A stretch of DNA of 52,806 bases, taken from Escherichia virus TH24. Of this stretch, positions 1 to 52,806 are shown piece after piece; positions within the stretch are counted from its first letter, which is position 1; each line of letters starts with the position of its first letter. Location of the stretch: the sequence record MT446398.1. One strand, written 5' to 3'. A program made the translations under genes and the position numbers. The notes under the pieces are model-generated. The model had not been told where the DNA came from and did not search any database. It saw nothing but the letters and a program-made list of their open reading frames with translations.

Positions 1-1
1 A

Positions 2-421
2 CGAGTACACCCTAATGCGAAATTACCTGTGTATGCTACAGCTGGCGCTGCTGCTGCTGATGTTTGTACTGTATCCGATACCACTGTTGTTATCAATCCC
101 GGCTCTTCTGTTGTTGTCGATACTGGCCTCCAGTTCGAAGTACCAATTGGATACGAACTCAAAGTGCATAGCCGTTCTGGTCACGGCTTTAAGTCTGGTA
201 TTCGCCTTGCAAACTGCACAGGCATTCTGGATTCCGACTATCGCGGTAATCTTATGGTTAAGCTGCACAACGACTCGGACACAGCCTTTGTTATTCAACC
301 AGGCGAACGTGTTTGTCAAGTGCAAGTTAGTAAAGCTACTCAACACCATTTCGTTGAAGTTGACCACTTAAATTCCACTGTTCGTGGTGAAGGTGGGTTT
401 GGTTCAACTGGACGAGTTTAG
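2..421 (+). CDS. dut: dUTPase, 5'-truncated copy at window start (full copy at 51744-52196)
   Basis: dUTPase motifs SRSG, GILDSDYRG and RGEGGFGSTG; identical to the C-terminal 130 aa of the 51744 ORF. Confidence 0.85.
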   Translation, partial: RVHPNAKLPVYATAGAAAADVCTVSDTTVVINPGSSVVVDTGLQFEVPIGYELKVHSRSGHGFKSGIRLANCTGILDSDYRGNLMVKLHNDSDTAFVIQPGERVCQVQVSKATQHHFVEVDHLNSTVRGEGGFGSTGRV

Positions 422-450
422 TAATTAGTAACTATTTGGAACCTATCTGA

Positions 451-780
451 ATGAAACTGTCCTCACCTGTTATTGTAAATAATCGCAAAGTCAAGTTTGC
501 ATATTTGAAATCCACCGTCACTTCAACTGGCGGTGGTACTTATCTCACCCGTGCACTTGCAACGCGCAATGAAACAGGTGCGGATGTTATCGTTTTCATG
601 CTTCCTCGTGGTGAAAATACAATCAAGAACGTCGAACGTATCAAGCGTGGGCGCGAAGATTTAATGTCGGCTGTAAAGCCGCTGATACTGCCATTTAAGA
701 TTGTGGTGGTTGTTGGTTCTACCCAGCAGTATCTTGAAGATTTCTTTAAAGATATGGATTGGAGCGATATTAAATATTAA
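451..780 (+). CDS. Hypothetical protein (small terminase subunit possible by position only)
   Basis: 109-aa ORF upstream of the terminase large subunit; no recognisable motif. Confidence 0.5.
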   Translation: MKLSSPVIVNNRKVKFAYLKSTVTSTGGGTYLTRALATRNETGADVIVFMLPRGENTIKNVERIKRGREDLMSAVKPLILPFKIVVVVGSTQQYLEDFFKDMDWSDIKY

Positions 781-796
781 GCGGCACGCATAATAG

Positions 797-823
797 GGAG
801 GCTATCTGGCCTCCTATCTTATT
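797..823 (+). terminator. Weak terminator-like hairpin
   Basis: GGAGGC-tatctg-GCCTCC stem-loop followed by TATCTTATT. Confidence 0.3.
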
Positions 824-834
824 CGGAGTCGCTT

Positions 835-1020
835 ATGCGCACAATTCAATGTAGTAACTGCCATTACGAAGTGGCAGAGGATGATTTTATCACCCAACAA
901 TGTCCTATCTGTGATTCATTCATGCCGCTAAATCGGCTCATTTTAAAAGCTGATTCTAGTTTGGGCAACATCATCCGCATCAATCCCGTGCAAACTCAGC
1001 CATTAGTGGATTGTGATTAA
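835..1020 (+). CDS. Small zinc-ribbon protein
   Basis: 61 aa with CSNCH...CPICD (two CxxC pairs); GGAG RBS 6 nt upstream. Confidence 0.5.
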   Translation: MRTIQCSNCHYEVAEDDFITQQCPICDSFMPLNRLILKADSSLGNIIRINPVQTQPLVDCD

Positions 1021-1039
1021 AACCAAAGAGAACGAATCA

Positions 1040-3058
1040 ATGTCAAAGACTGATGACCTCGGACCGGAGTTTAATGATACAGTAGCCTCGTATCTTGCCA
1101 AACACTACGGTGACGTATTAAAAGTCTCAAGAGAAAGATTCTGCATTCTATCTTTGCCATTGCTCCGTCGATATATTTCAGAAAATACTGCAATAGTTGA
1201 CAGCTATGAAGAACAAATTCAAGCAGAGTTAGAAGGCCAGGGTCTGGAAAACGATGCTGTATTGCGTTCCGTTTTCCGAGCACAACTTGAGCGCCTTCGC
1301 TCTGGCGATAAGAAAGATTCAACTGCGTATGCCGACGAGTTGAAGAAAGGAATCCAAGCTGGTGTTTCAGACCGTGTAGCTGGTTCGACTTTAGAAGAGC
1401 CAACTTCTGAACACGACAATACACAAGAGCTTGTTGATAAAATCCTTTATGACCCACACAACGTTGACCCAACTGTAATCCCAGCCAAGGTTGCAGAGCA
1501 AGTCCGTAAAGTTTTGATGAAGAGTTTTGAAGCCTTCGGTAAATGGCAGTTCCACATTCAGATGGGATTCCCATTCCAGTCTCAAGACTTTCACGATGTA
1601 ATATTCAAAGTAGGTCAGAAAGTTGTTGATGGTGAGATTGACCGACTAATTGTCACCATTCCACCACGACATTCCAAGACTCAGCTTATGAGTATTGCAC
1701 TACCACTGTATTCATTTTGCCACAATGAATCAAGCCACAACATCATCACCTCCTATGCAGAAGACGTTGTATTGGAATCAAGTGGTTACATCCGTGCTGT
1801 AATGCTGGACCCACTATTCCAACGCATATTCCCAAAGGTGAGAATCGACCCCAACAAACGTTCCCTTGAACGCTGGGGTACGACCAAAGCTGGAGTTATG
1901 CACGCAGTACCTACTGGTGGTAAATTAACTGGTAAAGGTGCTGGACTTCTTGTCGCAAACTACTCCGGCTGCTTTGTGGTGGATGACGTTATCAAACCGA
2001 AGGATGCCTACTCTGACACAGTTCGGGCAGAAATCAACGACCGATTTGATAACACCTTTATGTCCCGTCTTGCCAATGATGGGTGCATAACTGATTCGCG
2101 TGGAAACCAAATTAAGTGCTCACGTACTCCAATGGTTATCATCATGCAGCGAGTTCATGACCAAGATTTAGTTGGTTATATACTCCGTGGTGGTTCCTCT
2201 GACAAATACCATTATCTCAACATCCCAGCGATTATTGAGAAAGGTGTTGGCAGTGCTCAGTGGTACGACAAATTAATTAAGAAGCAGAACTACACTCATG
2301 CTATCCCTATTCTCTATGATTTGAACAGGAAAGAAGAGAAGTCTGCATTGTGGCCTTCACGTAAGAGTTTAGAATCTTTGGAGGCAATGAAGGAGTCCAA
2401 CCCATACACATACAACTCACAGTATGCTGGCGACCCGTCTGCTCAAGGTCATGGCCTTGTTAAAGAAGACTGGTGGCAAGAGTATGAGCCAGACGCTTTC
2501 GACAGAAGTCGTATAGTTAGAAGTTTCATCACTGCTGATACGGCATCAACTGCCAAGTCTTATTCTGACTATTCGGTCCTTAAGCATTGGGGCGTGACTA
2601 AAGAGCGGGATGTTTATTGTTTAGATATCATGCTCGGTAAGTTTGAAACTCCAGAACTCAAGACTGCTATTATCGACTTCTGGAATAAATGCAATAAGTT
2701 GGATTTGAAATATGTAGGCTGCATTCCTCGTGCTTTGTACATGGAAGATAAGTCTGCTGGACAGTTCTTGAACCAACAATTTATTAGAGATGGGAGTGTC
2801 CGAGTTTTACCACTGCCTCGTGATGGCATTAACGGTAATGACAAGGTAACTCGATTCCTTAACGCAATCCCATATTTCTCCCAAAAGAGGATATTCTTCC
2901 CTGCTGGTCATGAACACATTGACCACGTTAGACGTGAAATACTTGGATTCACTTCTTTGGGTAGTGGTACTGGACACGACGATTGTGTCGATAACGTTTC
3001 AGATATGGTTGCAATCGAATTCTCCGGCCCAAGTGCCAACTACTCGGCATGGATGTAA
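1040..3058 (+). CDS. Terminase large subunit
   Basis: ATPase-like N-terminal region, nuclease-like C-terminal region ending GHDDCVDNVSDMV (typical catalytic Asp motif). ATG 1040 with AAAGAG RBS preferred over the track GTG at 1013. Confidence 0.85.
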   Translation: MSKTDDLGPEFNDTVASYLAKHYGDVLKVSRERFCILSLPLLRRYISENTAIVDSYEEQIQAELEGQGLENDAVLRSVFRAQLERLRSGDKKDSTAYADELKKGIQAGVSDRVAGSTLEEPTSEHDNTQELVDKILYDPHNVDPTVIPAKVAEQVRKVLMKSFEAFGKWQFHIQMGFPFQSQDFHDVIFKVGQKVVDGEIDRLIVTIPPRHSKTQLMSIALPLYSFCHNESSHNIITSYAEDVVLESSGYIRAVMLDPLFQRIFPKVRIDPNKRSLERWGTTKAGVMHAVPTGGKLTGKGAGLLVANYSGCFVVDDVIKPKDAYSDTVRAEINDRFDNTFMSRLANDGCITDSRGNQIKCSRTPMVIIMQRVHDQDLVGYILRGGSSDKYHYLNIPAIIEKGVGSAQWYDKLIKKQNYTHAIPILYDLNRKEEKSALWPSRKSLESLEAMKESNPYTYNSQYAGDPSAQGHGLVKEDWWQEYEPDAFDRSRIVRSFITADTASTAKSYSDYSVLKHWGVTKERDVYCLDIMLGKFETPELKTAIIDFWNKCNKLDLKYVGCIPRALYMEDKSAGQFLNQQFIRDGSVRVLPLPRDGINGNDKVTRFLNAIPYFSQKRIFFPAGHEHIDHVRREILGFTSLGSGTGHDDCVDNVSDMVAIEFSGPSANYSAWM

Positions 3059-3273
3059 ATATGGCGGTTATCACTCGCTTAGATGCCCGCTCACGCAAGA
3101 ACAACTCCCTCCAGATTCAAGATTTGGAAGGGAACATTTTGTGTGTGATTGAGGCAGTTTCTACCACAGAGAGTGACTGTGTTAAATTAAAACACGAGTC
3201 AAATCTGCGACTCCACACCTCCGACAACATTCAAATTGTTAAAGGTAATGGAACTGTTCTAAGGAAGAAATAA
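3049..3273 (+). CDS. Hypothetical protein
   Basis: 74-aa ORF between terminase and portal; its stop overlaps the portal ATG (TAATG). Confidence 0.4.
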   Translation: MDVNMAVITRLDARSRKNNSLQIQDLEGNILCVIEAVSTTESDCVKLKHESNLRLHTSDNIQIVKGNGTVLRKK

Positions 3274-4589
3274 TGACTTCCAAAAAGAAAAACAATCTCT
3301 CTGTTAAAGTTGCAGATGGGTTAGAAAACCTTGTAACAGGGTTGGGCGGTCAGGCAGATAAGTCTACTTTTAACCAGTGGTCTTTCTCCAACAAGAACGC
3401 GAACTATCGCGAACTGATGAACCGCTTCCGTGAGGATTGGGTATCACAGAAAGTGTGTACCGTTATTCCTCAAGACATGACGCGTAAGTGGCGACATATT
3501 GATAGTGAAGAAGGGCGCAAAGCTGATAAGAAACTTCGTATCCGCAAACTGTTCCGTGAAGCATATCAATGGGCCAGACTGTATGGGACTTCATTTGTAT
3601 TACTCGACCTGAAAGGGACGGGTAAACTTGATACACCATTGCGTCTGGATAACTTGAAGACTGGATGTATTAAATCCATGAGAGTTATTGACCGCTCACG
3701 CTTATTTGCCGCAGGAACTATGGTGCTGGACCCTTTGAGTCCTCATTATGGTTTGCCAGAGTTTTACACTTTGGCGGGGTATCCCGGCTATATCCATTAC
3801 ACTCGTTTCCTTCGGTTCGAGGGTACTGAACTTCCACTGTTCGAATTCCAACGTAACATGTGGTATTCTGATTCGGTACTTATTCCACTGCTGAAAACGA
3901 TTGACCAATTTTATACAACCGCTGCTGCTGCTGCCAGCCTTGCTCAAGAAGCCACAATTGATGTGGTAACTGTTGAAGGCTTACAATCTCTGCTTACATC
4001 ACCTGAAGGTGAAGCTGCTGTGATGAAGCGCTTCAAACTCATGAAGCTGGCAAAGAGTATTTATAATGTCCTAATTCTCGACAACACTGAGAAGTATGAC
4101 ACCAAGTCAATTGCACTATCTGGTGTGAAAGATTTGATTTGGGAATACTTAAAGATAGTTGCTGCCGCAGTTGGTATTCCGGCTACACGTTTCCTTTCTG
4201 CATCTCCAGACGGTATGAACGCTACGGGCGAATCTGACCTCGTAAACTATATCGACTTGTTGACAGGCTTGCAGACTTCTGTCTTTGACCCACGTTTAGA
4301 TGTGGTAGATAAGATTGTCCAGGCGCACTTTGGCATTGAAGAATATGACTATGAATGGTTAGATATCTTCCCTGAATCCAACGTTGAGAAAGCGAAGCGA
4401 GCTAAAGATTTGGCATTCGCTGTTGACCTGCTGGTTAACAATGGAACCATTACTACAGAAGTTGCAAACGAAGTCATGTTCCATTCGGGCGTGTTCGGAA
4501 CTTGCGACCTGGGCAAGCCAAATCCTAAACCTCCTAACATCCAAAAGGGTAACGCAAGTGAAGCAAAGCCAAAACCTGGTTCAGCTTAA
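3273..4589 (+). CDS. Portal protein (putative)
   Basis: 438 aa directly after terminase; AGGAAG RBS; N-terminal LENLVTGLGGQADKS resembles portal families. Confidence 0.6.
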   Translation: MTSKKKNNLSVKVADGLENLVTGLGGQADKSTFNQWSFSNKNANYRELMNRFREDWVSQKVCTVIPQDMTRKWRHIDSEEGRKADKKLRIRKLFREAYQWARLYGTSFVLLDLKGTGKLDTPLRLDNLKTGCIKSMRVIDRSRLFAAGTMVLDPLSPHYGLPEFYTLAGYPGYIHYTRFLRFEGTELPLFEFQRNMWYSDSVLIPLLKTIDQFYTTAAAAASLAQEATIDVVTVEGLQSLLTSPEGEAAVMKRFKLMKLAKSIYNVLILDNTEKYDTKSIALSGVKDLIWEYLKIVAAAVGIPATRFLSASPDGMNATGESDLVNYIDLLTGLQTSVFDPRLDVVDKIVQAHFGIEEYDYEWLDIFPESNVEKAKRAKDLAFAVDLLVNNGTITTEVANEVMFHSGVFGTCDLGKPNPKPPNIQKGNASEAKPKPGSA

Positions 4590-4602
4590 CGACGAAGATA
4601 CC

Positions 4603-5622
4603 GTGAATGAAGTAGTTTTGTTAACCGACAAGGCCACTCTGACGACCCGTCGTTTACGCGACTCTGGCGAAATGATTGCAGAATGCACCATTGCTCGTAC
4701 TGGCATTATGCTGTACAAAGCGAAAGAACTTGGTGAGATTGCAAAACATCTAGACCCAGAATCTATTTGCCGTGTTCGCACCAAGCCGGAAGTATTATTT
4801 GATGAGGCAACCATTGAAGGTTGTCGTTCAATTCCGGTTACTATCGGTCATCCAAAAGATGACGTCAATATTAAGAACAACAAAGAACTCCAGAAAGGGT
4901 TCATCGAAGGTCGTCCAATTGCAGACGGCTCTTTCTTGGCTGCATCAATCGTTTTGAATGACGAGCAAGCCATCCGATTAGTTGATTCTGGTGTTGACCA
5001 AATCTCCCTGGGCCATAATGCCGAACTGGCTGTTGCAGAAGATGCTGATGCAGACTTCGACAAAGTTCGTATTATCCCTAACCATGCTGCAATTGTTGTT
5101 CGTGGTCGTGCTCAGACTACTCGCATTGGTGACTCTGGTGAAGAGATTTCCATTGTTGATAAGGCAACCTTTGATGTTGTTGAAGCAGAGCGTGATGCGG
5201 CGCTTGACAAGATTAGCACCCTTGAGCAGAAACTTGCTGATGCAGAAACTGCACGACTATCAGATGAAGCCATTCAGGCTGAGGTAGACAAACGTGTTGT
5301 TGCTCGTACAGCACTTCTCATTGATGTGGCCCGTCTTGGCGACGAGTTCTCCAGTCTTGATTTCTCCGGCAAGTCCGATTCGGAAGTTAAGTTGGCTGTA
5401 GTTAATAAATTGCATGACAAGGATTTCAGCGACAAGAGTGAAGATTATATCTCCGCTCGTTTCGATGCAGCACTTGAAGATTGTGATTCCATTACTTTGG
5501 GCGATGCCCTGAGCCAATCTATGCAATTCACTGCTAAGAAAGATTCAGAAGCTCGTAAGCCTAAAGTTTCTATTTCCGAAGAAGCTAACAAACGTCGTTT
5601 AGAACGCTTCAACTCTTTATAA
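4603..5622 (+). CDS. Scaffolding or prohead maturation protein (putative)
   Basis: Position between portal and capsid genes; C-terminal coiled-coil-like EAERDAALDKISTLEQKLADAE. Start uncertain: GTG 4603 or ATG 4672 (track start 4384 overlaps portal by ~200 nt). Confidence 0.45.
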   Translation: MNEVVLLTDKATLTTRRLRDSGEMIAECTIARTGIMLYKAKELGEIAKHLDPESICRVRTKPEVLFDEATIEGCRSIPVTIGHPKDDVNIKNNKELQKGFIEGRPIADGSFLAASIVLNDEQAIRLVDSGVDQISLGHNAELAVAEDADADFDKVRIIPNHAAIVVRGRAQTTRIGDSGEEISIVDKATFDVVEAERDAALDKISTLEQKLADAETARLSDEAIQAEVDKRVVARTALLIDVARLGDEFSSLDFSGKSDSEVKLAVVNKLHDKDFSDKSEDYISARFDAALEDCDSITLGDALSQSMQFTAKKDSEARKPKVSISEEANKRRLERFNSL

Positions 5623-5631
5623 GGTAAGACA

Positions 5632-6105
5632 ATGCCAAAGCAAGATTGGTCTATTAATACTGGTGCAGCATATGCGGGTGAGCAATATGGCCTGGCTACC
5701 ACTAACTCTCAGCGCCTGACTTTCAATGCTGAAACTGAAATGGCTAACTTTGGTTTAGCTGTTGTTCAGGGTACTGCTTCCAACCAGGTTAAGCCTGGTA
5801 TTGAAGCCGACGGCACTGTTCTGGGCATTACTATGCGCCAGATTAACATCGAATCTGCAACCCGTCCTGGTGACGGCACTGTTGCAATCAAAGCTGGCTG
5901 GCCTCTGGGCGTCATGCTGTCTGGCCCAATCATGGTTAAACTGGTTACTGCAATCACTGACAAGAACATTGGCGTGTCTGCCACTGGTCAATTTGGTGGT
6001 GTTGGTGCTGGCTATACTGCTGCTACCAACCTGACTGCACTTCGCTATCCGGCTGCTGCTGGTGATGTTGTTCCTGTCATGATTAACGTAGTCCCAAAGT
6101 CGTAA
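5632..6105 (+). CDS. Capsid decoration-like structural protein
   Basis: 157 aa, AAGG RBS, host-optimal codon usage suggesting high expression; sits just upstream of the major capsid gene. Confidence 0.5.
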   Translation: MPKQDWSINTGAAYAGEQYGLATTNSQRLTFNAETEMANFGLAVVQGTASNQVKPGIEADGTVLGITMRQINIESATRPGDGTVAIKAGWPLGVMLSGPIMVKLVTAITDKNIGVSATGQFGGVGAGYTAATNLTALRYPAAAGDVVPVMINVVPKS

Positions 6106-6398
6106 CGCCACCTCCAGCACCGACCGTTACTGCGGTAGCGGCGGCTGTGACTGCTGATGCTTCAACTACGGATGCTACCGTAACTGCTGATAAACTGTTT
6201 ACGTTTGCAAACTCTGTTGCTAGCGACTACAACTTCACTGTTGACCCAGCGGTCACTGGAGTCTCTGTGGCGGCTAATGGTACTGTAACTGTTGCAACTG
6301 CGACGATTGGTACTGCGACCTCTGCAACAATCAAAGCAACTCATAAGACTGCATCTGGTGTAACTGCTACTAAAGCAATCACCATTACGCACCCTTAA
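6087..6398 (+). CDS. Frameshift extension (-1 frame) encoding a Pro-rich linker and Ig-like domain
   Basis: The -1 frame opens right after TAA 6084-6086 and overlaps the slippery heptamer C_CCA_AAG (6093-6099) in the last codons of the upstream gene; encodes PPPAP then a Thr/Val/Ala-rich beta-like domain. Confidence 0.45.
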   Translation, partial: RSPKVVTPPPAPTVTAVAAAVTADASTTDATVTADKLFTFANSVASDYNFTVDPAVTGVSVAANGTVTVATATIGTATSATIKATHKTASGVTATKAITITHP

Positions 6399-6406
6399 GT
6401 TTAATT

Positions 6407-6426
6407 GGCGTAGAATAATCTGCGCC
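6407..6426 (+). other. Stem-loop upstream of major capsid gene (terminator or RNA processing site)
   Basis: GGCGTAGA-ataa-TCTGCGCC, 8-bp stem. Confidence 0.3.
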
Positions 6427-6442
6427 TAATGGAATAAATTTA

Positions 6443-7450
6443 ATGCCAAAGATGATTAAACTGGCCGACGGTTCTGAATTTGAACTGAATGATGCCATCA
6501 CCCGTATCCAGGACTCTGGCACCGTTGTTTTGAATGACGACGACGCAGTGTTCTTTCAACGTCAGCTTGAGTTCATTGAAGCTCAAACTTACGACACCCT
6601 GTATCCTGAACTGGAAGCTCGTGCTGCTTTCGGTGTTGATACTACTGGCGGCGCTGGTGTTAACACGCTGACCTACCGTTCATACAACCATGTTGGTAAA
6701 GCTCAGGTAATTAACGCCCGTGCAACCGACCTGCCGAAGTCCAGCATTTCTGGCAAAGAATACAGCGTAACAGTTAAGTCTGTTGGTACTGCATTCGACT
6801 ATGATATTGACGAAGTTGCATCTGCTGCTGTAACCGGTCTGCCGCTGGAAACTCGTAAAGCAAATGCTGCGATTCGTGGTTACGAGCAGTATGTAAACTC
6901 CGCTGCATGGTACGGCGACCAGGCTAACGGCTTCGTTGGCTTCTTCGAAAACCCAGACGTTACCAAAGCAACTGTTGCTCAGGGCGCTGGCAGTTCTACC
7001 AAGTGGAACGAGAAGACTCCGACCGAAGTTATTGCTGACCTGACCACTGCTGTGTCTGCAATGTACGCATCTACTCTGAAAATCATGCGTCCTTCTGAAA
7101 TCTGGATGCCTGTTGAGCATGAGCAGTACATCTTCAACACCGCACGTTCTGAGCAGTCTGACAAGACTATCGGTCAGTTCTTCATTGACAACAACCAGTT
7201 CATCAACTCCCGCGACAAAATCAAGGGTCTGAACGCAATCAAAGGTCACGGCGCTTCTGGTGCAGATTGCTTCGTAGTTGTATGCCGCGAAGCTATGGGC
7301 AACCGCACCTTCCGTCTGCGTGAACCGCTGCCGTTAACTTGGCAACCCGTTCAGCTGCATGGTCTGGTTTATGAAGTACCTGGCCGTGGCCGTTTCGCTG
7401 GCTTCCAGGCAATGTATCCGGCAGCAATCTCCATCAACTCCGGTATTTAA
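6443..7450 (+). CDS. Major capsid protein (putative)
   Basis: 335 aa at the capsid position, strong host-optimal codon usage, flanked by hairpins. Confidence 0.65.
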   Translation: MPKMIKLADGSEFELNDAITRIQDSGTVVLNDDDAVFFQRQLEFIEAQTYDTLYPELEARAAFGVDTTGGAGVNTLTYRSYNHVGKAQVINARATDLPKSSISGKEYSVTVKSVGTAFDYDIDEVASAAVTGLPLETRKANAAIRGYEQYVNSAAWYGDQANGFVGFFENPDVTKATVAQGAGSSTKWNEKTPTEVIADLTTAVSAMYASTLKIMRPSEIWMPVEHEQYIFNTARSEQSDKTIGQFFIDNNQFINSRDKIKGLNAIKGHGASGADCFVVVCREAMGNRTFRLREPLPLTWQPVQLHGLVYEVPGRGRFAGFQAMYPAAISINSGI

Positions 7451-7457
7451 TCCCGAT

Positions 7458-7482
7458 GGCGGGAGAAATCTCGCCTAATTTA
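7458..7482 (+). terminator. Rho-independent terminator after capsid gene
   Basis: GGCGGGA-gaaa-TCTCGCC (GNRA loop) followed by TAATTTA. Confidence 0.5.
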
Positions 7483-7493
7483 AGAGAAATGTA

Positions 7494-7934
7494 ATGCAGC
7501 TTAAGAACAACGAAACTCGCAACCTCCAATTCTTCTTCTACAAGAAGGATAAATCTGGCAAACCTGTGCTGGATTTTGTACATATTCCTGGCGGTGCAAC
7601 TGTTGAAATTGATGATGAAGTGTATAAAGCAATTACCTCTTCTGTCACTGAAGTTGAAGTGATGCGTGAAGAAGTAGTTAAGCTGGACGACTCCAACATC
7701 GGTGCTGACGTTAAGTCTGGCAAAGAAGCACTCGTGATTAAGGAATATTACACCACGGGTAAAACTCGTAAAGTAAACCTGGTCAAAGAAGCTATCAAAG
7801 CTGGCAGTCTATCTATTGTTGAACGCGTGAAAGTTGGTATGCCTGACATTGATAAAGTGTTGGTTGCTAATGGTGTGAACATCAAAGATATGCCGGAAGA
7901 AGCTAAACTGGCCCTCTACGATAAGTTGGCATAA
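7494..7934 (+). CDS. Hypothetical structural protein
   Basis: 146-aa ORF in the head module. Confidence 0.5.
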   Translation: MQLKNNETRNLQFFFYKKDKSGKPVLDFVHIPGGATVEIDDEVYKAITSSVTEVEVMREEVVKLDDSNIGADVKSGKEALVIKEYYTTGKTRKVNLVKEAIKAGSLSIVERVKVGMPDIDKVLVANGVNIKDMPEEAKLALYDKLA

Positions 7935-8323
7935 TGATTACACTGACCGATTTGGTGAAACGTTATCCGGCTATGGCTGACATGACCCAAGGCCGTTTTG
8001 ATATCTTAGTTGAAGATGCAAAACTTGTGATGGGTACAATCGAATCGCGTTGGTGTGGGTTTTATGACCCAGCTATGGCATCACTTGTCGCGCATTGGTC
8101 TTCAACAATTGACGACATAATGCCTGGTGATGCCGCAATGCCAGCTATGCCTGTAAGTCGTACCGATGTGGACGATGTACAGGTAGAGTTCAGCGACCGA
8201 ATCATTTCGACTATTCCATATATCGAAGCTGATTTCATGTCAACCGTATACGGTCAACGTTATTTGCAATGGCGGCGCATGGCATTTGCTGGGCCGAGGG
8301 TAAGTCCTGGGTTCCAGTTTTGA
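7934..8323 (+). CDS. Head-tail connector or neck protein (putative)
   Basis: 129 aa, TAATG coupling to the upstream gene. Confidence 0.5.
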   Translation: MITLTDLVKRYPAMADMTQGRFDILVEDAKLVMGTIESRWCGFYDPAMASLVAHWSSTIDDIMPGDAAMPAMPVSRTDVDDVQVEFSDRIISTIPYIEADFMSTVYGQRYLQWRRMAFAGPRVSPGFQF

Positions 8324-8685
8324 TTAATCAACGCTTAGCTTTCAACAAATACACAACCACTGGTCGTCCCACCCTTGCAGTATATGTAGAAGGTCATTAC
8401 GACAATCTTAATAATTGGGTGGAAGATTCCTGGAAACCTCCGAAGAAGTTCCGCTGTACTCCTATTGCATATGGTGACAGGGATTCGGGTGTAGCTGGTC
8501 AACAGCTTAAAGCAACGGATGTTGGAGAACGTCAACCATCATTCATGAAGATTCATAGTCGTACTGAGATGCCGATGAAATCAATCATCACTGTTTATGG
8601 CATTCAGTATAAAGTTATAGCAATAAACGATTATGAAGATGCCGGATTCTTCTCTGTAATTGCCGCTCGTGTACTGGAGAAGTGA
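8269..8685 (+). CDS. Hypothetical neck or tail-completion protein
   Basis: 138-aa ORF overlapping the previous gene by 55 nt; an alternative TTG start at 8320 would overlap the upstream stop. Confidence 0.45.
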   Translation: MAAHGICWAEGKSWVPVLINQRLAFNKYTTTGRPTLAVYVEGHYDNLNNWVEDSWKPPKKFRCTPIAYGDRDSGVAGQQLKATDVGERQPSFMKIHSRTEMPMKSIITVYGIQYKVIAINDYEDAGFFSVIAARVLEK

Positions 8686-9200
8686 TGGATATTCGACTCG
8701 AAGAACTACAATCCATGAAAGAGATTGTAGATGTATGTGTGGGCATCCCACAATTTACATACAACATGCAGATTAACGCTCCCCGACCCCATGGTGAGTA
8801 TGCTGCAATCAAATGTTTATCAAGCACCAACCCAGGTTTTGACGAGAACAGGATAGTAACCATTGATGGTGAAGAAATGTTCCGTACTCGTGGTGTTCGT
8901 ATTCTGACATTTGCAATATTGTTTTCTCGTGAGGGTGATGAATTTATCAAGTTTGATAATTCGTTTTACCGTCCCGATGTTCAAGCCAAATTGAAGCAGG
9001 AGAAGTTTGCTGCTCTTGGTAAAGAACCTTTAAATCTTGCCACCATACAAATGGAAACCAATTGGGAAGTTCGCCAAGCGGTTAAAATGCAATTCAATAT
9101 TATTCGTGGAGATTTGAGTCCTATCGGAGTCATGTCTGGCGCATATGTTGGTGGCAACTTCTATGATGGTAATACACTTATCACAACCAAAAAGGTTTAA
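8682..9200 (+). CDS. Hypothetical tail-completion protein
   Basis: 172 aa, GGAG RBS, GTGATG overlap with upstream stop. Confidence 0.5.
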   Translation: MMDIRLEELQSMKEIVDVCVGIPQFTYNMQINAPRPHGEYAAIKCLSSTNPGFDENRIVTIDGEEMFRTRGVRILTFAILFSREGDEFIKFDNSFYRPDVQAKLKQEKFAALGKEPLNLATIQMETNWEVRQAVKMQFNIIRGDLSPIGVMSGAYVGGNFYDGNTLITTKKV

Positions 9201-9202
9201 TA

Positions 9203-10651
9203 ATGTCAATCCCAATTTCTGATTTAGTTCAGGTTGATATCGCAATCTCCCCGAACGCCATTGCGACCGATGGTTTTGGGCCATTGCTCTTTATGAGCAA
9301 AGAGTTTGTACCGACCGTTGATGTATATCCGGTTCGTTCCTATACCAGTTTGAAAGAAGTTCTCGCAGACTTCCCTGGTGGTGAGATTGCTAAAGCTGCT
9401 ACCTCTTGGTACTCGCAGAAGCCAACTCCGAAGACTTTCCTGGTTGGTGCTATCAAGTACGATACTTTGACTCCAGCAACTCCTGCCACTGTTACTGCTG
9501 CAACTGCTGCTGTATTGGCAACCATTAAGCTGGAAACTGCTGCAACCATGCAGTTAAGTGTTAGCGGTGTTCAGTATGTTACTGACCCGATTGATTTCTC
9601 TGCTGCTGCTGACTTCGAAGAAGTTGCAACTCTAGTAACTACTGCACTATCTTCTGTTGGTGCTGGCGTAACTGTTACCCAGGAAGCTGGCAAGTTCAAG
9701 CTGACCACTTCTGCAACTGGCATCAACGCAACTATCAGCAACGTTGGTGGTAAAGTTGGTGAAGTGTTGAAGCTGCAATCTTCTGACAGTGCAGTTATTG
9801 TTGCTGGTAAGAACGAGCTATCCATCTCTTCCGACCTGTCTAATATTGCAGACGCTCCATTCAACTTCTTCTATGTAGGCCTTGACCGCCAGTATCGTGG
9901 CAAAACCTCTCCAGTAGACAACCAAATGTCTGTGGCGAAGTGGTGTGAAGCATCCAGCAAAGTATTTGGCTGGGGTGATAACGACAAGAACATTCTTATC
10001 AACGGCACTGATAACAGCTTCCGTCGTGCTAAGAACCAGAACCTGCGTAACACTCTGTGTGTTTACGATGCTTCTGCGAATGGTGATGAATATCCGGAAA
10101 TTTCTATCCTGGGTCGTGCATCAACTGTTAACTTTAACGTTGCAAACTCTGTTCTTATTCTGGCATACAAGAAAGGTCCAGGTATCGCCACTGCTGACCT
10201 GTCTTCTGGTCAGGTAAGTGCGCTGCTTTCTTGTGGTGGTAACGCATTCATTTCTGTTGCTGGCAACGTAATGTTCTACAACGGTCGTATGGCTGACGGC
10301 ACATGGTTCGACTCCGTACAAGGTGTTGAATGGCTGACTCAGAAAGTTCGACTGAACGTGTTCAACTTGTTCTACACTTCCACTACCAAGATTCCTTGGA
10401 CGGACACTGGTGTAGCAATGGTTAACCAGCAAGTAACTCTGGCGCTTGAACTCGCTAAGACTAACGGCCTCATTGCCCCTGGCTTTGATAACGAAGGTGT
10501 CTTCTATCCAGAAGGCTACAAAGTTATCTCTACTCCGTTAGAACTCTTGCAGTCGCAGAAGGGTGAACGTATTTGGGAAGGTACTTCCTTTATTGCTATC
10601 GGTTCCGGTGCAATCCAGGGTGCTGTAATCTCTGGCAACTTCATTCAGTAA
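9203..10651 (+). CDS. Tail sheath protein (putative)
   Basis: 482 aa, immediately upstream of tube, chaperone and tape-measure genes. Confidence 0.55.
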   Translation: MSIPISDLVQVDIAISPNAIATDGFGPLLFMSKEFVPTVDVYPVRSYTSLKEVLADFPGGEIAKAATSWYSQKPTPKTFLVGAIKYDTLTPATPATVTAATAAVLATIKLETAATMQLSVSGVQYVTDPIDFSAAADFEEVATLVTTALSSVGAGVTVTQEAGKFKLTTSATGINATISNVGGKVGEVLKLQSSDSAVIVAGKNELSISSDLSNIADAPFNFFYVGLDRQYRGKTSPVDNQMSVAKWCEASSKVFGWGDNDKNILINGTDNSFRRAKNQNLRNTLCVYDASANGDEYPEISILGRASTVNFNVANSVLILAYKKGPGIATADLSSGQVSALLSCGGNAFISVAGNVMFYNGRMADGTWFDSVQGVEWLTQKVRLNVFNLFYTSTTKIPWTDTGVAMVNQQVTLALELAKTNGLIAPGFDNEGVFYPEGYKVISTPLELLQSQKGERIWEGTSFIAIGSGAIQGAVISGNFIQ

Positions 10652-10660
10652 GGGTGAACA

Positions 10661-11116
10661 GTGAAGCAATATTCGTTTTATAATACAGACCTCCTGATTG
10701 ACGGTGCTCGTGTAGACGGTTTTCAGGCTGGACAATCTGTAATTACGGCACGCTACAACGTGCCACAGCATGTTCCTGTCATGGATGCATACGGCAAACT
10801 TGCTGTAGCAACCACTGCCGACCAGTCTGGGGTTATCACTTTCCCACTGCTGCAAACGGCAGACTGGAACGAAATCCTTTACCAACGTGCACAGCTTACT
10901 CGTGCAACTGGTTTGTCTGGTAACAAATCCCTCTGGGAACCTTTGCAGTTGCAATTGGTTGACAAGATGGGTGACGTACTGGTTAACGGTGTCAACGGTG
11001 CAATTCTGCAACAGCCAGCAATCGTTCGTGGTGTAACCTTCACTTCGAATATGTGGGCTGTGTTTGTAGAACGCCTCACCATCGTAACTGGCCAGTATCC
11101 AGAAATCGGCGTTTAA
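10661..11116 (+). CDS. Tail tube protein (putative)
   Basis: 151 aa between sheath and chaperone genes; GTG start with AGGGTGA RBS. Confidence 0.5.
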   Translation: MKQYSFYNTDLLIDGARVDGFQAGQSVITARYNVPQHVPVMDAYGKLAVATTADQSGVITFPLLQTADWNEILYQRAQLTRATGLSGNKSLWEPLQLQLVDKMGDVLVNGVNGAILQQPAIVRGVTFTSNMWAVFVERLTIVTGQYPEIGV

Positions 11117-11130
11117 TATAAGGTAAGAGC

Positions 11131-11589
11131 ATGGCTTGTGAACTTCGCCAACGCGAGTTGCAAGCCGACTCTGGTGAGATAGTTTTGGTTGGTACACGAC
11201 AACTCGGTGCCAGCCAAGCCCTTGACCTCCAAGTCGAGCTTGTTCAGAAACTCGGTATTTCGATATTCCCATTCGTTGAGAACAAATATAACTTTGCAGA
11301 CATTATTCATTTGATGCAGCAGGGTGGAACTCATACGGAAGTAACAGAATTAATTAAACGTGTAGTGTGTATGGCGACCATTGATGGTGTCGAAGTTAAT
11401 CCACGCACTATGCAGATGAAGTACAACGGCAATTTAATGCTCATGCACCATGTGTTTGCATTTGTTCTTGAATCGAACTTCCTTGATTTTTTCAAGCAAG
11501 GGCTCGAACTCAACGAACGCAGACAATTGGAGGCGGTGGAAGCATCCAAAATGGCCGAGCAGAAGAATTCGAGTCCGGAAACGATTTAA
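11131..11589 (+). CDS. Tail assembly chaperone (short, unshifted product)
   Basis: 152 aa between tube and tape-measure genes; contains slippery TTTTTTC at 11487-11493. Confidence 0.55.
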   Translation: MACELRQRELQADSGEIVLVGTRQLGASQALDLQVELVQKLGISIFPFVENKYNFADIIHLMQQGGTHTEVTELIKRVVCMATIDGVEVNPRTMQMKYNGNLMLMHHVFAFVLESNFLDFFKQGLELNERRQLEAVEASKMAEQKNSSPETI

Positions 11590-11765
11590 CTCAGAAGTTC
11601 CCGGAAATAAAATACTTCCTGCACCGTCCTGTAATAGAGGACAGTTCTCTCTGTTCTCTTAAAGAACTCTCGGACGGGACCTACTCTATTATGGATTTGT
11701 TAACTTTCCACGCAATACTTGATTTGCGTAATGAACTAAAACCTAAAGAAGAAGACAATGGCTAA
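11487..11765 (+). CDS. Tail assembly chaperone -1 frameshift extension
   Basis: The -1 frame has TGA at 11484-11486, then stays open 93 codons from the T_TTT_TTC heptamer to TAA 11763-11765, spanning the apparent intergenic gap and overlapping the next ATG. Confidence 0.5.
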   Translation, partial: FFQARARTQRTQTIGGGGSIQNGRAEEFESGNDLTQKFPEIKYFLHRPVIEDSSLCSLKELSDGTYSIMDLLTFHAILDLRNELKPKEEDNG

Positions 11766-14700
11766 GAACTTAAAAGATTTAATGAAGCTATCCGAGGCCG
11801 AACTAATCGGCATGGGTGCTCAGTACGGTCTGTCCTTCAATCCTGGTATGCGCAAACGAGATATGGCCCAGCAACTTGAATCGAGTGCTGCGTCAGGTTG
11901 GATGGAAACAAATTCACAGCTTTTGGGCGAACCAGATTCCCAGATGTATGAGGATGAAACTTCATACGGGACTTCTGATATGATTTCAGATGCAGCACAT
12001 GTAGCACAGATGATTTCTGGCGCTGGGCTGGCTGAAACATTCCATGCTGCAATGAACGGACCAGGACACCATGTAGAAGCAGTTCACGCATACATGGAAC
12101 AACTTGGTGTATCCACTGATGATGTTTGGATGCACATGCCTAAAGCCAACCCCAACAAGCCGGAAGGTCATTGGGGAATGCTTAACTCGTACATGCGAGA
12201 TACTCTTGCAGGTCATCAAGATATAATGCCTGAACTTGCCGGACACTACACCGGTAATATTATGGATGAATATTCCACAAACCGTGGAGATATTGCCAAG
12301 TCATTTGGTTATCTTGCTCACATGTATGTTGACCGTGAACAATACGACAACCCAGACCGCTATGCACGAGATGTTTATCGTGTAGCCAAACGTTTAGAAT
12401 CAGAATTACCGCAAAACTTCCGAGAAGTTGCTGCCGTATCTGCAATGAATGTAGGAAATAAGTCGGGGCCAAAACTTTCATACATGGATTCGTTGCCTCA
12501 ACTTGGCTCTGAATCTGTTGTTGGTGGGATTCAGCATCCCCGTCAACCTCTTAACGCATCTGGTTTACCTCTTGGTTCGTTTGGTGGCGGCATTAAGGCT
12601 GAATATTCTTTATCTGCATCCTTATCTGGTTCTCCAGGTTGGTCTGATGCAAGCAAAACGCTCTACCAAGATGTTTCTGGCGTAGTTAAATCTGCGGCAA
12701 AGGTTTATTCTGGTGGTGCTGAAAGAGGAATGAATGCATATCGCACTCAATCTTCTGACAGAGATTTAATCCTGGACTCTGCTTCTCGTTATGCAGACAT
12801 TGCAGATGTTCGTTCCGGTTACGATAACCTTAAGAAAGATATTGGTGACGACCCTCGATACTCTGGTTCATCTATTCGTGGCGTTCTTGAGAATGCTCAC
12901 CAATATAATGAGGCAGAAGTCGCTCGAACATTCGACCCTGCTGAACGTTTAAGGAATACTGGACCTGTAGAACTGAGTCCCTCTACAGAGTTTCTTGCAC
13001 AACTTGATTCTCCAACAAGTTGGAACTCTGCTCGCGCCCGTCGCGAGAGCATTGCTATATCTAATTTGGACTCTGCTCCACAACCAGCTCCGCAAGAAGG
13101 TCCAATCCGTTATCACAACATGGAACAGGGCACTCAGGAATGGTTAGACTTCCGCAAGCAATATGACATTACTGGCTCAACTGTCGGTTCATTTCTTGGT
13201 AACAATGAATATACTCGACCTTGGGCTGCAATGGTTGATAAAATTGGCCTACAACGCGGAAAGGGGCCAAGTGAATTTACCCAACGAATGTTCGAAGCAG
13301 GTCATCGGACGGAAGAAGTTGCTCGTAACCGTGTCGCCAAAGAGTTTGGATTCGACATTGAGCAAGCTGGCGCAATAACAAATGACAATTATCCGTCGTT
13401 CATGTATTCCCCAGATGGCCTTATCGGTGATGACGCGATTTGGGAACACAAGAACCCTGAAAGGGCTAAGAAGTTTTCTAACCTATCTGCTGGTGAGCAT
13501 AAGGATTACCTCGACCAAATTCAATTTGGTATGCTTGTATCTGGCCGTAGTCGTGCATTGTTCTCTCAGACAATCGGAGACAAGACGGTATCGGAATGGA
13601 TTGAGAAAGACGAGGGATGGTACGAACGCAACAAAGATAAGATTGATTCTACTATTGGTCGTCTTAATGCTGGTCGAGAGTTTGTTGAAGCTAATTCAGA
13701 CTTGTCCAATGATGATTTAATCAAAGGTGCTCGTGCTGCAATGACTGGCGATGGCATCTGGAAGGATGTTAAGCAGAAGTCAACGCGTGGTTACTCTGCC
13801 GCTGCTGGTACAGCCGATGACCCATTCATAGGCAACCGTACCAGTGTTGGAGTTGGTGAAGCCACAGCCTCTGCCGTAGGCTCTGACAGCACAACTGGCA
13901 ATGACCTGATGGCAGTATCTGTCAAGAAAGGTATCCTCGCTGCTCAGGAAGAAAACAAGCTGCGCGGACAAGATGCCGACTTCGGGGACAATGGTTGTCG
14001 TGGCGGTGGTGGCGGCTTCTGGGACACCTTCGATGCTAGTAGTTATGGCATTGGTGGAGGTGGTTCCGGTGGCGGTGGCGGTCGTGGTTGGAATACTGGT
14101 GGCAGCTTCTCAGATGACTTCGGTCGTGCTGGTGGCGCATTGGCTGCTGGCGTAGCTGGCGGTAGCATAGGCTCACTATCCAATGGTGCAATGAATGCCC
14201 TCATGATGACTCCGTGGGGACGTGTGGCGGGTATGGCTATCGGTGCTACCCAGATTGGTAACGAGGCGCTCGAAGGTCTGAACGATTTCTACGGAAACTC
14301 TTTAGACGCTGGTGTCAATAACCCTAACGAATATTCTTCCATGTCACAGGGCTTGGAGATGTTAGGGCTTAATCAGCAACAAGCTGGCCGACTCAATCGA
14401 ACCACACATAGTGCCTATAACACCCTCCTAAATGGCGACCCTAGTGGCGCTGTCAACATCGTTCAAGGAACCCGTGGTCTTATCACCATTGGCGACATTC
14501 GTGCGGCACAGGGCGACCCTGTAGCCTTAGCGCGGGTAATGCGTGAACGTGGTCAGGAGCGGGGCTGGAGTCAGGCTCGTATCGCTGGGGCTATGGAGAT
14601 GGCAGGTCTGGATGGCATGGCTCGCGCCTATGACCGCACAGATTACAGCGTGAACGAGGCTCAGGAGAACGTAAGCCGTGGAGCCAGCTCACAGTATGCC

Positions 14701-15435
14701 GATGGTATTGCACAGCTAGGAATAGCGCAGACGGAGCGTGCTGGGGTGCTGCCAGGATACGCAGTCCCGCAAGCTGCAATATCCTACGGGAGTTCATTTA
14801 TCGAAGCAGGTGGAGATGCGGCCAGAGTAGCGCGTACAGCGTCAAATGGTTTAGCTGATACTACCAGAACGGTATATGACTTTATCGCAGGAGAAGAGTC
14901 AGGGAACCGCGATTTGAACGCAGATGGTTCGGTGGTTACATCTCCGACTGGTGCCAAAGGTCGTATGCAGGTTCTTGATTCAACTTCCCGTGACCCAGGA
15001 TTCGGCGTTAAACCTGCACGTGATAACTCACTGGAAGAGCGTGCTCGCGTTGGTCGTGACTACTACGATGCAATGCTCAAGCGTTATAATGGTGACGCTG
15101 AGAAGGCTATGGCGGCGTATACGGATGGTGCTGGAACTGTTGATGATGCTATCAACAAACACGGAACCGACTGGCTCAATGCTGTTCCTCTACAGGCACA
15201 GAACCGCGTCAAGAAGTACCGTGAATGGGCTTCTCAGGGCGATTCTATTGCAGAAGGTGCAACTGGCTTCACCAGAAATGGACTGTCTTATGGTCAGACA
15301 CAGGCCACTGTAGTTAACGTTGAAGTCAAAGCTACTGTGAACAATAAGCAAGCGTCTGCAACCGTGTCAACTCCGAACGGTCAAACTGTTACCCAAACAA
15401 TCAACATGGGTAATGGTGCAATGGAACGTAGATAA
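11758..15435 (+). CDS. Tape-measure-position multidomain virion protein with YqaJ-like nuclease and lytic transglycosylase domains
   Basis: 1225 aa. EQGTQEWLDFRKQYDITGS...SPDGLIGDDAIWEHK...YLDQIQFGMLVSG (PD-(D/E)XK YqaJ-like, ~13120-13700); Gly-rich stretch; C-terminal GEESGNRD...GAKGRMQV...AAYTDG (SLT-like, ~14880-15250). Confidence 0.7.
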   Translation: MAKNLKDLMKLSEAELIGMGAQYGLSFNPGMRKRDMAQQLESSAASGWMETNSQLLGEPDSQMYEDETSYGTSDMISDAAHVAQMISGAGLAETFHAAMNGPGHHVEAVHAYMEQLGVSTDDVWMHMPKANPNKPEGHWGMLNSYMRDTLAGHQDIMPELAGHYTGNIMDEYSTNRGDIAKSFGYLAHMYVDREQYDNPDRYARDVYRVAKRLESELPQNFREVAAVSAMNVGNKSGPKLSYMDSLPQLGSESVVGGIQHPRQPLNASGLPLGSFGGGIKAEYSLSASLSGSPGWSDASKTLYQDVSGVVKSAAKVYSGGAERGMNAYRTQSSDRDLILDSASRYADIADVRSGYDNLKKDIGDDPRYSGSSIRGVLENAHQYNEAEVARTFDPAERLRNTGPVELSPSTEFLAQLDSPTSWNSARARRESIAISNLDSAPQPAPQEGPIRYHNMEQGTQEWLDFRKQYDITGSTVGSFLGNNEYTRPWAAMVDKIGLQRGKGPSEFTQRMFEAGHRTEEVARNRVAKEFGFDIEQAGAITNDNYPSFMYSPDGLIGDDAIWEHKNPERAKKFSNLSAGEHKDYLDQIQFGMLVSGRSRALFSQTIGDKTVSEWIEKDEGWYERNKDKIDSTIGRLNAGREFVEANSDLSNDDLIKGARAAMTGDGIWKDVKQKSTRGYSAAAGTADDPFIGNRTSVGVGEATASAVGSDSTTGNDLMAVSVKKGILAAQEENKLRGQDADFGDNGCRGGGGGFWDTFDASSYGIGGGGSGGGGGRGWNTGGSFSDDFGRAGGALAAGVAGGSIGSLSNGAMNALMMTPWGRVAGMAIGATQIGNEALEGLNDFYGNSLDAGVNNPNEYSSMSQGLEMLGLNQQQAGRLNRTTHSAYNTLLNGDPSGAVNIVQGTRGLITIGDIRAAQGDPVALARVMRERGQERGWSQARIAGAMEMAGLDGMARAYDRTDYSVNEAQENVSRGASSQYADGIAQLGIAQTERAGVLPGYAVPQAAISYGSSFIEAGGDAARVARTASNGLADTTRTVYDFIAGEESGNRDLNADGSVVTSPTGAKGRMQVLDSTSRDPGFGVKPARDNSLEERARVGRDYYDAMLKRYNGDAEKAMAAYTDGAGTVDDAINKHGTDWLNAVPLQAQNRVKKYREWASQGDSIAEGATGFTRNGLSYGQTQATVVNVEVKATVNNKQASATVSTPNGQTVTQTINMGNGAMERR

Positions 15436-15440
15436 GAAAG

Positions 15441-15469
15441 TGCCGGGATTCGTCTCGGCATTCTTCTTT
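15441..15469 (+). terminator. Rho-independent terminator
   Basis: TGCCGGGA-ttcg-TCTCGGCA stem-loop followed by TTCTTCTTT. Confidence 0.5.
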
Positions 15470-15510
15470 AATATTATTTGAATATGTATTAATTTCAATA
15501 GGTGTATAAC

Positions 15511-16608
15511 ATGCCGTGGATGCGTGGTATAGAGATAGTTGTCTCAAGAAAGGATGACCCAGAAACCAAGTCTGTGTTTAAAGCGCACAAGATTGATTTC
15601 ACCATCCGGTCAACTGTTGGTTGGCCAGCAGATACTGCCGATATTACTCTATACAACCTGGGCGTCGATGAAGTTAAGTTCCTTCAAGACAAGTCTTATG
15701 GTGATATGTATGTTGAAATTCGTGCAGGATACTATGAAGACGAGCGTATTGTTAATGCTGGTCATAGTAAGTATCAAAGCCCAAGCCAGGCTGATTCGGA
15801 AGTAAGGGTTGAAATTGGCCAAGTCCTGCCAACAATCTTCTCTGGCATAGTAACAAACGCAGTTGGATTCAGACGTCCTCCAGAACACGTAACACAATTG
15901 TTTTGTATCTCCAAAGCCTATGGTGCATCTACTGAATTTACTCAGATGAAAGATATTCCAAATGGTGCAACTTTGGAAGACGCCATTCGTTCTATGTGTG
16001 CAGACTATGGCTTCTCCACCATTTCATCTTTTGGTGTTGAAGAATCTGTATTCAAATCTCAGTTGAAGTTGGGTCGAGTATTCCATGACACATTCTTGGA
16101 AGAGTTCCGAACCCTGCTTGGAGAATACAATTTACTATTCTCTGTAACCACTGGTGAGATTCAAATCTTCCCAGATACCTACGGCAACAAAGATGCTGTA
16201 GATAGAATGTCAAAAGACCGTGAACCAATCAAGCTGGATGCCAACCAGGTTATTGGAAACCCTATTGCTGGAATTGCAACATACTCCTTGAATACATTTC
16301 TGAATGCCAGTTATCAACCAGGTATGATTCTGGATGTATCTCCTTTGCTGGGAGAACAATTGCTGGCGAATGGTGTTACTTCTGTAACTGGAAAGGGTGT
16401 TGTTCTTAACACAGACCAAAGCGTGTTCCGTTGGGCGATGGAAGATAAATACTTCATCACAGAAGTTGTCCACCATGGCTCAACCCATGAAACTGTTTTC
16501 CAAACAACCATCACTGCAATGCTTGGTGGCAATACTGCAATGGGCGGTAAAGAAGCGGCTTGGCAGCAAGCCTACTTAAACAGTGGAATGGCTATGGAGT
16601 CTTTCTAA
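15511..16608 (+). CDS. Tail or baseplate protein (putative)
   Basis: ATG 15511 with AGGTG RBS (track start 15502 is GTG); first gene after the tape-measure-position gene. Confidence 0.5.
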   Translation: MPWMRGIEIVVSRKDDPETKSVFKAHKIDFTIRSTVGWPADTADITLYNLGVDEVKFLQDKSYGDMYVEIRAGYYEDERIVNAGHSKYQSPSQADSEVRVEIGQVLPTIFSGIVTNAVGFRRPPEHVTQLFCISKAYGASTEFTQMKDIPNGATLEDAIRSMCADYGFSTISSFGVEESVFKSQLKLGRVFHDTFLEEFRTLLGEYNLLFSVTTGEIQIFPDTYGNKDAVDRMSKDREPIKLDANQVIGNPIAGIATYSLNTFLNASYQPGMILDVSPLLGEQLLANGVTSVTGKGVVLNTDQSVFRWAMEDKYFITEVVHHGSTHETVFQTTITAMLGGNTAMGGKEAAWQQAYLNSGMAMESF

Positions 16609-17510
16609 TGGCATTAATTGATACAAGTCTTTTAGGGGATGGATTGTCATCCCTGTCAAAAGCATTTAGCTACGGGCATAACCCGTCTGTAATCATGTGG
16701 TCAAATGGCCCATCGGTTCAGAAAGAAGATGAAGGATTGTTTGGTAAAGCCTTTGGCGGCATTGCCAAGACAATGGAATCTCTTGTCGTTTCTTCGGTTC
16801 CAGAGAGCTTCAACTCTTTCAAGTTTGATGCAATGGTTAGTGAAGAGCACGATGCTCAATCAATCGTTACCAAGTTCCCTGTAAGTTCGGGCTTCATGGT
16901 CAGTGACCACATCATCAAACAGAACCGAATCTTAAAGCTAACTGCTGTTGCAACAAACATGCAGAACGCCGCAATGTGGACTGCTTCTGTTCAGGGTTTA
17001 TCTGTTGCCACTGGTGCAATCTTTAACAACCCAATCATCCCAATCATTGGTGCTGCTGCTGGCGCTGTTGCCTCTGCATTTGAAACAAGCAACCGAATCC
17101 AGTCTACTTATGATTTGTTCAACAACTTCCGTTCGACCGGAACCAAGCTGTACATCTCCACCATCATTGGGCCTTATTTGAATTGCGTAGTAACGGGCAT
17201 TCGAACAAAGACCGACAAGATGACTTCTGCAATCCTGGCTGTTGAAGTTACGCTGGAAGAGTTGCAAGTTATCGGTGAAGATGTTCTGGCAATAGAGGCC
17301 CGTAAAGCAATGCAGTCCATGACAGACTATTCAGAGTTTGGGAAGATTGCTCAAAGTGCTGGAATAGGTGCTCTCGGTGGTGCTGGTATAACTCTCCCAG
17401 GTCTGGGTGCAGTTGGTGCTACGGCAGTGAGTCAACTTGGTACGTTGAAAGATAAACTTGCCAAACTTGAATCCCCACTGTCCTCGGTTAAAGGAAGGCT
17501 GTTCAAATGA
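16608..17510 (+). CDS. Baseplate hub-like protein (putative)
   Basis: ATG overlaps the upstream stop (TAATG); position within the baseplate cluster. Confidence 0.5.
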   Translation: MALIDTSLLGDGLSSLSKAFSYGHNPSVIMWSNGPSVQKEDEGLFGKAFGGIAKTMESLVVSSVPESFNSFKFDAMVSEEHDAQSIVTKFPVSSGFMVSDHIIKQNRILKLTAVATNMQNAAMWTASVQGLSVATGAIFNNPIIPIIGAAAGAVASAFETSNRIQSTYDLFNNFRSTGTKLYISTIIGPYLNCVVTGIRTKTDKMTSAILAVEVTLEELQVIGEDVLAIEARKAMQSMTDYSEFGKIAQSAGIGALGGAGITLPGLGAVGATAVSQLGTLKDKLAKLESPLSSVKGRLFK

Positions 17511-17869
17511 CAGAACAACAAGCACTGCAAGAAATATTATCACTACTCCCACCGGGATATGTGAAGACTGTTCCATACGATATCTCAAAGGATGTATCTT
17601 TTGAGTTCCGTGGAATCACAGTCAAAATGTCTGCATTGTATTTAAACGAGTATTTGAACTGTTATATGTTTGACCTTGCTTGGGGTTCCTCCGAAAAGAT
17701 TTATGGAATCCCTATTCGTGGTGGTATTGATATTCTTAAACAATACAGTACACCACTGCCGAACATGTACGTTACGAATACTGTAAGCCCAGGAGAAGAG
17801 GTTTACACTTGGCGACAAATGTTTCTCTTCATCGTAGATGCGAGTGTACTTGAACGTGGCGAGTCATAA
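17507..17869 (+). CDS. Hypothetical baseplate protein
   Basis: 120 aa, ATGA overlap with upstream stop. Confidence 0.5.
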   Translation: MTEQQALQEILSLLPPGYVKTVPYDISKDVSFEFRGITVKMSALYLNEYLNCYMFDLAWGSSEKIYGIPIRGGIDILKQYSTPLPNMYVTNTVSPGEEVYTWRQMFLFIVDASVLERGES

Positions 17870-18629
17870 CAACGATGTAAAGTCTGCAACTGTTAACACA
17901 GGATACCCAGGCCATATTTACAACTTCGATGCTGTAACTCAAACATGTGAGGTACAGCTTGCAATCGAAAACTTATTCACAGGCTACACCAATGCCTACA
18001 CCCTGGAGAAGAAGAAGCGGCTCAGAAATGTTCCCGTGCAATTCATTCAGGGTGGTGGCTGGAGTTTAACGCATCCAGTCCCGGATGGTACTCCTTGCTA
18101 TGTTCATTTTGCTCAACGTGGAATCGAACATTGGCTGGCAGAGAATAAAGATTCTGCTGGCATGGTTGGTGGAAGACCTGCCCCAGCATTCAGTCAACTG
18201 TTCTCTCACAACTCTGCTGTGTGCATTATTGGGACACAACCAATTCCAGGTGCAATACCAGGATTTAATGCAGGAGTTGCTGAACTCCGAAATGCAAGTC
18301 GTGACCAACGTCTGACTCTTCATGGTGACGGAAAGGTAGAACTTATCACTGGTGCTGCAAAGATTACAATCACGAAAGATTCGGAGATAGTAATTGAAGC
18401 GACAGAAAAAGCGTCTGTTATCGCGCCGCAAATCCTTTTGGATGGTGACACTACAGTTACCAAATCACTTACAGTCCTCGGTGGAATGTCAGTGTCAGGC
18501 GGCAGTGGTGGAACAATGTCCATTACAGGCGACATGGTTCAACAAGGTACGTTCACCATTAACGGGGTCACGGTTAACGAACACACTCACACTAACCCAG
18601 AAGGCGGCGATGTAGGGCCGATGAAATAA
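17838..18629 (+). CDS. Baseplate central spike (gpV-like, putative)
   Basis: 263 aa; C-terminal Gly/Ser-rich beta-helix-like stretch ending NEHTHTNPEGG, as in spike tips. Start ambiguous (ATG 17838, GTG 17844 or 17856). Confidence 0.5.
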   Translation: MRVYLNVASHNNDVKSATVNTGYPGHIYNFDAVTQTCEVQLAIENLFTGYTNAYTLEKKKRLRNVPVQFIQGGGWSLTHPVPDGTPCYVHFAQRGIEHWLAENKDSAGMVGGRPAPAFSQLFSHNSAVCIIGTQPIPGAIPGFNAGVAELRNASRDQRLTLHGDGKVELITGAAKITITKDSEIVIEATEKASVIAPQILLDGDTTVTKSLTVLGGMSVSGGSGGTMSITGDMVQQGTFTINGVTVNEHTHTNPEGGDVGPMK

Positions 18630-19000
18630 TGGCTGGAAACTTACTATTAGATTCTAACCACGATATTATTATTGGTCGTGGTGCAACCAGGGTTGGTGGT
18701 GTAGAAGAAGTTGCTCAAATAGTTAAGTGCAGATTACTGACGGTGTTCGGAGAATGGAAACATGACCCGTCCACTGGTCTTCCTTGGTTTGAGGGAATCT
18801 TCACTAAGACTGTTCGAACTGCTGACATTGAGGCAGCTATTGCCAACGTCATTCGAAGCACTCCTGGTGTTCAACAACTTATCTCTATAAATATTGATGC
18901 TGATTTCCGTGAGCGTGAAGTAAGAATTTCATTCATTGCTATCTCCGATTATGGGAATCTTGAGGATTACTTAACATGGCAACAATCCAGTACGGCGTGA
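18629..19000 (+). CDS. Baseplate wedge protein (gpW/gp25-like, putative)
   Basis: 123 aa, TAATG coupling, position between spike and gpJ-like genes. Confidence 0.5.
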   Translation: MAGNLLLDSNHDIIIGRGATRVGGVEEVAQIVKCRLLTVFGEWKHDPSTGLPWFEGIFTKTVRTADIEAAIANVIRSTPGVQQLISINIDADFREREVRISFIAISDYGNLEDYLTWQQSSTA

Positions 19001-20130
19001 CTGAAAACGGGTTCGTACAGAAGCCTGTTCAAGAAATCGTGTCGCACATTAATAGCAGATTCCTTAGCGTGTTTGGTGCCAACTTCGACATTAGTCCAGA
19101 AGGCCCAGATGGTCAGGTTATAGGAATCATATCAGAAGAAATTTCCAAGTGTTGGCAACAGGCTGAAATGGTGTTCAATGCCTATCGTCCTGGTGCAATG
19201 CAGAAGATTGGTCTGGACAACATCTGCGAACTAACCTTCACTAAACGGCTGGTCGACTGGCCTTCTCGTGTTGGTGTTCGTTGTGCTGGTCAGTCCGGCA
19301 CTCTTGTTCCTGCTGGCTCTATTGTCAGTGATGGGACAATGGATTTCGAAACACAGTATGATTGTGTCATTCCAGGAACTGTTACGGCAGTGGCAACTGA
19401 GACTGGCGAATACTATATTGCTGCCAACACTGTTAATAAAATCAATACACCAGTCGCAGGTTGGGAATCAGTTAACAACCCAGAGATTGGTCAAACAGGT
19501 GTGGATTATGAGTCTGACCCAGCACTTCGTACTCGCCGTGACAGGACTACTGCGCACAGCGGTTCGGCCTTTGTTGAAGCTATTTACGCTGCACTCGCTG
19601 ACCTTAATCTATCTTACCTTCGTATTCGTGATAATGATACCGGCGCTCCTATTGGGACTCAGCCTTCGGGTACAGTCTTTGTTGTCGTAGAGGGTGGAAC
19701 AGAAGACGAAATTGCTCGTCGAATCTACTCTTCCAAAACGGGCGGTGTCCCAACTCATGGGACTACATCTGTGTCTATTTATGACAGTAAAGGTTATCCA
19801 CACGAAGTTAAGTTCAGCCGTCCAGAAGATGAAATCATTTATGTAGCTGGTACATTCAAGCGTCGCCCTGGTTCTAACATTAGTTCCAATGATGCTGCCC
19901 GTCAGTTGCAAACGGCTATGATGGATTACATCAACTCCCTGAACCCAGGTGATTCTGTTATCTGGTCAGAATGTTTCAAGCCTATTATGGATGCCACCAA
20001 CGGTGTTCAGGTTGACTCATTGTTCATTGGTACTTCTGCGAGTCCTGCTGGAATTGCTACAATCGAACTGGACATTGATAAGAAAGCGGAAGCTACAACT
20101 GCATCTGTAATTTTCACTGAAACACCATAA
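18976..20130 (+). CDS. Baseplate J-like protein
   Basis: 384 aa, GAGGA RBS; gene order V-W-J-I as in P2/Mu-like baseplates. Confidence 0.6.
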   Translation: MATIQYGVTENGFVQKPVQEIVSHINSRFLSVFGANFDISPEGPDGQVIGIISEEISKCWQQAEMVFNAYRPGAMQKIGLDNICELTFTKRLVDWPSRVGVRCAGQSGTLVPAGSIVSDGTMDFETQYDCVIPGTVTAVATETGEYYIAANTVNKINTPVAGWESVNNPEIGQTGVDYESDPALRTRRDRTTAHSGSAFVEAIYAALADLNLSYLRIRDNDTGAPIGTQPSGTVFVVVEGGTEDEIARRIYSSKTGGVPTHGTTSVSIYDSKGYPHEVKFSRPEDEIIYVAGTFKRRPGSNISSNDAARQLQTAMMDYINSLNPGDSVIWSECFKPIMDATNGVQVDSLFIGTSASPAGIATIELDIDKKAEATTASVIFTETP

Positions 20131-20138
20131 GGTTAATC

Positions 20139-20783
20139 ATGGCTGGTAAATCTGGTTTAGATATGCTGCTAATGCAGTATAGCGATTCTCCAAACTTACG
20201 GGCATATATCCAGATTTTCTTGGACGAGTTAAAGCTCGTTCAAAATGCTCAAGAAGAGTCTGTTAAATATCGCTACCTTGCTGATTCATTCGGCGTCATG
20301 GTTGATGATATTGCATATCTCATTGGTGCCAGCCGTACTATCTATGGTGCTGCACCACTTGGGTACTTCGGTTTCTATTCTGACCCAAGTGCATTCCCTG
20401 CTGGAGATGACAATAATCCTGGCGTTGGTGGTGTCTTGAAGTCAGATAGTGACCGAGACTCTGGTGACTTTGTTCGTACCGACACTCAGCTTAAAGATGC
20501 GATACGTGCTCGTATTCGCAAGATTGTCGGAAGCTGTACAATCGAAGAACTGATTGTTTATGTAGACCTTGTTCTTGGTCGTAACTTGAATCTTGAAATT
20601 GTTGAAGGGTTCCAGACGTTACACTATCAGGTTCATAATACCTTGTCAGTTGCTGAGAAAGTCTTGTTAGCTTACATGCTGCCAGACTTTAAACCTGTTG
20701 GCATCTCCATAACCCTTGCAGACAATGGTGGTGCTATTGACCTTCCATACGTCTCTAAAGTTTATCCACCGGAGAACCAATGA
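20139..20783 (+). CDS. Baseplate or tail protein (gpI-like, putative)
   Basis: 214 aa after the J-like gene; AAGG RBS. Confidence 0.5.
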   Translation: MAGKSGLDMLLMQYSDSPNLRAYIQIFLDELKLVQNAQEESVKYRYLADSFGVMVDDIAYLIGASRTIYGAAPLGYFGFYSDPSAFPAGDDNNPGVGGVLKSDSDRDSGDFVRTDTQLKDAIRARIRKIVGSCTIEELIVYVDLVLGRNLNLEIVEGFQTLHYQVHNTLSVAEKVLLAYMLPDFKPVGISITLADNGGAIDLPYVSKVYPPENQ

Positions 20784-21979
20784 CAAATCGTTTGAATTAC
20801 CCAGAATATTGGGCGCAGGATGGCGAAGCACTTGACCCCGACTTGGATACAACTGCACCATCCTATATTCCAGACCGATATGCCACTGTTGGTTGGGAAG
20901 CTGAAAAGCCTCCTGAACAATGGCAGAACTTCTTAACTCAAATCACTGACGTCAAGATTCGAGAGATGTTGCTTGGTGGCATACTTCAATGGTGCGACAC
21001 TGTAACATATTCACTCGGTGCTTTTGCATTAGTTGATGGTAAGATTTATCAGAAGCGGGAAGAGATTCCTGGGAATATAAATCCTTCAACCTCTGGAAGT
21101 GGGTGGCAGGAAGTTCTTGAGACTAACCTCGTTCAGTATAATGAAAAGGTCCAATATCTCAAGAACACGTTCAATGCCCACATGGCAGAACAGAACCCGC
21201 ACAAGGATACTGTAGACACAATTGTTGATGGGACATACCTTCAAGATTATGTGTATGACAGGTTTGCCAGTGACGAACGAGTTACAACAATCCCGTATCA
21301 CATCCCCAGAACTGGTGCATCTGTTCACAGGGTAACTCCAGAACAACTTGGAACACTTCCAACATCTGGTGGAACCTTCACAGGTCCGATAGTCTTCACC
21401 GAAGAAGCATATGCTGGTAGCGGTGTTTCACAATATGCACATCGAAATGATTCGACTGGCGTATTTGAATTGGTCAACGGAACTACTGCAATCGGTGTGG
21501 ACAGTGGTGGACACGCGTGGTTCATCAACTCTGCGGGTGCTTTTGAAATCATTACGGAAGCAAACTACAACAGCTTCAACATTAAGTATGGTAATCAGTT
21601 TGCACTTCCTGTGCCAATGCTCCGTGCCAACTTCCATGAAGATATTAATGACGCAGAGTCTGTTGGTTTGTGGACTGTCGAGACAACCATTGACCCAGAG
21701 TTTTGGTATGGTGGATTTAAAATCTCTGACAATGGGTTGAAATTCTTTGGTCCGATTCTGAACATACCTACTACTGTGGTTGTTGTAGTTACTACCGATG
21801 AAGTTGACGTGGTCATGCGAACTGCCAATGGAGATTCTTTCAACTTTCCTGACGGACTTGATTTGAAAGACTACATTGATAATAACTTATTTGCAGATAA
21901 GACTGTGATGGCTCTAAGATTCTTTGCCGTATATCCAAGACTTTCTGCCAACCAAATCTCTATGCTTGCGAGACGATAA
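20780..21979 (+). CDS. Tail fibre protein
   Basis: 399 aa; fibre-like NPHK motif; GGAGA RBS. Confidence 0.55.
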   Translation: MTNRLNYPEYWAQDGEALDPDLDTTAPSYIPDRYATVGWEAEKPPEQWQNFLTQITDVKIREMLLGGILQWCDTVTYSLGAFALVDGKIYQKREEIPGNINPSTSGSGWQEVLETNLVQYNEKVQYLKNTFNAHMAEQNPHKDTVDTIVDGTYLQDYVYDRFASDERVTTIPYHIPRTGASVHRVTPEQLGTLPTSGGTFTGPIVFTEEAYAGSGVSQYAHRNDSTGVFELVNGTTAIGVDSGGHAWFINSAGAFEIITEANYNSFNIKYGNQFALPVPMLRANFHEDINDAESVGLWTVETTIDPEFWYGGFKISDNGLKFFGPILNIPTTVVVVVTTDEVDVVMRTANGDSFNFPDGLDLKDYIDNNLFADKTVMALRFFAVYPRLSANQISMLARR

Positions 21980-23370
21980 TGTTAAGACCAAAACTTAATA
22001 GAGTCTGGACTTCGAACAACGCCAACTTACGGCGTGACCCAGGAGATGCTAAATATCTTCAAGGGTGGATTGCAGAAATCCCAACCTTCCAGGTTCTTAA
22101 CTATTTGCAGTATAAGGTTGACACTACTCTTCTGGCATTAGCTGAACGTGGTGTCTTCGAATGGGGAACCGATGTTCAGTACGGACTTGGTTCCCTTGTG
22201 TGGGATGATGCAACTCGAACTGTTTATGTTGCAACTGTTGGTTCTCCTAGTCGTACTCTGCGCCCTAGTCAGAACTTAGGGCAGTGGGCTGCAAGTGCGA
22301 TTCAAGTATCTCGTTATGACTACGACGATATTGTTAGTAAGATTTCTGCACACATTGCAGATGTTACTTCTAACCCGCACAGACTAACAGCCAACATGAT
22401 TGGTGCATACAACAAAGCACAAATTGATTCGTTGATTGCTCAATATAATGCCCTTGTTGCAAGTCATGCCAACGACCGAAACAATCCCCATCAAGTAACT
22501 GCTGCTCAGGCAGGTGCTGTACCTGTCATTGGCGGCACTTATACCGGACCTGTTACATTCCAGCAAGGTATGTTGTTTGATGCAAGTGGAACCACAAAGT
22601 TGTCATTCGGTCCTGCTGGCTTCTACATGCAGTCTGGTGATACACGTATTGGCCTGGATGCCAGTGGTGTTCCAGTTGTTGGAAAGGTTTCAACAAACAC
22701 CAACTCTCGAATCATTACTGATGCAACATTTGCAGAAGTTAAGGCTCGTGAAGAACCAAAGTATGCTGTACCAGAACCAAACTTCTGCCAGCATTTGATT
22801 GGTGACTTCAACATTAACTATGGAAAGGGTGCAATTAACGCCTCCGACAATTTGTATTTTAACAATGCTTATGGTGGTGCTCTGTACAGAACTGCTGGCC
22901 AGGATGTTCGAGAAACTTTGTACGAAGGTAGTGGGTACGGATTTAAGGATTGCACAATCTGTGTTGATGTTCTTTCTAACACACCTCGTGCACCAGATAG
23001 CGACGACAGTGTTGGCATCTACTTCTCGCTTAATGGTGTTAGTGGTGAGAACATAGACTTCTTTTTGAAGAACAAAGGACAACTCAGTGTTAGCCGAAGC
23101 TCTGCTGCTGGTCCTGACTGGATTTACTACACCATCCCTGGGCAGGTGAATAAATGGTATCGTATAGCTGCAACATTAAGTACGACCTCTGGCCTTGAAA
23201 TCTATGTTGATGGTGTGCGTGTGGCAGTGGATACATCACAGAACGTTGCTGCTGCATGTGTTGGCAGGTATCCGCAGATTCACTTCCACCCAACATCAAG
23301 AAACTATGCTGTTCGCAACTTCCGAGTTTGGGACTTTAAGATGACCCCGAACCAGGTATCAACTTTATAA
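21979..23370 (+). CDS. Tail fibre protein with C-terminal lectin/LamG-like domain
   Basis: N-terminal fibre repeats (SNPHRL, NNPHQVTAAQAGAVP); C-terminal jelly-roll-like segment (YFSLNGVSGENIDFFLKNKGQLSV...LEIYVDGVRV). Confidence 0.55.
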   Translation: MLRPKLNRVWTSNNANLRRDPGDAKYLQGWIAEIPTFQVLNYLQYKVDTTLLALAERGVFEWGTDVQYGLGSLVWDDATRTVYVATVGSPSRTLRPSQNLGQWAASAIQVSRYDYDDIVSKISAHIADVTSNPHRLTANMIGAYNKAQIDSLIAQYNALVASHANDRNNPHQVTAAQAGAVPVIGGTYTGPVTFQQGMLFDASGTTKLSFGPAGFYMQSGDTRIGLDASGVPVVGKVSTNTNSRIITDATFAEVKAREEPKYAVPEPNFCQHLIGDFNINYGKGAINASDNLYFNNAYGGALYRTAGQDVRETLYEGSGYGFKDCTICVDVLSNTPRAPDSDDSVGIYFSLNGVSGENIDFFLKNKGQLSVSRSSAAGPDWIYYTIPGQVNKWYRIAATLSTTSGLEIYVDGVRVAVDTSQNVAAACVGRYPQIHFHPTSRNYAVRNFRVWDFKMTPNQVSTL

Positions 23371-23379
23371 GGTAATGTA

Positions 23380-24732
23380 ATGGCTAAAGGTTGGTCATTT
23401 GGCGGCTTAGTTGCCGCCTTAAAGTCTGCTGCATTCTTAAATGCAGGTACTGCTCGTGGTGAAGTAATCACTGTTGGACAAAAGAATGCCCAGATTCCAA
23501 CCACAGCATTTGTAACTGGCTTCAACTTCAATACCTACACTTTTGTAAATGGTGAGGTTCTGTACGTTGAAATAGGCTCTGCTGTTAACGTTCCACCAGA
23601 GTTGCAGAAGTGGGACTTGTCTTCTGTAAGCGGTGCGTATGTAATCATTACTGTTCTTGGCGTGTCTGATAACAGCAATGCTTCAATCTTGGTAACACAT
23701 GGTCAGGCAGCACGTCCTCCGATTATGTATTATTCTCAAGGTGCATCTGGTAGCAGGTCGTATACAGCACATGCTGTAATAACTTGCAAGAGTGCCGGAA
23801 CCATGAACATTAACGCGCTTACAAGTTCGTCAGACGTTGGTATCTACTATCAAGAGTCTGATGCTGTTGCTGGCTCCGCTGGTGGCTATCCGGCAGCACA
23901 GGCTGGTACTTTGGAAGTTCTCCCAACTGCATACAATGTTCAGCAACGTTATACATCAATTTACGGAAACGTTTGGGTTCGAAGTCGTACACTTGATGCC
24001 ACACAAAACTGGACCAACTGGAGAGAGCTTGCACGAGTAATGCAGCGTGACCGCATCACAGAAGTTGGTGGGATAGAGATGTATAACAATTTACCATACA
24101 TCGACTTCCACTATGCAAACTCTGGTTTAGACTACACTGCACGTATTATCGCAGAAGGGCCCGACCAGCTGACTCTACGTGGTACTGGCCCAGGCTTCAA
24201 ACTCAACCTGGATGGCCAATATCGCGGCACAGCTTATGGTCGTGGTTGGGGCCAAGAAACTGACGGCAACGTTCCTTATGGGGTGTATGACTGTAAAGTG
24301 GCTCCAGGTGCCTGGGTCCCAATCTTGACACTACAAACTGTAACAAATGGTCAAGGGTATGGAACCCACATTTCATTTGGTGCCCTCACCAAAGATAATG
24401 ATTTCTCAAGTCCTGTAATCTCCCGACGCGGGGATAATGGTGCTGTACACAACTGGATATTCCAGAATGACGGCAACATTGATTACACTGGCAATGGTGG
24501 CCCATTCCGGTTTGCACGAGAGAAATGGGTAATCGATTCTTTCGTGATGGATATTCGCCTGGCCTCCTACCAAGAAACACAAGCCTGGCATGGCTATGGT
24601 TACTCCGATGCGTCTGGTTGGGTAATCACTGCCGTATATAACCAAACTGCTGACGAATTTATTGACATTGTTGGTCGTCGTAAACTTCAGAAATATATGA
24701 ATGGGACGTGGTATGACAGTTATTCTGTGTAA
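23380..24732 (+). CDS. Tail fibre or receptor-binding protein (putative)
   Basis: 450 aa after the fibre genes; AAGG RBS. Confidence 0.5.
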   Translation: MAKGWSFGGLVAALKSAAFLNAGTARGEVITVGQKNAQIPTTAFVTGFNFNTYTFVNGEVLYVEIGSAVNVPPELQKWDLSSVSGAYVIITVLGVSDNSNASILVTHGQAARPPIMYYSQGASGSRSYTAHAVITCKSAGTMNINALTSSSDVGIYYQESDAVAGSAGGYPAAQAGTLEVLPTAYNVQQRYTSIYGNVWVRSRTLDATQNWTNWRELARVMQRDRITEVGGIEMYNNLPYIDFHYANSGLDYTARIIAEGPDQLTLRGTGPGFKLNLDGQYRGTAYGRGWGQETDGNVPYGVYDCKVAPGAWVPILTLQTVTNGQGYGTHISFGALTKDNDFSSPVISRRGDNGAVHNWIFQNDGNIDYTGNGGPFRFAREKWVIDSFVMDIRLASYQETQAWHGYGYSDASGWVITAVYNQTADEFIDIVGRRKLQKYMNGTWYDSYSV

Positions 24733-25243
24733 GTATGAAGGGTTTGTTGAGAACACAGACCTGACTGAAAGCCAGCAAGTGCTCAAGGACGAGCACAAGA
24801 TTCTTTTCGGATGTGATAAGAATAGAACATGCTGGTATAAGATTCGCAAATCTTTAAAAGACGGCACGGCCAAAGTTGTTTATGAAGATGATGGCTCTAT
24901 CCGACACATTGACTTTGGTCCTGGCGACACTGTGGCTACTCCGCTCGGTGGAAACATAGTTGAGCTGGAGTCACTGCCAGATGGTGTTGAAGAAAACAGA
25001 CACTTCTGGAAGTTTGATGGCGAGAAGTTTGTTGAGCATAAAGAAAACCGTGTGAAATATAACGAGTTTATGCGTAAGAAGAAACTTGCGCCACTTACGG
25101 AAGAAATCGGCATCCTCACCGACATGGTTGAGCTTGGTATGGCTAAGAAGTCGGACAACGAATTGTTGATTGAACTTAAGAAGAAGCGTATCAAACTATC
25201 TCAACTCGACTCAACCGAAGTAATTGACTGGAAAGAACTCTAA
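24701..25243 (+). CDS. Tail fibre assembly chaperone (putative)
   Basis: 180 aa; C-terminal pattern (LAPLTEEIGILTDMVELGMA...IDWKEL) resembles fibre-assembly proteins. Start 24701 or 24713. Confidence 0.5.
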   Translation: MGRGMTVILCKYEGFVENTDLTESQQVLKDEHKILFGCDKNRTCWYKIRKSLKDGTAKVVYEDDGSIRHIDFGPGDTVATPLGGNIVELESLPDGVEENRHFWKFDGEKFVEHKENRVKYNEFMRKKKLAPLTEEIGILTDMVELGMAKKSDNELLIELKKKRIKLSQLDSTEVIDWKEL

Positions 25244-25584
25244 TGGATAGACAAACTTTCCAGATGGTATGGGAAGCAATGCACCAGTACGGAGTCCTGC
25301 ATGGACTTCTTGCTGGATTGACTGCACTTATTCGTGGAGCATACGAGAAGGAAGGCTTACTGAAGGCCATTCTCGATGCCCTATTATGTGTTGTCATTGG
25401 GACCTTCGTGTTCTCCCTCCCAGGTTTCGTAGACATATTCAAAGACGAACCTCGCTATGCAACAATCGCTGCAATGGTGATTGGACTGATTGGGGCTAAC
25501 CTAATCATTACAACGATTCGTGATTGCTTCACTGCTGCAATCAAACAACTCAACCCACTAAATTGGTTTAAGAAGGCCAAATAA
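25243..25584 (+). CDS. Holin (putative)
   Basis: 113 aa with two hydrophobic helices (LLKAILDALLCVVIGTFVFSL; YATIAAMVIGLIGANLIITTI) and a charged C-terminus; adjacent to a peptidoglycan hydrolase. Confidence 0.5.
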   Translation: MDRQTFQMVWEAMHQYGVLHGLLAGLTALIRGAYEKEGLLKAILDALLCVVIGTFVFSLPGFVDIFKDEPRYATIAAMVIGLIGANLIITTIRDCFTAAIKQLNPLNWFKKAK

Positions 25585-25602
25585 TGCAAACAAGGAACTT
25601 CA

Positions 25603-26160
25603 ATGCTACAAGCACAAGTTCTTGCATTTCTGTTGGTGAGTCTGTTTCACGCAAATGTCCCAGCTTCGGCTGGGGCAGTGAACACTACTATTACAGATTT
25701 TGCAAGTCATTCTTATTTAAATGGAAGTCTGAAACTATCTTCTTCACAACGCAAAGAGCTAGAATGCTACACTAAAGTTGTCTGGTATGAAGCTCGTGGA
25801 GAAGACAAACATGGAAAGATTCTGGTAGCTAATGTCGTCCGTAATAGAACTGAGTTCGGGAAGCCATTCGCTAACACCGTTTGTGATGTTGTCTATCAAC
25901 GCAATCAATTTGCATGGGCACGAGAAGCAAAGAAGAAGAATGCTCAATGGAAGCATGTAGCAAAGGTTAATTATGCCACAGAACAACAACAAGTTCTGGA
26001 CACCATTAACGTTGCAATCTCTTTTGTACTATTTAATCAACCCTCTGTCACCAAAGCAACTCACTTTTGTACAGCATCGGAGAAGTGCAACTTCAAGAAT
26101 GTTAAAGGTTTGGGTCGTTATGGTGGTCATAAATTCTATGAGTATCTAGGAAATCTGTAA
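25603..26160 (+). CDS. SleB-like cell-wall hydrolase with N-terminal signal/anchor sequence
   Basis: [51 protein letters not shown] matches the SleB/Hydrolase_2 core; N-terminal [23 protein letters not shown]. Confidence 0.65.
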
Positions 26161-27278
26161 TGGCTTACACTACCTTTTCACAAACCAAGAATAACCAACT
26201 ATTAGAACCAATGTTCTTTGGTCAGAACGTCAACGTTGCTCGCTATGACCAACAGAAGTACGGCATATTCGAGAAGTTGATTGAGAAACAATTGTCATTC
26301 TTCTGGAGACCGGAAGAGGTAGATGTTTCACAAGACCGTATTGATTATCAGAAGCTCCCACCAAATGAGCAGCACATTTTCACCAGTAATTTGCGCTATC
26401 AAATCCTTCTGGACTCCATTCAGGGACGTGGGCCTAACACAGTTTTGCTTCCAATCGTGAGCATTCCTGAGCTAGAAACTTGGATTGAAACTTGGTCTTT
26501 CTCCGAGACTATCCATTCACGTTCTTACACCCACATCATTCGAAACATTGTTACAGACCCAAGCATTATCTTTGATGAAATCGTAACTAACGAACACATC
26601 AAAGCACGAGCAATTGGCATCTCCCAATATTATGACGAACTTCAACAACTCACTGCATTATGGCAGTTGTTCGGAGAAGGGAATCATGCTGGTCATGAAA
26701 TTAGTCTGCGAGAGTTGAAGAAGAAGCTCTATCTATGCCTCATGTCTATCAACGCACTGGAAGCAATTCGCTTCTATGTTAGCTTTGCTTGCTCATTTGC
26801 CTTCGCTGAACGTAAGCTAATGGAAGGAAATGCCAAGATTATTCGACTGATTGCACGAGATGAAGCACTCCATTTGACCGGAACTCAGCACATGTTGAAT
26901 ATCCTGGCGAGTGGTAAAGATGACCCAGAAATGGGCGAAATTGCCCAAGAATGTCGTGAAGAATGCCAGAAATTATTCGAAGATGCTGCTCAACAAGAGA
27001 AAGATTGGGCCGATTATCTGTTCAAAGATGGCTCCATGATTGGCTTAAACAAGCAAATTCTGTGCGGATATGTGGAATATATCACGAATATTCGTATGCA
27101 AGCAGTTGGATTAGATGCTCCATTCAAAGGTGCAACTAACCCGATTCCGTGGATTAACGCATGGTTGAATTCGGATGCTGTACAGGTTGCTCCACAGGAA
27201 ACGGAGATTAGTTCTTACCTGGTCGGGCAAATTGACTCCGAAGTTGATACTGATGCGCTTGGTGGATTCGAGTTGTAA
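26160..27278 (+). CDS. nrdB: Ribonucleotide reductase class Ia beta subunit (orphan, enterobacterial-like)
   Basis: Near-colinear with E. coli NrdB as I recall it ([11 protein letters not shown]..., [54 protein letters not shown]-terminal [14 protein letters not shown]); no nrdA-sized ORF in the genome. Confidence 0.9.
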
Positions 27279-27300
27279 CGATTAAATGGGAGAAGAGATT

Positions 27301-27325
27301 CGATGCGTTAGCGTCGTTTCTCTTT
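27301..27325 (+). terminator. Rho-independent terminator after nrdB
   Basis: CGATGC-gtta-GCGTCG stem-loop followed by TTTCTCTTT. Confidence 0.5.
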
Positions 27326-27533
27326 GAGCTAGAATAAAATAAGTAAGTTTCCAATATTACTTATTCCCAATATTGCTACAATATTAAGAGTAATATTAGG
27401 AATGCGTAAAGTTCAAAACCAAATGGTACATGGTCGGTCAACTGTATCTAGCCGGAATTTGTTCGAACAGAAGTCCGACTATGTTATAAAATTTTTATAT
27501 AATTTTTTTTTTAATTTAAATATTGTTACAGAA

Positions 27534-27580
27534 TTAATGAGACTAGAATTGTTACGATATTAACGAGACTAGAATTGTGG
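27534..27580 (+). repeat. Tandem direct repeat (TAAYGAGACTAGAATTGT x2) beside an AT-rich tract; candidate early promoters or origin
   Basis: Two copies 26 bp apart, each with a TTGTTA...TAGAAT arrangement; preceded by a ~40-bp A/T tract (27488-27525). Confidence 0.45.
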
Positions 27581-27769
27581 CAATATTATAATTTTATTTT
27601 TGGGCCAGCGGGGAGGGGAAGCCCAACGTCCTATCGGACTTAAATACGGTCCCTACCCCAACTTTTTCCTGTAGCCTATCGGCTTTCAAACAACTCCAAG
27701 TTAGGCGCTTCGCTTATGAGTCAAGGTCAAAGTCTCCGTGCTGTTGTATCAATGGCACAGGTTTGTGGT

Positions 27770-27784
27770 ATTAGTTGGACGTGA
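27770..27784 (+). promoter_or_regulatory. Variant of the conserved ATTAGTTGGATGTGA motif upstream of the RNAP gene
   Basis: ATTAGTTGGACGTGA, one mismatch to the core, 77 nt upstream of the RNAP ATG; a TATAAT hexamer lies at 27806-27811. Confidence 0.3.
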
Positions 27785-27860
27785 ATTGTGTAATGGCTAC
27801 GCTATTATAATCCGTTTCATTCAAATCATACACAATCTTGGAGACTTACAAATGACTACT

Positions 27861-29792
27861 ATCACTACTCAAACTATCAAATCTGTTGTTCCTGCTATCA
27901 CTGCTCTGGTATACCGTGCCAAAGAGAAGCAGAACTATATGCAGCCTCAGACTTGTGCTATTGCTGCCTTAGCCATATTCAAGATGATGACGTCTTTCAC
28001 GCGTGATGACGTTATTCCGGCTATCTCGATGGTTGAACTGGCTTCTGCTTCCATTGCTGATGCCAACCGCTACAACAACGACTTAAAGTCAATGCACTAT
28101 GTTGACCCAGCTATCAACCTGATTGGTCTGGCTAAACACTTCGGTTTCATCACCATGAACGAGGACAAATCGTTCCAGATGACTGATGCATGGGTTGAAC
28201 TGGTTACAACCAAAGATACCTCAGTTCCATTCACTGAGCGTGTAACAAATGAATCTCGTCGTAAGCCTTTCGTTAAAGGTGGCAAAGTTAAGCCATCCAA
28301 GACTCTGAAAGCTGCGATTGAATTCCTGCAAGATACTGAATATCACGTTGATGCAACAATGGTTAAGGTTATCTCTTCCATGTTAGAACAACGTACATTT
28401 GGTGGCTTACAGATGCCAGAAGCAATCCAGACTGAACTCCATGTTTGGAACAATGCTGTAGCAATGGTTGGTCAGGACACTCTGTTCTCTGACTACTTTG
28501 CTGATAACCGTGGTCGTCTGTATCATGTAGCATGTGCTGGTCCTAACCCACAATCATCTGACTTTGCTCGTTGCCTGTATTCCCACAATGTTGAGAACAC
28601 TGTGAGCAAGTTTAATGCTGATGGTTCAACAACTCTGGCATACAACATGTTCATGCTTGAGCTGGAAGATATCGCTGGTGGAGACTGGACTTCTGCAAAA
28701 CGTTTAACTTATGTTGCTCAGAATCCAGCTGGTTCACTTGCTCGCATGTTGAATATGCCTAAAGGTGAGCGTCCTTCTAAGCCATTCACTTATGTTCGTC
28801 TGGCTCTGGATTGGTTCAAGTTTGAGACTACAGGTGAGTGCGATTCTCGTGTAGGCTTTGGCTTAGATGCTAAATGTTCTGGTACTCAATACTTGGCATT
28901 CATTGCTGGTAATATGGAGATGGCTCGTGCAACAGGTCTGGTTGATTCTGAGACTAAAGCATCTGACCCATACCAGTTATCTCTTCGTGAACTGTTGAAG
29001 TTGCTTGACCGTTCTTCAATGAAACCATCCGCTGAAATTATGGATGAATTCTTGAATCCGAAAGCTGGTCGTAAGTTTATCAAAACTCCATACATGGCTA
29101 TCCAATATGGTGGTGGTAAAGCTGCACTAACTGGTTCTTCTGATTTCATCGCATACATGACAGAAGCTCTCCAGATTCCTATGGAGAAAGCTGATGCATT
29201 TGCTGAACTTTGTGTAGAAGCAATCCATAACGCATTGGGTGCTAAGATTAACATGTTCATCGAGAAAGCTGCTGATGCTGCATTTGCTCGTTGTGTTGAA
29301 CTCAACAAAGAGTACATCACATATAAGCACACTGATGGCCAAGTTGTAATGAAGCCTTGCTTCCCATCTCGTGATGTTTGTGATGCGTTCAGCATTCGTG
29401 TTGACTCTCAAACTCGTGTCATCTTTGGTCAGATTCAGGAGAATAAGCCTTGGACCATTCGTGAGTCCAATCCAACTAAGGAAGAATTCAAGCGTACTTT
29501 CGTTGTTAACTACATTCAAGGTATTGACGCATTGGTTGCTCGTACTGTTGCAGTCAAAGCTAAAGAAGCTGGTCTTCGTGGCTTTACTTCAATTCACGAT
29601 TGCTTCCGTTGCTGCTTGGCTGATGCTCCTAAAATGATGGAAGTGATTCGTTCTGCTTATATTGAAATCTTTGTTCATAATAATCAGTTTGAATCTTTGT
29701 CTAAGCAACTTGGTGGCATCAACATGTACCATGAGAACATCGTAACAGAAGAGCTTCTGATGAGCGAACACGCTTACTATTTCTGTCAATAA
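27861..29792 (+). CDS. Single-subunit (T7-like) DNA-dependent RNA polymerase, compact form
   Basis: GFGLDAKCSGTQ (motif A Asp), RKFIKTPYMAIQYGGG (motif B), FTSIHDCF (motif C Asp). ATG 27861 with GGAGA RBS; 643 aa versus 883 in T7. Confidence 0.8.
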   Translation: MTTQTIKSVVPAITALVYRAKEKQNYMQPQTCAIAALAIFKMMTSFTRDDVIPAISMVELASASIADANRYNNDLKSMHYVDPAINLIGLAKHFGFITMNEDKSFQMTDAWVELVTTKDTSVPFTERVTNESRRKPFVKGGKVKPSKTLKAAIEFLQDTEYHVDATMVKVISSMLEQRTFGGLQMPEAIQTELHVWNNAVAMVGQDTLFSDYFADNRGRLYHVACAGPNPQSSDFARCLYSHNVENTVSKFNADGSTTLAYNMFMLELEDIAGGDWTSAKRLTYVAQNPAGSLARMLNMPKGERPSKPFTYVRLALDWFKFETTGECDSRVGFGLDAKCSGTQYLAFIAGNMEMARATGLVDSETKASDPYQLSLRELLKLLDRSSMKPSAEIMDEFLNPKAGRKFIKTPYMAIQYGGGKAALTGSSDFIAYMTEALQIPMEKADAFAELCVEAIHNALGAKINMFIEKAADAAFARCVELNKEYITYKHTDGQVVMKPCFPSRDVCDAFSIRVDSQTRVIFGQIQENKPWTIRESNPTKEEFKRTFVVNYIQGIDALVARTVAVKAKEAGLRGFTSIHDCFRCCLADAPKMMEVIRSAYIEIFVHNNQFESLSKQLGGINMYHENIVTEELLMSEHAYYFCQ

Positions 29793-29799
29793 GAGAATC

Positions 29800-29843
29800 A
29801 GGGCTGTCATCGAAAGGTGATGGCCCTTTCTTTATTCTTTATT
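29800..29843 (+). terminator. Rho-independent terminator after RNAP gene
   Basis: AGGGC(tgt)CATC-gaaaggt-GATGGCCCT followed by TTCTTTATTCTTTATT. Confidence 0.5.
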
Positions 29844-29859
29844 AATTAAATCCTTTAAT

Positions 29860-30570
29860 TCCCAATATTCAAGCAATATTGCTGCATGTAATATTGTTTC
29901 AATATTCGACATTAGTTGGATGTGAAGTAACAGAATACGGAGAAATATTCCGCATGTCATGTTGAAATCATTCTAGAAACATTTCAGCATGTCAACTAAA
30001 CACACAGTGTTGTAATGATGTGGCAATCATTGAACTCCCTGTCTTTGGCCGGACAAAGTTCCAGCAACCATGTGTGAAGTAGGATTATCATTCGAAACTG
30101 TTCTTCAACTAAAGCATGACCAATTGTTCCGATGGTTGTCGTCGTCCTATTATCAAGGCCCACCCACAAGCCGGGATTATCATAGACAAGTTGGAACTTT
30201 TGGACATGCTTCTTTCTTTCAATCAGAATTCGAAAGAAGAGAAGAGTCGGAGCAAAGCCTCTCGTTTTCACACAGAAGCCGCCCCGATTTTGAGCAACAA
30301 ATATTGTGACAATATTGTCGCAGTATGGCATGTAAATATTGCTACAAATTGGCATGTTAGAATGTGGCAGAATTGTTAGAGGACTAATCACCTCGAAGAT
30401 ACAATTGTCTACCAATCCGGCATGTTAATTTTGTAACAGTATTTGTGCCAATTTCGCATGTAATAGCTGTATCAGTATTGACCCAATATTCTTGCAACCC
30501 GCATGAATACTGGCTTCCAGCCAAGCGAAGGCTTTATCATCGCATGTAAATATTGTGACAATATTGGGAT
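29860..30570. repeat. Cluster of palindromic CAATATTG / GCATGTAAATATTG motifs (operator- or iteron-like array)
   Basis: At least ten copies of (C)AATATT(G), several as GCATGTAAATATTG[C/T][T/G]ACAA[T/A]ATTGG, within ~700 bp lacking a convincing ORF; further copies at 27337-27590. Confidence 0.45.
29909..29927 (+). promoter_or_regulatory. Candidate phage-RNAP promoter (motif ACATTAGTTGGATGTGAAG)
   Basis: Perfect copy of the recurring 17-bp motif, directly after the RNAP terminator. Confidence 0.4.
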
Positions 30571-31065
30571 AAAACCCTTTATTTAGTTAGTTTTATTATG
30601 CTGTACATGGTCGGTTTTCCGTACCTGTTGCGCCACTTCTTGATGTGCCAAATACATTCCAAGATAGGAGCAAACCTGTAATTAATGATGCATGTTTGAT
30701 TGTGACTAAATTCGTCTATTTGGCAGATGAATTGGTTGCAATTAAGCATGTCCATTTATCATTAGTTGCATGTGAATAAGACCAAATCTCTGTAAATTCT
30801 GCTGAAATTGTGTGACAGATTTTAGAGAGATTATGTCTCCAAGCTAATCATTGTAGTTTTCGGCACTTAATGTGTCACATATATAGCCTGTGAAAAACGT
30901 GTGGTTTATTGCTGGATTGCAACGCGCCCACCAGACTAGGAAGTCCATGATGGCGGCACACACAGGAATACTATATAACTCCCTACAACTTTAAGGTGGA
31001 TTAAGGTAATACAGGACCTCCACAATCGTTCTGTAGGGAGTTTTCTTTTAACTTTGGAGAATAAA

Positions 31066-31314
31066 ATGGATACTGTTACTAAAGCGGCTTACTTTAAAGA
31101 CCTGCAAGATGGACAAATCTTTACTGTTCGTTCTGTGAAGTGGATTAAAGTAAATGAGTCAGATAAGTATAATGCTGTAAAGTTCTTTGATTCAAGTAAG
31201 GCATGTACTTTTAGCGACAATATTGTTGTCAATATTGAAATCGAATTAGAGCCAGATGATTCAAATGATGAAATCATTCTGCGCAAAACTGTTGGGTACA
31301 CTAAAGGATTCTGA
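31066..31314 (+). CDS. Hypothetical early protein
   Basis: GGAGA RBS 5 nt upstream of ATG 31066 (track start 31054 is TTG). Confidence 0.5.
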   Translation: MDTVTKAAYFKDLQDGQIFTVRSVKWIKVNESDKYNAVKFFDSSKACTFSDNIVVNIEIELEPDDSNDEIILRKTVGYTKGF

Positions 31315-31315
31315 A

Positions 31316-31558
31316 ATGAATTATGCACTGTATCAATATATCAATCGTGATGGTGTTGTTTCTCATGCTTTGGTTAATACTGAAACCAGAGCAATAATGT
31401 TGGCAGACTTAATGTCTTATACATCAATTTACGAAAACAAGCTGGTGTGGAAGAATGCCGCATATCCTGAATATGTTTGGCAAGCAATCCAGAATGACAA
31501 ACATCACAAAGTTGTGGCAACTGCCGCACATCCAGATTTCTTGAAAGTAAGAGGTTAA
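31316..31558 (+). CDS. Hypothetical early protein
   Basis: ATG 31316 just after the upstream stop, AAGGA RBS. Confidence 0.5.
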   Translation: MNYALYQYINRDGVVSHALVNTETRAIMLADLMSYTSIYENKLVWKNAAYPEYVWQAIQNDKHHKVVATAAHPDFLKVRG

Positions 31559-31560
31559 CA

Positions 31561-31749
31561 ATGGACTTCATCGTCTACTTTAAGTTAAATGGTGTAGAGC
31601 AAAGTTTGTACTTCAATTCTTTACTTCGTTTACAGCAGTGGGCGGAGAAGTTTGTTGGTTATGACTTTGATTACATCAATGCATGTACAACTGACGAACA
31701 TGAGGAAATCGTGTTCAGTTCTTTAAGCCAAATTCTGGAGGCAAAATGA
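31561..31749 (+). CDS. Hypothetical early protein
   Basis: 62 aa, AGAGG RBS. Confidence 0.5.
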   Translation: MDFIVYFKLNGVEQSLYFNSLLRLQQWAEKFVGYDFDYINACTTDEHEEIVFSSLSQILEAK

Positions 31750-31919
31750 ACGACCAGCAATTCAACACATTAATGCAGCAGATTAATCATCAAGAACTGA
31801 TGAATGCCATCGAAGGCAAGAAGCCAGTCGAACGTAAATATCGTAAAATTGATAATTATATGCCAACAATCATTGCATGTGTTGGTGTTGCCCTTGTTCT
31901 CTACTTCCTGGTGAAATAA
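31746..31919 (+). CDS. Small membrane protein (57 aa, C-terminal TM helix)
   Basis: ATGA overlap with upstream stop; C-terminal hydrophobic IIACVGVALVLYFLV. Below the 60-aa track threshold, translated manually. Confidence 0.4.
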   Translation: MNDQQFNTLMQQINHQELMNAIEGKKPVERKYRKIDNYMPTIIACVGVALVLYFLVK

Positions 31920-32002
31920 TGGATATCGTAAAGAAATTAGTATTCTGTATTCTGATGTTCCCACTTGTGCTACTTACTATTGGCGCATTCATGTACTTTT
32001 AA
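31919..32002 (+). CDS. Hydrophobic 27-aa peptide (MDIVKKLVFCILMFPLVLLTIGAFMYF)
   Basis: TAATG coupling to the upstream ORF; single predicted TM helix. Confidence 0.3.
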   Translation: MDIVKKLVFCILMFPLVLLTIGAFMYF

Positions 32003-32015
32003 TATTGGAGTTATT

Positions 32016-32279
32016 ATGGCTACTAAAACAGGCATGATGATTGTCCCAAGCCGTAATAACTCTTTAAGCGGCTTTACACCGTATCGCATCTATCGTGTAA
32101 TCTCAGGGACTGGCGAAGCGAATCTTTCAGAAGTTGCTTTGAAGCTAGGCAGGATGGTCCACTCCGACATTTCCTGTAACGTAGTTGATGATGAAGGTAA
32201 AGTCCGATTTGTAACAATGGATTTCTTCCGTGAATTTAAATTAGAATCTGAATTAGGGGTTTTGTACCATGAAATTTAA
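32016..32279 (+). CDS. Hypothetical early protein
   Basis: ATG 32016 with GGAG RBS. Confidence 0.5.
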   Translation: MATKTGMMIVPSRNNSLSGFTPYRIYRVISGTGEANLSEVALKLGRMVHSDISCNVVDDEGKVRFVTMDFFREFKLESELGVLYHEI

Positions 32280-32496
32280 ATGTGTTGCTTCAACCAAAGA
32301 CTACGTTCCAGTTGGCTCAATCATTGAAGGTGAAGCTATTTCGCCTTTGGAATTTAAAGTAACCAAATCTGCTGAAAGTATTTCTCCAGCATTTCGTAAA
32401 GGTGCTGTCGTTCCCATGAATGGTGCATTCTGGACATGGCAGCGTGACCATCGTGCAGAGTTTGCAGACATTTGTGAACAAGGTGTACTTCAATAA
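32269..32496 (+). CDS. Hypothetical early protein
   Basis: 75-aa ORF overlapping the previous stop. Confidence 0.45.
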   Translation: MKFKCVASTKDYVPVGSIIEGEAISPLEFKVTKSAESISPAFRKGAVVPMNGAFWTWQRDHRAEFADICEQGVLQ

Positions 32497-32559
32497 TTTC
32501 CTCAACCATTCTTATAATGAGAGTGGTTGCTGAATATTATTAATTAACTTGGAGCATTT

Positions 32560-32862
32560 ATGAAACAACGTACTCGTTTACAACGTGACCCAGCCACAGG
32601 TCGCCTGTTGCCAGCATATTTGAAAGTTGGTGACTTAGTTTACACTCGTGACTTTGCTTTTGATATTTGCCCAAGCAAAGTTTATGTGGTTCTTGCCACC
32701 AGCTTGTCAAAACCTAAAGTGTTGTTTGGCGCACTTGAGCCGATTCAACTGACAGGAACTCAATTTGTCATTAAAGATGAATCTGGTTGTAACCGAATCT
32801 TCAGTCTTGAAGGTGGTTTGTCTAAATGGGAGAAGATGAAACCGTGGGTAAGAACTATATAG
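32560..32862 (+). CDS. Hypothetical early protein
   Basis: 100 aa, GGAG RBS. Confidence 0.5.
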   Translation: MKQRTRLQRDPATGRLLPAYLKVGDLVYTRDFAFDICPSKVYVVLATSLSKPKVLFGALEPIQLTGTQFVIKDESGCNRIFSLEGGLSKWEKMKPWVRTI

Positions 32863-33077
32863 AAATGTTTAAAAGACTCAATGTCAATGGACAGGGGTTC
32901 TTATTAAATGATGCAAGACAAGATGTAGAGCTGTCTGATAAATACAGCTACTCATATCAGAGGACTATTGTAAAATGGACGTTCTCTTACATATCCTACA
33001 ATCTTCCAGGAGAAACGCTTGTGATTAGCGGTTCTGGTGATTCCGTATTATCCGCTTTGGAGAAACTAAAGCAATGA
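32826..33077 (+). CDS. Hypothetical early protein
   Basis: Start ambiguous (ATG 32826 or ATG 32865). Confidence 0.4.
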   Translation: MGEDETVGKNYIEMFKRLNVNGQGFLLNDARQDVELSDKYSYSYQRTIVKWTFSYISYNLPGETLVISGSGDSVLSALEKLKQ

Positions 33078-33361
33078 ACAAGAATTCGATTTTACGTTAT
33101 GTTGGTGAAACTAATTACAACTTCACCAAAGGTAAGAAATACAAAATCGTCGCTGGTCGTGGTGACGGAGTTCCTCGCAACAATGGTACACTCGGTGCGT
33201 ATATTCAATCTCCTTTGGGTTTTGTCGTTAATGATGATAACCGCAGTTTATCTTATCGTACATTCTCCGATAATTGGGAACTTGTGAAAGATTCTGGCGA
33301 AGTAAGCTGGTATAAACCTGAATCAAATATGGACCCGATTCCTATATCGAAGGTGATGTGA
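33074..33361 (+). CDS. Hypothetical early protein
   Basis: 95 aa, ATGA overlap. Confidence 0.5.
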   Translation: MNKNSILRYVGETNYNFTKGKKYKIVAGRGDGVPRNNGTLGAYIQSPLGFVVNDDNRSLSYRTFSDNWELVKDSGEVSWYKPESNMDPIPISKVM

Positions 33362-33518
33362 GGATTGAATATTAAATACCTAATACTGACACTTACTATT
33401 AGCGTTGTTATACTTACGATTGTTGTAGGCTTTGCCAACCTGCTGCTATTACAAGCAGGAATATAAACTGGCGCGTTAAATTAACAAGGAGCATTCATTG
33501 AGTGTTCCTGATTAATTC

Positions 33519-33537
33519 AACATTAGTTGGATGTGAG
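33519..33537 (+). promoter_or_regulatory. Candidate phage-RNAP promoter (motif ACATTAGTTGGATGTGAGAG)
   Basis: Perfect motif copy ~75 nt upstream of the 33610 ORF. Confidence 0.4.
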
Positions 33538-33609
33538 AGACAAAGCTATTCCGTGGTTAGCAATGTCACTGAAACTTAAACCGTAAATTAACTTAAGAGA
33601 ATCTTAATC

Positions 33610-33987
33610 ATGGCACAATATTCAGACGTAAACACTGGCATCATCGGTTCCAATGGCTTCAAGAAAGACCCAAAACATCCTGACGTTCGTGGACGTATTA
33701 ACGTTGACGGAGTCTGGTATTGGGTGTCCGGTTGGAACAAGCAAGCCAATGGTAATGAATTTACCTCGCTGGCCCTCACCATCATGACCCAAGAACAGGT
33801 CGATGAAATGATGCGTAAGCGTGAAGAGAAAGCTAAAGCCAAAGCTCAACCTCAAGCCGCTGCACAACAGCAACAGCAACGCCAGCAACCTGCTGCACAA
33901 CAGCAAGCACCTGTTCAGCAACAGACGCAGAACAGTAACTATAATCCGAACGAGCCGAAAGACTTCGACGACGACATTCCTTTCTAA
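33610..33987 (+). CDS. Small protein ending in the bacterial SSB C-terminal tip DFDDDIPF (SSB-tail mimic or minimal SSB)
   Basis: 125 aa; Gln/Ala/Pro-rich linker (QPQAAAQQQQQRQQPAAQQQAPVQQQ) then DFDDDIPF at the extreme C-terminus; N-terminal region is too short for a canonical OB fold. Confidence 0.6.
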   Translation: MAQYSDVNTGIIGSNGFKKDPKHPDVRGRINVDGVWYWVSGWNKQANGNEFTSLALTIMTQEQVDEMMRKREEKAKAKAQPQAAAQQQQQRQQPAAQQQAPVQQQTQNSNYNPNEPKDFDDDIPF

Positions 33988-34000
33988 TTGGAGATGCCCT

Positions 34001-34120
34001 ATGAAAATTTTATGTTTTATAGGGCTACATAATTGGGAAATTTCGCATGAAAACGATTATGTAACCTTTTGGGTGTGTAAGCACTGTTCAGCAATGCGTG
34101 AGGAATATCATGGCAACTAA
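34001..34120 (+). CDS. Small Cys/His-rich protein (39 aa)
   Basis: GGAGA RBS; MKILCFIGLHNWEISHENDYVTFWVCKHCSAMREEYHGN. Confidence 0.35.
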   Translation: MKILCFIGLHNWEISHENDYVTFWVCKHCSAMREEYHGN

Positions 34121-35015
34121 CGTTATTGAAATACCTGCCAATTTGGTCAAAACTGGCGACGTGGTAATTCATGAAGATAAAGAGTATCTGATTGGATATG
34201 TCTTTAGATTGGGTGTAGTTCAACTGCAATATTCTGGTGGATGTTTCAATTTTGAGTGGGACCAGGCAGTCAAAATCTTGGATAAACGTCCTACTACAGA
34301 CTCCTTTGCAAAACCGGGCGCAACAACACGCGCAGTATTGGCAAGCCAAGTTCGACCTGGAAACACCCTATCTTACGGAATCAAATTCTTTGAGATAAAG
34401 GAAGTTAAAGACCTTGGGGAAATTCCTGAAAGTGCGGTTCGCTTAATACATGAAACAGGCTACTTTGACTTTTCACTTAACCGTATAGTCCACATTGTTA
34501 ACGAGCCACCAGCTTTGGAAACTCCAACAGCAACATACAATACGCAGATAACACCGGTATTTCTTCCTTATGAGGAAGCAGTGAAACCATTCTCAGATGA
34601 AGAGGATGTTAAAGGCGCTGATGTAGAAGTTGGTGATGTTATTTGGTACAAAGGCAATTGGGCAACTGTTACAAATGTGTACAAGCACCCAAACTCACCA
34701 TACAATAAAGTCAATGTTGACTACGGCGACGTAAAAGGTTTGCAAGTACGTCTGGTATTAACTGGAACTTATTCGAGAAAGGTAAGAGCAGTAATGGAAA
34801 CTTTAAATATCCAAAATGCAATCGAAGCACAGCGTATTCTTCTGCAAAAGCTGGAGCAAATGCTAGACTTACAGCAACTTGCACCAACAGCAGATGGCAA
34901 GATTGCAATCGGCAACTGCAACATTCGCGTGGACAAGGCATCAATCGTTAAAGCCGCACGCGATGAAATGAAAGCTGCCGCAAGCAAATCAACAGAGCTT
35001 ATCAAGAAGCTGTAA
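34110..35015 (+). CDS. Hypothetical protein (301 aa)
   Basis: ATG 34110 with GAGGA RBS (track start 34098 is GTG). Confidence 0.55.
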   Translation: MATNVIEIPANLVKTGDVVIHEDKEYLIGYVFRLGVVQLQYSGGCFNFEWDQAVKILDKRPTTDSFAKPGATTRAVLASQVRPGNTLSYGIKFFEIKEVKDLGEIPESAVRLIHETGYFDFSLNRIVHIVNEPPALETPTATYNTQITPVFLPYEEAVKPFSDEEDVKGADVEVGDVIWYKGNWATVTNVYKHPNSPYNKVNVDYGDVKGLQVRLVLTGTYSRKVRAVMETLNIQNAIEAQRILLQKLEQMLDLQQLAPTADGKIAIGNCNIRVDKASIVKAARDEMKAAASKSTELIKKL

Positions 35016-35071
35016 TTAACAGAGGTCATTCCACTTCGAGTGGCCTCGATTAATTATTATTAGGAGGAATT

Positions 35072-35293
35072 ATGGCAAGTTATTATGCAACAATGCTTAC
35101 ACGAGACTTGAAAGGTGAGTTGAGCGATGCTTGTGGTAGCTTTGGAAATATTGCTATCGACGGAAGATTGACTTTGCAAAATGCTATCTCAGTTGCTGGA
35201 GAAAGTCTTTCAAAAGAGAGTGGATACGAGGGATTTAAAATAGAACTCTTATCCAGACCTTGGGCATATAGAAATCCACTTGTAACGAAGTAG
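35072..35293 (+). CDS. Hypothetical protein
   Basis: 73 aa, strong TAGGAGGA RBS. Confidence 0.5.
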   Translation: MASYYATMLTRDLKGELSDACGSFGNIAIDGRLTLQNAISVAGESLSKESGYEGFKIELLSRPWAYRNPLVTK

Positions 35294-35295
35294 TC

Positions 35296-35646
35296 ATGAA
35301 AACTTTATACATTGCACTCACAATTTTGTTCGGAGTATTCGCATTCAAATCAGAGGCATCTGTTCGCAGCTTCCAGTGTGGCGGGTACAAAATGTCTGTT
35401 GAAACAATTACAATGAGCCAGCCACTCATTGCAACAATTTCTTTGCACGAAGGTACATGGATTGAGATTCCAGATAATGGAAATCCTAACCCAATGTCAA
35501 CAGTGTTCTACAATACACAGAGCAGTAAGCTGGCCTTAGTTGGTGTTGACGCTGAGGAACGTTTGGTGCTACAGATTTATCGTGACATTGACTTCTTTCA
35601 TGCCAAATTTCCATTGTTATCAACCTATTGTAAGGAAGTTAAATGA
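35296..35646 (+). CDS. Secreted or periplasmic protein with signal peptide
   Basis: N-terminal MKTLYIALTILFGVFAFKSEA signal-peptide-like sequence. Confidence 0.5.
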   Translation: MKTLYIALTILFGVFAFKSEASVRSFQCGGYKMSVETITMSQPLIATISLHEGTWIEIPDNGNPNPMSTVFYNTQSSKLALVGVDAEERLVLQIYRDIDFFHAKFPLLSTYCKEVK

Positions 35647-35870
35647 CGTCATCCGAATTTACCATTGATGGAGTACCATACTTACTTGAATCCAGTTGTG
35701 AATATCGCCACTGGTCAGTAGTTCGCGAAAGAGTTATCAAATTCTTAGAGCGAGTGGGGAAAGAGGGAGCGATTCTGACTACGGCCACTGTAGAAGGAAC
35801 AACCGAGATTAATCGGGAGCTTGTATCTTTCAAATTAACTATCTATCCATCAGGAAATACTTTCCAATGA
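35643..35870 (+). CDS. Hypothetical protein
   Basis: 75 aa, ATGA overlap. Confidence 0.45.
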   Translation: MTSSEFTIDGVPYLLESSCEYRHWSVVRERVIKFLERVGKEGAILTTATVEGTTEINRELVSFKLTIYPSGNTFQ

Positions 35871-36244
35871 ATATTGATATTAAAGATTTACCAGCCTATG
35901 CCAAGTCCGTGGAAACATCAGTACTTCGTCAGCAAGAATATGTAGCACGTCTTGCAGCAATGTTCGAAGCAGGTTCTCGTGAAATTCGTCTGTTTGACCA
36001 GGTGAACGACGAGTGGACCTATGTTCCTTTGCAGGAATATTGGCAAATGCAGCAAAATATTCTGTTAGCACAGATGACCTTTCATGGTCAAATCACTGCT
36101 GCTCATACGGCAGGCCAAGCGGCAGTTAACACAGCCCTTGAGGGTGTAGAAAAGCCAATTGGTGGTATGGGTGAGCTTTCCGGTATTGCATTATCAGCAG
36201 GAAACTCCTTTAAAGTAGCTGGTTTATATGCGGGGGCCAAGTAA
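35867..36244 (+). CDS. Hypothetical protein
   Basis: 125 aa, ATGA overlap. Confidence 0.5.
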   Translation: MNIDIKDLPAYAKSVETSVLRQQEYVARLAAMFEAGSREIRLFDQVNDEWTYVPLQEYWQMQQNILLAQMTFHGQITAAHTAGQAAVNTALEGVEKPIGGMGELSGIALSAGNSFKVAGLYAGAK

Positions 36245-36523
36245 TTGATTTCTATTGACCAAGTTCCAGTTGAGTTGGGCAAGGCAAAAAGTAAGTTGGA
36301 TGGTGCCAAATCAGACCTTCTCACCTTTGAAGAGTGCTCAACCCACGATAAGACGAAAGTTTTCATCGAGTGTATTAATGGCTGGGTCTTAATTGATTCG
36401 GCGGTAATACAATCACTCCTCACTAAAGAGGTTGAAACTGCACAAGCAGGTTTTGACGAGTTAGAAAGCATCAATACTTTGCTAAATAACACTCTGAGTG
36501 ACGCATTAAAGGGCAAGCAATGA
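36245..36523 (+). CDS. Hypothetical protein (non-ATG start)
   Basis: Frame opens with TTG directly after the upstream TAA; ATGA overlap with the M15 peptidase gene at its 3' end. Confidence 0.35.
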   Translation: MISIDQVPVELGKAKSKLDGAKSDLLTFEECSTHDKTKVFIECINGWVLIDSAVIQSLLTKEVETAQAGFDELESINTLLNNTLSDALKGKQ

Positions 36524-36915
36524 ATGTTAAGTTAGGTCAACGCTCAATCGACCGACTTAAGGGAGTAAATCCTTCATTAGTTGCAGTTTTCAAACGGGCA
36601 TGTGAAACCATGCCTTTTGATGTGACTGTTTTGGAAGGTTTACGCTCTTATGAACGTCAACAAGAGCTTTTAAAGCAAGGTGCAACCAAAGTCTCAGTTA
36701 GCCGACACATGTCAGGCAACGCTTTGGACATTGCACCGTATCCAATTGACTGGAATGACCTTGAACGATTCCAAATTGTAGCTGAACACATGTTCAAAGC
36801 CGCAGAAGAGCTTGGAATTGTTATTCGTTGGGGTGGAACATGGGAACGTTCATTCACTAAGCCAGTGAAATGGGCTAAATTCCTCGACGCACCGCACTTC
36901 GAACTTCCAACATAA
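36520..36915 (+). CDS. Peptidase M15 family peptidoglycan hydrolase (T5-endolysin-like)
   Basis: VSRHMSGNALDIAPYPIDWNDLERF matches the SxHxxGxAxD...DWND zinc-peptidase motif of L-alanyl-D-glutamate peptidases. Confidence 0.65.
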   Translation: MNVKLGQRSIDRLKGVNPSLVAVFKRACETMPFDVTVLEGLRSYERQQELLKQGATKVSVSRHMSGNALDIAPYPIDWNDLERFQIVAEHMFKAAEELGIVIRWGGTWERSFTKPVKWAKFLDAPHFELPT

Positions 36916-36923
36916 CTTCATCA

Positions 36924-37214
36924 ATGGAGCATCCGATGGAATATCAGGAAATACCGAAAGAATTAGAGCGTATGCAGGAGCGTACGTCTCGTGCAGAGGC
37001 AGAACTCCACCAACATTTGTCAAATCATGTGCAAGATTCCCGTAGTCTGAGACACGAAATTGAGGTTGGCAGATGCTGTTATCTAGTAACATATGAAGAG
37101 AAGACCGCCATCCTGGACATACTAGTAAAGGGCGGGAAAGGGCGAATCGAACAGCTCAAAATCCTTAATATGGAACTTCAAGGTATGTGGGAGAAACTCA
37201 ATGCAAAACGATAA
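36924..37214 (+). CDS. Hypothetical protein
   Basis: 96 aa, charged and helical-looking. Confidence 0.45.
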   Translation: MEHPMEYQEIPKELERMQERTSRAEAELHQHLSNHVQDSRSLRHEIEVGRCCYLVTYEEKTAILDILVKGGKGRIEQLKILNMELQGMWEKLNAKR

Positions 37215-37749
37215 CATTACTAAAGCAGTGGAACAACTTAAGTCCTGGCGTAGAGATGAAACCTTATTGGTTCGTTTCTACACAGGCGAAAACAATTCCG
37301 AGTATGAAGATGCTTGGATTGATGGCCTGGCATGGCGGCTCTATGACTTCAACATGCCAGAATATTTGCACGAAGAATATGGCATCGAGTACCCAGAAAC
37401 AGGGACTTACGACATTCTCGAATCAAGAGATGAGGATGTTACAGAAGTTTGCTTTGTTGATGGCCTATTCAGCCTACGCAAGTATGACAAATTCAATGAA
37501 CTTTTAAATGATACTGATTTGTTTGTAATTCTTGCTGCATTCCGTAGTGGTGAGATTGATATTTTCACTGTGAATGATTTGAACGACATGTTCATCACTC
37601 GTTGCGACTCAATTGCAGACTACTTAAAGCAAAGTGAGGCATTGGATATTCCAGGCCGTCTTGCTCCATATATTGATTGGGAAGCTATTGTCCGAGATTA
37701 CGGAAGCGACTACATCTTCTCCGAAGGAGTATTGTTCTTAAATGTGTGA
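37201..37749 (+). CDS. ArdA-like antirestriction protein (putative DNA mimic)
   Basis: 182 aa, strongly acidic; C-terminal LAPYIDWEAIVRDYGSDYIFSEGVLFLNV resembles the conserved ArdA C-terminal block. Confidence 0.45.
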   Translation: MQNDNITKAVEQLKSWRRDETLLVRFYTGENNSEYEDAWIDGLAWRLYDFNMPEYLHEEYGIEYPETGTYDILESRDEDVTEVCFVDGLFSLRKYDKFNELLNDTDLFVILAAFRSGEIDIFTVNDLNDMFITRCDSIADYLKQSEALDIPGRLAPYIDWEAIVRDYGSDYIFSEGVLFLNV

Positions 37750-37978
37750 TTTAAATATTAACTCAATCAAGCCAGAAGATATTCTCTTCCACCAGCCACG
37801 CGGCCACTACTATCGAATCCTGTTTGCTACGAAGATTAAAACCCACTGCGGTCAGTGGGTAGATGGTTTTGCTTACCAGGAAGTTAAGAAGTATGGAAAT
37901 CATACCTTCTTTGGTGTTGATTCAGTAATTTATTCAAGACCAAAGGAGTTGTTTGACTCAGATTGGAAAACACTATAG
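37742..37978 (+). CDS. Hypothetical protein
   Basis: 78 aa. Confidence 0.45.
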   Translation: MCDLNINSIKPEDILFHQPRGHYYRILFATKIKTHCGQWVDGFAYQEVKKYGNHTFFGVDSVIYSRPKELFDSDWKTL

Positions 37979-38844
37979 TTCCAGGCGGGTTTCTTCGAAG
38001 TGCCAAGCGGGTTTTGTACTCGCATTGGCCTTCGGCTTTAGTCTGAAACATTAGTGGGATTTGATTCTGACCTCTTAGGGAAGAAAGGCATTATAACCAA
38101 TCGCCAAATTGGTGTCAAGCACTTTCTTCATTTATTTTAATTTATTCTTATTATTCTTTTTGTTTGGAATATTGGAATAATTCTGAAACATTAATTGGAA
38201 TTGAAGAAACAACATCAGATAATAGCTTTGTAACTCGGTAGACCGTTACGGCCGATAACGTGCGAGAATGTTCGACTCATTCTACAAAGTTATTTTCGAT
38301 GGAATGTTTCCATCATATACATTTATCTTTTAACATAGGCCATAGGGCCGGAATACTTCTTCGCAGAAAAGCTATTCACTTGTTATAGGCGATGTATTGG
38401 GATGAATTGGAACTAAATAAGCAAGCTGTTAGGGCTGAATAATTAGAGGGTTGTGCCTCATGCTTATGTTAGTCATTCGAAAATAGGTTTGTGCCACAAG
38501 CCGCTGGTGCTCCGAGGAAGTCGGACAAACAGGGCTTAGAGTGGCATAATCCGCACAAAACCAAGCCACCAGCCACGCCAACGCTGGGATTTGGGTGAAT
38601 GTATTGGGAAGGGTTACAAAGCCTCTGTGACCTCCGTAGCTTGCCAGGCTGCGGCGCAGTTATGATACGCAGGTCGCACCCTAACGGGAGTAATCCTTCG
38701 CCAATGCAGTTATCCAGAATTGACACAAACGGTAGGCAGTGGCCCGATTTTCGGCCTTCCTGCGCTACTCTGTGGCCTGTTTCATAGGCCAAAAGATGAG
38801 AAGAGAGAAGTCACAAACACTGAATCGAAAATTGGAGAGTTCCT
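37979..38844. other. ORF-free region with motif variants and a GC-rich segment (candidate structured RNA or regulatory region)
   Basis: 866 bp without RBS-supported ORF; promoter-motif variants at 38048 and 38188; the 38460-38800 segment is visibly GC-richer than the genome. Confidence 0.35.
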
Positions 38845-47909: not shown

Positions 47910-48773
47910 ATGGCATTTGCTGCTCCTACTCTGGCCTCGAACAAGACTCCTTCTGCTGCACCATTACTGGAAGCGGGTGGTTATCCTGCTCGTGTCTGCC
48001 GTATTATCGACCTGGGCTTACAGCCAGGCTCTGCTAAATATCCAAACCCATCCCTGAAACTTCTGGTTACTTTCGAACTGCTCGACGAGTACATGAAAGA
48101 GGTTGATGGCAATGGTGCTATGGTCATGGTCCAAGACCCGGACGAAGATGACGGCGTAATGATGGCGAAGAATCTTGAAGACAAGCCGCGTTGGTTTGAC
48201 TTTGAGTTTACCTACAACGCTGACGGCTTCATGGGTGACAACTCCCACATCTACAAATTCGCTAAAGCGATTGATGCTCTGGAAGTTAAACAGAATCTGG
48301 AACAAAGTATCCAGGGCCACCCTGCTAAGAACCTGCCAGATTGGTTGGGCGAACCTCTGGTTGTTGGCATTGTCCAGTACACCAAACAGTCTGGCAAGAA
48401 CGCTGGTCAGGTTGCGAACAAGGTTGCTACCTTCTCCCCAATGAAGTCCAAAGAGAAGAAAGAAGCCAAAGCTCTGGTTAACCCGACTGTGTTCTTCGAC
48501 ATGTCTGAGCCAGACCTGGAAGTATTCAACAAACTGCCTGGTGGTGATTCTCCTTACGCAATCAAGAACCGCATTACTGGTGGTGTTGACTTCTACAAAA
48601 CCAAACTGTCTACCCTGCTGGGCGGTAAACCTGCTGATGATTCTGTTCCGAATCAGGCTTCTGATGAAGAAGTTGATGCAGCAATGAAAGCTGAACTGGA
48701 AGCTCAAGCTGCTGCAAAAGCACAGCGTGAAGCGGAAGGTGGTGCTGCTGGCGGTACTGGAATGCCGTTCTAA
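47910..48773 (+). CDS. Putative ssDNA-binding protein (T7 gp2.5-like architecture)
   Basis: 287 aa, host-optimal codons, acidic C-terminal tail ending in Phe (DEEVDAAMKAELEAQ...GTGMPF), located in the replication module. Confidence 0.4.
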   Translation: MAFAAPTLASNKTPSAAPLLEAGGYPARVCRIIDLGLQPGSAKYPNPSLKLLVTFELLDEYMKEVDGNGAMVMVQDPDEDDGVMMAKNLEDKPRWFDFEFTYNADGFMGDNSHIYKFAKAIDALEVKQNLEQSIQGHPAKNLPDWLGEPLVVGIVQYTKQSGKNAGQVANKVATFSPMKSKEKKEAKALVNPTVFFDMSEPDLEVFNKLPGGDSPYAIKNRITGGVDFYKTKLSTLLGGKPADDSVPNQASDEEVDAAMKAELEAQAAAKAQREAEGGAAGGTGMPF

Positions 48774-48781
48774 TTGTAATT

Positions 48782-48805
48782 GGCTCCTTCGGGAGCCTTT
48801 AATTT
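48782..48805 (+). terminator. Rho-independent terminator
   Basis: GGCTCC-ttcg-GGAGCC followed by TTTAATTT. Confidence 0.55.
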
Positions 48806-48818
48806 GGAGCTTACCAAA

Positions 48819-49841
48819 GTGAGTAAGAAACGAGTATTGTTGCTGGTCGACGGCGACATGGTTGCATTTAGTCACTGTGCTGCCGAAGAGTATGGCAAAG
48901 ACCTTGAAGATATTAACTTTGCTAAGATTCAAATGTCGATGGATTCTAAAATGGAATTCCTCGCCAAACGTGCTGGTGCTACGGAAGTAATTACTTTCAT
49001 TTCACCATCTAAAACAATGCGCAACGAATTTGCTCCTGATTATAAGGGCAACCGTGATGGCGTATGGCGTCCAGAAAACCTTAAGAATGCGAAAGCACAT
49101 CTCATGGTTGCATGGAACGGAATGTGGATGAAGGGTCTGGAAGCAGATGACCTTCTGGCTGTATTCGCCCGTCATGAATACGAAGCAACAATGGGTAAAC
49201 GTAATAAGATTAAGAGCCTCACGCGTATTGGTCCGTGCACATATGATGAAGTTTGGATTGCGTCTCTTGACAAAGACTTGCGCCAAATCGGACAATTCGG
49301 TGACACTGGTCCAGTAATTAAGCACTACCAATGGGAGCGTGAATCCCAGGGTATTGGCGAGAAGATTGTAATCCCGAAGGATTATGGTGAACTCAAATTA
49401 ATTATCAAAGACAACGGTAAATCTAAGAAGAAAGAAGTCAAAGGCTGTGGCCCTAAATTCTTCTTGCATCAACTTCTTATCGGCGACTCAACGGATAACG
49501 TTATGGGTTGCGGTGTTCTGGAAGAGAAGATTTACAAGACTGGTGCCAAGGCTGGAGAAACATATTTCCGTCGAAGTGGTGTCGGTGCTGTCGAATCTTT
49601 CGAACTTTTGGATAAGACCACTACTTATGCAGAAGGTTTGAAGAAAGTTATTGGTGCATTTATCATGCGATTCGGAGACGGTTGGGAAGAAGAACTCCTC
49701 AAAGTTGGTCGACTCGTGTACATGCATCACCAAATTGATGATGGAAACCTCGTTCGCTTGTGGCACTACAAAGGTGTCATTGACCGATTCCATCTTAAAG
49801 AGAACCGTATAATCCCTCATGCAGAGTATCTCCAGAAATAA
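48819..49841 (+). CDS. 5'-3' exonuclease / flap endonuclease (T7 gp6-like)
   Basis: LLLVDGDMVAF, GLEADDLLA, IASLDKDLRQ, LIGDSTDNVMGCG. GTG 48819 preferred because the track start 48780 lies inside the terminator hairpin. Confidence 0.7.
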   Translation: MSKKRVLLLVDGDMVAFSHCAAEEYGKDLEDINFAKIQMSMDSKMEFLAKRAGATEVITFISPSKTMRNEFAPDYKGNRDGVWRPENLKNAKAHLMVAWNGMWMKGLEADDLLAVFARHEYEATMGKRNKIKSLTRIGPCTYDEVWIASLDKDLRQIGQFGDTGPVIKHYQWERESQGIGEKIVIPKDYGELKLIIKDNGKSKKKEVKGCGPKFFLHQLLIGDSTDNVMGCGVLEEKIYKTGAKAGETYFRRSGVGAVESFELLDKTTTYAEGLKKVIGAFIMRFGDGWEEELLKVGRLVYMHHQIDDGNLVRLWHYKGVIDRFHLKENRIIPHAEYLQK

Positions 49842-49852
49842 TTGGAGTTGAA

Positions 49853-50377
49853 ATGGCTTACGGTTATTGTGGTACGGAAGCCAAGTTTGTTTCTTGGCTC
49901 CAGTCTGCTATTCGCAGTGTTTGGTCTAAACATCCAAGCAAGCTATCTCTTATCCAGGCTCGACGTGTGGCGTTGAAAGTTGGTACATCCAACAAACCAA
50001 TATTCCACATTCAGTGCTATCACTGTAAGAAACTGTATAAGTTAAAAGAGATTGAAGTAAACCACAAGAAGCAGGTTGGAGGACTCCTTAAGTTAGAAGA
50101 CCTTCACCGTTTTGTGGACAACCTTTTATTGGTTCAGCCAGAAGATTTGGAACTGCTGTGTCATGATTGTCATGGCATCATCACATACATGGAACGATAT
50201 GGAGTATCTCGACGAGATGCAGTCATAGAGAAGAAGTGTATTGCATTTGCCAAATTGAAGGACGACGAGCAAATTGCTAAGTGCAAACTCGCCAAGATTG
50301 ACCCAATCCCTAAAACCAAAATCGGACGTAAGAATGCTGTCCGAGATTATTTGAGACTGAATCTTAATGACTATTAA
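49853..50377 (+). CDS. HNH endonuclease
   Basis: QCYHCKK...EVNHKK...LLCHDCHG, HNH-type Cys/His arrangement. Confidence 0.55.
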   Translation: MAYGYCGTEAKFVSWLQSAIRSVWSKHPSKLSLIQARRVALKVGTSNKPIFHIQCYHCKKLYKLKEIEVNHKKQVGGLLKLEDLHRFVDNLLLVQPEDLELLCHDCHGIITYMERYGVSRRDAVIEKKCIAFAKLKDDEQIAKCKLAKIDPIPKTKIGRKNAVRDYLRLNLNDY

Positions 50378-51122
50378 GCTTCTCGATGATGGTACAAGAT
50401 ATACGAAGGCTCATGCTCATGATTGGGAAGACCCAGAATGTCAAATCAAAGGACGCTGCGAACTCTTCATCAAGATTGACGGAATTCGAGCTATCCGTAA
50501 TAAGGCAGGTAGTGTCTGGAGTCGTAATTCCAAACCCTTACCTCATTTATCGCACCTGGAGTTCAGAGATGCTGAGATATTCCGTAATAGTTGGAATGAG
50601 ACTTCTAGCATCCTCGGTCGTATTGACCCGCCTACGGTTGCACTAACCCAAGAAAACGTGTATGAGTTGAGTGATGGTGCTGTTGACCCACGCTTGTACA
50701 TCGGCTGGTGCAAGGACCCAAGCAATGAAAACCTTAAGGCATTGATGGATAAATATCTGGCGCTTGGTCATGAAGGTATTATCGTCCGAGATGCAAAAGG
50801 TAAGTGGTGGAAGATTGTACCATACAAATACGCCGATGTGAAGATAACTGGTATGAAAGAAGGTACTGGTGCTCTCAAAGGTATGTGTGGCTCTATCTCC
50901 TCTAACTACGGCAGTGCTGGCTCGATGGTGAAAGATTGTCTGGCAGACCACGGTATTCCAGAATCAAACACTGCAATCCGTAAGTGGTTGTGGGAACATC
51001 GTAACGAGCTAGTTGGTTCGATTATGCAAGTTCGATATCGTGAGAAGACAGAGGCTGGTAAATTCCGCTTCCCTTCTTTGGTTCGCCTTCGCACAGATAA
51101 GAGCGAGGAAAGTTTTGATTAA
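50367..51122 (+). CDS. ATP-dependent DNA ligase
   Basis: Adenylation motif KIDGIR, GHEGIIVR, and C-terminal FRFPSLVRLRTDK. Confidence 0.7.
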   Translation: MTIKLLDDGTRYTKAHAHDWEDPECQIKGRCELFIKIDGIRAIRNKAGSVWSRNSKPLPHLSHLEFRDAEIFRNSWNETSSILGRIDPPTVALTQENVYELSDGAVDPRLYIGWCKDPSNENLKALMDKYLALGHEGIIVRDAKGKWWKIVPYKYADVKITGMKEGTGALKGMCGSISSNYGSAGSMVKDCLADHGIPESNTAIRKWLWEHRNELVGSIMQVRYREKTEAGKFRFPSLVRLRTDKSEESFD

Positions 51123-51741
51123 GCGTTTAGCTGTCATTCTTAGTGGCCCACCTGGCTGCGGTAAAGATACAATTGCCAACAAGATAGTTGCTGCCGAGGA
51201 ACCTTGCTTTCTCGGTAAGCGCCGATTCACTAAACACCAGTTTAAGGATGCCCTGTATGAGCATACTGCCAAACACTTTCAAGTTGATGTGGACAAGTTT
51301 ATCCACTACGCTTCGGACCGTGACCTCAAAGACTCTATATCCCTTGCAGGTCTGGGTGGCAGAACACCTCGCCAAGCTCTTATTCACGTTAGTGAAGATA
51401 TTTGTAAACCTCGTTACGGACAGGACTACTTCGGCAATGTTGAAGCTGCTCGTGTTAAAGAACTCGCGGGGCGTATGGGTGGCATTGTTAATGTCATTTA
51501 TCCCGATGGCGGTTTTGGCGATGAAGTCGTTGCCATTGAATCTGTTTATGATTTCGTTATCATTGTGCGTTTGCATCGTGATGGTTTTGATTTCACGGGC
51601 GATTCTCGCAGATACATCAACCTCCCAAATACACCTACCCGCGTAACAGTGGATGAACATCTAATTGATGGTAAGGTGGATGATTCCGTATTCAAAGTGT
51701 TCAATTGGATTGAACGCATAACTTATCAAGTAGAGAAATAA
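51115..51741 (+). CDS. P-loop deoxynucleoside monophosphate kinase (phage dNMP-kinase-like)
   Basis: Walker A VILSGPPGCGKDT, then KDALYEH; resembles T4 gp1-type kinases from memory. TTG 51115 with GAGGAAAG RBS (track ATG 51013 would overlap the ligase by 110 nt). Confidence 0.55.
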   Translation: MIKRLAVILSGPPGCGKDTIANKIVAAEEPCFLGKRRFTKHQFKDALYEHTAKHFQVDVDKFIHYASDRDLKDSISLAGLGGRTPRQALIHVSEDICKPRYGQDYFGNVEAARVKELAGRMGGIVNVIYPDGGFGDEVVAIESVYDFVIIVRLHRDGFDFTGDSRRYINLPNTPTRVTVDEHLIDGKVDDSVFKVFNWIERITYQVEK

Positions 51742-51743
51742 CC

Positions 51744-52196
51744 ATGTCTTGTATGACCCAAGTTGTTGCAGTTAAACGAGTACACCCTAATGCGAAATTA
51801 CCTGTGTATGCTACAGCTGGCGCTGCTGCTGCTGATGTTTGTACTGTATCCGATACCACTGTTGTTATCAATCCCGGCTCTTCTGTTGTTGTCGATACTG
51901 GCCTCCAGTTCGAAGTACCAATTGGATACGAACTCAAAGTGCATAGCCGTTCTGGTCACGGCTTTAAGTCTGGTATTCGCCTTGCAAACTGCACAGGCAT
52001 TCTGGATTCCGACTATCGCGGTAATCTTATGGTTAAGCTGCACAACGACTCGGACACAGCCTTTGTTATTCAACCAGGCGAACGTGTTTGTCAAGTGCAA
52101 GTTAGTAAAGCTACTCAACACCATTTCGTTGAAGTTGACCACTTAAATTCCACTGTTCGTGGTGAAGGTGGGTTTGGTTCAACTGGACGAGTTTAG
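51744..52196 (+). CDS. dut: dUTPase
   Basis: All five dUTPase motifs including SRSG, GILDSDYRG and RGEGGFGSTG. Confidence 0.9.
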   Translation: MSCMTQVVAVKRVHPNAKLPVYATAGAAAADVCTVSDTTVVINPGSSVVVDTGLQFEVPIGYELKVHSRSGHGFKSGIRLANCTGILDSDYRGNLMVKLHNDSDTAFVIQPGERVCQVQVSKATQHHFVEVDHLNSTVRGEGGFGSTGRV

Positions 52197-52225
52197 TAAT
52201 TAGTAACTATTTGGAACCTATCTGA

Positions 52226-52555
52226 ATGAAACTGTCCTCACCTGTTATTGTAAATAATCGCAAAGTCAAGTTTGCATATTTGAAATCCACCGTCACTTCA
52301 ACTGGCGGTGGTACTTATCTCACCCGTGCACTTGCAACGCGCAATGAAACAGGTGCGGATGTTATCGTTTTCATGCTTCCTCGTGGTGAAAATACAATCA
52401 AGAACGTCGAACGTATCAAGCGTGGGCGCGAAGATTTAATGTCGGCTGTAAAGCCGCTGATACTGCCATTTAAGATTGTGGTGGTTGTTGGTTCTACCCA
52501 GCAGTATCTTGAAGATTTCTTTAAAGATATGGATTGGAGCGATATTAAATATTAA
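52226..52555 (+). CDS. Hypothetical protein (repeat copy of 451-780)
   Basis: Identical 109-aa translation. Confidence 0.5.
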   Translation: MKLSSPVIVNNRKVKFAYLKSTVTSTGGGTYLTRALATRNETGADVIVFMLPRGENTIKNVERIKRGREDLMSAVKPLILPFKIVVVVGSTQQYLEDFFKDMDWSDIKY

Positions 52556-52609
52556 GCGGCACGCATAATAGGGAGGCTATCTGGCCTCCTATCTTATTCG
52601 GAGTCGCTT

Positions 52610-52795
52610 ATGCGCACAATTCAATGTAGTAACTGCCATTACGAAGTGGCAGAGGATGATTTTATCACCCAACAATGTCCTATCTGTGATTCATTCATGC
52701 CGCTAAATCGGCTCATTTTAAAAGCTGATTCTAGTTTGGGCAACATCATCCGCATCAATCCCGTGCAACCTCAGCCATTAGTGGATTGTGATTAA
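52610..52795 (+). CDS. Small zinc-ribbon protein (repeat copy of 835-1020, Thr to Pro variant)
   Basis: Identical apart from NPVQPQPL versus NPVQTQPL. Confidence 0.5.
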   Translation: MRTIQCSNCHYEVAEDDFITQQCPICDSFMPLNRLILKADSSLGNIIRINPVQPQPLVDCD

Positions 52796-52806
52796 AACCA
52801 AAGAGA

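Follow-up and report, generated by a model that had tools for sequence, protein, structure and literature searches.

Frameshift-added C-terminal Ig-like domains are an established feature of gene 10 of phage T3, of the Lactobacillus phage A2 and of other phages, and have been explained by the promiscuous movement of Ig modules (PMC5009743). In the A2 major head protein (gp5A and gp5B) and in its T3 counterpart (10A and 10B), a -1 shift at the 3' end of a head-structural gene gives rise to two products that have a capsid-binding body in common, the longer of which carries an Ig-like extension (PMC5009743). More broadly, the promiscuous Ig-like domains of tailed phages, a concept of Fraser and Davidson (cited in PMC5009743), and displays of the T4 Hoc type place C-terminal Ig-like domains on proteins of the virion surface; such domains are mobile, are sometimes reached only by frameshifting and are presumed to provide weak adhesion. 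The -1 signals of E. coli dnaX and of IS3 and IS911 employ an X_XXA_AAG heptamer that exploits the single tRNA-Lys of E. coli (PMC4066793). Of the heptamers measured in this host, C_CC.A_AA.G was the most efficient, reaching 54% when combined with the IS3 pseudoknot (PMC4066793), and C_CCA_AAG is listed as highly shift-prone in the review of Atkins (PMC5009743).

An arrangement with the same elements occurs in Escherichia virus TH24 (record MT446398.1), in a stretch of 52,806 nucleotides that was analysed as a whole and is referred to below as the window; all of the features described lie on its plus strand. As in A2 and T3, a predicted -1 shift at the 3' end of a head-structural gene would append an Ig-like domain to a capsid-binding body, and as in dnaX and the insertion sequences the heptamer has the form X_XXA_AAG. 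The carrier in A2 and T3 is the major capsid protein, whereas in TH24 it is an auxiliary cement (decoration) protein. The TH24 lineage differs further from A2 and T3 in that no downstream stem-loop is detectable at the canonical spacing and in that the slot behind the cement gene hosts four unrelated modules across one subfamily; the TH24 case is known from sequence and structural models. Unlike the promiscuous Ig-like domains described previously, the TH24 module matches no Pfam Ig family and is recognised only by its fold and by PHROG 13745. The mechanism is thus already known in phages, and the case in the Chaseviridae is new and unannotated: our search, which did not extend to the original description of phiEcoM-GJ1 or to Fraser et al. 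2006, found no published account or GenBank record of this frameshift in the family, and the papers on ST32 and PP101 make no mention of a frameshift.

The cement protein gene and the reading frame that follows it

Between positions 5400 and 6700, the window is 97-98% identical to the Escherichia phages TH25, TH37 and MLP1 and the Yersinia phage PYps16N, and 85-87% identical to phiEcoM-GJ1 and ST32. By these nucleotide identities, TH24 is assigned to the phiEcoM-GJ1-like myophages of the family Chaseviridae, subfamily Cleopatravirinae. The genes are ordered as large terminase, a small ORF, portal (PF06381), DUF2213 protease/scaffold, a gene of 157 codons for amino acids (5632-6105), an interval of 340 nt and the gene for the major capsid protein, the binding partner of a cement protein (6443-7450; Pfam PF09950 Major_capside, E 1.7e-47; PHROG 264). 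A scan of positions 5400-7600 for promoters and terminators revealed no promoter-like and no convincing terminator-like site between the latter two genes.

The zero-frame product of the 157-aa gene (16.1 kDa) is a capsid cement/decoration protein, as judged from its Pfam family, its predicted fold and the position of its gene between those for the DUF2213 protease/scaffold and the major capsid protein. Residues 4-152 of the 157 match PF22758 (Phage_cement), the family of structural cement proteins that includes E217 gp24 and Pam3 gp6, with E=7.9e-17 and 62.2 bits against a gathering threshold of 27, and the protein also matches PHROG 563. The best PDB match found by Foldseek for its AF2 model (pLDDT 79.6) is the Pam3 capsid cement protein (8hdt_G, E 1.3e-6, TM 0.70); further matches include decoration proteins of T1, HFTV1, FCWL1, XM1 and TW1 and the base of the phi29 head fibre. 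TH24 thereby resembles the PF22758 proteins and the beta-tulip decoration proteins (T1, XM1 gp53, TW1 gp56 and the base of phi29 gp8.5) in sequence family, in fold and in the placement of the gene next to that for the major capsid protein. As the phi29 head fibre illustrates, a protein with this base fold is able to bear a C-terminal appendage that points outward. Among the solved members of PF22758, for which no dedicated search was made, an extension added by frameshifting was not encountered, whereas one is predicted for TH24. Neither the cement protein nor its profile retrieved anything useful by sequence from the PDB, no Chaseviridae capsid structure was found, and the RefSeq label of the GJ1 orthologue is "virion structural protein".

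The cement gene ends with GTC CCA AAG TCG TAA (6091-6105), which contains C_CCA_AAG (6093-6099) in the zero frame; a single sense codon, TCG, separates the heptamer from the stop codon TAA (6103-6105), and no other in-frame X_XXY_YYZ exists in the gene. The -1 frame is closed by TAA at 6084-6086 and is open from 6087 to 6398, where it reads RSPKVVTPPPAPTVTAVAAAVTADAS...ITITHP before its own stop. A ribosome that slipped on the heptamer would enter this frame at 6099 and translate VVTPPPAPTVTAVAAAVTADAS...ITITHP, which consists of a Pro-rich linker, VVTPPPAPTVTAVAAA (6099-6146), located upstream of any possible start codon, and an Ig-like beta-sandwich domain (6147-6398, with the stop TAA 6396-6398 included). 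The trans-frame product (5632-6099 joined to 6099-6398) would have 255 aa and a computed mass of 25.6 kDa. Its predicted junction, ...MINVVPK/VVTPPP..., places a trypsin site at the junction Lys, and the tryptic peptide VVTPPPAPTVTAVAAAVTADASTTDATVTADK of the predicted product starts upstream of GTG 6147.

The 99-residue extension was modelled separately from the cement protein, because a joint alignment of the fusion with its homologues misaligned Ig fragments. The AF2 model is an all-beta sandwich (pLDDT 87.6, pTM 0.76), for which Foldseek returned the C-terminal Ig domain of T5 pb6 (5ngj, E 7e-4), the BIG2 domain of phi29 gp8 (6qvk) and Rib domains; the model also resembles Ig-like domains found on phage capsid and tail proteins ("bacterial Ig-like domain" proteins). 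The extension matches PHROG 13745 ("Ig domain containing protein") with E 1.3e-6, and no Pfam match to an Ig family (Big_2, I-set, Ig_2/3 or FN3) was obtained at E<=1. The structure that the model supports is an Ig-like sandwich. Used alone as a query, the extension retrieved only 14 short orphan ORFs.

Both parts of the -1 frame bear the marks of coding sequence. Over its 99 codons, the extension has a dN/dS of 0.07-0.14 in the -1 frame and is free of constraint in the other two frames; these values are equal to or lower than those of the cement gene (0.11-0.29). In the linker, 10 of the 17 columns that vary among six GJ1-like sequences are third positions of the -1 frame, and in the phages of the Y2 group, whose cement proteins are 57-62% identical, the linker is kept as V(T/V)(T/A)PPPAP(S/T)VTAVAAAV despite many synonymous changes. 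The segment upstream of GTG 6147 thus evolves as coding sequence of the -1 frame. A sequence-only reading of this DNA had predicted that a -1 frameshift at C_CCA_AAG extends a capsid-associated protein by a Pro-rich linker and an Ig-like domain, and had pointed out that the list of open reading frames shows the extension only as a GTG-initiated ORF of 83 aa (6147-6398). The positions and frames that it gave are correct, its capsid-associated gene is borne out by PF22758 and by the match to the Pam3 fold, and its Ig-like domain by the structure prediction.

Conservation of the heptamer and exchange of the modules behind it

The same junction was gathered from the genomes of phages in GenBank, from IMG/VR and JGI metagenomes and from Logan/ENA contigs. 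Removal of duplicates left 21 distinct loci in which a -1 ORF of 93-194 codons follows the cement gene and 19 distinct loci that lack such an ORF; the latter belong to the Nefertitivirinae and to several Cleopatravirinae-like metagenomic phages with cement proteins that end in short tails of Ala, Pro, Gly and Glu. The motif C_CCA_AAR is present in 20 of the 21 loci with a -1 ORF (>=93 codons) and in none of the 19 without. Among the loci with a -1 ORF, the heptamer takes the form C_CCA_AAG in 19 and C_CCA_AAA in 2 (L031 and L066), the second form being the closely related heptamer used by phage A2. In the relatives that have the motif, it is always the sole in-frame slippery heptamer near the 3' end. 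The exception is the Proteus phage Myduc, where G_GCA_AAG is followed directly by TAA; the A_AAG within it is the best tetramer in E. coli (PMC4066793). A counter-case is provided by a metagenomic relative (L028) that keeps the heptamer and has a -1 tail of only 12 codons.

The conservation extends to bases that are silent in the zero frame. The codon that precedes CCA is always NNC, though seven amino acids are encoded by it (V, G, I, L, A, S and F); the Pro codon of the heptamer is CCA in 21 of 21 cases, compared with 45% of the Pro codons in the same genes, and the Lys codon is AAG in 19 of 21, against a background of 28%. Such frame-specific conservation of wobble bases is what re-pairing of tRNAs would predict, and is not predicted by selection at the level of the protein. 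Throughout the subfamily, the heptamer, its frame and its stop-adjacent position show a strict co-occurrence with the -1 ORF. On these comparative grounds, a programmed -1 frameshift is strongly supported.

The sequences that occupy the -1 frame are not all related to each other. When the extensions were clustered by BLASTP with correction for composition (without which all fell into one group), those of the 21 loci formed four unrelated classes. The class of TH24 accounts for 13 loci, and a class that resembles I-set, Ig_3 and Ig_2 for 5 (Berlingot, L027, L029, L041 and L066), two members of which reach Pfam thresholds (L066 for Ig_3 and I-set, L041 for Ig_2). Fifi451 and L030 share a third class, and the extension of Myduc forms a class of its own. 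The genus Loessnervirus alone contains three of these classes. Duplications are also found: flopper and L026 carry the TH24-type module twice, in tandem, and the extension of L066 has two domains. Each of the modules lies in the -1 frame and is preceded by the heptamer and a Pro-rich linker.

No in-frame fusion of a cement protein to an Ig domain was found when the 255-aa fusion was queried against 5.8 billion protein clusters; all 89 clusters of homologues had lengths of <=178 aa. The lack of in-frame fusions among these clusters suggests that the low dosage obtained by frameshifting is itself under selection. We lean slightly towards a broader interpretation, in which the 3' end of the cement gene in the Cleopatravirinae, with its heptamer, adjoining stop and Pro-rich linker, would serve as a conserved frameshift "docking slot" where unrelated Ig-like modules are swapped, duplicated and lost, even within one genus, and which would work as a natural, dosage-limited cassette for capsid display without a recognisable RNA stimulator. 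Because it accommodates four unrelated modules and a tandem duplication at a sub-stoichiometric dose, such a slot would be attractive as a natural location for engineering the display of proteins on capsids.

Explanations for the -1 reading frame

The explanation that we consider best, with a probability of roughly 0.87, is a -1 frameshift at C_CCA_AAG, through which the cement protein gains the Pro-rich linker and the Ig-like domain. Most ribosomes would stop at TAA 6103 and release the 157-aa cement protein. Some would slip back by one base on the heptamer (6093-6099) through tandem slippage, in which tRNA-Pro changes its pairing from CCA to CCC and tRNA-Lys its own from AAG to AAA, and would then continue in the -1 frame to 6398, thereby producing the 255-aa, 25.6-kDa form, in which the cement body is followed by the Pro-rich linker and the Ig-like domain. 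TH24 encodes no tRNA genes, and thus no phage tRNA that could suppress the slip; the AAG codon is therefore decoded by the single tRNA-Lys of the host. Since the capsid-binding body is common to both forms, the long form would be expected to co-assemble with the short one at a sub-stoichiometric level and to display its Ig-like domain on the surface of the head, where this domain would presumably act as a weak adhesin. The predicted use of a cement protein as the carrier of an Ig-like surface domain would bear on the adhesion to host and mucus and on the immunogenicity of phages that are currently being evaluated against E. coli, Yersinia, Erwinia and Pectobacterium.

A competitor to the frameshift is a separate small gene, translated into a free protein of ~83 aa either from GTG 6147 or by termination and reinitiation after the cement stop. 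The GTG-initiated ORF at 6147-6398 does exist, short CDSs are annotated in GenBank (ST32 gp56, Y2 gp67, Faunus gp52 and PYps16N gp59), and translational coupling can be imagined, given that no more than 42 nt separate the cement stop from GTG 6147. We nevertheless regard a separate gene as unlikely. ST32, Mangalitsa, flopper, L026, Faunus, 4HA13 and phiA050 have no counterpart of GTG 6147, and the position of the first GTG or TTG in the -1 ORFs varies between codons 5 and 79. Several relatives have their first start-like codon as late as codons 49-79, in -1 ORFs that are only 94-100 codons long; the late examples include codon 79 of 95 in Fifi451, codons 56 and 49 in L030 and L031, respectively, and codons 50-56 in flopper, 4HA13 and phiA050 (50 of 192 in flopper). 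ATG is absent from the beginning of every -1 ORF (it occurs in two only, at codons 41 and 78), and no Shine-Dalgarno sequence precedes any of their candidate starts. Gene callers and annotators have chosen at least six different starts or, in some GenBank records, have left the interval empty. Moreover, the 16 codons upstream of GTG 6147 are conserved as a peptide of the -1 frame, and the four unrelated modules all occupy that frame, although independent genes would be expected to occur in random frames. A separate gene would also leave the heptamer unexplained. Initiation at GTG 6147, which the sequence-only reading had named as the competing possibility, is contradicted by its absence in relatives and by the linker upstream of it, which evolves as -1-frame coding sequence. 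If the frameshift is accepted, the annotation can be corrected for the entire subfamily, as ~60 GenBank genomes of the Cleopatravirinae have at this place either a gap of ~330 nt or a short orphan ORF, called "Ig" or hypothetical, whose start is arbitrary.

Two other explanations appear to be very improbable. A -1 fusion of the same composition could be encoded by a transcript that is one base short as the result of slippage by RNA polymerase, a process that phages are known to use at homopolymer runs, but this normally needs 7 or more A/T (PMC5009743) and the only runs at the site are CCC and AAA. The conserved, frame-specific X_XXY_YYZ, including the wobble C of a codon that is otherwise variable, is instead the expected signature of tRNA re-pairing. 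It might also be argued that the -1 ORF persists as a remnant without expression, or that a conserved Pro-Lys C-terminus has given rise to the heptamer by coincidence, and Pro-Lys is indeed conserved as amino acids at the C-terminus in many relatives. A remnant is difficult to reconcile with a dN/dS of 0.07-0.14 that is confined to the -1 frame over all 99 codons, or with a frame that has stayed open in 21 distinct loci, including those with swapped and duplicated modules. A coincidence would not account for the fixed synonymous positions of the heptamer, and two of the 19 extension-less loci that have Pro-Lys or Lys near the C-terminus use other codons there (CTC CCG AAA in L033 and TCC AAA in L062).

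Sequences that flank the heptamer

Downstream hairpins or pseudoknots that stimulate frameshifting act at a spacing of 5-9 nt, and stimulators are not obligatory for -1 sites. The signals of dnaX and of IS3 and IS911 have defined stimulators, consisting of an upstream Shine-Dalgarno sequence and a hairpin or pseudoknot downstream at this spacing, whereas none was found in TH24. The sequence-only reading had drawn attention to a hairpin, CCGTTAC-tgcg-GTAGCGG, behind the heptamer. This hairpin, with a stem of 7 bp, does occur at 6124-6141, where it begins 24 nt after the heptamer, and it also appears in the MFE fold, but a stimulatory role for it is not supported and it is probably not a frameshift stimulator. 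Its region (61 nt) has a z of -1.0, with 30 of 200 shuffled sequences folding as well, and the 70 nt downstream of the heptamer fold no better than shuffles (z = -0.25). Folding of the downstream sequence was carried out for the window and 20 relatives. In the GJ1-like relatives, a local stem forms on columns that are shifted by 3 nt, and the consensus fold of 12 relatives retains only a 5-bp stem (-2.9 kcal/mol) with one covarying pair, ~26 nt from the heptamer. The hairpin at 6124-6141 was therefore rejected as a demonstrated stimulator on the grounds of its lack of significance, the 3-nt shift in the GJ1-like phages and its excessive distance from the heptamer.

Upstream, no Shine-Dalgarno-like element is seen in the sequence 10-14 nt before the heptamer, and the only candidate, GGTGAT, which is located 26 nt upstream and encodes a conserved Gly-Asp, was rejected as a Shine-Dalgarno-like stimulator. 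The only neighbouring feature that is conserved everywhere is the zero-frame stop, which follows the end of the heptamer after 0 or 1 codon in every relative that has the motif.

Heptamers without stimulators gave at most ~10 times the background of roughly 0.05% in an E. coli reporter (PMC4066793). Because no stimulator was identified, and in view of the weakness of unstimulated heptamers in that reporter, the efficiency of frameshifting in TH24 could be very low, unless a stimulator has escaped recognition. The locus can serve as a test case for how well C_CCA_AAG performs beside a stop codon without an obvious stimulator. Strong stems that begin 3-7 nt downstream of the heptamer, with z values of -3.2 to -4.9, were found in four of the relatives (L019, L027, L030 and L066).

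Conservation and rearrangement of the Ig-like extension

When the window is compared with the Y2-group phages (loci L013/L020; Y2 and Mauresque), the Ig-like extension that lies in the -1 frame behind the C_CCA_AAG heptamer (6099-6395) is 80% identical in amino acid sequence, versus 57-62% for the body of the cement protein to which it would be appended (5632-6099). This higher conservation of the extension hints that the module may have been exchanged horizontally in recent times, or that a stronger constraint acts on it.

The extension also varies in copy number among the related phage and metagenomic junction loci, whose coordinates here follow each locus's own numbering. It is duplicated in tandem in phage flopper (L008, 2968-3549) and in one metagenomic phage (L026, 2068-2649), each of which carries two Ig modules with a second linker, PPAPTVSAV, between them; in locus L066 (2071-2655), two I-set-like domains follow C_CCA_AAA TAA. 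The corresponding position of the Proteus phage Myduc (L014, 2065-2074) reads CAG GCA AAG TAA, and a -1 ORF of 111 codons bearing an Ig-like module comes after it. Since this ORF occurs there without a canonical heptamer, the sequence suggests slippage of a single tRNA on the A_AAG that adjoins the stop codon.

The metagenomic relative L028 (OGVK01000246.1, 2065-2112 and downstream) retains C_CCA_AAG, its -1 frame reaches a stop after 12 codons (PKAVTPPAPAPTICS*), and a separate ORF of ~220 aa, which has an ATG of its own as well as an AGGA motif, is found downstream where the Ig module would be. This arrangement could represent a decayed slot, the replacement of the module by a free-standing gene or an indel introduced during assembly.

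Cement C-termini and flanking sequences

In relatives that have no Ig slot (L032, L062-L065, L067, L033 and L050), the cement genes end in variable low-complexity tails, for example NGGENGGENGGE, TTPPAAGGGE and AAALAAAEAPAK. Such tails are consistent with a cement C-terminus that would be exposed to solvent and able to accept an extension. In the window, a short spacer (6398-6442) separates the end of the -1 ORF from the ATG of the major capsid protein gene. Within it, GGCGTAGA...TCTGCGCC (6408-6427) form an imperfect inverted repeat, which was not called as a terminator in a scan of 5400-7600.

The GenBank record PP952070.1, "Staphylococcus phage Pel53", is labelled as a phage of Staphylococcus hyicus. 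Its assignment to a Staphylococcus host looks doubtful, because its cement region is 88% identical in DNA, and its cement protein 97% identical, to those of the enterobacterial Chaseviridae considered here.

A second candidate frameshift site

The heptamer T_TTT_TTC (11487-11493) lies in frame close to the 3' end of a 152-aa gene (11131-11589) located upstream of the 1225-aa tape-measure gene, and is likely to be a second -1 frameshift site of the window. The -1 frame opens exactly at this heptamer and runs for ~91 codons (11487-11765) to a TAA at 11763-11765, overlapping the tape-measure ATG at 11758. Together, the 152-aa gene and this -1 ORF have the classic G/GT layout of tail-assembly chaperones.

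Follow-up and report, generated by a model that had tools for sequence, protein, structure and literature searches.

A probable -1 frameshift of the lambda G/GT type in the gene for the tail assembly chaperone of Escherichia virus TH24

Escherichia virus TH24 (MT446398.1), for which the whole 52,806-nt stretch was analyzed and is called the window below, is a phiEcoM-GJ1-like myovirus of the Chaseviridae. Its tail genes run in the order sheath, tube-position gene, tail assembly chaperone (TAC), an open reading frame in the -1 frame that ends at 11765, tape-measure-position gene and baseplate hub; the tube-position, chaperone and tape-measure-position genes and the -1 frame are on the plus strand. 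The sheath gene (9203-10651) matches PHROG 205, tail sheath (E=1.4e-92), and precedes a 151-aa gene (10661-11116) that matches PHROG 280, virion structural protein (E=2.4e-29), and whose equivalents are labelled tail tube protein in the PYps23T, Mangalitsa and PP101-type records. The chaperone gene lies directly 3' of this one. The gene in the tape-measure position (11758-15435; 1225 aa) falls in PHROG 19855, and its equivalents are labelled tape measure protein in the PYps23T, PP101 and 4HA13 records; after it comes the baseplate hub gene (15502-16608; PHROG 196). Between the chaperone gene and the tape-measure-position gene there is an apparent intergenic gap of 168 nt (11590-11757). A promoter and terminator scan of positions 10600-12000 gave counts at chance level, with no sign of a separate transcription unit in this gap.

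The chaperone gene (11131-11589) encodes a short product of 152 aa in its zero frame. This ORF had been called a tail assembly chaperone from the DNA letters and their translations, and profile searches bear out the call: residues 23-126 match Pfam PF21822, Phage_TAC_15, with 54.1 bits (cut-off 22; E=2.9e-14), and the protein matches PHROG 11820, tail assembly chaperone, with E=1.4e-57. The AF2 model of the short chaperone has a pLDDT of 82. When this model was compared with the PDB using Foldseek, no match reached E<=0.001; the best was 5ir0 (E=0.025), and YqbN (3klu) gave E=0.33 and the HK97 gp10-type TAC 2ob9 a weak E=1.4 (TMt 0.42). By sequence, no solved structure matched either the chaperone or the extension described below at E<=10.

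Within the chaperone gene lies the slippery heptamer T_TTT_TTC (11487-11493). Since the codon starts of ORF 11131-11589 all leave a remainder of 1 when divided by 3, the heptamer is read GA[T TTT TTC], which is the exact X_XXY_YYZ register; the zero-frame codons GAT TTT TTC encode Asp-Phe-Phe. Directly 5' of it the -1 frame is shut by a TGA (11484-11486), so that this frame can be entered only at or after the T-run. From the TGA onward the -1 frame has 92 sense codons and a TAA at 11763-11765 (93 codons including the stop); it crosses the whole gap, from the zero-frame stop that ends at 11589 to the start of the next gene at 11758, and runs 8 nt into that gene, overlapping its ATG. The sequence-only reading had described the heptamer, the TGA and the 93 open codons in just these terms, and each part of that description was found to be accurate.

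Several counts set this site apart. Upstream of the heptamer the -1 frame has 11 stops in 360 nt, and when the 279-nt stretch was shuffled only 261 of 100,000 shuffles were stop-free in the -1 frame (probability 0.0026 for 92 codons). No other XXXYYYZ heptamer of the chaperone gene is in register, and among the 14,918 codons of the long open frames in the window no other TTTTTTN is in frame. Counting both strands of the window, TTTTTTC occurs once, against 17.9 +/- 4.4 expected from dinucleotide-preserving shuffles.

Entered at the heptamer, the -1 frame would add an extension of 90 sense codons plus the TAA (11493-11765) to the chaperone. The predicted long product, join(11131..11493,11493..11765), has 211 aa (~24 kDa) and a predicted junction ...NFLDFF/QARARTQ..., in agreement with the junction peptide ...FLDFF/QARARTQ... 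proposed beforehand. The predicted tryptic peptide spanning the junction is YNGNLMLMHHVFAFVLESNFLDFFQAR; YNGNLMLMHHVFAFVLESNFLDFFK is the one predicted to mark the short form, and YFLHRPVIEDSSLCSLK is an example of a predicted peptide from the extension. Between 11493 and 11589 the two frames would overlap, the zero frame encoding the last 31 residues of the short chaperone and the -1 frame the disordered linker of the long form.

Is the arrangement peculiar to TH24? Related loci came from GenBank (17 loci, from Cleopatravirinae, Nefertitivirinae, Shantouvirus, one unclassified myovirus and Aaphi23) and from IMG/VR (44 loci). All 17 GenBank loci have T_TTT_TTY in the zero frame, and downstream of it the -1 frame stays open for 80-113 codons and reaches the next gene; 41 of the 44 IMG/VR loci have T_TTT_TTN and an open -1 frame. 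Among 46 non-identical loci, T_TTT_TTN stands at the homologous site in 43, including loci at 57-65% GC, and in all 43 the register of the T-run fits tandem tRNA slippage; the run is exactly six T long in 39 of the 46. The heptamer is kept at the nucleotide level in genomes spanning 38% to 65% GC. In the GC-rich loci (57-65% GC) TTT makes up only 19-43% of Phe codons, and in most loci, even these, the T6 run at the slip site is the only one in ~3.2 kb. The run is longer in a few distant relatives (T7 in L016, L017 and L058; T9 in L061). Two observations count against a frameshift at the heptamer: three relatives retain the -1 ORF although their heptamer is imperfect (L032, which has G_TTT_TTC) or no canonical one is present (L045 and L053), and the register of the heptamer is also tied to the conserved Asp-Phe-Phe residues.

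To judge from substitutions and stop counts, the gap is constrained as protein-coding sequence, and in no frame but -1. Compared with phiEcoM-GJ1, nucleotide differences in the gap are distributed 13/9/29 over the three codon positions of the -1 frame, and synonymous to non-synonymous changes number 20:15 in that frame versus 3:31 and 2:30 in the other two. Divergence from phiEcoM-GJ1 is 11/102 nt in the dual-coding overlap versus 51/168 nt in the gap. Across the 46 non-identical loci the gap contains no stop at all in the -1 frame versus 188 and 203 in the other frames. The earlier suggestion that the gap is probably coding is upheld by these data, as is its expectation that the -1 ORF would be conserved in related phages and free of stops in close relatives. 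The extension peptide was found by tblastn in 128 phage records and is 31-45% identical in Aeromonas, Shewanella and Vibrio phages, and the zero-frame stop and the C-terminus of the short form are conserved in relatives as well. We also considered a +1-frame ORF (11450-11662; 70 aa) as a coding sequence and rejected it, as in relatives that frame is often interrupted by stops and its synonymous to non-synonymous changes stand at ~2-3 to 30.

From structure prediction and profile matches, the extension appears to consist of a disordered linker and a small helical domain (residues ~31-82; 11583-11738) that belongs to DUF6889 / PHROG 4364. In the AF2 model residues 1-30 have a pLDDT below 50 and helices are predicted at residues 32-35, 37-49, 56-61 and 66-82, with pLDDT 70-89. 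The extension matches PHROG 4364 with E=2.1e-17. Against Pfam PF21829 (DUF6889) the TH24 sequence scores 13.3 bits, which is under the cut-off of 23.9 (E=0.07); DUF6889 is matched by the extensions of all 12 aligned relatives, the best with E=1.9e-9. Residues R47, C56, L61, G64, D70, H75 and D79 of the extension are invariant, and the linker between the heptamer and the domain is poorly conserved and varies in length. At E<=1, a Pfam hmmscan with the extension returned only DUF6889 and one stray DUF7188, with neither lambda T nor P2 GpE among the hits, and a Foldseek search of BFVD with the extension model hit no family but the extension's own. Whole-database protein searches with the 211-aa fusion and the extension profile as queries found no natural in-frame TAC+DUF6889 fusions; they gave only short TACs (~150 aa) and extension fragments of 43-105 aa.

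The sequence-only reading likened this locus to lambda G/GT and P2 E/E+E'. The likeness holds for the gene arrangement and for the inferred logic, but not for the family of the extension, which resembles neither lambda T nor P2 GpE. The lambda G/GT frameshift was reportedly worked out by Levin, Hendrix & Casjens in 1993 and by Xu, Hendrix & Duda in 2004, 2013 and 2014. Its mechanism and wide conservation are described in PMC5009743. In lambda, as in TH24, two overlapping frames are flanked by the major tail or tube gene on one side and the tape-measure gene on the other, and the second of them lacks a start; an RNA stimulator is not required in lambda and was not found in TH24. The long form has, in TH24 by prediction, a common N-terminal chaperone part and a C-terminal domain. 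The lambda heptamer differs (G_GGA_AAG instead of T_TTT_TTC), and TH24 differs further in being a contractile-tailed myovirus, in having a chaperone of Phage_TAC_15 and not of the lambda G family, and in an extension without detectable similarity to lambda T. Examined by criteria of the type set out by Xu et al. in 2004, TH24 has the ORF position, the overlapping startless -1 ORF, the X_XXY_YYZ heptamer and the conserved arrangement. The P2 E/E+E' (and Mu-type) systems share with TH24 a contractile tail and a -1 frameshift, in TH24 a probable one, between the tube and tape-measure genes (PMC5009743), but TH24 has no sequence-family match to P2 GpE or an E-type chaperone, and its extension has no detectable similarity to E'. 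The efficiency of the P2 frameshift is reported to be 2-3 times that of lambda.

The nearest homologous precedent is ORF54 / ORF54-54' of Aaphi23 (NC_004827), which lies at the syntenic site and is annotated as a CDS joined from two pieces. Like TH24, Aaphi23 has a sheath, a structural protein, a chaperone with an extension and a tape measure. The N-terminal part of ORF54-54' matches Phage_TAC_15 (E=8e-13), its extension aligns to the TH24-type extension profile (hhalign probability 94.9%, E=4.7e-8), and a zero-frame T-run heptamer, in this case T_TTT_TTT, lies at the equivalent place. Aaphi23 differs in being temperate and outside the Chaseviridae, its best Pfam family is Phage_TAC_9, and its extension is only ~29-35% identical to that of TH24. 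A further comparison is with the Vandenendeviridae (Pakpunavirus) and Andersonviridae, for which a TAC-N/TAC-NC -1 frameshift with a conserved GTTTTT was proposed in December 2025 (PMC12846349). In these phages too, annotators have taken the downstream stretch for a hypothetical gene or intergenic sequence, no stop breaks the -1 frame across divergent genomes and a poly-T slip motif is conserved; the TH24 relative L032 has exactly G_TTT_TTC, as in the GTTTTT motif. These are other families, however, the motif in TH24 is a full X_XXY_YYZ heptamer, and the Chaseviridae lie outside that paper's treatment of the frameshift.

As regards the slip itself, U_UU.U_UU.C is a validated -1 motif in E. coli, with frameshifting of >0.1% when no stimulator is present, and the class H_HH.U_UU.Y ranks with the most efficient in this organism (PMC4066793). 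No RNA stimulator was evident downstream of the TH24 heptamer, where a single-sequence fold gave an MFE of -22.4 kcal/mol versus a shuffle mean of -23.5 (z=+0.34), and RNAalifold with 12 relatives found 0 pairs. Nor did the 20 nt that precede the heptamer show an SD-like motif. The site thus does not appear to be of the stimulated -1 PRF type (dnaX / IS3), which has an upstream SD or a stable or conserved hairpin or pseudoknot 5-9 nt downstream of the heptamer. Because no stimulatory structure was found the efficiency of frameshifting may be low, although lambda G/GT is also without a stimulator; the heptamer by itself probably sets a slip rate that is low and fixed.

The anatomy of the sequence, the constraint on the -1 frame, the conservation of the heptamer, the missing independent start (see below) and the homology to an annotated frameshift pair all point the same way. 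We accordingly consider it highly likely that the TAC gene of this phiEcoM-GJ1-like phage undergoes a -1 programmed ribosomal frameshift of the lambda G/GT type, with the 211-aa protein as its predicted long form. Most ribosomes would translate 11131-11589 into the 152-aa short chaperone. A minority would slip with tRNA-Phe in both the P site (UUU, 11488-11490) and the A site (UUC, 11491-11493); both tRNAs would re-pair one base back, on UUU UUU (11487-11492), and decoding would resume at CAA (11493) and continue through the gap to the TAA at 11763-11765. The long form would then comprise chaperone residues 1-121, a flexible linker of ~30 residues and the helical DUF6889 domain of ~50 residues. 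By analogy with lambda gpG/gpGT, where the ratio of the two products matters, the N-terminal part common to both would form a coat on the tape-measure protein, and the extension would bring in the tube protein.

Could the polymerase slip instead of the ribosome? Transcriptional slippage, in which the host RNA polymerase or the single-subunit enzyme of the phage adds one U at the T6 run, would give the same 211-aa fusion, and it would be permitted by a homopolymeric T-run. Comparison of sequences tells the two mechanisms apart only in part. Efficient programmed transcriptional slippage generally uses runs of ~8-9 or more. The length of exactly six T in most of the non-identical loci speaks against such slippage; the T7 and T9 runs of the four distant relatives speak for it. 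So does the presence in the window of a gene for a T7-type RNA polymerase (27738-29792; PF00940, E=2.7e-18). For the TACs of T4-like phages, Vladimirov et al. in 2022 reportedly argued, going by their title, for a non-translational mechanism. In E. coli genes UUUUUUU is avoided in all frames, possibly on account of slippage of this sort, but the same study validates the heptamer as a ribosomal -1 motif (PMC4066793). Two further observations favour the ribosome: the run is in the tandem-tRNA register wherever it occurs, and L032 keeps the layout with T5 only, which leaves a U_UUC tetramer on which ribosomes can still slip. On balance, transcriptional slippage seems unlikely.

In one particular form of this explanation, the long form would arise by programmed +1 U insertion by the phage's own T7-type polymerase on the conserved T6, which we think decidedly improbable. 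It may be set beside a T-run fixed in length and position, the lack of an RNA stimulator and the T7-T9 runs of a few relatives. Were it true, the TAC_15/TAC_9 + DUF6889 module would be a case of polymerase-level recoding in tail assembly, in a module that spans the Chaseviridae, Aaphi23-like temperate phages and GC-rich uncultured myoviruses.

The -1 ORF might also be a small gene in its own right, translated alone from an internal or non-canonical start with no fusion to the chaperone. A small ORF is in fact annotated here in six records (phiEcoM-GJ1 gp61, PM1_050, Myduc gp50, pAh6-C gp9, SppYZU05 gp10 and 2KOFFS_0042), and PHROG 4364 and Pfam DUF6889 were themselves built from stand-alone ORF calls. 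The annotated starts disagree, however: the products are 30-73 aa long in GenBank and range over 43-105 aa in the database. In TH24 the -1 frame has no ATG, GTG or TTG before 11691, a position inside the conserved domain and thus downstream of its beginning; in 37 of the 46 loci no start codon precedes the domain, and an upstream start with an SD-like element is present in just 2 of the 46. Moreover, the frame is open back to the heptamer in every locus despite the variable linker, which is left unexplained if translation starts further downstream. With the start codons missing we rejected an independent small gene, and regard this explanation as very improbable.

Finally, the idea that the open frame arose by chance in a non-coding spacer, or that a sequencing or assembly indel split one ordinary gene, has in its favor only the prior that short open frames arise by chance (the shuffle probability given above), and appears effectively refuted by the third-position-biased, synonymous-rich divergence confined to the -1 frame, the stop counts, the peptide similarity in Aeromonas, Shewanella and Vibrio phages, the conserved zero-frame stop and short-form C-terminus, and the recurrence of T6 and the two-frame layout in dozens of independently sequenced genomes.

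The -1 frameshift of chaperone genes, well known in other phages, is not annotated in the Chaseviridae. None of 15 annotated Chaseviridae records inspected (among them RefSeq phiEcoM-GJ1, PM1, Myduc, Mangalitsa, MLP1, Fifi44, SppYZU05, PVN03 and ZPAH14) has a joined CDS; the stretch is left as an intergenic gap or is given a small hypothetical gene that is spurious and whose start is arbitrary. A literature search found no published protein-level evidence for the long form in this phage or any member of the Chaseviridae, and no paper that ties Chaseviridae, phiEcoM-GJ1, DUF6889 or TTTTTTC to a chaperone frameshift.

A ribosomal frameshift in TH24 leaves the understanding of phage tail assembly unchanged, and its practical value lies mainly in annotation, in that the apparent 168-nt gap disappears. 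Several phages of this kind are under development for biocontrol or therapy (Erwinia, Pectobacterium, Aeromonas and E. coli), which makes it useful to have their structural genes annotated correctly. A clean, stimulator-free U_UUU_UUC site that is kept from 38% to 65% GC could serve as a model for how a bare heptamer sets a protein ratio. For the family itself, the frameshift would give Pfam DUF6889 / PHROG 4364 a predicted role, that of the C-terminal domain of the long chaperone isoform.

The ORF at 11131-11589 (152 aa) encodes a tail assembly chaperone: it scores 54.1 bits with Pfam Phage_TAC_15 (cut-off 22) and matches PHROG 11820, "tail assembly chaperone", at E=1.4e-57. Direct sequence reading and frame computation put its codon starts at mod 3 = 1, so that the heptamer TTTTTTC at 11487-11493 is read GA[T TTT TTC], Asp-Phe-Phe, the exact X_XXY_YYZ register required for tandem -1 slippage. 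The -1 frame has a TGA at 11484-11486, then 92 sense codons and a TAA at 11763-11765. It crosses the apparent 168-nt intergenic gap between the end of the zero-frame stop (11589) and the start of the next long ORF (11758), and ends 8 nt within that gene. A shift is predicted to give a 211-aa fusion, join(11131..11493,11493..11765), with the junction ...NFLDFF/QARARTQ.... An earlier sequence-only reading had given the same heptamer, TGA, gap and overlap and a matching junction (...FLDFF/QARARTQ...); its figure of 93 codons is right if the stop is counted.

The chaperone gene is preceded by a tail sheath gene (PHROG 205, E=1.4e-92; DUF3383) and a gene in the tube position (PHROG 280), and is followed by the gene for a 1225-aa protein in the tape-measure position (11758-15435) and a baseplate hub gene. 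In relatives the 1225-aa protein gene is variously labelled tape measure, tail fiber, tail tube initiator, exonuclease or endonuclease. Its product carries an SLT lytic transglycosylase domain near the C-terminus (aa 1060-1136, window about 14935-15165) and, internally, a YqaJ/RecE-like exonuclease domain (Pfam YqaJ, E=4.7e-12, aa 461-597; PHROG 434/149 RecE-like exonuclease, aa about 432-643, window about 13051-13686); a nuclease domain is unusual within a tape-measure-like virion protein. Elsewhere in the window are genes for terminase, portal, major capsid protein, T7-type RNA polymerase, primase-helicase and family A DNA polymerase. DNA searches place it in the Chaseviridae, among the phiEcoM-GJ1-like myoviruses; it shares 99% identity with Escherichia viruses TH23, TH28 and TH33, 97% with Yersinia phage PYps23T, 96.6% with MLP1 and about 71% with phiEcoM-GJ1. 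At 52,806 bp the window is close in size to the complete genomes of its nearest relatives (TH33, 52,851 bp; TH23, 52,433 bp; MLP1, 51,940 bp), and all its long ORFs lie on the + strand, so that it probably represents an entire phage genome.

No other in-register XXXYYYZ occurs in the chaperone gene, and no other in-frame TTTTTTN among the 14,918 codons of the window's long open frames. On both strands of the 52.8-kb window TTTTTTC is found once, versus 17.9 +/- 4.4 expected; the genome therefore avoids the heptamer everywhere but at the slip site. The sole other long T-run is a T10 (27503-27512) in the AT-rich intergenic region at 27279-27737, which follows the structural module and precedes the RNA polymerase gene. 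This region, which also holds two copies (about 27529-27590) of a direct repeat containing GAGACTAGAATTGT, may be a promoter or origin.

By tblastn the -1 peptide was found in 128 phage records, reaching phages of Erwinia, Pectobacterium, Proteus, Pantoea, Aeromonas, Shewanella and Vibrio. We compared 17 annotated GenBank loci and 44 IMG/VR loci, 46 of them distinct once identical sequences were collapsed. All 17 GenBank loci have a zero-frame heptamer at the corresponding position, T_TTT_TTT in two of them and T_TTT_TTC in the rest, and then an open -1 frame of 80-113 codons to the next gene; heptamer and open frame occur together in 41 of the 44 IMG/VR loci. Among the distinct loci the slip site is TTTTTTC in 39 and TTTTTT[G/A/T] in four, and three have no T6 heptamer. 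Their gaps (155-212 nt) contain no -1-frame stop, the feature that the sequence-only reading had said would count against a shift if seen in close relatives, versus 188 and 203 stops in the other two frames. The T6 at the slip site is in most loci the sole one in about 3.2 kb, and it also stands alone in loci of 57-65% GC, where TTT makes up only 19-43% of Phe codons. The codon before the T-run (GAT or GCT) has T as its third base wherever there is a T-run. Two of the compared loci, L045 (about 1423-1487; GATTTGTTC) and L053 (about 1450-1529; GATTTTATTTC), keep the conserved open -1 ORF but have no canonical heptamer at the corresponding site; in L045 an A_AAA tetramer lies two codons ahead of the chaperone stop. 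In L032 the slip site is G_TTT_TTC (about 1498-1506) and in L061 it is a T9 run (1434-1442). These four could rely on another slip site or on another mechanism.

The only tRNA-Phe of E. coli (anticodon GAA) decodes both UUU and UUC, so that both tRNAs are able to re-pair in full after a -1 slip on U_UUU_UUC. No SD-like sequence was seen just upstream of the heptamer. In E. coli, U_UU.U_UU.C is one of the heptamers that shift at >0.10% without stimulators, H_HH.U_UU.Y ranks with the most efficient classes, and IS elements make use of the motif (Sharma et al. 2014, PMC4066793). The window's site would support a low constitutive -1 shift, which we infer to lie between roughly 0.1% and a few percent. 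The likeness to lambda G/GT and P2 proposed from sequence alone holds in part: as in lambda, where low-level frameshifting gives a 30:1 product ratio (PMC5009743), no stimulatory RNA element was found near the slip site, but for the extension we found no lambda T or P2 GpE family match. The shift might instead occur during transcription of the T-run, given that the phage encodes a single-subunit RNA polymerase and that the run is lengthened to T7-T9 in a few distant relatives. We consider this improbable, since exactly six T are present in 39 of 46 loci, the system is kept in L032 with its G_TTT_TTC, and the heptamer is a validated ribosomal motif.

In an ungapped pairwise alignment with phiEcoM-GJ1, gap differences fall 13/9/29 over the three -1-frame codon positions, with synonymous:non-synonymous ratios of 20:15 in the -1 frame versus 3:31 and 2:30 in the others; comparisons with Mangalitsa and 2KOFFS gave the same pattern. 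From heptamer to chaperone stop (11487-11588) divergence is much lower (11/102 nt, versus 51/168 nt in the gap), as expected with dual coding. This constraint, with the absence of stops in 46 loci, bears out the original proposal of a coding gap. Several records annotate a separate small gene here (phiEcoM-GJ1 gp61, PM1_050, Myduc gp50, pAh6-C gp9, SppYZU05 gp10, 2KOFFS_0042), but their starts are inconsistent, and 37 of the 46 loci have no ATG, GTG or TTG upstream of the conserved domain, so we regard such a gene as very unlikely. Only two loci have such a start with an SD-like element, and the first in the window's -1 frame, at 11691, is within the domain. Database copies of the extension range from 43 to 105 aa, and the stretch is unannotated in MLP1, Fifi44, Berlingot, Y2, PVN03, VPs20, ZPAH14 and Mangalitsa. 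In the Mangalitsa record (NC_048799.1) the tape-measure-position gene is annotated to start at locus position 1919, 222 nt downstream of the phiEcoM-GJ1, MLP1 and 2KOFFS start (1697), which makes the apparent unannotated gap larger there. Shuffling left the 279-nt stretch stop-free in the -1 frame in 261 of 100,000 trials, and in the 360 nt before the heptamer this frame is interrupted by 11 stops; chance or sequencing artefact is a negligible prospect given the stop-free gaps and the synonymous-rich -1 frame.

Aligning 12 extensions revealed a variable Gly-, Arg- and Ala-rich linker, then a conserved block, FP.I.YFLHRPVIEDSSLC.L.EL.DGTYS..DLL.FH.ILDLR; R47, C56, L61, G64, D70, H75 and D79 are invariant. 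All 12 match Pfam DUF6889 (best E=1.9e-9), the window's sequence being sub-threshold at 13.3 bits; the window's extension matches PHROG 4364 (function unknown) with E=2.1e-17. AlphaFold2 predicts disorder for residues 1-30 and a small helical domain for 31-82 (pLDDT 70-89). Foldseek against viral models returned the extension's own family alone, and no solved relative was found. In the chaperone model (pLDDT 82) the terminal long helix spans residues 102-145; on this model, a shift at residue 121 would put linker and domain in place of the helix's distal half. The N-terminal part would bind the tape-measure protein and the extension would recruit the tube protein, by analogy with gpG and gpGT (PMC5009743). 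The best PDB match of the chaperone model is 5ir0, the ORF19 protein from a PICI-like element in Vibrio cholerae (Foldseek E=0.025, probability 1.00, TMt 0.62), ranked above the HK97 TAC 2ob9 and YqbN 3klu; ORF19 may represent a phage-satellite protein akin to tail assembly chaperones.

A precedent exists in Aaphi23 (NC_004827), where ORF54-54', syntenic with the window's site, is annotated as a two-piece joined CDS; the locus has a zero-frame T_TTT_TTT. ORF54 matches Phage_TAC_9 and Phage_TAC_15 (E=8e-13) and its extension matches the window's extension profile (hhalign probability 94.9%, E=4.7e-8); each of the window's two modules thus has a homologue in this annotated frameshift pair. Chaperone frameshifting as such is textbook knowledge (Xu, Hendrix and Duda 2004; PMC5009743), and the same kind of argument has been made for Vandenendeviridae and Andersonviridae, where the motif is GTTTTT (December 2025, PMC12846349). 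Our literature search found no paper on it in Chaseviridae, and every Chaseviridae record inspected lacks the joined CDS. The main value of the finding is to correct the annotation in this family and to give DUF6889 and PHROG 4364 a role.

Follow-up and report, generated by a model that had tools for sequence, protein, structure and literature searches.

Why would the protein in the tape measure position of a myovirus tail module carry a DNA nuclease? The question is raised by Escherichia virus TH24 (sequence record MT446398.1), of which the whole stretch of 52,806 nucleotides, here called the window, represents a Carltongylesvirus-like Chaseviridae genome that is 96-98% identical to TH29 and PYps23T. 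An open reading frame at 11758-15435 on the plus strand encodes 1225 aa with no internal stops, and an earlier, sequence-only reading had placed it behind sheath, tube and chaperone genes and had assigned to it a YqaJ/lambda-exonuclease-like block, Gly-rich linkers and a C-terminal SLT-like block. Both the length and the gene order held up, the latter in PHROGs and Pfam searches. Upstream on the same strand are genes for the tail sheath (9203-10651; phrog_205 tail sheath, E 1.4e-92), the tail tube (10661-11116; phrog_280, E 2.4e-29, with a PYps23T orthologue annotated as tail tube protein) and a G-like tail assembly chaperone (11131-11589; Pfam Phage_TAC_15, E 2.9e-14, and phrog_11820 tail assembly chaperone), and the baseplate hub gene follows downstream (15502-16608, plus strand; phrog_196 baseplate hub, E 8e-47). 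Three-frame translation and a heptamer scan identified T_TTT_TTC at 11487-11493, in the correct register for a canonical -1 frameshift site, with a -1 frame extension (11487-11765, plus strand) that remains open until a TAA at 11763-11765; read from these features, the frameshifted chaperone product is GT-like. The extension and the ATG of the large ORF overlap by 8 nt, and the annotations of phiEcoM-GJ1, BSBP01 and PYps3T show an identical overlap. The large ORF thus has the gene position of a tape measure, directly 3' of a TAC_15 chaperone with a -1 frameshift and 5' of the hub. Its product matched phrog_19855 over the full length (1745 bits) and is 97.6% identical to PYps23T gp66 ('tape measure protein').

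The predicted architecture appears to be one of folded domains strung on flexible linkers, not that of a classic long-helix tape measure. In the AlphaFold model the folded parts are globular, the linkers are of low confidence, and 349 of 1200 modelled residues (29%) have pLDDT <50. No Pfam tape measure family matched the 1225-aa protein, and the globular model does not provide the long helix or coiled coil of a tape measure. From the N-terminus, the model places a helix-rich domain at aa 77-382 (11986-12903, plus strand; pLDDT mostly 70-91) for which searches of Pfam and of PDB sequences and folds gave no counterpart, with residues H126, H163, D205, E223 and D340 invariant in the homologue alignment. 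It is followed by the nuclease domain at aa 447-690 (13096-13827, plus strand), the Gly-rich linker that had been noticed from the sequence, at aa 691-838 (13828-14271, plus strand; 26% Gly, pLDDT <50 for aa 694-838), and a helical domain at aa 839-989 (14272-14724, plus strand; pLDDT 84-92) that is also conserved in pAh6-C gp11 (BLASTP, gp11 aa 345-426, E 4e-8). According to hydropathy analysis, the only moderately hydrophobic stretch of the protein is the Gly/Ala-rich end of the linker (aa 788-833). For the homologue of phage 4HA13 (1204 aa), a rule of ~1.5 Å per residue gives ~181 nm and the measured tail is 116.5 nm; the two agree only with ~430 globular-domain residues left out, which is arithmetic only.

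Several lines of evidence identify the nuclease domain. The profile of PF09588 YqaJ matched aa 461-597 (E 4.7e-12, profile positions 1-149 of 150) with 46.9 bits against a Pfam gathering score of 22, RecE-like exonuclease families of PHROGs matched down to E 7e-21, and the best PDB sequence match was LHK-Exo 3syy (E 5e-8). The range of about 13120-13700 named in the sequence-only reading corresponds to aa 456-648, and all of its quoted motifs were found in the ORF translation: EQGTQEWLDFRKQYDITGS at aa 456-474, SPDGLIGDDAIWEHK at aa 551-565 and YLDQIQFGMLVSG at aa 584-596. The second contains the catalytic D553...E563-x-K565 motif (13414-13452, plus strand), which aligned with D119, E129 and K131 of lambda exonuclease; in the same alignment R466 corresponds to R28 of the 5'-phosphate pocket and E519 to E85, and Q587 and Q589 form the Q-x-Q motif of the lambda exonuclease-type family. 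The AlphaFold model of the domain (pLDDT 90, pTM 0.84) has a PD-(D/E)XK fold, and Foldseek matched it to LHK-Exo 3syy (TM 0.78, E 1.4e-9) and to lambda exonuclease 1avq/3slp (TM 0.66, probability 1.00). With profile score, catalytic motif, the R28-equivalent Arg and fold all in agreement, aa ~447-690 apparently constitute a lambda-Exo/YqaJ-type 5'-to-3' DNA exonuclease that is predicted to be catalytically intact.

A two-component phage recombinase pairs an exonuclease with a single-strand annealing protein. No RecT, Red-beta, Erf or Sak-type annealing protein was detected among 20 scanned TH24 ORFs, a set that includes the small ORFs only in part, or among the genes annotated for PYps23T and phiEcoM-GJ1, in line with what the sequence-only reading had noted. 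The replication and recombination genes do include a T7 gp6-like (FEN-type) 5'-3' exonuclease, endonuclease VII, ligase and SSB, and the domain at aa 447-690 is the sole lambda-Exo-type nuclease in the genome. Since no annealing partner turned up in these ORFs and annotations, and replication already has a FEN-type 5'-3' exonuclease of its own, the domain is not simply an ordinary recombination exonuclease.

The C-terminal block was likewise confirmed as an SLT (GH23) lytic transglycosylase domain (aa 1038-1162; 14869-15243, plus strand). PF01464 matched aa 1060-1136 (E 7.9e-7) with 29.1 bits against a gathering score of 21.3, like the YqaJ match far from a chance result, and the three quoted motifs with the ES, GxMQ and AYxxG signatures are present (GEESGNRD aa 1045-1052, GAKGRMQV aa 1065-1072, AAYTDG aa 1119-1124). 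E1047, the catalytic Glu of the ES motif (E1047-S1048), occurs in 70 of the 71 aligned homologues, S1048, Q1071 and Y1121 are conserved, and Foldseek matched the region to MltD, Slt70 and the T7 core protein entry 9jyy_I. As to delivery with the tail, which the sequence-only reading had envisaged, the 4HA13 homologue (~65% identical) was detected in twice CsCl-banded virions with the second strongest peptide signal. Its sequence coverage of 64-67% places it in 4HA13 virions; coverage alone cannot prove the presence of the nuclease segment there. The points of the sequence-only reading that could be checked were thus borne out, and none of the outcomes it had named as refuting was seen: the YqaJ profile match is significant, the predicted fold is of the PD-(D/E)XK type, and a homologue is covered to this extent by virion peptides.

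The fusion is not peculiar to TH24. Matches over at least 80% of the protein length were obtained for 79 phage records, all Chaseviridae-type and from cultured Cleopatravirinae, and PF09588 and PF01464 occurred together in nearly all of 89 homologues. In an alignment of 71 homologues reaching down to 42% identity with the TH24 protein, R466, E519, D553, E563, K565, Q587 and Q589 are invariant in all 71, and invariant positions are denser in the YqaJ segment (42 of 185) than in the N-terminal region (29 of 430). A dN/dS of ~0.09 (0.087) indicates that the nuclease-bearing gene is under strong purifying selection. In the second subfamily, Nefertitivirinae, the nuclease domain of pAh6-C spans the gp10/gp11 junction. 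Proteins of pAh6.2TG (Nefertitivirinae) and Spp001 match the domain by fold, and the metal ligands and catalytic Lys are retained in pAh6-C and P0104. Distant metagenomic relatives of 1200-1530 aa also carry the nuclease domain mid-chain, one of them encoded behind sheath, tube and TAC genes. The mid-chain position is the same in both subfamilies and the metagenomic relatives, with flanks that have diverged past BLAST recognition, and judged from these comparisons the fusion of nuclease and tail protein is a conserved hallmark of the Chaseviridae family as a whole. The fusion gene has already been deposited many times, in more than 70 Chaseviridae genomes and under conflicting names (tail fiber, tape measure, tail tube initiator, endonuclease, 'probable T4 gp5 analog'). 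This misaligned naming has practical weight, as several of the phages are in biocontrol development.

What could the nuclease do? The explanation that best accounts for the whole, and to which we would give an even chance, is that a tail-lumen protein is ejected and brings in an exonuclease that acts at the phage's own genome ends. Upon tail contraction the C-terminal SLT end would leave first and cut the peptidoglycan, the Gly/Ala-rich segment might help to build a membrane conduit, and the N-terminal half with the exonuclease would enter the cell just before the leading DNA end. Its preferred target would be the phage's own linear, non-permuted ends with direct terminal repeats. Resection of the 5' strands of the repeats would leave long 3' tails, which would be poor RecBCD substrates and could anneal with the opposite repeat, giving a circularised or concatemerised genome ahead of phage gene expression. 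Entry with the leading end followed by resection of the terminal repeats is thus the role that we infer and prefer for the nuclease.

According to the ICTV profile, Chaseviridae genome ends are linear and non-permuted with ~3 kb repeats. The terminal repeat of PYps23T measures 2.3 kb, and with the left end of that genome mapping to position 27780 of the window, the repeat carries the early RNA polymerase gene, for which the phiEcoM-GJ1 annotation gives a putative upstream host sigma70 promoter. This arrangement also speaks against the proposal, because the duplex that is transcribed first would be lost to resection if annealing were not fast. Nor is any annealing protein known to enter along with the genome. 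Furthermore, the tube lumen of myophages is ~4 nm wide, as estimated from phage T4, and a folded domain of ~25 kDa comes near that width, so that it may have to travel partly unfolded. The full version, in which a tape-measure-embedded lambda-Exo resects the long repeats before expression, hides the ends from RecBCD and starts single-strand annealing, is rather less likely than not. If true, it would be the first known case of a DNA-processing enzyme built into a phage tape measure, and would offer a functional rationale for the unusually long terminal repeats of Chaseviridae. More generally, if the protein is ejected, a pre-made co-injected enzyme could start DNA-end processing, which bears on RecBCD survival and replication competence of linear terminally redundant genomes in the first minutes of infection. 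Early handling of genome ends is poorly understood beyond T4, T7, Mu and lambda.

Other explanations have to be weighed against ejection toward the phage's own ends. That the ORF is no tape measure at all, and encodes a tail fibre, a T4 gp5-like spike or a 'tail tube initiator', is hardly credible: some GenBank names say so, and neither a Pfam tape measure family nor a single long helix is there to contradict them, but the position directly behind a TAC_15 chaperone with a -1 frameshift is a conserved marker of the tape measure gene, the genome has its own spike gene (17838-18629) and fibre genes elsewhere, and the ORFs between tube and hub include no second candidate. Given an intact, conserved active site in a protein that is found in virions of a related phage, the injected exonuclease might instead attack the host chromosome, plasmids or the DNA of co-infecting phages, resulting in host shut-off or exclusion of rivals. 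Phage-tail-like injection systems are already reported to carry a nuclease in their tube lumen, the effector Pne1 of MAC arrays being the example (bioRxiv 10.1101/543298). We nevertheless consider this function unlikely, since lambda-Exo-type enzymes require a DNA end, preferably 5'-phosphorylated, R466 retains the corresponding pocket and a circular chromosome offers no end. Only few copies would be delivered per virion, and in infections with the related phage Tiny nucleoids were condensed at 20-40 min and DAPI signal was lost only at 60 min, which does not resemble early DNA destruction.

The nuclease might also act in the producing cell, in a RecE/lambda-Exo-like role in recombination-dependent replication or concatemer processing, with its location in a tail protein being incidental or regulatory. 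It is the only lambda-Exo-type nuclease of the genome, and it is made with the late genes, at the time of concatemer processing. Yet the identical fusion position across both subfamilies and the metagenomic relatives, despite diverged flanks, speaks against this reading, and a T7 gp6-like exonuclease, endonuclease VII, ligase and SSB are already available. Tape measure proteins are, moreover, normally bound by chaperones and then enclosed in the tail tube, and we regard action in the producing cell as distinctly unlikely. T4 gp2 and Mu N are virion-delivered proteins that protect genome ends, and the lambda-Exo fold could similarly serve as a non-degrading clamp on the leading end, with the ejected tail protein guiding the DNA or shielding it. 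Conservation of the Arg that binds the 5' phosphate is in its favour, and virion proteins that bind and protect genome ends have precedent in 80alpha gp44, a virion-delivered genome-end protein (PMC7290940). A module that only binds would need no full set of metal ligands and catalytic Lys, yet these are invariant in the alignment and kept in pAh6-C and P0104, which makes a mere clamp improbable.

The proposed ejected exonuclease can be compared with several known systems. In fold (TM 0.66-0.79) the domain resembles lambda exonuclease, RecE and YqaJ (PF09588; closest structure LHK-Exo of Laribacter hongkongensis, 3syy), and it shares with the lambda exonuclease family the D, E-x-K and Q-x-Q motifs, the extra Glu and the 5'-phosphate-pocket Arg. 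Known PF09588 enzymes are, however, free-standing proteins of ~200-300 aa encoded beside a Red-beta, RecT, Erf or Sak gene (tblastn matches), whereas the TH24 domain is embedded in a tail protein, with no annealing partner found. Like Pne1, it would combine a nuclease with a contractile tail device. Pne1 is reportedly a separate cargo of a headless, eukaryote-directed injection system, and is said to be neither lambda-Exo-type nor part of a tape measure. 80alpha gp44, T4 gp2 and Mu N come in with the genome and work at its termini, shielding the DNA from host exonucleases, and the TH24 protein is proposed to go the same way; those proteins bind and cap an end, however, and the prediction for TH24 is that one strand there would be degraded. 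T7 gp16, an internal core protein that is ejected, is another virion protein with an SLT lytic transglycosylase, and a T7-like RNA polymerase, together with replication genes, is a further link of Chaseviridae to T7; gp16 nevertheless lacks a nuclease domain and resides in a podovirus head, while the TH24 protein belongs to a myovirus tail module.

Polyvalent proteins, as defined by Iyer et al. 2017 (PMC5512222), are large multidomain proteins that come in together with DNA and whose enzymes, directed at nucleic acids and peptidoglycan, serve in the first minutes of infection. The TH24 protein has two enzymatic domains in one virion protein and would resemble them if it is delivered into the cell, the carrier in this case being the tail-lumen protein; that survey took MuF, portal, relaxase, Alt and DarB-type proteins as its starting point, and neither YqaJ nor the tape measure is mentioned in its text. 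A tape measure with an embedded enzymatic domain is Pb2 of phage T5, and the tape measure of mycobacteriophage TM4 contains a peptidoglycan hydrolase motif (PMC1796659). With these the TH24 protein shares the gene position and a module of the kind that degrades the cell wall at infection, here SLT; it differs from this class in a predicted architecture of globular domains and linkers in place of a long helix, and in adding a DNA exonuclease where the extra enzymes of known tape measures are directed at the cell wall. A folded enzyme of ~25 kDa carried in the tail lumen would also be relevant to cargo engineering of phage tails and contractile injection systems. In the literature that we searched, no report of a DNA exonuclease within a tape measure protein was found, and no paper discussed a nuclease in a Chaseviridae tail protein. 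A tape measure that contains a conserved DNA exonuclease, by all appearances an active one, would be new, whereas cell-wall hydrolases in that place are already known.

The open reading frame at positions 11758..15435 (plus strand) encodes 1225 aa without an internal stop, and its translation contains all the motifs quoted in the sequence-only reading, which had proposed a YqaJ-like nuclease and an SLT domain in a protein at the tape-measure position. Pfam YqaJ (PF09588) matched aa 461-597 (E 4.7e-12; 46.9 bits against a gathering score of 22) and Pfam SLT (PF01464) matched aa 1060-1136 (E 7.9e-7; 29.1 bits against 21.3). Among the PHROGs, phrog_19855 ("virion structural protein") spans the full-length ORF with 1745 bits, and three RecE-like/exonuclease families match aa ~432-643 (best E 7e-21). 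At the DNA level the gene is 96-98% identical to those of Escherichia viruses TH29 and TH25 and Yersinia phage PYps23T, all Chaseviridae of the subfamily Cleopatravirinae, and the protein shares 66% identity with gp62 of phiEcoM-GJ1, the founding member of the family. The names under which orthologues were deposited conflict: tape measure protein, tail fiber, tail tube initiator, virion structural protein, "probable T4 gp5 analog" and, once, "putative endonuclease".

The nuclease domain (aa 447-690; 13096-13827) had its best sequence match in the PDB to the alkaline exonuclease LHK-Exo (3syy, E 5e-8). In an alignment to lambda exonuclease, R466 corresponds to R28, E519 to E85, D553 to D119, E563 to E129 and K565 to K131, and Q587-x-Q589 aligns with the conserved Q-x-Q. 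R28 of lambda exonuclease belongs to the 5′-phosphate pocket. An AlphaFold model of aa 425-705, for which a 74-sequence alignment was supplied, reached a mean pLDDT of 90 and a pTM of 0.84, and a Foldseek search of the PDB returned LHK-Exo (E 1.4e-9, TM 0.78) and lambda exonuclease (TM 0.66), with Cas4-like and MGME1 nucleases ranking lower. With a profile match well over threshold and a fold of the lambda exonuclease type, the nuclease assignment is upheld.

The model of aa 1-1200 (mean pLDDT 67.5) consists of folded domains joined by poorly predicted segments. A short helical start (aa 1-45, pLDDT 63-78) and a helix-rich domain (aa 77-382; 11986-12903; pLDDT mostly 70-91) are followed by a low-confidence linker (aa 383-446, pLDDT <50), the nuclease (pLDDT 85-95), a second low-confidence stretch with 26% glycine (aa 694-838, pLDDT <50), a helical domain (aa 839-989, pLDDT 84-92), another linker (aa 990-1037, pLDDT <50) and the SLT domain (aa 1040-1160, pLDDT 83-88). 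The glycine-rich stretch closes with a Gly/Ala-rich segment (aa 788-833) that is moderately hydrophobic, unlike any other in the protein. In contrast to a textbook tape measure, the model contains no long continuous helix, and none of the Pfam tape-measure families matched the ORF. Fold searches against the PDB found relatives for the nuclease and SLT parts only, among them MltD, Slt70 and the T7 core protein entry 9jyy_I, which we take to be the ejected protein gp16. The domain at aa 77-382 is conserved, with H126, H163, D205, E223 and D340 invariant. It had no Pfam match within the whole protein or alone at E values up to 10, a 12-sequence profile gave nothing significant among PDB sequences (best E 0.066), and the whole-model Foldseek search of the PDB found no match to it; it may represent a third functional module. 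For aa 1-45 we considered a helix-extended-helix (Rho-N/SAP-like) DNA-binding motif and rejected it as a resemblance lacking Pfam support.

The large ORF occupies the tape-measure position, as the sequence-only reading had placed it. Upstream are genes for sheath (9203-10651), tube (10661-11116) and a Pfam Phage_TAC_15 tail assembly chaperone (11131-11589); downstream follow the baseplate hub (15502-16608) and then a Dit-like protein, spike and wedge genes. Between tube and hub no other tape-measure candidate is present. Direct reading of the sequence identified a canonical T_TTT_TTC heptamer at 11487-11493, inside the chaperone gene and in the register that a -1 slip requires, and the -1 frame stays open to a TAA at 11763-11765, overlapping the large-ORF ATG by 8 nt. 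Chaperone pairs of this G/GT type are a conserved marker preceding tape-measure genes. An unrelated ORF in the +1 frame (11450-11662) of the automatic ORF listing is probably not a gene. An identity as T4 gp5 analogue or tail fibre was rejected on the grounds of gene order and the separate spike gene, and it is scarcely credible, given the same gene order, that the protein is something other than a tape measure.

A full-length query of a word index of 5.8 billion proteins recovered 89 homologues (39-99% identity), nearly all carrying both PF09588 and PF01464 in precomputed annotation. With the nuclease domain alone as query, the index yielded no more than three small stand-alone proteins and none of the Chaseviridae homologues. 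Throughout an alignment of 71 homologues (42-91% identity to the window protein), R466, E519, D553, E563, K565, Q587 and Q589 are invariant, and no other part of the protein is as conserved as the YqaJ segment: 42 of its 185 positions are invariant, compared to 29 of 430 for the N-terminal region and 7 of 125 for SLT. The catalytic glutamate of SLT, E1047 of the E-S motif, is retained in 70 of the 71. Across six close genomes dN/dS was 0.087 for the nuclease domain and 0.095 for the whole gene, calculated without phiEcoM-GJ1, whose pairs are saturated at synonymous sites and would bias the estimate.

Coverage of the protein reached at least 80% in 79 records of the phage collection; the sources listed among them are phages of Escherichia, Shigella, Yersinia, Erwinia, Pantoea, Pectobacterium, Proteus and Aeromonas with genomes of 51-57 kb. 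All remaining matches to the nuclease domain are free-standing exonucleases of recombination modules, often adjoining an ERF or Sak gene. Aeromonas phage pAh6-C, from the sister subfamily Nefertitivirinae, has two annotated genes after the chaperone, gp10 and gp11 (NC_025459, 4608-7741), which lie in different frames and share 7 nt. Their junction falls within the YqaJ domain, gp10 supplying W..R.GkVTSS at its end and gp11 TPDA...VEVKS...QMQHQ at its start; the split reflects either a frameshift that sequencing or annotation introduced into a single gene or a genuine programmed shift. Uninterrupted versions occur in pAh6.2TG (one protein of 925 aa) and Shewanella phage Spp001. Scanning 1.84 billion representative proteins exhaustively with HMMER added further ones of ~960-1530 aa with the domain mid-chain, some of them with SLT; one distant homologue on a metagenomic contig retains the catalytic motifs and is preceded by sheath, tube, TAC_15 and a 58-aa ORF. 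Since the fusion is present in both subfamilies and in distant relatives, it is an old hallmark of the family and not an oddity of the window genome. The gene is mosaic: compared with phiEcoM-GJ1, the window protein shows 81% identity in the N-terminal domain and only 54% in the nuclease segment, where synonymous sites are saturated, and the window nuclease is closer to that of phage 4HA13 (76%). This pattern suggests that lineages have exchanged the middle module. A Chaseviridae-type gene 66% identical to the large ORF, with ~80% DNA identity over 1 kb, was also found in GenBank PP952070 (Staphylococcus phage Pel53, labelled as an S. hyicus phage); the stated host seems questionable, or contamination may have entered the record.

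The orthologue in 4HA13 (~65% identical) is a virion protein. LC-MS/MS of twice CsCl-banded, DNase-treated particles detected the 128-kDa protein with 64-67% sequence coverage and the second strongest peptide signal, behind the capsid protein. Because of this coverage, wholesale removal of the 245-residue internal domain from the virion protein is unlikely. The 4HA13 tail measures 116.5 nm and the protein has 1204 aa. By simple arithmetic, 1204 aa at 1.5 Å per residue extend to ~181 nm, which fits the tail only if ~430 residues of globular domains are left out. The tube lumen is estimated at ~4 nm, in which a folded 25-kDa domain would be tight. Three copies would fill about one third and six copies about two thirds of the estimated lumen volume, and packing is therefore feasible only at low copy number. 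In the same twice-banded virions the small phage SSB and several "hypothetical" early-region proteins reached 50-62% coverage (supplement Table S2); these could be contaminants or packaged proteins, and a co-delivered SSB, if true, would bear on the nuclease hypothesis.

Chaseviridae genomes are linear, terminally redundant and non-permuted, with repeats of ~3 kb (ICTV profile). In PYps23T the terminal repeat is direct and ~2.3 kb long, and the left physical end of the PYps23T genome maps to window position 27780, where the T7-like RNA polymerase ORF (27738-29792) begins. Thus the repeat carries the RNA polymerase, the earliest gene (window region 27738-29900); the window itself is a circular permutation with a single repeat copy. 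The replication set is of the T7 type, with SSB, primase-helicase, DNA polymerase, FEN-type 5′-3′ exonuclease, endonuclease VII and ligase. An anti-restriction protein (phrog_14321) is encoded among the early genes at 37201-37749, and a class Ia ribonucleotide reductase small subunit at 26160-27278, with no large subunit seen nearby. As the sequence-only reading had noted, an annealing partner is not evident: we found no RecT/Erf/Sak-type protein among the scanned window ORFs or in the annotations of two relatives. A conserved 287-aa ORF (47910-48773; phrog_862) between the DNA polymerase and 5′-3′ exonuclease genes shares a weak phrog_2544 family match with the C-terminal part of the SSB (33610-33987), and may act as another ssDNA-binding or annealing factor. 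Neither it nor the SSB had an informative match in Pfam or among PDB sequences.

The nuclease fusion is real, ancient and under selection, and what we propose for its function is conjecture. We give about even chances to an active nuclease that is delivered with the tail and acts on DNA ends at entry. The C-terminal end of the protein would lie at the baseplate and exit first, SLT would open the peptidoglycan, the Gly/Ala-rich segment might aid passage through the membrane, and the N-terminal half with the exonuclease would enter immediately ahead of the DNA. Enzymes of the lambda exonuclease type require a duplex end with a 5′ phosphate, so that the leading end of the phage's own genome would be the obvious substrate at that moment. 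Resection of the 5′ strand of the terminal repeat would leave a long 3′ tail, at no cost of information because a copy is present at the other end. RecBCD would not load on such a tail, which could anneal with the other repeat and so circularise or concatemerise the genome. This specific model of own-end resection is tentative and on balance doubtful. Unless annealing is fast, the duplex RNA polymerase gene would be lost, together with the host-type promoter that the phiEcoM-GJ1 annotation places upstream of it; we know of no co-delivered annealing factor, and the folded domain would be a tight fit in the tube lumen.

A DNase directed at the host or competitors is unlikely: the need for DNA ends speaks against it, and cytology of the related phage Tiny, in which nucleoids were merely condensed at 20-40 min, lowers the weight of early host-DNA destruction. 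The mid-chain position, fixed across very divergent proteins, and the separately encoded replication exonuclease make it quite improbable that the nuclease serves in the producing cell. That the domain is a non-catalytic clamp on DNA ends is very unlikely, as all catalytic residues are invariant.

Members of the gene family are already numerous in the databases, and precomputed tables show its Pfam architecture. The Chaseviridae genome papers covered by our literature search name the protein tail fiber or tape measure without comment, and the survey of polyvalent proteins by Iyer et al. (2017, PMC5512222) does not cover the case. Within its coverage, that search found no paper joining YqaJ with any Chaseviridae term, and two older genome papers beyond it may hold an earlier mention; papers containing both "YqaJ" and "tape measure" are, to judge by their titles, apparently unrelated genome descriptions. 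The opening of peptidoglycan, here proposed for SLT, is likewise the role of T7 gp16 and of hydrolase-bearing tape measures. What appears to be new is that, among the enzymes embedded in a tape-measure-position protein, one acts as a predicted DNA exonuclease and not as a cell-wall hydrolase.

Follow-up and report, generated by a model that had tools for sequence, protein, structure and literature searches.

AATATT dyads and GCATGT boxes around the RNA polymerase gene of a Carltongylesvirus: conserved repeats and putative RNA hairpins

Background

In bacteriophage T7, the early RNase III hairpins flank gene 1, short repeat arrays lie beside the terminal repeat, and the primary replication origin is located just downstream of the RNA polymerase (RNAP) gene. 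Pausing of the T7 RNAP at the concatemer junction has been linked to packaging. In T5, repeat region 3 (i.e. the injection-stop-signal region) is a 1.2 kb untranslated segment whose function is itself unproven. Chaseviridae are myoviruses that carry a T7-type RNAP, and their terminal repeats (DTR) of about 2.6-3 kb contain the polymerase gene. Members of this family serve as biocontrol agents against E. coli, Erwinia and Pectobacterium. The promoters and early regulation of the family are officially unknown, the ICTV profile listing promoters as not identified; in the GJ1 annotation, a motif referred to below as P_A is given as a putative phage promoter.

In this study, we analysed the repeats surrounding the RNAP gene of Escherichia virus TH24 (MT446398.1). 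The whole stretch of 52,806 nucleotides, hereafter the window, is a Carltongylesvirus genome (Chaseviridae, phiEcoM-GJ1-like). An initial annotation of this DNA had pointed to palindromic AATATT cores on both sides of the RNAP gene, and had proposed that they formed an operator array for a dimeric regulator, a set of early promoters for the host RNAP, or a replication origin with iterons. Both the AATATT palindromes and the accompanying GCATGT boxes proved real, with conservation extending across the phage family. We further assessed their structure, their position relative to the genome ends and the readings that could account for them.

Results

Genome context of the arrays

All genes are on the plus strand, which explains the monotonic GC skew, and replication genes are T7-like (Toprim-DnaB fusion, family A polymerase and 5'-3' exonuclease). 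The array regions are A/T-rich. The RNAP gene and the terminators around it are as follows:

27301..27316, + strand: terminator-like hairpin and T-run after nrdB; the upstream array starts about 35 nt later
27852..29792, + strand: single-subunit RNAP gene, 646 aa (PF00940)
29800..29827, + strand: strong intrinsic terminator (12-bp stem and T-run) just 3' of the RNAP gene

The ORF-free stretch of about 1.2 kb that had been reported downstream of the RNAP gene was confirmed: about 1.26 kb of non-coding DNA separates the RNAP stop (29792) from the first early gene (31066), and the mechanical ORFs found there (30116-30379 on the plus strand, 29996-30415 on the minus strand), together with that of the upstream array at 27402-27563, are frameshifted or interrupted by stops in some close relatives at least. 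Between relatives, identity is 95-98 % in the array at 30283-30870, compared with 89-96 % for the RNAP gene and 84-95 % for the early genes, several of the latter being only partly alignable; the largest non-coding stretch of Chaseviridae genomes is more constrained than the polymerase gene.

Repeat units and their enrichment

AATATT occurs 53 times in the window (19.2 +/- 4.4 expected). Seventeen copies, where the initial annotation had counted at least sixteen, lie in two arrays, six at 27353-27587 and eleven at 29864-30565. We ran the comparison with shuffled sequence that it had suggested: in 2000 dinucleotide shuffles of the 1,834 nt of non-coding DNA itself, the motif averages 1.7 copies and never exceeds 7, the 17 observed being about a tenfold excess. 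CAATATTG was found seven times in the window against 1.5 expected, with four copies in the two arrays and two inside the first early ORF (31218 and 31230). The longer motif forms described earlier were also recovered, GCATGTAAATATTG at 30328 and 30542 and GCATGTAATATTG at 29884.

The actual repeat units are a 17-nt dyad, AATATTGTnACAATATT (perfect form AATATTGTGACAATATT), and a strand-specific GCATG(T) box. At a stringency of at least 13 of 16 matches, the dyad has 11 sites in the two regions and one in the other 49.9 kb (0.05 in shuffles), and its position matrix is symmetric, so that the dyad symmetry typical of operators is present. The GCATG box is a second motif that the initial annotation had missed. 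Between 29884 and 30768, it occurs 13 times on the plus strand and once on the minus strand, with 2.2 expected; after the RNAP gene, four relatives with the full 1.4-kb region have 11-13 copies on the plus strand and 0-1 on the minus strand, and a fifth, with 711 nt of the region, has four and one, respectively. Motif order and spacing are kept across at least six genera, TTGTGAC and GCATGT being invariant across genera while the AATATT arms are not. The earlier view of these repeats as functional, non-random cis elements was right.

Layout of the two arrays

The upstream array and the elements that separate it from the RNAP gene comprise:

27353..27397, + strand: first cluster, four AATATT including the dyad AATATTGCTACAATATT (27369-27385), within a predicted hairpin at about 27357-27409
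27426..27478, + strand: predicted hairpin in which a GGTCGGTC box, conserved family-wide, pairs with GTCCGACTATG
27484..27524, no strand: 41-nt A/T-only tract, longer than any other in the window
27519..27588, + strand: three dyads at 26-nt spacing (27519, 27545, 27571), i.e. a 26-nt tandem repeat
27635..27640, no strand: putative left DTR end (...CCTAT/CGGAC/TTAAATACGG), by homology
27770..27785, + strand: P_A motif ATTAGTTGGACGTGAA, with the RNAP start 82 nt downstream

The A/T tract of 40 bp and the adjacent tandem repeat noted previously were both retrieved, the latter by TRF (period 26, 2.2-2.6 copies, 27522-27588), with copies TAATGAGACTAGAATTGT at 27534 and TAACGAGACTAGAATTGT at 27560. 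The same 26-nt repeats are annotated as repeat_region in the GenBank record of flopper. Three regularly spaced dyads thus adjoin the 41-nt A/T tract, which is the form of an iteron origin, and the 26-nt repeat contains a sigma-70-like match on the plus strand (TTAACG-18-TATTAT).

Downstream of the RNAP gene, the following elements were identified:

29864..29906, + strand: hairpin Hp-A (18-bp stem), two AATATT dyads 26 nt apart paired, with a GCAUG box in the loop
29911..29926, + strand: P_A motif, exact consensus, 4 nt after Hp-A
29952..29994, + strand: hairpin with GCATG boxes in its arms (29952/29957 and 29987)
30244..30255, no strand: putative right DTR end (...GAAGAGTC/GGAGC...), by homology
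30300..30326, + strand: perfect dyad AATATTGTGACAATATT overlapping hairpin Hp-B (30301-30326)
30349..30428, + strand: hairpin H1 (26 pairs, four helices), GCAUGU boxes at 30352 and 30420 paired at its base, carrying the invariant GCATGTWAGAATGTG
30427..30569, + strand: dyads at 30427, 30474 and 30549 (perfect) and GCATG boxes at 30456, 30501 and 30542, succeeded on the 3' side by an AT-rich stretch and a second GGTCGG box (30609)
30690..30751, + strand: hairpin H2, paralogous to H1, with GCATGT boxes at 30690 and 30746 as its boundaries
30761..30776, + strand: P_A motif in overlap with a GCATGT box; final element ahead of the early-gene leader

A model built on H1 matched H2 in 14 of the 24 sources searched (E <=1), with E of about 1e-4 in close relatives and 29.8 bits (E = 3.7e-4) in the window. 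Hp-A and H1 both fit the shape of a T7-type RNase III site, for which an imperfect, untranslated hairpin spanning about two helical turns is expected.

Covariation and folding

Compensatory changes across genera keep H1 and Hp-A paired. For H1 (12 distinct sequences), 89.0 % of cells are paired against 79.2 % in shuffles, a value reached by 0 of 500, the structures having been derived from the same sequences as those tested and the alignment used (A4) being fitted to the model; the same picture was obtained with a MAFFT alignment that was not model-fitted. Fourteen pairs of H1 changed on both sides (again 0/500), its covariation score is 0.312 versus 0.161, and four of the five measures gave values that none of the 500 shuffles attained, slid controls being 29-44 % paired. 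As for Hp-A, 93.5 % of cells are paired (1/500 shuffles) and three central pairs covary, with five sequence types at the dyad centres (CAAGC/GUUUC, CGGAC/GUCCC, CAGAC/GUCUC, UCAGC/GCUAA and UUAGC/GCUAC); its one-sided changes all give G.U pairs. The H2 stem also covaries (UA 3, AU 3, GC 1). The hairpins of the array preceding the DTR showed no compensatory change among close relatives, only changes to G.U.

Plus-strand folding z-scores for four array segments were -3.9, -4.0, -4.6 and -6.5 (controls, -0.1 to -1.5), and the plus-strand fold was more stable than that of the minus strand in all four. The 13:1 strand bias of GCATG is accounted for by pairing, since the invariant G.U pairs of the GCAUGU:GCAUGU helix would turn into A.C mismatches on the opposite strand. 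Because GCATGT contains the self-complementary CATG, pairing between boxes is in part automatic. Real support for this pairing comes from the variable pairs only.

No Rfam 15 family matched the window at gathering score. Hits to Hp-A, H1, H2 and the upstream array were at chance level (E 1 to 4): four to miRNA-precursor families at the three hairpins and one to a Listeria sRNA over the upstream array. miRNA-precursor families in Rfam are generic long hairpins.

Promoter-like sequences, DNA-binding domains and genome ends

P_A is located 82-92 nt upstream of three ORF starts (RNAP, SSB and an ORF at 40249), and thus partly shows the recurrence upstream of gene clusters expected of phage RNAP promoters; the dyad and box units do not, being confined to two regions of the genome. 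Sigma-70 -35/-10 pairs with 16-18 nt spacing were not enriched (9 versus 10.6 +/- 3.6) and six of the nine lie on the minus strand, which does not bear out the earlier proposal of host-RNAP early promoters. Extended -10-like sites (TGn, then a hexamer whose second base is A and sixth base is T) were modestly more frequent than expected in the downstream region (19 versus 9.8, P = 0.004), equally on both strands, with 14 on the minus strand there; no such enrichment was found in the upstream region.

Searches against Pfam and PHROGs revealed no HTH, RHH, initiator or other DNA-binding domain in 34 ORFs, mostly small early ones, many of which have no known fold; a cognate protein could also be encoded by the host.

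From homology with six relatives with mapped ends (Mangalitsa, 4HA13, JL1, PM1, Y2 and Myduc), we infer that the DTR spans about 27635/27640 to 30244/30255. The arrays would then lie just outside both DTR borders and also after the RNAP terminator, an adjacency to genome ends that holds by homology only and that agrees with the earlier pointer to the physical ends of the genome. Different genome ends are reported for PYps23T.

Discussion

We favour, with moderate confidence, a reading in which the main role of the AATATT dyads and GCATGT boxes is to pair as the arms of conserved plus-strand hairpins, so that an untranslated multi-hairpin RNA would flank the RNAP gene, possibly in the manner of T7 RNase III sites. 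The 1.26 kb without ORFs downstream of the RNAP gene would be a densely structured untranslated RNA, and so, probably, would the 0.3 kb before the terminal repeat. The arrays are presumably transcribed rightward, as suggested by the orientation of all genes and by P_A at 27770 and 29911 upstream. The hairpins may work as RNA, providing signals for processing, stability or insulation, bracketing the RNAP message and forming a long leader for the early operon. An additional role in end formation or replication is possible, because the hairpin clusters bracket the putative DTR borders.

Several observations sit less easily with hairpin-forming RNA. The array before the DTR lacks compensatory change among close relatives, and the perfect 17-nt dyads and the 26-nt-spaced trio beside the A/T tract would also suit DNA-binding dimers. 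The location at both DTR borders suggests a role at the DNA level, at least six tandem hairpins with no intervening genes differ from the T7 RNase III layout, and the same hairpins could form in single-stranded DNA. It is improbable, in our estimation, that the multi-hairpin region of about 1 kb is a family-wide ncRNA made early by the phage polymerase and acting in trans on the host, perhaps also marking the DTR borders. Such an ncRNA might, like 6S RNA, act as a decoy for the host RNA polymerase, an option raised because H1, a long irregular hairpin, has an invariant extended -10-like UGUWAGAAU; it might also be a sponge for a host RNase or a defence sensor.

None of the three proposals of the initial annotation (regulator, promoter, origin) gained positive support, whereas a fourth, hairpin arms, did. 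That the dyads are double-stranded DNA sites for a dimeric protein, either operators over early promoters or origin iterons with their A/T tract as in lambda ori and plasmid iteron origins, appears unlikely. The perfect or nearly perfect 17-nt dyads with their symmetric matrix, the 26-nt-spaced trio abutting the longest A/T-only tract, the T7-like replication genes, the position of the T7 primary origin and the overlap of the last upstream dyad with the sigma-70-like match on the plus strand would all suit such sites. The symmetry expected of an operator array is thus present, but none of the 34 ORFs scanned yielded an HTH, RHH or initiator domain, sigma-70 sites show no enrichment, and the centres of different dyads covary so as to pair, which protein binding does not need. 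Arm changes are moreover biased towards those compatible with G.U, and it is TTGTGAC and GCATGT, not the AATATT arms, that are invariant across genera. We regard as distinctly unlikely that the arrays are signals for making the DTR, with proteins or single-stranded DNA hairpins outside the borders marking concatemer nicking and the start of repeat duplication, much as for the T7 arrays beside its terminal repeat or for T5 repeat region 3. The ends of the six relatives map to 27635-27640 and 30244-30255, a TCGGA-like motif occurs at both cuts, the left-end block is conserved even in Nefertitivirinae, and the T5 untranslated repeat region also straddles an inner DTR border. In four Escherichia phages, the first full dyad met on going outwards from the DTR (TTGT core, 12 or more of 16 matches) is centred 54-62 nt from the left end and 54-64 nt from the right one, but at the same stringency this distance is not kept in Myduc, PM1 and Y2. 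Furthermore, the arrays exceed 1 kb, one cluster lying 340-390 nt within the repeat and some units 450-560 nt past it; apart from the dyad, the two flanks show no significant inverted similarity to each other, and the ends of the present phage are placed by homology, those reported for PYps23T being different.

That the units are promoters, either an extended -10 cluster for the host enzyme or promoters of the phage RNA polymerase, is very doubtful. They are all oriented like the genes, TTGTGACAAT fits TGnGACAAT and GCATGTTAGAAT fits TGnTAGAAT, and ATTGTGACAATATTG resembles the SP6 promoter, GTGACACTATAG. The downstream excess of extended -10-like sites and the ICTV entry on promoters would also be consistent with this; yet that excess is equal on both strands, -35/-10 pairs are at chance level, the units are confined to two regions of the 52 kb genome, a different motif (P_A) precedes three ORF starts, and most copies of the Nefertitivirinae motif (GTATGACTATG, GTGTGAC) have no -10 features. 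Chance repeats or non-functional duplications, to which the A/T-richness of the array regions could lend itself, are hardly credible: they are contradicted by the tenfold excess relative to shuffled versions of this DNA, by conservation across six genera exceeding that of neighbouring genes, and by the covarying paired positions.

The non-coding stretch of Chaseviridae holds two mutually pairing repeated motifs, is located at the putative DTR borders and fits none of the RNA families described. What was a cluster of palindromes is now a set of specific, testable hairpins (H1, H2 and Hp-A), with coordinates for work on early expression, RNA processing, replication start and end formation.

Comparison with known systems

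Lambda-type iteron origins and operator arrays share with this locus dyad sites of about 17 nt, regularly spaced beside an A/T-rich tract, but here no initiator or repressor was found in 34 ORFs and dyad centres covary between sites. T5 repeat region 3 likewise straddles the inner border of a long DTR that carries the first-expressed genes and is more conserved than the neighbouring ORFs. It has eight ordered DnaA boxes, in sequences unrelated to our arrays, whereas DnaA boxes are not enriched here (5 in the window versus 8.1 expected, two of them in the region) and form no ordered set. At the T7 concatemer junction (phiOL, phiOR and the RNAP pause site), repeat arrays also lie outside both DTR copies in a phage with its own RNAP; the terminal repeat is 160 bp in T7 versus about 2.6 kb here, with the RNAP gene inside, and the DTR borders here lack the T7 class II pause signal ATCTGTT.

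The early RNase III hairpins of T7 (R0.3, R1, R1.1, etc.) differ in layout, with one hairpin between gene pairs against at least five in a single gene-free stretch of 1.26 kb here, and stems here consist of two repeated motifs, AAUAUUG...CAAUAUU dyads and GCAUGU. By description, not by sequence, they resemble the present hairpins in being imperfect, of about 20-26 bp, on the transcript strand, mutually paralogous and placed in untranslated segments. In both phages, such hairpins flank the gene of a T7-type RNAP in a genome with a T7-type replisome.

Genome identity and gene context

The repeat-bearing region was 92-95 % identical to that of the Escherichia phages phiEcoM-GJ1, MLP1, TH29 and their relatives and, judging by its sequence, the phage belongs to the genus Carltongylesvirus, family Chaseviridae. 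Since bases 1-1031, which lie within late genes, are repeated identically at 51776-52806, the window represents a circularly assembled genome with a unique length of 51,775 bp; this 1,031-bp end identity is an assembly overlap and not a physical terminal repeat. According to the ICTV profile, Chaseviridae genomes carry direct terminal repeats (DTRs) of about 3 kbp, and no promoters of the phage polymerase have been identified in them. The following features of the window were considered.

26160-27278: nrdB, end of gene
between nrdB and the RNA polymerase gene: non-coding stretch of 573 nt, containing the upstream array (27353-27588)
27852-29792: single-subunit RNA polymerase gene (PF00940)
from the RNA polymerase gene to the first early gene at 31066: 1.26 kb without conserved ORF, containing the downstream array
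29864-29906, + strand: hairpin Hp-A
30349-30428, + strand: hairpin H1
30678-30765, + strand: hairpin H2, a paralogue of H1
2694, 27770, 29911, 30761, 33522, 38050, 38190, 39825, 40157 and 47763, all + strand: matches to P_A, a motif of the GJ1 annotation

Elsewhere in the genome, two ORFs that directly precede the large terminase gene (1040-3058) are candidates for the small terminase subunit: one of 61 aa (835-1020), zinc-ribbon-like with its two CxxC pairs, and one of 109 aa (451-780), assigned to a PHROG whose function is not known.

Repeat units and their enrichment

The enrichment of AATATT cores proposed in the initial annotation was borne out, with 17 copies in the two non-coding regions as compared with a mean of 1.7 and a maximum of 7 in dinucleotide shuffles of the same 1,834 nt of non-coding DNA. 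The tandem repeat (period of 26 nt) and the A/T tract (an A/T-only run of 41 nt) were also present as described there. The real unit is a 17-nt dyad, AATATTGTnACAATATT, with perfect copies at 30300 and 30549; at a threshold of at least 13 of 16 matches, the two regions held 11 dyad sites, the remaining 49.9 kb a single one, and shuffles 0.05. A second motif, the GCATG(T) box, occurred between 29884 and 30768 with 13 copies on the + strand and one on the - strand, and was often joined to the dyad, as in GCATGT-AAAT-ATTGTGACAATATT.

Each array additionally contains one box of another kind (GGTCGGTCAACTGTATC at 27432-27448 and GGTCGGTTTTCCGTACC at 30609-30625), kept family-wide and reading GGTCGACC in the Nefertitivirinae, the other Chaseviridae subfamily; for the first of them, pairing with GTCCGACTATG (27467-27478) is predicted within a hairpin. 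GGTC also serves T7-type primases as a recognition core.

Conservation among Chaseviridae

The same architecture was found in Carltongylesvirus, Sabourvirus, Myducvirus, Suwonvirus, Loessnervirus and metagenomic relatives. Within the 1.2-1.4 kb following the polymerase gene of these relatives, GCATG was counted 11-14 times on the + strand versus 0-1 times on the - strand, and dyads were likewise present, their order and spacing being orthologous. Among close relatives, identity reached 95-98 % in the array (30283-30870), 89-96 % in the polymerase gene and 84-95 % in the early genes, several of which align only partly. Directly before the early genes, the leader carries an insertion of ~100 nt (30871-30977) that is missing from GJ1, Mangalitsa and flopper and shared by only some relatives.

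In the Nefertitivirinae (Aeromonas phage PAGF2_10BT and Shewanella phage Spp001), the same gene-free stretch after the polymerase gene (5279-5551 and 4781-5784, respectively) holds different strand-specific repeats, i.e. GTATGACTATG, GTGTGAC and CTCTTCGA. Over the entire 7.6-kb locus, the + and - strands held 6 and 2 copies, respectively, of GTATGA(CTATG) and 9 and 0 copies of GTGTGA(C); the stretch itself accounted for 6 and 0 of the former and for 8 of the latter. CTCTTCGA was present in 4-5 copies. These phages also carry the block found at the left DTR end and a GTCGAC box. The repeats of the arrays in the window go unmentioned in the published accounts of phages ST32, PP101 and Tiny and of an APEC phage.

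Predicted hairpin structures and covariation

In the RNAalifold structure of a six-genus alignment, two GCATGT boxes together closed the base of a hairpin of 80 nt (H1), several inner pairs of which showed compensatory changes; the box-to-box pairing is partly automatic, given the CATG core. In a MAFFT alignment of nine sequences, 87 % of the cells were paired versus 79 % in shuffles (reached by 0 of 500), 11 pairs had changed on both sides, and slid controls were 27-43 % paired. The covariance model built from this alignment retrieved the hairpin in 20 of 24 sources, the others being the two Nefertitivirinae loci, one locus that stops short of the region and one short contig of metagenomic origin. 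With 12 distinct sequences, 89 % of the cells were paired, both-sided changes affected 14 pairs and 34 cells (0 of 500 shuffles for each) and the covariation score was 0.312 versus 0.161 in shuffles, the structures being derived from the same sequences that were used to test them. Pair 28/76 (positions 30367 and 30413 of the window) was intact in all 12, as A-U in six, G-C in five and C-G in the remaining one.

The same model also detected H2, whose stem covaries too. In Hp-A, the dyads at 29864 and 29890 pair mutually over 18 bp and their centres covary across five sequence types, each one-sided change yielding a G.U pair. All four array segments folded more stably on the + strand, with z-scores from -3.9 to -6.5 as compared with -0.1 to -1.5 in control segments. 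The 13:1 strand bias of GCATG is explained by the pairing of GCAUGU with GCAUGU through two G.U pairs, which works only on this strand. In the upstream array no compensatory change was seen among near-identical close relatives, because they vary too little. No Rfam family matched, apart from weak hits, namely four at Hp-A, H1 and H2, to families of generic long hairpins, and a single one over the upstream array, to a Listeria sRNA. Neither tRNA nor tmRNA was found.

The region is demonstrably non-random, conserved, covarying and more stable on one strand. We infer that it is transcribed, and we give an even chance to the motifs being arms of a conserved battery of hairpins, carried by an untranslated RNA that lies on both sides of the polymerase gene and constitutes the early-operon leader.

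Probable terminal repeat borders

DTR ends are available for six relatives, as PhageTerm predictions from reads for Mangalitsa, 4HA13 and Myduc and as two copies present in the record for PM1, Y2 and JL1. All six left ends fell within a few bases of one conserved sequence, at 27635-27640 of the window (...CCTATCGGAC/TTAAATACGG), and the right ends of Mangalitsa, 4HA13 and JL1, the three Escherichia phages aligned to the window, mapped to 30244-30255; from these ends the phage would, by homology, possess a DTR of about 2.6 kb with the polymerase gene inside. In disagreement with the six relatives, the 2,339-bp DTR reported experimentally for the Yersinia phage PYps23T corresponds to window positions 27780 and ~29920, both inside P_A copies; this may be an artefact of a PCR or ligation junction within the 16-nt repeat or reflect different cutting in PYps23T.

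The surroundings of the left end (27603-27665) are kept even in the distant Nefertitivirinae (PAGF2_10BT ~1940-2000; Spp001 ~1925-1985), in the order T-run, purine block GGGGAGGGGAAG, cut, GGTCCCTACCCC. Phages of Escherichia, Proteus, Pectobacterium and Erwinia, representing five genera, share an almost unchanged 30-nt block, CCTATTATCAAGGCCCACCCACAAGCCGGGA (30145-30176), that lies some 75-100 nt inward of the predicted right end. Variability peaks at 30258-30282, just past this end, and at 30118-30190, ~60-130 nt before it, in a non-coding region otherwise 95-99 % conserved.

Alternative roles of the arrays

Other roles would be compatible with the RNA reading. The initial annotation had also considered host early promoters, a suggestion that the sigma-70 scan did not sustain, as sigma-70-type sites were not enriched; extended -10-like sites in the downstream region showed an approximately twofold enrichment, symmetric between both strands. 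As the units occur nowhere else in the genome, they are not general phage promoters, and their likeness to P_A (ATTAGTTGGATGTGAA, a "putative phage promoter" in the GJ1 record) is confined to CAT...TGTGA. A promoter role of the units appears very improbable. P_A itself behaves like a putative promoter: at up to 3 mismatches, 0.9 matches would be expected and ten were found, the top five lying between genes and three of them 82-92 nt before ORF starts (RNA polymerase, SSB and the ORF at 40249). Beyond 40157 (~39 kb) no intergenic match was found, those at 47763 and 2694 being weak and inside ORFs. That the dyads act at the DNA level, as operators or iterons, is unlikely in our view. Regular dyads and an A/T tract give the upstream array an iteron-like form in sequence. 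No DNA-binding domain was detected with Pfam and PHROGs in 34 ORFs; Pfam was run on 25 small, mostly early ORFs and ten further, mostly large proteins, and PHROGs on ten proteins, yielding only SSB, replication enzymes and proteins without assigned function. A scan of 185,579 species genomes with AATATTGTNACAATATT gave, among the matches listed, single scattered ones in A/T-rich genomes of unrelated taxa and none in Enterobacterales, a result that speaks neither for nor against a host operator. Dyad centres would be free to vary in a protein site, and here they covary instead.

Terminal-repeat border signals are suggested by position: the upstream array stops ~50 nt outside the predicted left DTR border, the main downstream array starts ~50 nt outside the right one, and the centre of the first full dyad lies 54-64 nt outside each DTR end in the four Escherichia phages. 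A further cluster (29864-29906) is located within the predicted DTR, directly after the polymerase terminator, and the DTR flanks, compared as mutual inverted copies, showed no significance beyond the dyad itself. Packaging of T7 has been linked to pausing of its polymerase at the concatemer junction; the T7 class II pause signal is absent from the DTR borders. DnaA boxes were not enriched. We hold a border function to be rather improbable. The same hairpins could also be formed by single-stranded DNA.

Discussion

If the motifs are arms of RNA hairpins, a multi-hairpin untranslated RNA would bracket the polymerase gene and form the early-operon leader, the hairpins possibly acting as processing, stability or insulating signals; RNase III involvement in particular is far less probable than the hairpin battery as such. 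The arrays constitute a genuine cis element, strongly conserved within a known phage family and as yet undescribed, and belong with structured untranslated RNAs and with repeat regions at terminal-repeat borders. In T7, RNase III hairpins flank gene 1, which is the closest precedent for hairpins flanking the polymerase gene here. For conserved untranslated repeats across an inner DTR border, the precedent is T5, in which a conserved untranslated repeat region of 1.2 kb, of still debated function, straddles that border.

Follow-up and report, generated by a model that had tools for sequence, protein, structure and literature searches.

A compact T7-type RNA polymerase of the Chaseviridae in Escherichia virus TH24, and candidate phage promoters in the non-coding gap downstream of its gene

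The 52,806-nt sequence record MT446398.1 of Escherichia virus TH24 (hereafter the window, i.e., the whole stretch of DNA that was analyzed) carries a myovirus structural module with genes for the tail sheath (9203–10651; PHROG 205, E = 1e-92), the baseplate wedge (18976–20130), portal, capsid, and terminase. The presence of the sheath and baseplate wedge genes bears out the first-pass annotation, in which the window was taken to be a contractile-tail genome. ATG-initiated open reading frames (ORFs) on the + strand account for 85% of the window. The genome was assembled in collapsed, circularly closed form; its unique length comes to 51,775 bp, with the repeat described below in addition.

A gene for a single-subunit (T7-type) RNA polymerase (RNAP) occupies 27852–29792 (+) and encodes a protein of 646 amino acids (72.3 kDa) that is orthologous to phiEcoM-GJ1 gp1. 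The ATG at 27852 is preceded by GGAG (…cttGGAGacttacaaATG), and the N-terminus common to RNAP homologs is consistent with this start. The length of ~640 aa given earlier was essentially right; position 27861, from which the gene had been read, is an ATC codon located 9 nt inside it. The product matches Pfam RNA_pol (PF00940) over residues 329–620 (66.1 bits; cut-off 22), PHROG 414 "RNA polymerase" (E = 7e-94), and, in a profile comparison, T7 RNAP (E = 4e-16); hhalign pairs residues 154–622 with T7 residues 318–855 (Prob 97.9). Motifs A, B, and C of the T7 family, which had been recognized by eye, are confirmed by a 49-sequence family alignment in which the residues of all of them are invariant: Asp339 in motif A (T7 Asp537), Arg407, Lys411, Tyr419, and Gly420 in motif B (RxxxKxxxxxxxYG; T7 Arg627, Lys631, Tyr639, and Gly640), and His582 and Asp583 in motif C (T7 His811 and Asp812). 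The same invariance holds for Asp218, Arg220, and Arg222 of the T/DxxGR motif (T7 Asp421, Arg423, and Arg425). An AF2 model (pLDDT 91.3, pTM 0.85) has the right-hand palm/fingers/thumb fold of T7 and mitochondrial RNAPs, and contains in the fingers a specificity-loop-like β-hairpin (strands within 506–537) that aligns with the T7 739–770 region. The sequence of this loop is conserved within each subfamily and differs between subfamilies, and its function is presumably promoter specificity. The gene product is thus classified by sequence and model as a T7-type single-subunit RNAP with a complete palm and fingers core, all four motifs, and predicted polymerase activity.

The nucleotide sequence of the 2.7-kb RNAP region is 95.6–95.7% identical to those of TH29 and MLP1 and 92.8% identical to that of phiEcoM-GJ1, and the RNAP itself shares 99.4% of its residues with that of TH29 and 95% with phiEcoM-GJ1 gp1. 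The flanks of the region are collinear with PYps23T and GJ1, and the order nrdB, RNAP, terminator, non-coding gap, and small ORFs is common to Chaseviridae relatives, as is the structural module, which is the same as in Carltongylesvirus and other Chaseviridae. A myovirus structural module combined with a single-subunit RNAP in a 52–56 kb genome coded almost wholly on one strand characterizes the Chaseviridae and is found here; judged by these comparisons, the window is a Carltongylesvirus genome (Cleopatravirinae, Chaseviridae). A T7-type RNAP in phiEcoM-GJ1-like phages goes back to Jamalludeen et al. (2008), as cited in later accounts of these phages and of the Chaseviridae (PMC12842549, PMC6266442, PMC6872899), and the RNAP of ST32 likewise has 646 aa (PMC6266442). 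The RNAPs of phiEcoM-GJ1, TH29, MLP1, ST32, PYps23T, Y2, PM1, and Myduc are the same protein as that of TH24, with nothing substantive differing. The small T7-type RNAP is therefore a Chaseviridae signature that was correctly observed and already known: that these small myoviruses have a T7-like RNAP has been textbook knowledge since 2008 and is a founding criterion of the family, and as a discovery the TH24 gene matters little.

The domain map of the chasevirus RNAP is new here. T7 RNAP has 883 aa, 237 more than the TH24 enzyme, and, as Asp218 aligns with T7 Asp421, about 203 of these 237 residues are missing from the region before the DxxGR motif and the palm; the profile alignments therefore agree with the earlier view of a deficit of ~240 aa, mostly N-terminal to motif A. 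What is missing, according to these alignments, is the counterpart of the N-terminal domain, part of the thumb, and T7 residues 588–622, an insertion in the fingers. A reduced N-terminal module (residues 1–153; 27852–28310, +) replaces T7 residues 1–317. This basic module of ~153 aa has a winged-helix-like core, with helices at 6–24, 32–46, 57–74, and 87–96, followed by a β-hairpin at 100–110 and a conserved basic loop at about 134–149 (RRKPFVKGGKVKPSK). In hhalign it has no sequence match to T7 1–317, and the T7-like N-terminal promoter-binding domain of ~300 aa, with its AT-rich recognition loop, subdomain H, and refolding region, has no detectable counterpart. The module was also considered as a widespread or stand-alone domain, and this was rejected: only 26 clusters among 1.84 billion proteins match it, nearly all of them consisting of RNAPs of this clade. 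The end of the N-terminal domain and a shortened thumb (residues about 154–208; 28311–28475, +) align with T7 318–411, T7 carrying an insertion of ~35–40 aa relative to this RNAP family, and the thumb here is ~40 aa shorter than in T7. The core formed by palm and fingers (residues about 209–646; 28476–29789, +) aligns with T7 412–855 (hhalign, Prob 97.9) and holds the invariant columns, i.e., DxxGR at 218–222 and the residues of motifs A, B, and C, together with the hairpin at ~506–541 and a C-terminal YYFCQ. The fold, the four motifs, the specificity-loop hairpin, and the aromatic C-terminus are shared with the RNAP of T7 (Autographiviridae; PDB 1cez, 1qln, 3e2e), whereas identity over the core is only 21%.

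A 12-bp stem containing 6 GC pairs, with a T-run after it (29800–29827, +; ΔG −21.9 kcal/mol, z −4.7), forms a predicted intrinsic terminator directly downstream of the RNAP gene, and the annotation of phage SA91KD has a terminator at the corresponding position. Upstream, a terminator-like hairpin with a T-run (27301–27316, +) lies within a segment (27285–27330) of ΔG −19.4 kcal/mol and z −3.7. The gene had been described as bracketed by a terminator on each side; this holds for the strong downstream terminator, whereas the upstream hairpin, although present, lies just past the nrdB stop codon and 535 nt before the RNAP ATG, and so would end the preceding gene rather than form a tight bracket. 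By these signals, the RNAP gene is a self-contained transcription unit closed by a strong intrinsic terminator. A weak σ70-like promoter is predicted at 27560–27589 (+; TTAACG-18-TATTAT, 9 of 12 matches), and blast maps it to the homologous "putative host sigma70 promoter" annotated at GJ1 364–393; the first RNAP mRNA probably originates at this site. The GC-richer leader (27595–27740) is not unusually structured (z 0.4), and no tRNA or known RNA family was found in the 5′ region or anywhere else in the window. Downstream of the terminator, ~1.2 kb without convincing ORFs (29830–31050) is followed by a series of small ORFs that begins at 31054. The RNAP gene does precede the early genes, as first described; this is because it is gene 1 on the family genome map and no other substantial gene lies in the terminal repeat (PMC8762354, PMC12842549).

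The direct terminal repeat of TH24, collapsed to one copy in the assembly, is predicted by homology at 27637–30244. The Y2 and PM1 records have identical ends of 2608 and 2665 bp, respectively, and their boundaries, like those assigned to Mangalitsa by PhageTerm, map to 27637 and 30244 of the window. Alternatively, the experimentally determined 2339-bp repeat of PYps23T (PMC8762354) maps to 27780–29920. With either set of boundaries, the repeat of 2.1–2.6 kb contains no substantial gene other than that for the RNAP; the repeat characteristic of the Chaseviridae measures 2.3–3.2 kb and includes the RNAP gene. By homology with these relatives, virion DNA would carry two copies of the RNAP gene. 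If the repeat starts at 27637, the σ70-like site lies outside it, and only the gene copy at the right end would have this site.

Two kinds of repeated motif occur around the RNAP gene. Within the gap, 11 GCATGT sites, each on the + strand, form an array that spans 29884–30773; so many oriented sites in 890 bp have a Poisson P of about 5e-14, and elsewhere in the window GCATGT occurs at chance frequency. Many of the sites are followed by 6–7 AT-rich nucleotides and a GTGACA-like element; the sequence at 30542 is GCATGTAAATATTGTGACA. The same oriented array occupies the same gap in four other genera, represented by Y2, Myduc, PM1, and Mangalitsa, with 9–14 copies each and 0–1 on the opposite strand, and the DNA flanking it is poorly or not alignable between these genera. 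In Nefertitivirinae, the same gap contains GTATGA (seven copies) or GTGTGA (eight copies). The second, longer motif, TTAGTTGSAYGTGAR, is found at 27771–27785 (67 nt upstream of the RNAP ATG), 29912, 30762 (TTAGTTGCATGTGAA), 33523, and 40158. All five copies are on the + strand and intergenic, compared with 0.03 expected; their positions are conserved in all genera examined, and two of them correspond to the "putative phage promoters" of phiEcoM-GJ1. According to the ICTV profile, Chaseviridae promoters "have not yet been identified" (PMC12842549), and the literature searched contains no assay or purification of any chasevirus RNAP and no transcript mapping, other transcription data, or experimentally defined promoters for chaseviruses. 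The conserved, strand-specific array with its lineage-specific hexamers is new here and is a candidate for the promoters of the family. A reading of the GCATGT array as tandem σ70 promoters was rejected as the main one, given that σ70-like sites are not enriched in the gap (one weak + strand site; total no higher than in shuffled sequences) and that inspection found no −10 element at a constant spacing from GTGACA or GCATGT. If GCATGT is a promoter element, nearly all copies are crowded into a single 0.9-kb cluster, an unusual arrangement for a T7-like program.

It is very probable that the gene encodes the phage's own T7-type RNAP, the phiEcoM-GJ1 gp1 ortholog and Chaseviridae signature, and that it acts broadly as follows. 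After injection of the DNA by the contractile tail, host RNAP would make the first RNAP mRNA from the weak upstream σ70-type promoter. The phage enzyme would then take over rightward transcription of the genome, starting at phage promoters concentrated in the 1.2-kb gap downstream of its own gene; proposed as such are the array of GCATGT-N6-7-GTGACA elements and the long motif TTAGTTGSAYGTGAR, including its copies at 33523 and 40158. As the AT-rich-loop domain of T7 is absent, the specificity loop and the small basic N-terminal module would have to recognize the promoter, possibly with a further cofactor. T7 offers a parallel in that its RNAP gene is also early and is directly followed by phage promoters (ϕ1.1A and ϕ1.1B, right after gene 1), whereas the chasevirus gene belongs to a contractile-tailed phage and lies inside a terminal repeat of 2–3 kb.

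The GCATGT array and TTAGTTGSAYGTGAR sites might instead be terminal-repeat or packaging signals, replication-origin iterons, or operators for a regulator, with the RNAP promoters located elsewhere or too degenerate to be seen; this is a serious possibility, if not the favored one. The published genome ends of PYps23T fall exactly inside two long-motif copies, the repeat ending at the junction TTAGTTGGA/YGTGAA in both flanking copies, so the motif could be a terminase or processing site. Moreover, in Mangalitsa and Myduc the array is located at the right repeat boundary or inside it, and the palindrome AATATT is co-enriched (11 copies), which fits a dimeric DNA-binding protein. In T7, arrays of short repeats adjoin the terminal repeat. 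In Y2, PM1, Mangalitsa, and Myduc, however, the start of the repeat is a homologous site outside the long motif, and the end of the repeat also falls outside this motif, with mutually dissimilar end sequences. All array copies are oriented with transcription, the long-motif copies at 33523 and 40158 are in intergenic gaps far from the repeat, and the hexamer changes along with the polymerase subfamily, all of which argues for promoters.

Under the promoter reading, the chasevirus enzyme could be the smallest autonomous single-chain RNAP of the T7 family, using its winged-helix-like module of ~150 aa and a bipartite promoter (GCATGT, 6–7 nt, GTGACA; GTATGA or GTGTGA in the sister subfamily), of which ~10 stacked copies would serve the whole genome. 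This full proposal is put forward tentatively and is rather unlikely to hold in every part; if true, it would identify the promoters of the family and reveal a new way in which single-subunit RNAPs recognize promoters. An autonomous enzyme that recognizes the short motif would be a useful minimal model for such recognition and possibly a compact, orthogonal transcription tool.

A comparably doubtful alternative is that the compact RNAP depends on a phage or host factor for specificity or melting, because the T7 promoter-binding domain is missing and residues 1–153 do not match it. Such factors serve N4 RNAPII (gp1, gp2) and mitochondrial RNAPs (Mtf1, TFB2M), and the factor independence of T7 has been argued to be the exception among single-subunit RNAPs (PMC4496689). 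In size, the single 646-aa chain equals the cofactor-dependent, two-subunit "minimal" N4 RNAPII (269 + 404 = 673 aa; PMC4496689). Against this, the specificity-loop hairpin of the RNAP is of full length, and its N-terminal module is basic and conserved and includes a β-hairpin. No homolog of N4 gp1 or gp2 was found in the window by tblastn (no match below E = 1; remote homologs may escape this search), and no conserved gene adjoins the RNAP, the small ORF that follows it in GJ1, PYps23T, and Mangalitsa being absent from TH24. N4 RNAPII (gp15 and gp16; PDB 6dt7) is a heterodimer, unlike the one uninterrupted ORF of TH24, and acts on single-stranded or gp2-bound templates at an AT-rich promoter (−7 to +2). 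No sequence similarity to gp15 was found for the chasevirus RNAP or for its N-terminal module. The mitochondrial enzymes Rpo41 (yeast) and POLRMT (human) are about twice as long, carry PPR and N-terminal extensions, and depend on initiation factors.

It is hardly conceivable that the start has been placed wrongly and that the gene in fact encodes a polymerase of full T7 size: the maximal ORF (27738–29792, +) does reach back to a GTG at 27738 (684 aa), and longer products are annotated in P0001 (704 aa), Mangalitsa (705 aa), and PVN03 (844 aa), but this ORF is still 199 aa below the length of T7 RNAP, an in-frame stop codon lies directly before 27738, the extension has no conserved sequence and overlaps both the TTAGTTG motif, which is conserved, and the genome end of PYps23T, and more than 80 independent homologs of about 604–670 aa have the same N-terminus. 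The short length is kept in the great majority of 113 RNAP homologs, down to 35% identity, which confirms the compactness noted at first; the exceptions are longer calls and truncated fragments.

The maximal open reading frame containing the single-subunit RNA polymerase (RNAP) gene spans 27738–29792 on the + strand, and the ATG at 27852 is supported as its start by a preceding GGAG Shine–Dalgarno sequence and by an N-terminus common to dozens of homologues. The start at 27861 in the first-pass annotation is a trivial error, an ATC codon three codons within the gene. The product (646 amino acids, 72.3 kDa) matches Pfam RNA_pol (66 bits; cut-off 22) and PHROG 414 ‘RNA polymerase’ (E 7e-94). T7-type motifs A, B, and C, which that annotation had recognized, are all found and are invariant in a 49-sequence family alignment, as is the T/DxxGR motif: D218, R220, and R222 of T/DxxGR (T7 D421, R423, and R425), the motif A aspartate D339 (T7 D537), R407, K411, Y419, and G420 of motif B (T7 R627, K631, Y639, and G640), and H582 and D583 of motif C (T7 H811 and D812). 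An AlphaFold model built with the family alignment as input is confident (pLDDT 91.3, pTM 0.85), and Foldseek matches it to T7 RNAP (E 6e-19). By every catalytic and fold measure, the protein belongs to the T7-type single-subunit RNAPs; it is the orthologue of Chaseviridae gp1.

In DNA, the RNAP region shares 95.6–95.7% identity with the Escherichia phages TH29 and MLP1, and 92.8% with Escherichia phage phiEcoM-GJ1 (GJ1); the RNAP protein shares 99.4% identity with that of TH29, 98% with its Yersinia PYps counterparts, and 95% with phiEcoM-GJ1 gp1. GenBank taxonomy assigns these phages to Chaseviridae, Cleopatravirinae, Carltongylesvirus. The genome has both a tail sheath gene (9203–10651; PHROG 205, E 1e-92) and a baseplate wedge gene (18976–20130), which bears out the earlier description of it as a contractile-tail genome. 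The phiEcoM-GJ1 genome paper of 2008 reportedly announced in its title a myovirus with a podovirus-like RNA polymerase. All later descriptions of the group restate this finding (PMC12842549, PMC6266442, PMC6872899, PMC8762354, PMC6989608). The compact T7-like RNAP in a contractile-tail genome is thus correct and already known; the remaining value lies in its domain map, in the RNAP gene as the apparent constituent of the terminal repeat, and in a candidate promoter array. As a separate observation, 11758–15435 (+) encodes a 1225-amino-acid virion structural protein (PHROG 19855), of which residues ~430–640 match RecE-like exonuclease families and residues ~980–1200 match lysozyme or lytic tail-fibre families.

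RNAP is 237 amino acids shorter than T7 RNAP, in agreement with the first estimate of ~240 for a protein of ~640 amino acids. The great majority of 113 homologues, with identities down to 35%, are ~604–670 amino acids long, the remainder comprising truncated fragments and longer calls; compact size is therefore characteristic of the clade. Residues 154–622 align to T7 residues 318–855, both in profile searches against PDB sequences and by hhalign against T7 RNAP (Prob 97.9). As had been proposed, most of the deficit in these profile alignments lies N-terminal to motif A, with ~164 amino acids in the N-terminal domain (RNAP 1–153 versus T7 1–317) and ~40 in the thumb (T7 326–411 versus RNAP roughly 162–208); a further ~34 correspond to the fingers insertion at T7 588–622 and are partly balanced by small local insertions. 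The palm, the remaining fingers, a specificity-loop-like β-hairpin (strands 506–537), and an aromatic C-terminus (YYFCQ, whereas T7 RNAP has FAFA) are kept.

The large T7-specific N-terminal domain is not present in RNAP, and neither the PDB profile search nor hhalign detects sequence similarity between RNAP 1–153 and T7 1–317. The module in its place, residues 1–153, is basic (pI 9.5 versus 6.2 for the entire protein) and contains a conserved loop, RRKPFVKGGKVKPSK, in which R136 is invariant. Searched as a profile against 1.84 billion representative proteins, this module matches only 26 clusters, and almost all of these are RNAPs of 600–760 amino acids from the same clade. RNAP is functionally similar to T7 RNAP, and its likeness to N4 RNAPII consists in size and N-terminal reduction. 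The ‘minimal’ N4 RNAPII has two subunits of 269 and 404 amino acids (PMC4496689), whereas the equally small RNAP here is one chain of 646 residues without recognisable N4-type cofactors. In Nefertitivirinae phages, the annotated RNAP coding sequences are longer (844 amino acids in Aeromonas phage PVN03 and 781 in Shewanella phage Spp001; same-clade metagenomic homologues, ~629), and similarity to the TH24 protein begins only at residue 68–128; these have either over-called starts or a lineage-specific N-terminal extension.

Positions 1–1031 recur at 51776–52806 with 99.9% identity, and the sequence is therefore a complete, circularly closed chasevirus assembly (unique length 51,775 bp) whose ends fall arbitrarily in the terminase region and in which the terminal repeat has been collapsed into a single copy. 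On the conventional Chaseviridae map RNAP is gene 1, consistent with its earlier placement before the early genes. The records of Erwinia phage Y2 and Pectobacterium phage PM1 have identical sequences of 2608 and 2665 bp, respectively, at both ends, PhageTerm repeats of ~3.2 kb are annotated in Mangalitsa and Myduc, and in PYps23T a repeat of 2339 bp was established by experiment (PMC8762354). Mapped to TH24, the Y2, PM1, and Mangalitsa boundaries correspond to 27637–30244 and those of PYps23T to 27780–29920. Judged from either mapped boundary set, the RNAP gene and its terminator are essentially the entire terminal repeat, so that each virion DNA should carry the RNAP gene at both ends.

A terminator had been described on each side of RNAP. 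The downstream one is a strong intrinsic terminator after the stop codon (29800–29827; 12-bp stem, dG −21.9 kcal/mol, z −4.7). The upstream hairpin (27301–27316; dG −19.4, z −3.7) is real, but belongs to the preceding nrdB and lies 535 nt ahead of the RNAP start. The sole σ70-like site upstream of RNAP, TTAACG-18-TATTAT at 27560–27589, is a weak prediction homologous to a site annotated in GJ1; it would fall a short way outside the repeat in its longer form and would thus stand in front of the right-end RNAP copy alone. It is overlapped by a direct repeat, GAGACTAGAATTGT, with two copies 26 nt apart (27539–27580, +). RNAP has an intact catalytic core, forms its own terminator-closed unit, and is conserved across the family. 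Its first mRNA would come from host RNAP, after which the phage enzyme would transcribe the + strand-coded genome.

The most informative new observation is an array of GCATGT, a candidate promoter array, in the 1.2-kb gap, poor in open reading frames, that separates the RNAP terminator from the first small open reading frame (29830–31050). Within 29884–30773 (890 bp), GCATGT occurs 11 times on the + strand and once on the − strand; its genome-wide frequency is that of chance, against which the local excess reaches Poisson P ~5e-14. Many copies are followed by 6–7 AT-rich nt and a GTGACA-like element, and we infer by analogy that the hexamer as upstream recognition element, an AT-rich spacer, and a segment starting with G would match how single-subunit RNAP promoters are laid out. 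Oriented GCATGT arrays occupy the equivalent gap in four other genera (Y2, 9 copies; PM1, 11; Mangalitsa, 12–14; Myduc, 13–14), in DNA that is poorly or not alignable between genera. In the sister subfamily Nefertitivirinae, whose RNAP is ~35% identical to that of TH24, the equivalent gap contains, on the coding strand only, seven GTATGA (Vibrio VPs20, Aeromonas PVN03) or eight GTGTGA (Shewanella Spp001). The specificity-loop sequence is conserved inside each subfamily and differs between Cleopatravirinae and Nefertitivirinae.

A 15-nt motif, TTAGTTGSAYGTGAR, has five copies in the window, all intergenic and on the + strand (0.03 expected), at 27771 (67 nt before the RNAP ATG), 29912, 30762, 33523, and 40158; two of them have counterparts annotated as ‘putative phage promoters’ in GJ1. 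σ70-like sites are not enriched in the downstream gap. Given the oriented arrays, the long motif, and this lack of σ70 enrichment, a cluster of phage-RNAP promoters is the best reading of the gap, with confidence about evenly balanced. In the ICTV profile, the promoters of chaseviruses ‘have not yet been identified’ (PMC12842549), and those of PP101 are computational predictions only (PMC6989608).

Alternatively, TTAGTTGSAYGTGAR and GCATGT may have a role other than that of promoters. In PYps23T, both published ends of the genome coincide exactly with the junction TTAGTTGGA/YGTGAA in the two TTAGTTGSAYGTGAR copies flanking the RNAP gene. This junction is possibly a terminase or processing site; it could also mark transcription start sites linked to end formation, or the ends might reflect a PCR or ligation chimera at the 15-bp homology. 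In Y2, PM1, Mangalitsa, and Myduc, the repeat begins at a different, mutually homologous site whose TH24 version is TATCG/GACTTAAATACGGTCCC.

AATATT/CAATATTG palindrome clusters flank the RNAP gene, with four copies at 27352–27400 and four at 29862–29910; AATATT is co-enriched in the downstream gap (11 copies overall), and Vibrio phage VPs20 has TAATTA(T) at the equivalent place. These clusters may be operators of a dimeric DNA-binding regulator also acting there. Chasevirus-like gene blocks adjoin integrase genes in the chromosomes of Hafnia alvei (NJFP02000002.1, 2778075–2800021) and Pseudomonas brenneri (CP122540.1, 3123141–3145039). Both run from baseplate or lysis genes to a compact RNAP (632–648 amino acids), a gap of ~1 kb, and small early open reading frames, an arrangement suggestive of temperate, integrating relatives, although the family is described as strictly lytic.

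Follow-up and report, generated by a model that had tools for sequence, protein, structure and literature searches.

[quoted passage not shown] A close comparator for the locus described here is E. coli SSB (PDB 1EQQ, 4MZ9), a protein of 178 aa with the C-terminus ...SNEPPMDFDDDIPF, in which a core for DNA binding and oligomerisation is joined through a low-complexity disordered linker to an acidic tip. The 125-aa product of the ORF at 33610-33987 in Escherichia virus TH24, which we refer to as a mini-SSB, follows the same three-part plan, with a core of 58 aa that is predicted to form a four-stranded meander, whereas the bacterial SSB core has about 115 aa and forms a five-stranded OB barrel, and there is no sequence, profile or fold match between the two cores. 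The linker also differs in composition, being rich in Q, A and P in the mini-SSB and in G, Q and P in E. coli SSB, and the mini-SSB can be described as an SSB architecture on a different core.

T7 and TH24 are both virulent phages with their own single-subunit RNA polymerase, Pol A polymerase and primase-helicase. The T7 gp2.5 protein (PF21265; DUF2815-like) shares with the mini-SSB an acidic C-terminal tail that ends in Phe, but it is a 232-aa protein with an OB-like core and a phage-specific tail, in contrast to the host-copied tail of the mini-SSB. Kong and Richardson, as cited in PMC5928155, reportedly found in 1998 that the gp2.5 tail contacts the phage polymerase and helicase. Temperate phages keep ssb beside recombination genes (ERF, Rad52-like, YqaJ). 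The HK620 SSB (HkaK, a DUF669 protein of 195 aa) and the mini-SSB family are both non-canonical phage SSBs, proposed as such in the case of the mini-SSB, and both are encoded beside single-strand annealing proteins, which for the mini-SSB family are ERF or Rad52-like; the mini-SSB N-domain lacks a DUF669 signal, and the HK620 tail merely resembles the host tip, whereas that of the mini-SSB is identical to it. The C-terminal hexapeptide of the HK620 SSB, NDYPPF, is needed to stimulate and load its annealing protein partner Sak4 (PMC5928155), and this loading by the last six residues provides a reason for ssb being kept beside annealing genes.

The locus and its host-type C-terminus

The window, the whole 52,806-nt stretch of DNA that was analysed (sequence record MT446398.1), is the complete genome of a Chaseviridae (phiEcoM-GJ1-like) coliphage and is about 86-93% identical to the phiEcoM-GJ1-like coliphages ST32, MLP1 and SA91KD (Chaseviridae, genus Carltongylesvirus). 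It contains a T7-like replication set of thymidylate synthase, primase-helicase, Pol A, 5'-3' exonuclease, HNH endonuclease and ligase, where HNH endonuclease is the PHROG label of a gene whose SA91KD counterpart is annotated as endonuclease VII. The mini-SSB gene is located about 9.6 kb upstream of the replication genes, and it is the first of a three-gene unit behind its own phage-RNAP promoter. The features discussed below are as follows.

33518-33537, plus strand: phage-RNAP promoter of the phiEcoM-GJ1 type, CAACATTAGTTGGATGTGAG
33610-33987, plus strand: mini-SSB-like CDS, ATG start, 125 aa, stop codon included; phrog_7364 match at E 1.3e-42
33610-33783, plus strand: N-domain, residues 1-58, predicted four-stranded antiparallel beta-sheet, proposed oligomerisation and ssDNA-binding core
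33784-33846, plus strand: amphipathic helix (MTQEQVDEMMRKR...), residues 59-79, in one family sub-branch only
33847-33960, plus strand: disordered Q/A/P-rich linker, residues 80-117, by composition and pLDDT below 50
33961-33984, plus strand: DFDDDIPF tip, residues 118-125, identical to the E. coli SSB C-terminal tip
34001-34120, plus strand: 39-aa ORF downstream in the mini-SSB unit, a hypothetical protein in SA91KD, with a C-x-x-C motif (MKILCFIGLHNWEISHENDYVTFWVCKHCSAMREEYHGN)
34110-35015, plus strand: 301-aa ORF, last of the unit, with phrog_20048 of unknown function as its sole match (residues 162-301)
35022-35047, plus strand: intrinsic terminator-like hairpin closing the unit, with a terminator annotated at the equivalent place in SA91KD
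47910-48773, plus strand: 287-aa protein encoded between the DNA polymerase and 5'-3' exonuclease genes

The promoter lies 73 nt upstream of the ORF; when up to 3 mismatches are allowed, its 20-mer is matched 2 times in the window, where 0 are expected. The consensus AAACATTAGTTGGATGTGAA is found on the plus strand at six sites, each with 2-3 mismatches (29907, 30757, 33518, 38046, 38186 and 40153), which fall within the early and middle region, and the minus strand of the window has none. The initial annotation of this DNA had noted a promoter motif just upstream of the gene, and this is borne out by its identity with the promoter annotated as phiEcoM-GJ1-like in SA91KD. Its description of the product as a small early protein needs to be narrowed, since the promoter is of the phage-RNAP type: the gene is an early-region or middle gene, but not an early gene of the host RNAP. 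The 301-aa protein at the end of the unit could be a divergent recombination partner, because relatives of the mini-SSB adjoin annealing proteins.

The full translation of the ORF is MAQYSDVNTGIIGSNGFKKDPKHPDVRGRINVDGVWYWVSGWNKQANGNEFTSLALTIMTQEQVDEMMRKREEKAKAKAQPQAAAQQQQQRQQPAAQQQAPVQQQTQNSNYNPNEPKDFDDDIPF, and its C-terminal end reads ...NEPKDFDDDIPF*. The last eight residues, DFDDDIPF, are identical at 8 of 8 positions to E. coli SSB residues 171-178, as is evident from the end of the 1EQQ and 4MZ9 sequence given above, and the linker that precedes them contains 16 Q, 6 A and 5 P among its 38 residues and is predicted to be disordered, with pLDDT below 50 at residues 89-112 of the full-length model. 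Both the identity of the tip and the SSB-like, Gln/Ala/Pro-rich character of the linker had been put forward at the outset, and both hold. A disordered low-complexity linker and an acidic tip ending in I/L-P-F, as in a canonical bacterial SSB, are thereby present. Linker length and sequence differ between homologues. Conservation across the 32 aligned Chaseviridae homologues falls on residues 1-75 and on the tip, with a drifting linker between them; the tip is retained in 32 of 32, with D120, I123, P124 and F125 invariant. Judged by this conservation, the match to the E. coli tip is not a matter of chance, since the tip is kept in all of these homologues and in most of the best distant relatives. 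We also infer that the tip is functional, because it is strictly conserved and because a host-type sequence is found in unrelated phage lineages. When the linker and tail region was searched at the DNA level against E. coli genomes, using a BLAST low-complexity filter that may have hidden part of the query, there was no match, and there is therefore no sign of a recent transfer from the 3' end of the host ssb gene.

The N-domain and its relatives

A domain-only AlphaFold (AF2) model built from 60 diverse sequences has a pLDDT of 92.3 and four antiparallel strands, at residues 9-14, 26-32, 35-46 and 49-58. The full-length model adds a helix at residues 61-79 with a pLDDT of about 71-79, and the remainder is disordered; in the alignment, the M-T-x-E-Q-V motif of this helix is present in one branch of the family and absent from the other. 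The N-domain is characterised by the motif N-x-G...N...K...H-P-D-x-x-G...G-x-x-Y-W-x-S-G-W-x-K...F-x-S-L, which is matched by the ORF at 33610-33987 together with the variable linker and the acidic tail ending in an aromatic residue. The 60-sequence alignment shows no variation at G10, N15, G28, G34 and W42, and in a set of 102 sequences G28 and W42 alone are at 100%, with G10, N15 and G34 at 97-99% (one deviant each at G10, N15 and P24, and three at G34); by residue class, Y37, W38, F51, K18 and K44 are 88-100% conserved in the larger set. A median net charge of +2 makes the N-domain mildly basic, against an acidic median of -2 for the remainder of the protein.

No significant similarity was found between the N-domain and known nucleic-acid-binding folds. 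The PF00436 and TIGR00621 models did not detect an OB-fold core in the 125-aa protein, hhalign of the N-domain was negative against both the E. coli SSB OB domain and the PC4 C-terminal domain, and comparison with the beta4-alpha fold of ssDNA-binding PC4/Whirly proteins, among them the PC4-like protein of phage T5 (PDB 4BG7), gave no significant structural or profile similarity. Pfam and PDB-sequence searches with the protein returned nothing relevant, and Pfam, PDB-sequence and NCBIfam searches with the protein and family profiles returned tail or low-complexity matches only, besides a motif in the Shiga toxin 2 B subunit. Apparently, then, the N-domain core is not recognisable as an OB fold. 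The initial annotation had come to a non-OB core from the observation that the N-terminal part, at about 70 aa, is too short for a canonical OB fold; that conclusion stands, but the size argument is insufficient, since cold-shock domains and Shiga toxin B subunits are OB folds of about 70 aa and small size cannot by itself exclude an OB fold. The match to the Shiga toxin 2 B subunit, itself an OB fold of 70 aa, pairs the family motif inveGveYwlSgWnk (positions 31-46 of the A4 profile) with VKVDGKEYWTSRWN (PDB 1R4P chain B, residues 21-36) at E 0.1; this match covers 16 residues of a beta-hairpin and was judged insignificant and too short.

The only Pfam family to give any signal is DUF736 (PF05284), which 13 of 102 relatives match, with a best E of 2.7e-4 and all below the Pfam threshold; the DUF736 model did not match the window protein itself. 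A Foldseek search of viral models (BFVD) returned only family members and one DUF736 phage protein, the latter at E 0.078 and probability 0.97. This suggests a distant relationship of the mini-SSB family to DUF736, not membership. DUF736 belongs to the gene backbone of the ICEMlSymR7A-type conjugative elements of Mesorhizobium and has no known function (PMC8627217), and both it and the mini-SSB family are found on mobile elements that handle ssDNA.

The 125-aa protein has 51 close homologues, all phiEcoM-GJ1-like (Chaseviridae) in size and layout, some of which are encoded on contigs of ~53 kb or by named phages. An exhaustive HMMER search with an N-domain profile, counted as cluster representatives at 50% identity, gave 2,130 matches at E <= 1e-3 and 117 at E <= 1e-10, and the family profile matches the ORF at 33610-33987 with E 7e-29. 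Most relatives are 60-150 aa long and are built as an N-domain, a low-complexity linker and an acidic tail. The mini-SSB layout is the hallmark of a very large family, with members in phages and prophages, to which phrog_7364 and phrog_18154 belong. Among the best 148 relatives, 87 tails fit acidic-x-[ILVM]-P-[FWY], another 14 end in P-[FWY] and 12 have an acidic stretch with a hydrophobic end; about 80% share the layout with an acidic tail that terminates in an aromatic or hydrophobic residue, and a DDDIPF tail is present in 29. The last 13-14 residues of E. coli SSB, NEPPMDFDDDIPF, are common to homologues in Erwinia, Pantoea, Salmonella and Vibrio phages. In about 20 of the best 150 relatives (about 13%) the N-domain is doubled ahead of a single tail, as in the annotated 'SSB' of Vibrio phages VP2, VP5, phiVC8 and J2, and these tandem members resemble the two-OB SSBs of the Deinococcus-Thermus group, in which each SSB carries two OB domains. 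One profile match differs from all of these: P0053, of 1158 aa, gives 21 tandem partial N-domain matches within highly repetitive sequence (...HRGTDTHHGYSRRQTRHTPGYWYSSWLQQTSDTSYTG...) and is probably a translated DNA repeat or assembly artefact and not a relative.

Some members carry residues beyond the IPF tip (P0004, P0008 and P0020; loci L003, L012, L020 and L021; phage matches H106-H131), for example ...DIPFAPIGLQEGRRYLHCI, ...IPFAPE[FW]R and ...VPFAPMASGRGFLSL, and because of these extra residues the carboxylate of the terminal Phe is not free in such relatives. The APIGL...H-x-I extension also closes proteins of phi92-like phages and OB-fold SSBs annotated in Vibrio and lambdoid phages. 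As this extension is common to many phage proteins, it suggests that the C-terminal end may be a shared, exchangeable module.

Homologues of the ORF at 33610-33987 are labelled 'single-stranded DNA-binding protein' in related records. The label seems to have been derived from the C-terminus, because the NCBIfam SSB models align only residues 40-125, mostly linker and tail, with 22-25 bits against cutoffs of 54-260, and the database 'SSB' labels therefore probably rest on tail and linker similarity only. A literature search found no characterisation of the mini-SSB family, with no ssDNA binding, oligomeric state or partner reported for the members found, and no Pfam or NCBIfam model for the core and no solved structure were found. 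The SSB label is thus already in the databases, and the non-OB core appears to be undescribed.

Gene neighbourhoods and the 47910 protein

Bacterial genomes were scanned with a profile from a 10-sequence subgroup of the family, giving 33 loci, mostly from Proteobacteria and in prophage-like regions. The family gene is directly downstream of ERF at two loci (L008, L012), of a Rad52-like gene at two (L020, L021) and of a YqaJ exonuclease gene at two (L007, L023), and at other bacterial loci it adjoins RusA or a P2 GPA replication protein. The commonest families among the 150 ORFs that neighbour it at 18 loci are ERF (five), YqaJ (four), Rad52 (three) and integrase (three), RusA occurs twice, and no canonical SSB (PF00436) was listed. 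In virulent phages the neighbour is DNA polymerase I. The gene order in Salmonella phage PMBT28 is helicase, Pol I, the family gene (L039, 6001-6342) and PurZ, and it is the same in Acinetobacter phage Barton (L040, 6001-6324), while in Vibrio phage J2 the family gene (L041, 9001-9477) is followed by Pol I, primase and PurZ; the tails are NEPPMDFDDDIPF in PMBT28 and J2 and EPLDDDLPF in Barton. In the 2-aminoadenine (Z-genome) phages PMBT28, VP2/phiVC8 and Barton, the family gene adjoins DNA polymerase I (DpoZ), near PurZ; in VP2, J2 and phiVC8 its product carries two tandem domains and one tail. In the complete PMBT28 genome the family member next to dpoZ is the only SSB-like gene: no other SSB is annotated there, and none of the ORFs resembles gp2.5, the E. 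coli SSB OB domain or a member of the 47910 family. Across these genomes, the family genes take the place that an SSB gene would have in phage recombination and replication modules.

The initial annotation had also proposed a separate gp2.5-like SSB at 47910, for which no sequence support was obtained. No window ORF in any frame matched the E. coli SSB OB domain or a T7 gp2.5 profile, and a 20-sequence gp2.5 profile run with hmmsearch against all window ORFs had a best E of 0.35, with an unrelated ORF, and E 6.4 for the ORF at 33610-33987. The 287-aa protein at 47910-48773 has a globular region of about 230 aa followed by an acidic low-complexity tail ending in MPF, and its relatives end in PF, PY, PW or W, so that only the acidic, aromatic-ended tail is gp2.5-like and the likeness is one of layout; hhalign gave probabilities of 0.13% against T7 gp2.5 and 0.26% against the HK620 DUF669 SSB. 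Pfam, PDB and profile searches with the 47910 protein were negative, and one member of its family has a weak DUF669 match (E 0.0046). Its best match is the NCBIfam model NF046043, 'phage replication initiation protein, NGO0469 family', at E 2.3e-16 and 59.9 bits, which is below the cutoff of 75. The protein is also found in phages that are not Chaseviridae, for example Pseudomonas phage O4 and Citrobacter phage CVT22, and in further Vibrio and Aeromonas phages. It could be the replisome SSB of this phage, in which case the mini-SSB may be specialised for recombination, repair or the recruitment of host factors.

A proposed mini-SSB and its alternatives

The gene is, in our judgement, fairly likely to encode the ssDNA-binding protein of the phage, a functional but non-canonical mini-SSB that uses the host SSB tip. 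The beta-domain would oligomerise, and the existence of natural tandem two-domain versions suggests that it is at least dimeric. It would bind ssDNA through the conserved aromatic residues Y37, W38, W42 and F51 and the basic residues K18, R27/R29 and K44, and the linker and acidic tip would then present a host-type SSB C-terminal peptide (SSB-Ct) on phage-coated ssDNA. Through this display, phage-coated DNA could recruit host SSB partners (Pol III chi, PriA, RecO/RecQ/ExoI and Ung) or, alternatively, those proteins of phage replication and annealing that recognise this peptide. Host SSB would then face competition for its partners as a consequence of such a mechanism, not as a separate one. 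In favour of the mini-SSB reading are the SSB-type linker and tip, the large family that keeps an acidic tail, its place among recombination and replication genes, the failure to match any alternative SSB in TH24 or PMBT28, host-type tails in unrelated phage lineages, the basic N-domain with its acidic remainder, the HK620 precedent and, indirectly, the PMBT28 co-expression result given below; weighing against it are an N-domain that resembles no known nucleic-acid-binding fold, the 47910 protein with its gp2.5-style tail, and relatives whose terminal Phe is not free.

One alternative is an adaptor, in which the beta-domain binds a protein or a DNA structure (the phage annealing protein, the polymerase, the helicase, host SSB itself, or dsDNA or forks) and the tail bridges to the host SSB interactome without any general coating of ssDNA. 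The very small size of the domain fits this, as does the tight apposition of the gene to ERF, Rad52-like, YqaJ or DNA polymerase I genes, whose stop codons it often overlaps, and the distant, sub-threshold link to DUF736, itself a backbone gene of conjugative elements (PMC8627217), points the same way. However, the neighbours are of unrelated types (ERF, Rad52, YqaJ, Pol I, P2 GPA and RusA) while the N-domain is unchanged, so that a common ligand such as ssDNA fits better than a specific protein partner, and in TH24 the gene has none of those neighbours. We regard the adaptor as unlikely.

The initial annotation had left the choice between a decoy and an unusual minimal SSB, and it is the minimal SSB that is favoured, because the family holds the SSB position, next to annealing proteins in prophages and to DNA polymerase I in virulent phages; the family gene is also the sole SSB-like gene in PMBT28, and nothing found here speaks specifically for the decoy. 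As a decoy or competitor, the N-domain would oligomerise or anchor the protein without coating ssDNA, and many host-identical tips would soak up host partners (ExoI, RecQ, PriA, RecO, Ung and chi), with the effect of disabling host repair, replication restart or an SSB-dependent defence. Identity with the host over 8 residues of the tip, and over 13-14 in relatives, would suit such a role, as would an N-domain without similarity to known DNA-binding folds, the position of the gene among small early-region genes outside the replication module of this phage, and the fact that a second protein, encoded between the polymerase and exonuclease genes, has an acidic tail like that of gp2.5. Yet that second protein has no sequence similarity to gp2.5 or the DUF669 SSB, and across lineages the gene takes the place of ssb within replication and recombination modules and does not lie in anti-defence or host-takeover islands, in PMBT28 with no other detectable SSB. 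The conservation of the N-domain, with invariant or near-invariant aromatic and basic residues across a family of 2,130 clusters, also exceeds what a mere scaffold seems to need, and the tandem-domain variants, having one tail for two domains, display half as many tips per domain, which would be odd for a decoy; this role is rather improbable. A conventional but divergent or truncated OB-fold tetrameric SSB, for which the GenBank and PHROG label 'SSB' and the weak NCBIfam SSB model matches speak, and likewise a chance or spurious ORF, are very improbable.

The broader form of the mini-SSB reading is held more tentatively and is, to our mind, nearly evenly balanced between being right and wrong: the family may be a novel structural class of phage and prophage SSB, in which a four-stranded core of about 58 residues, distantly related to DUF736 and not an OB fold, is joined to a host-type linker and tip and takes over the host SSB hub, with the C-terminal region acting as an exchangeable cassette whose tail modules (including 'IPF-APIGL...') are common to canonical phage SSBs. 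If true, the coating of ssDNA would have a new solution, in the form of a widespread SSB family whose core is different and much smaller, and this core of about 58 aa would rank among the smallest known domains that bind ssDNA. The family would lend itself to testing how far the linker and tip are portable as a module, and a tip identical to the host's should give it direct access to about 15-20 host SSB partners, with a bearing on phage takeover of host replication and repair, on the portability of recombineering, where the annealing protein and the SSB tail must match, and on defence systems that sense phage SSBs. It would also correct the annotation habit of labelling genes 'SSB' by tail similarity alone.

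A practical use may lie in a compact, host-matched SSB for engineering, since the homologue from PMBT28 seems to have been put to empirical use already in raising the incorporation of 2-aminoadenine. When the PMBT28 'helicase-dpoZ-ssb' genes were co-expressed with the dZ genes in E. coli, plasmid dZ incorporation rose from about 40% to about 50%, in an experiment that combined the helicase with ssb and in which 'ssb' was given without an accession (PMC12944874; bioRxiv 10.1101/2025.10.22.683976); from the gene order of PMBT28, we infer that this 'ssb' is the mini-SSB family member.
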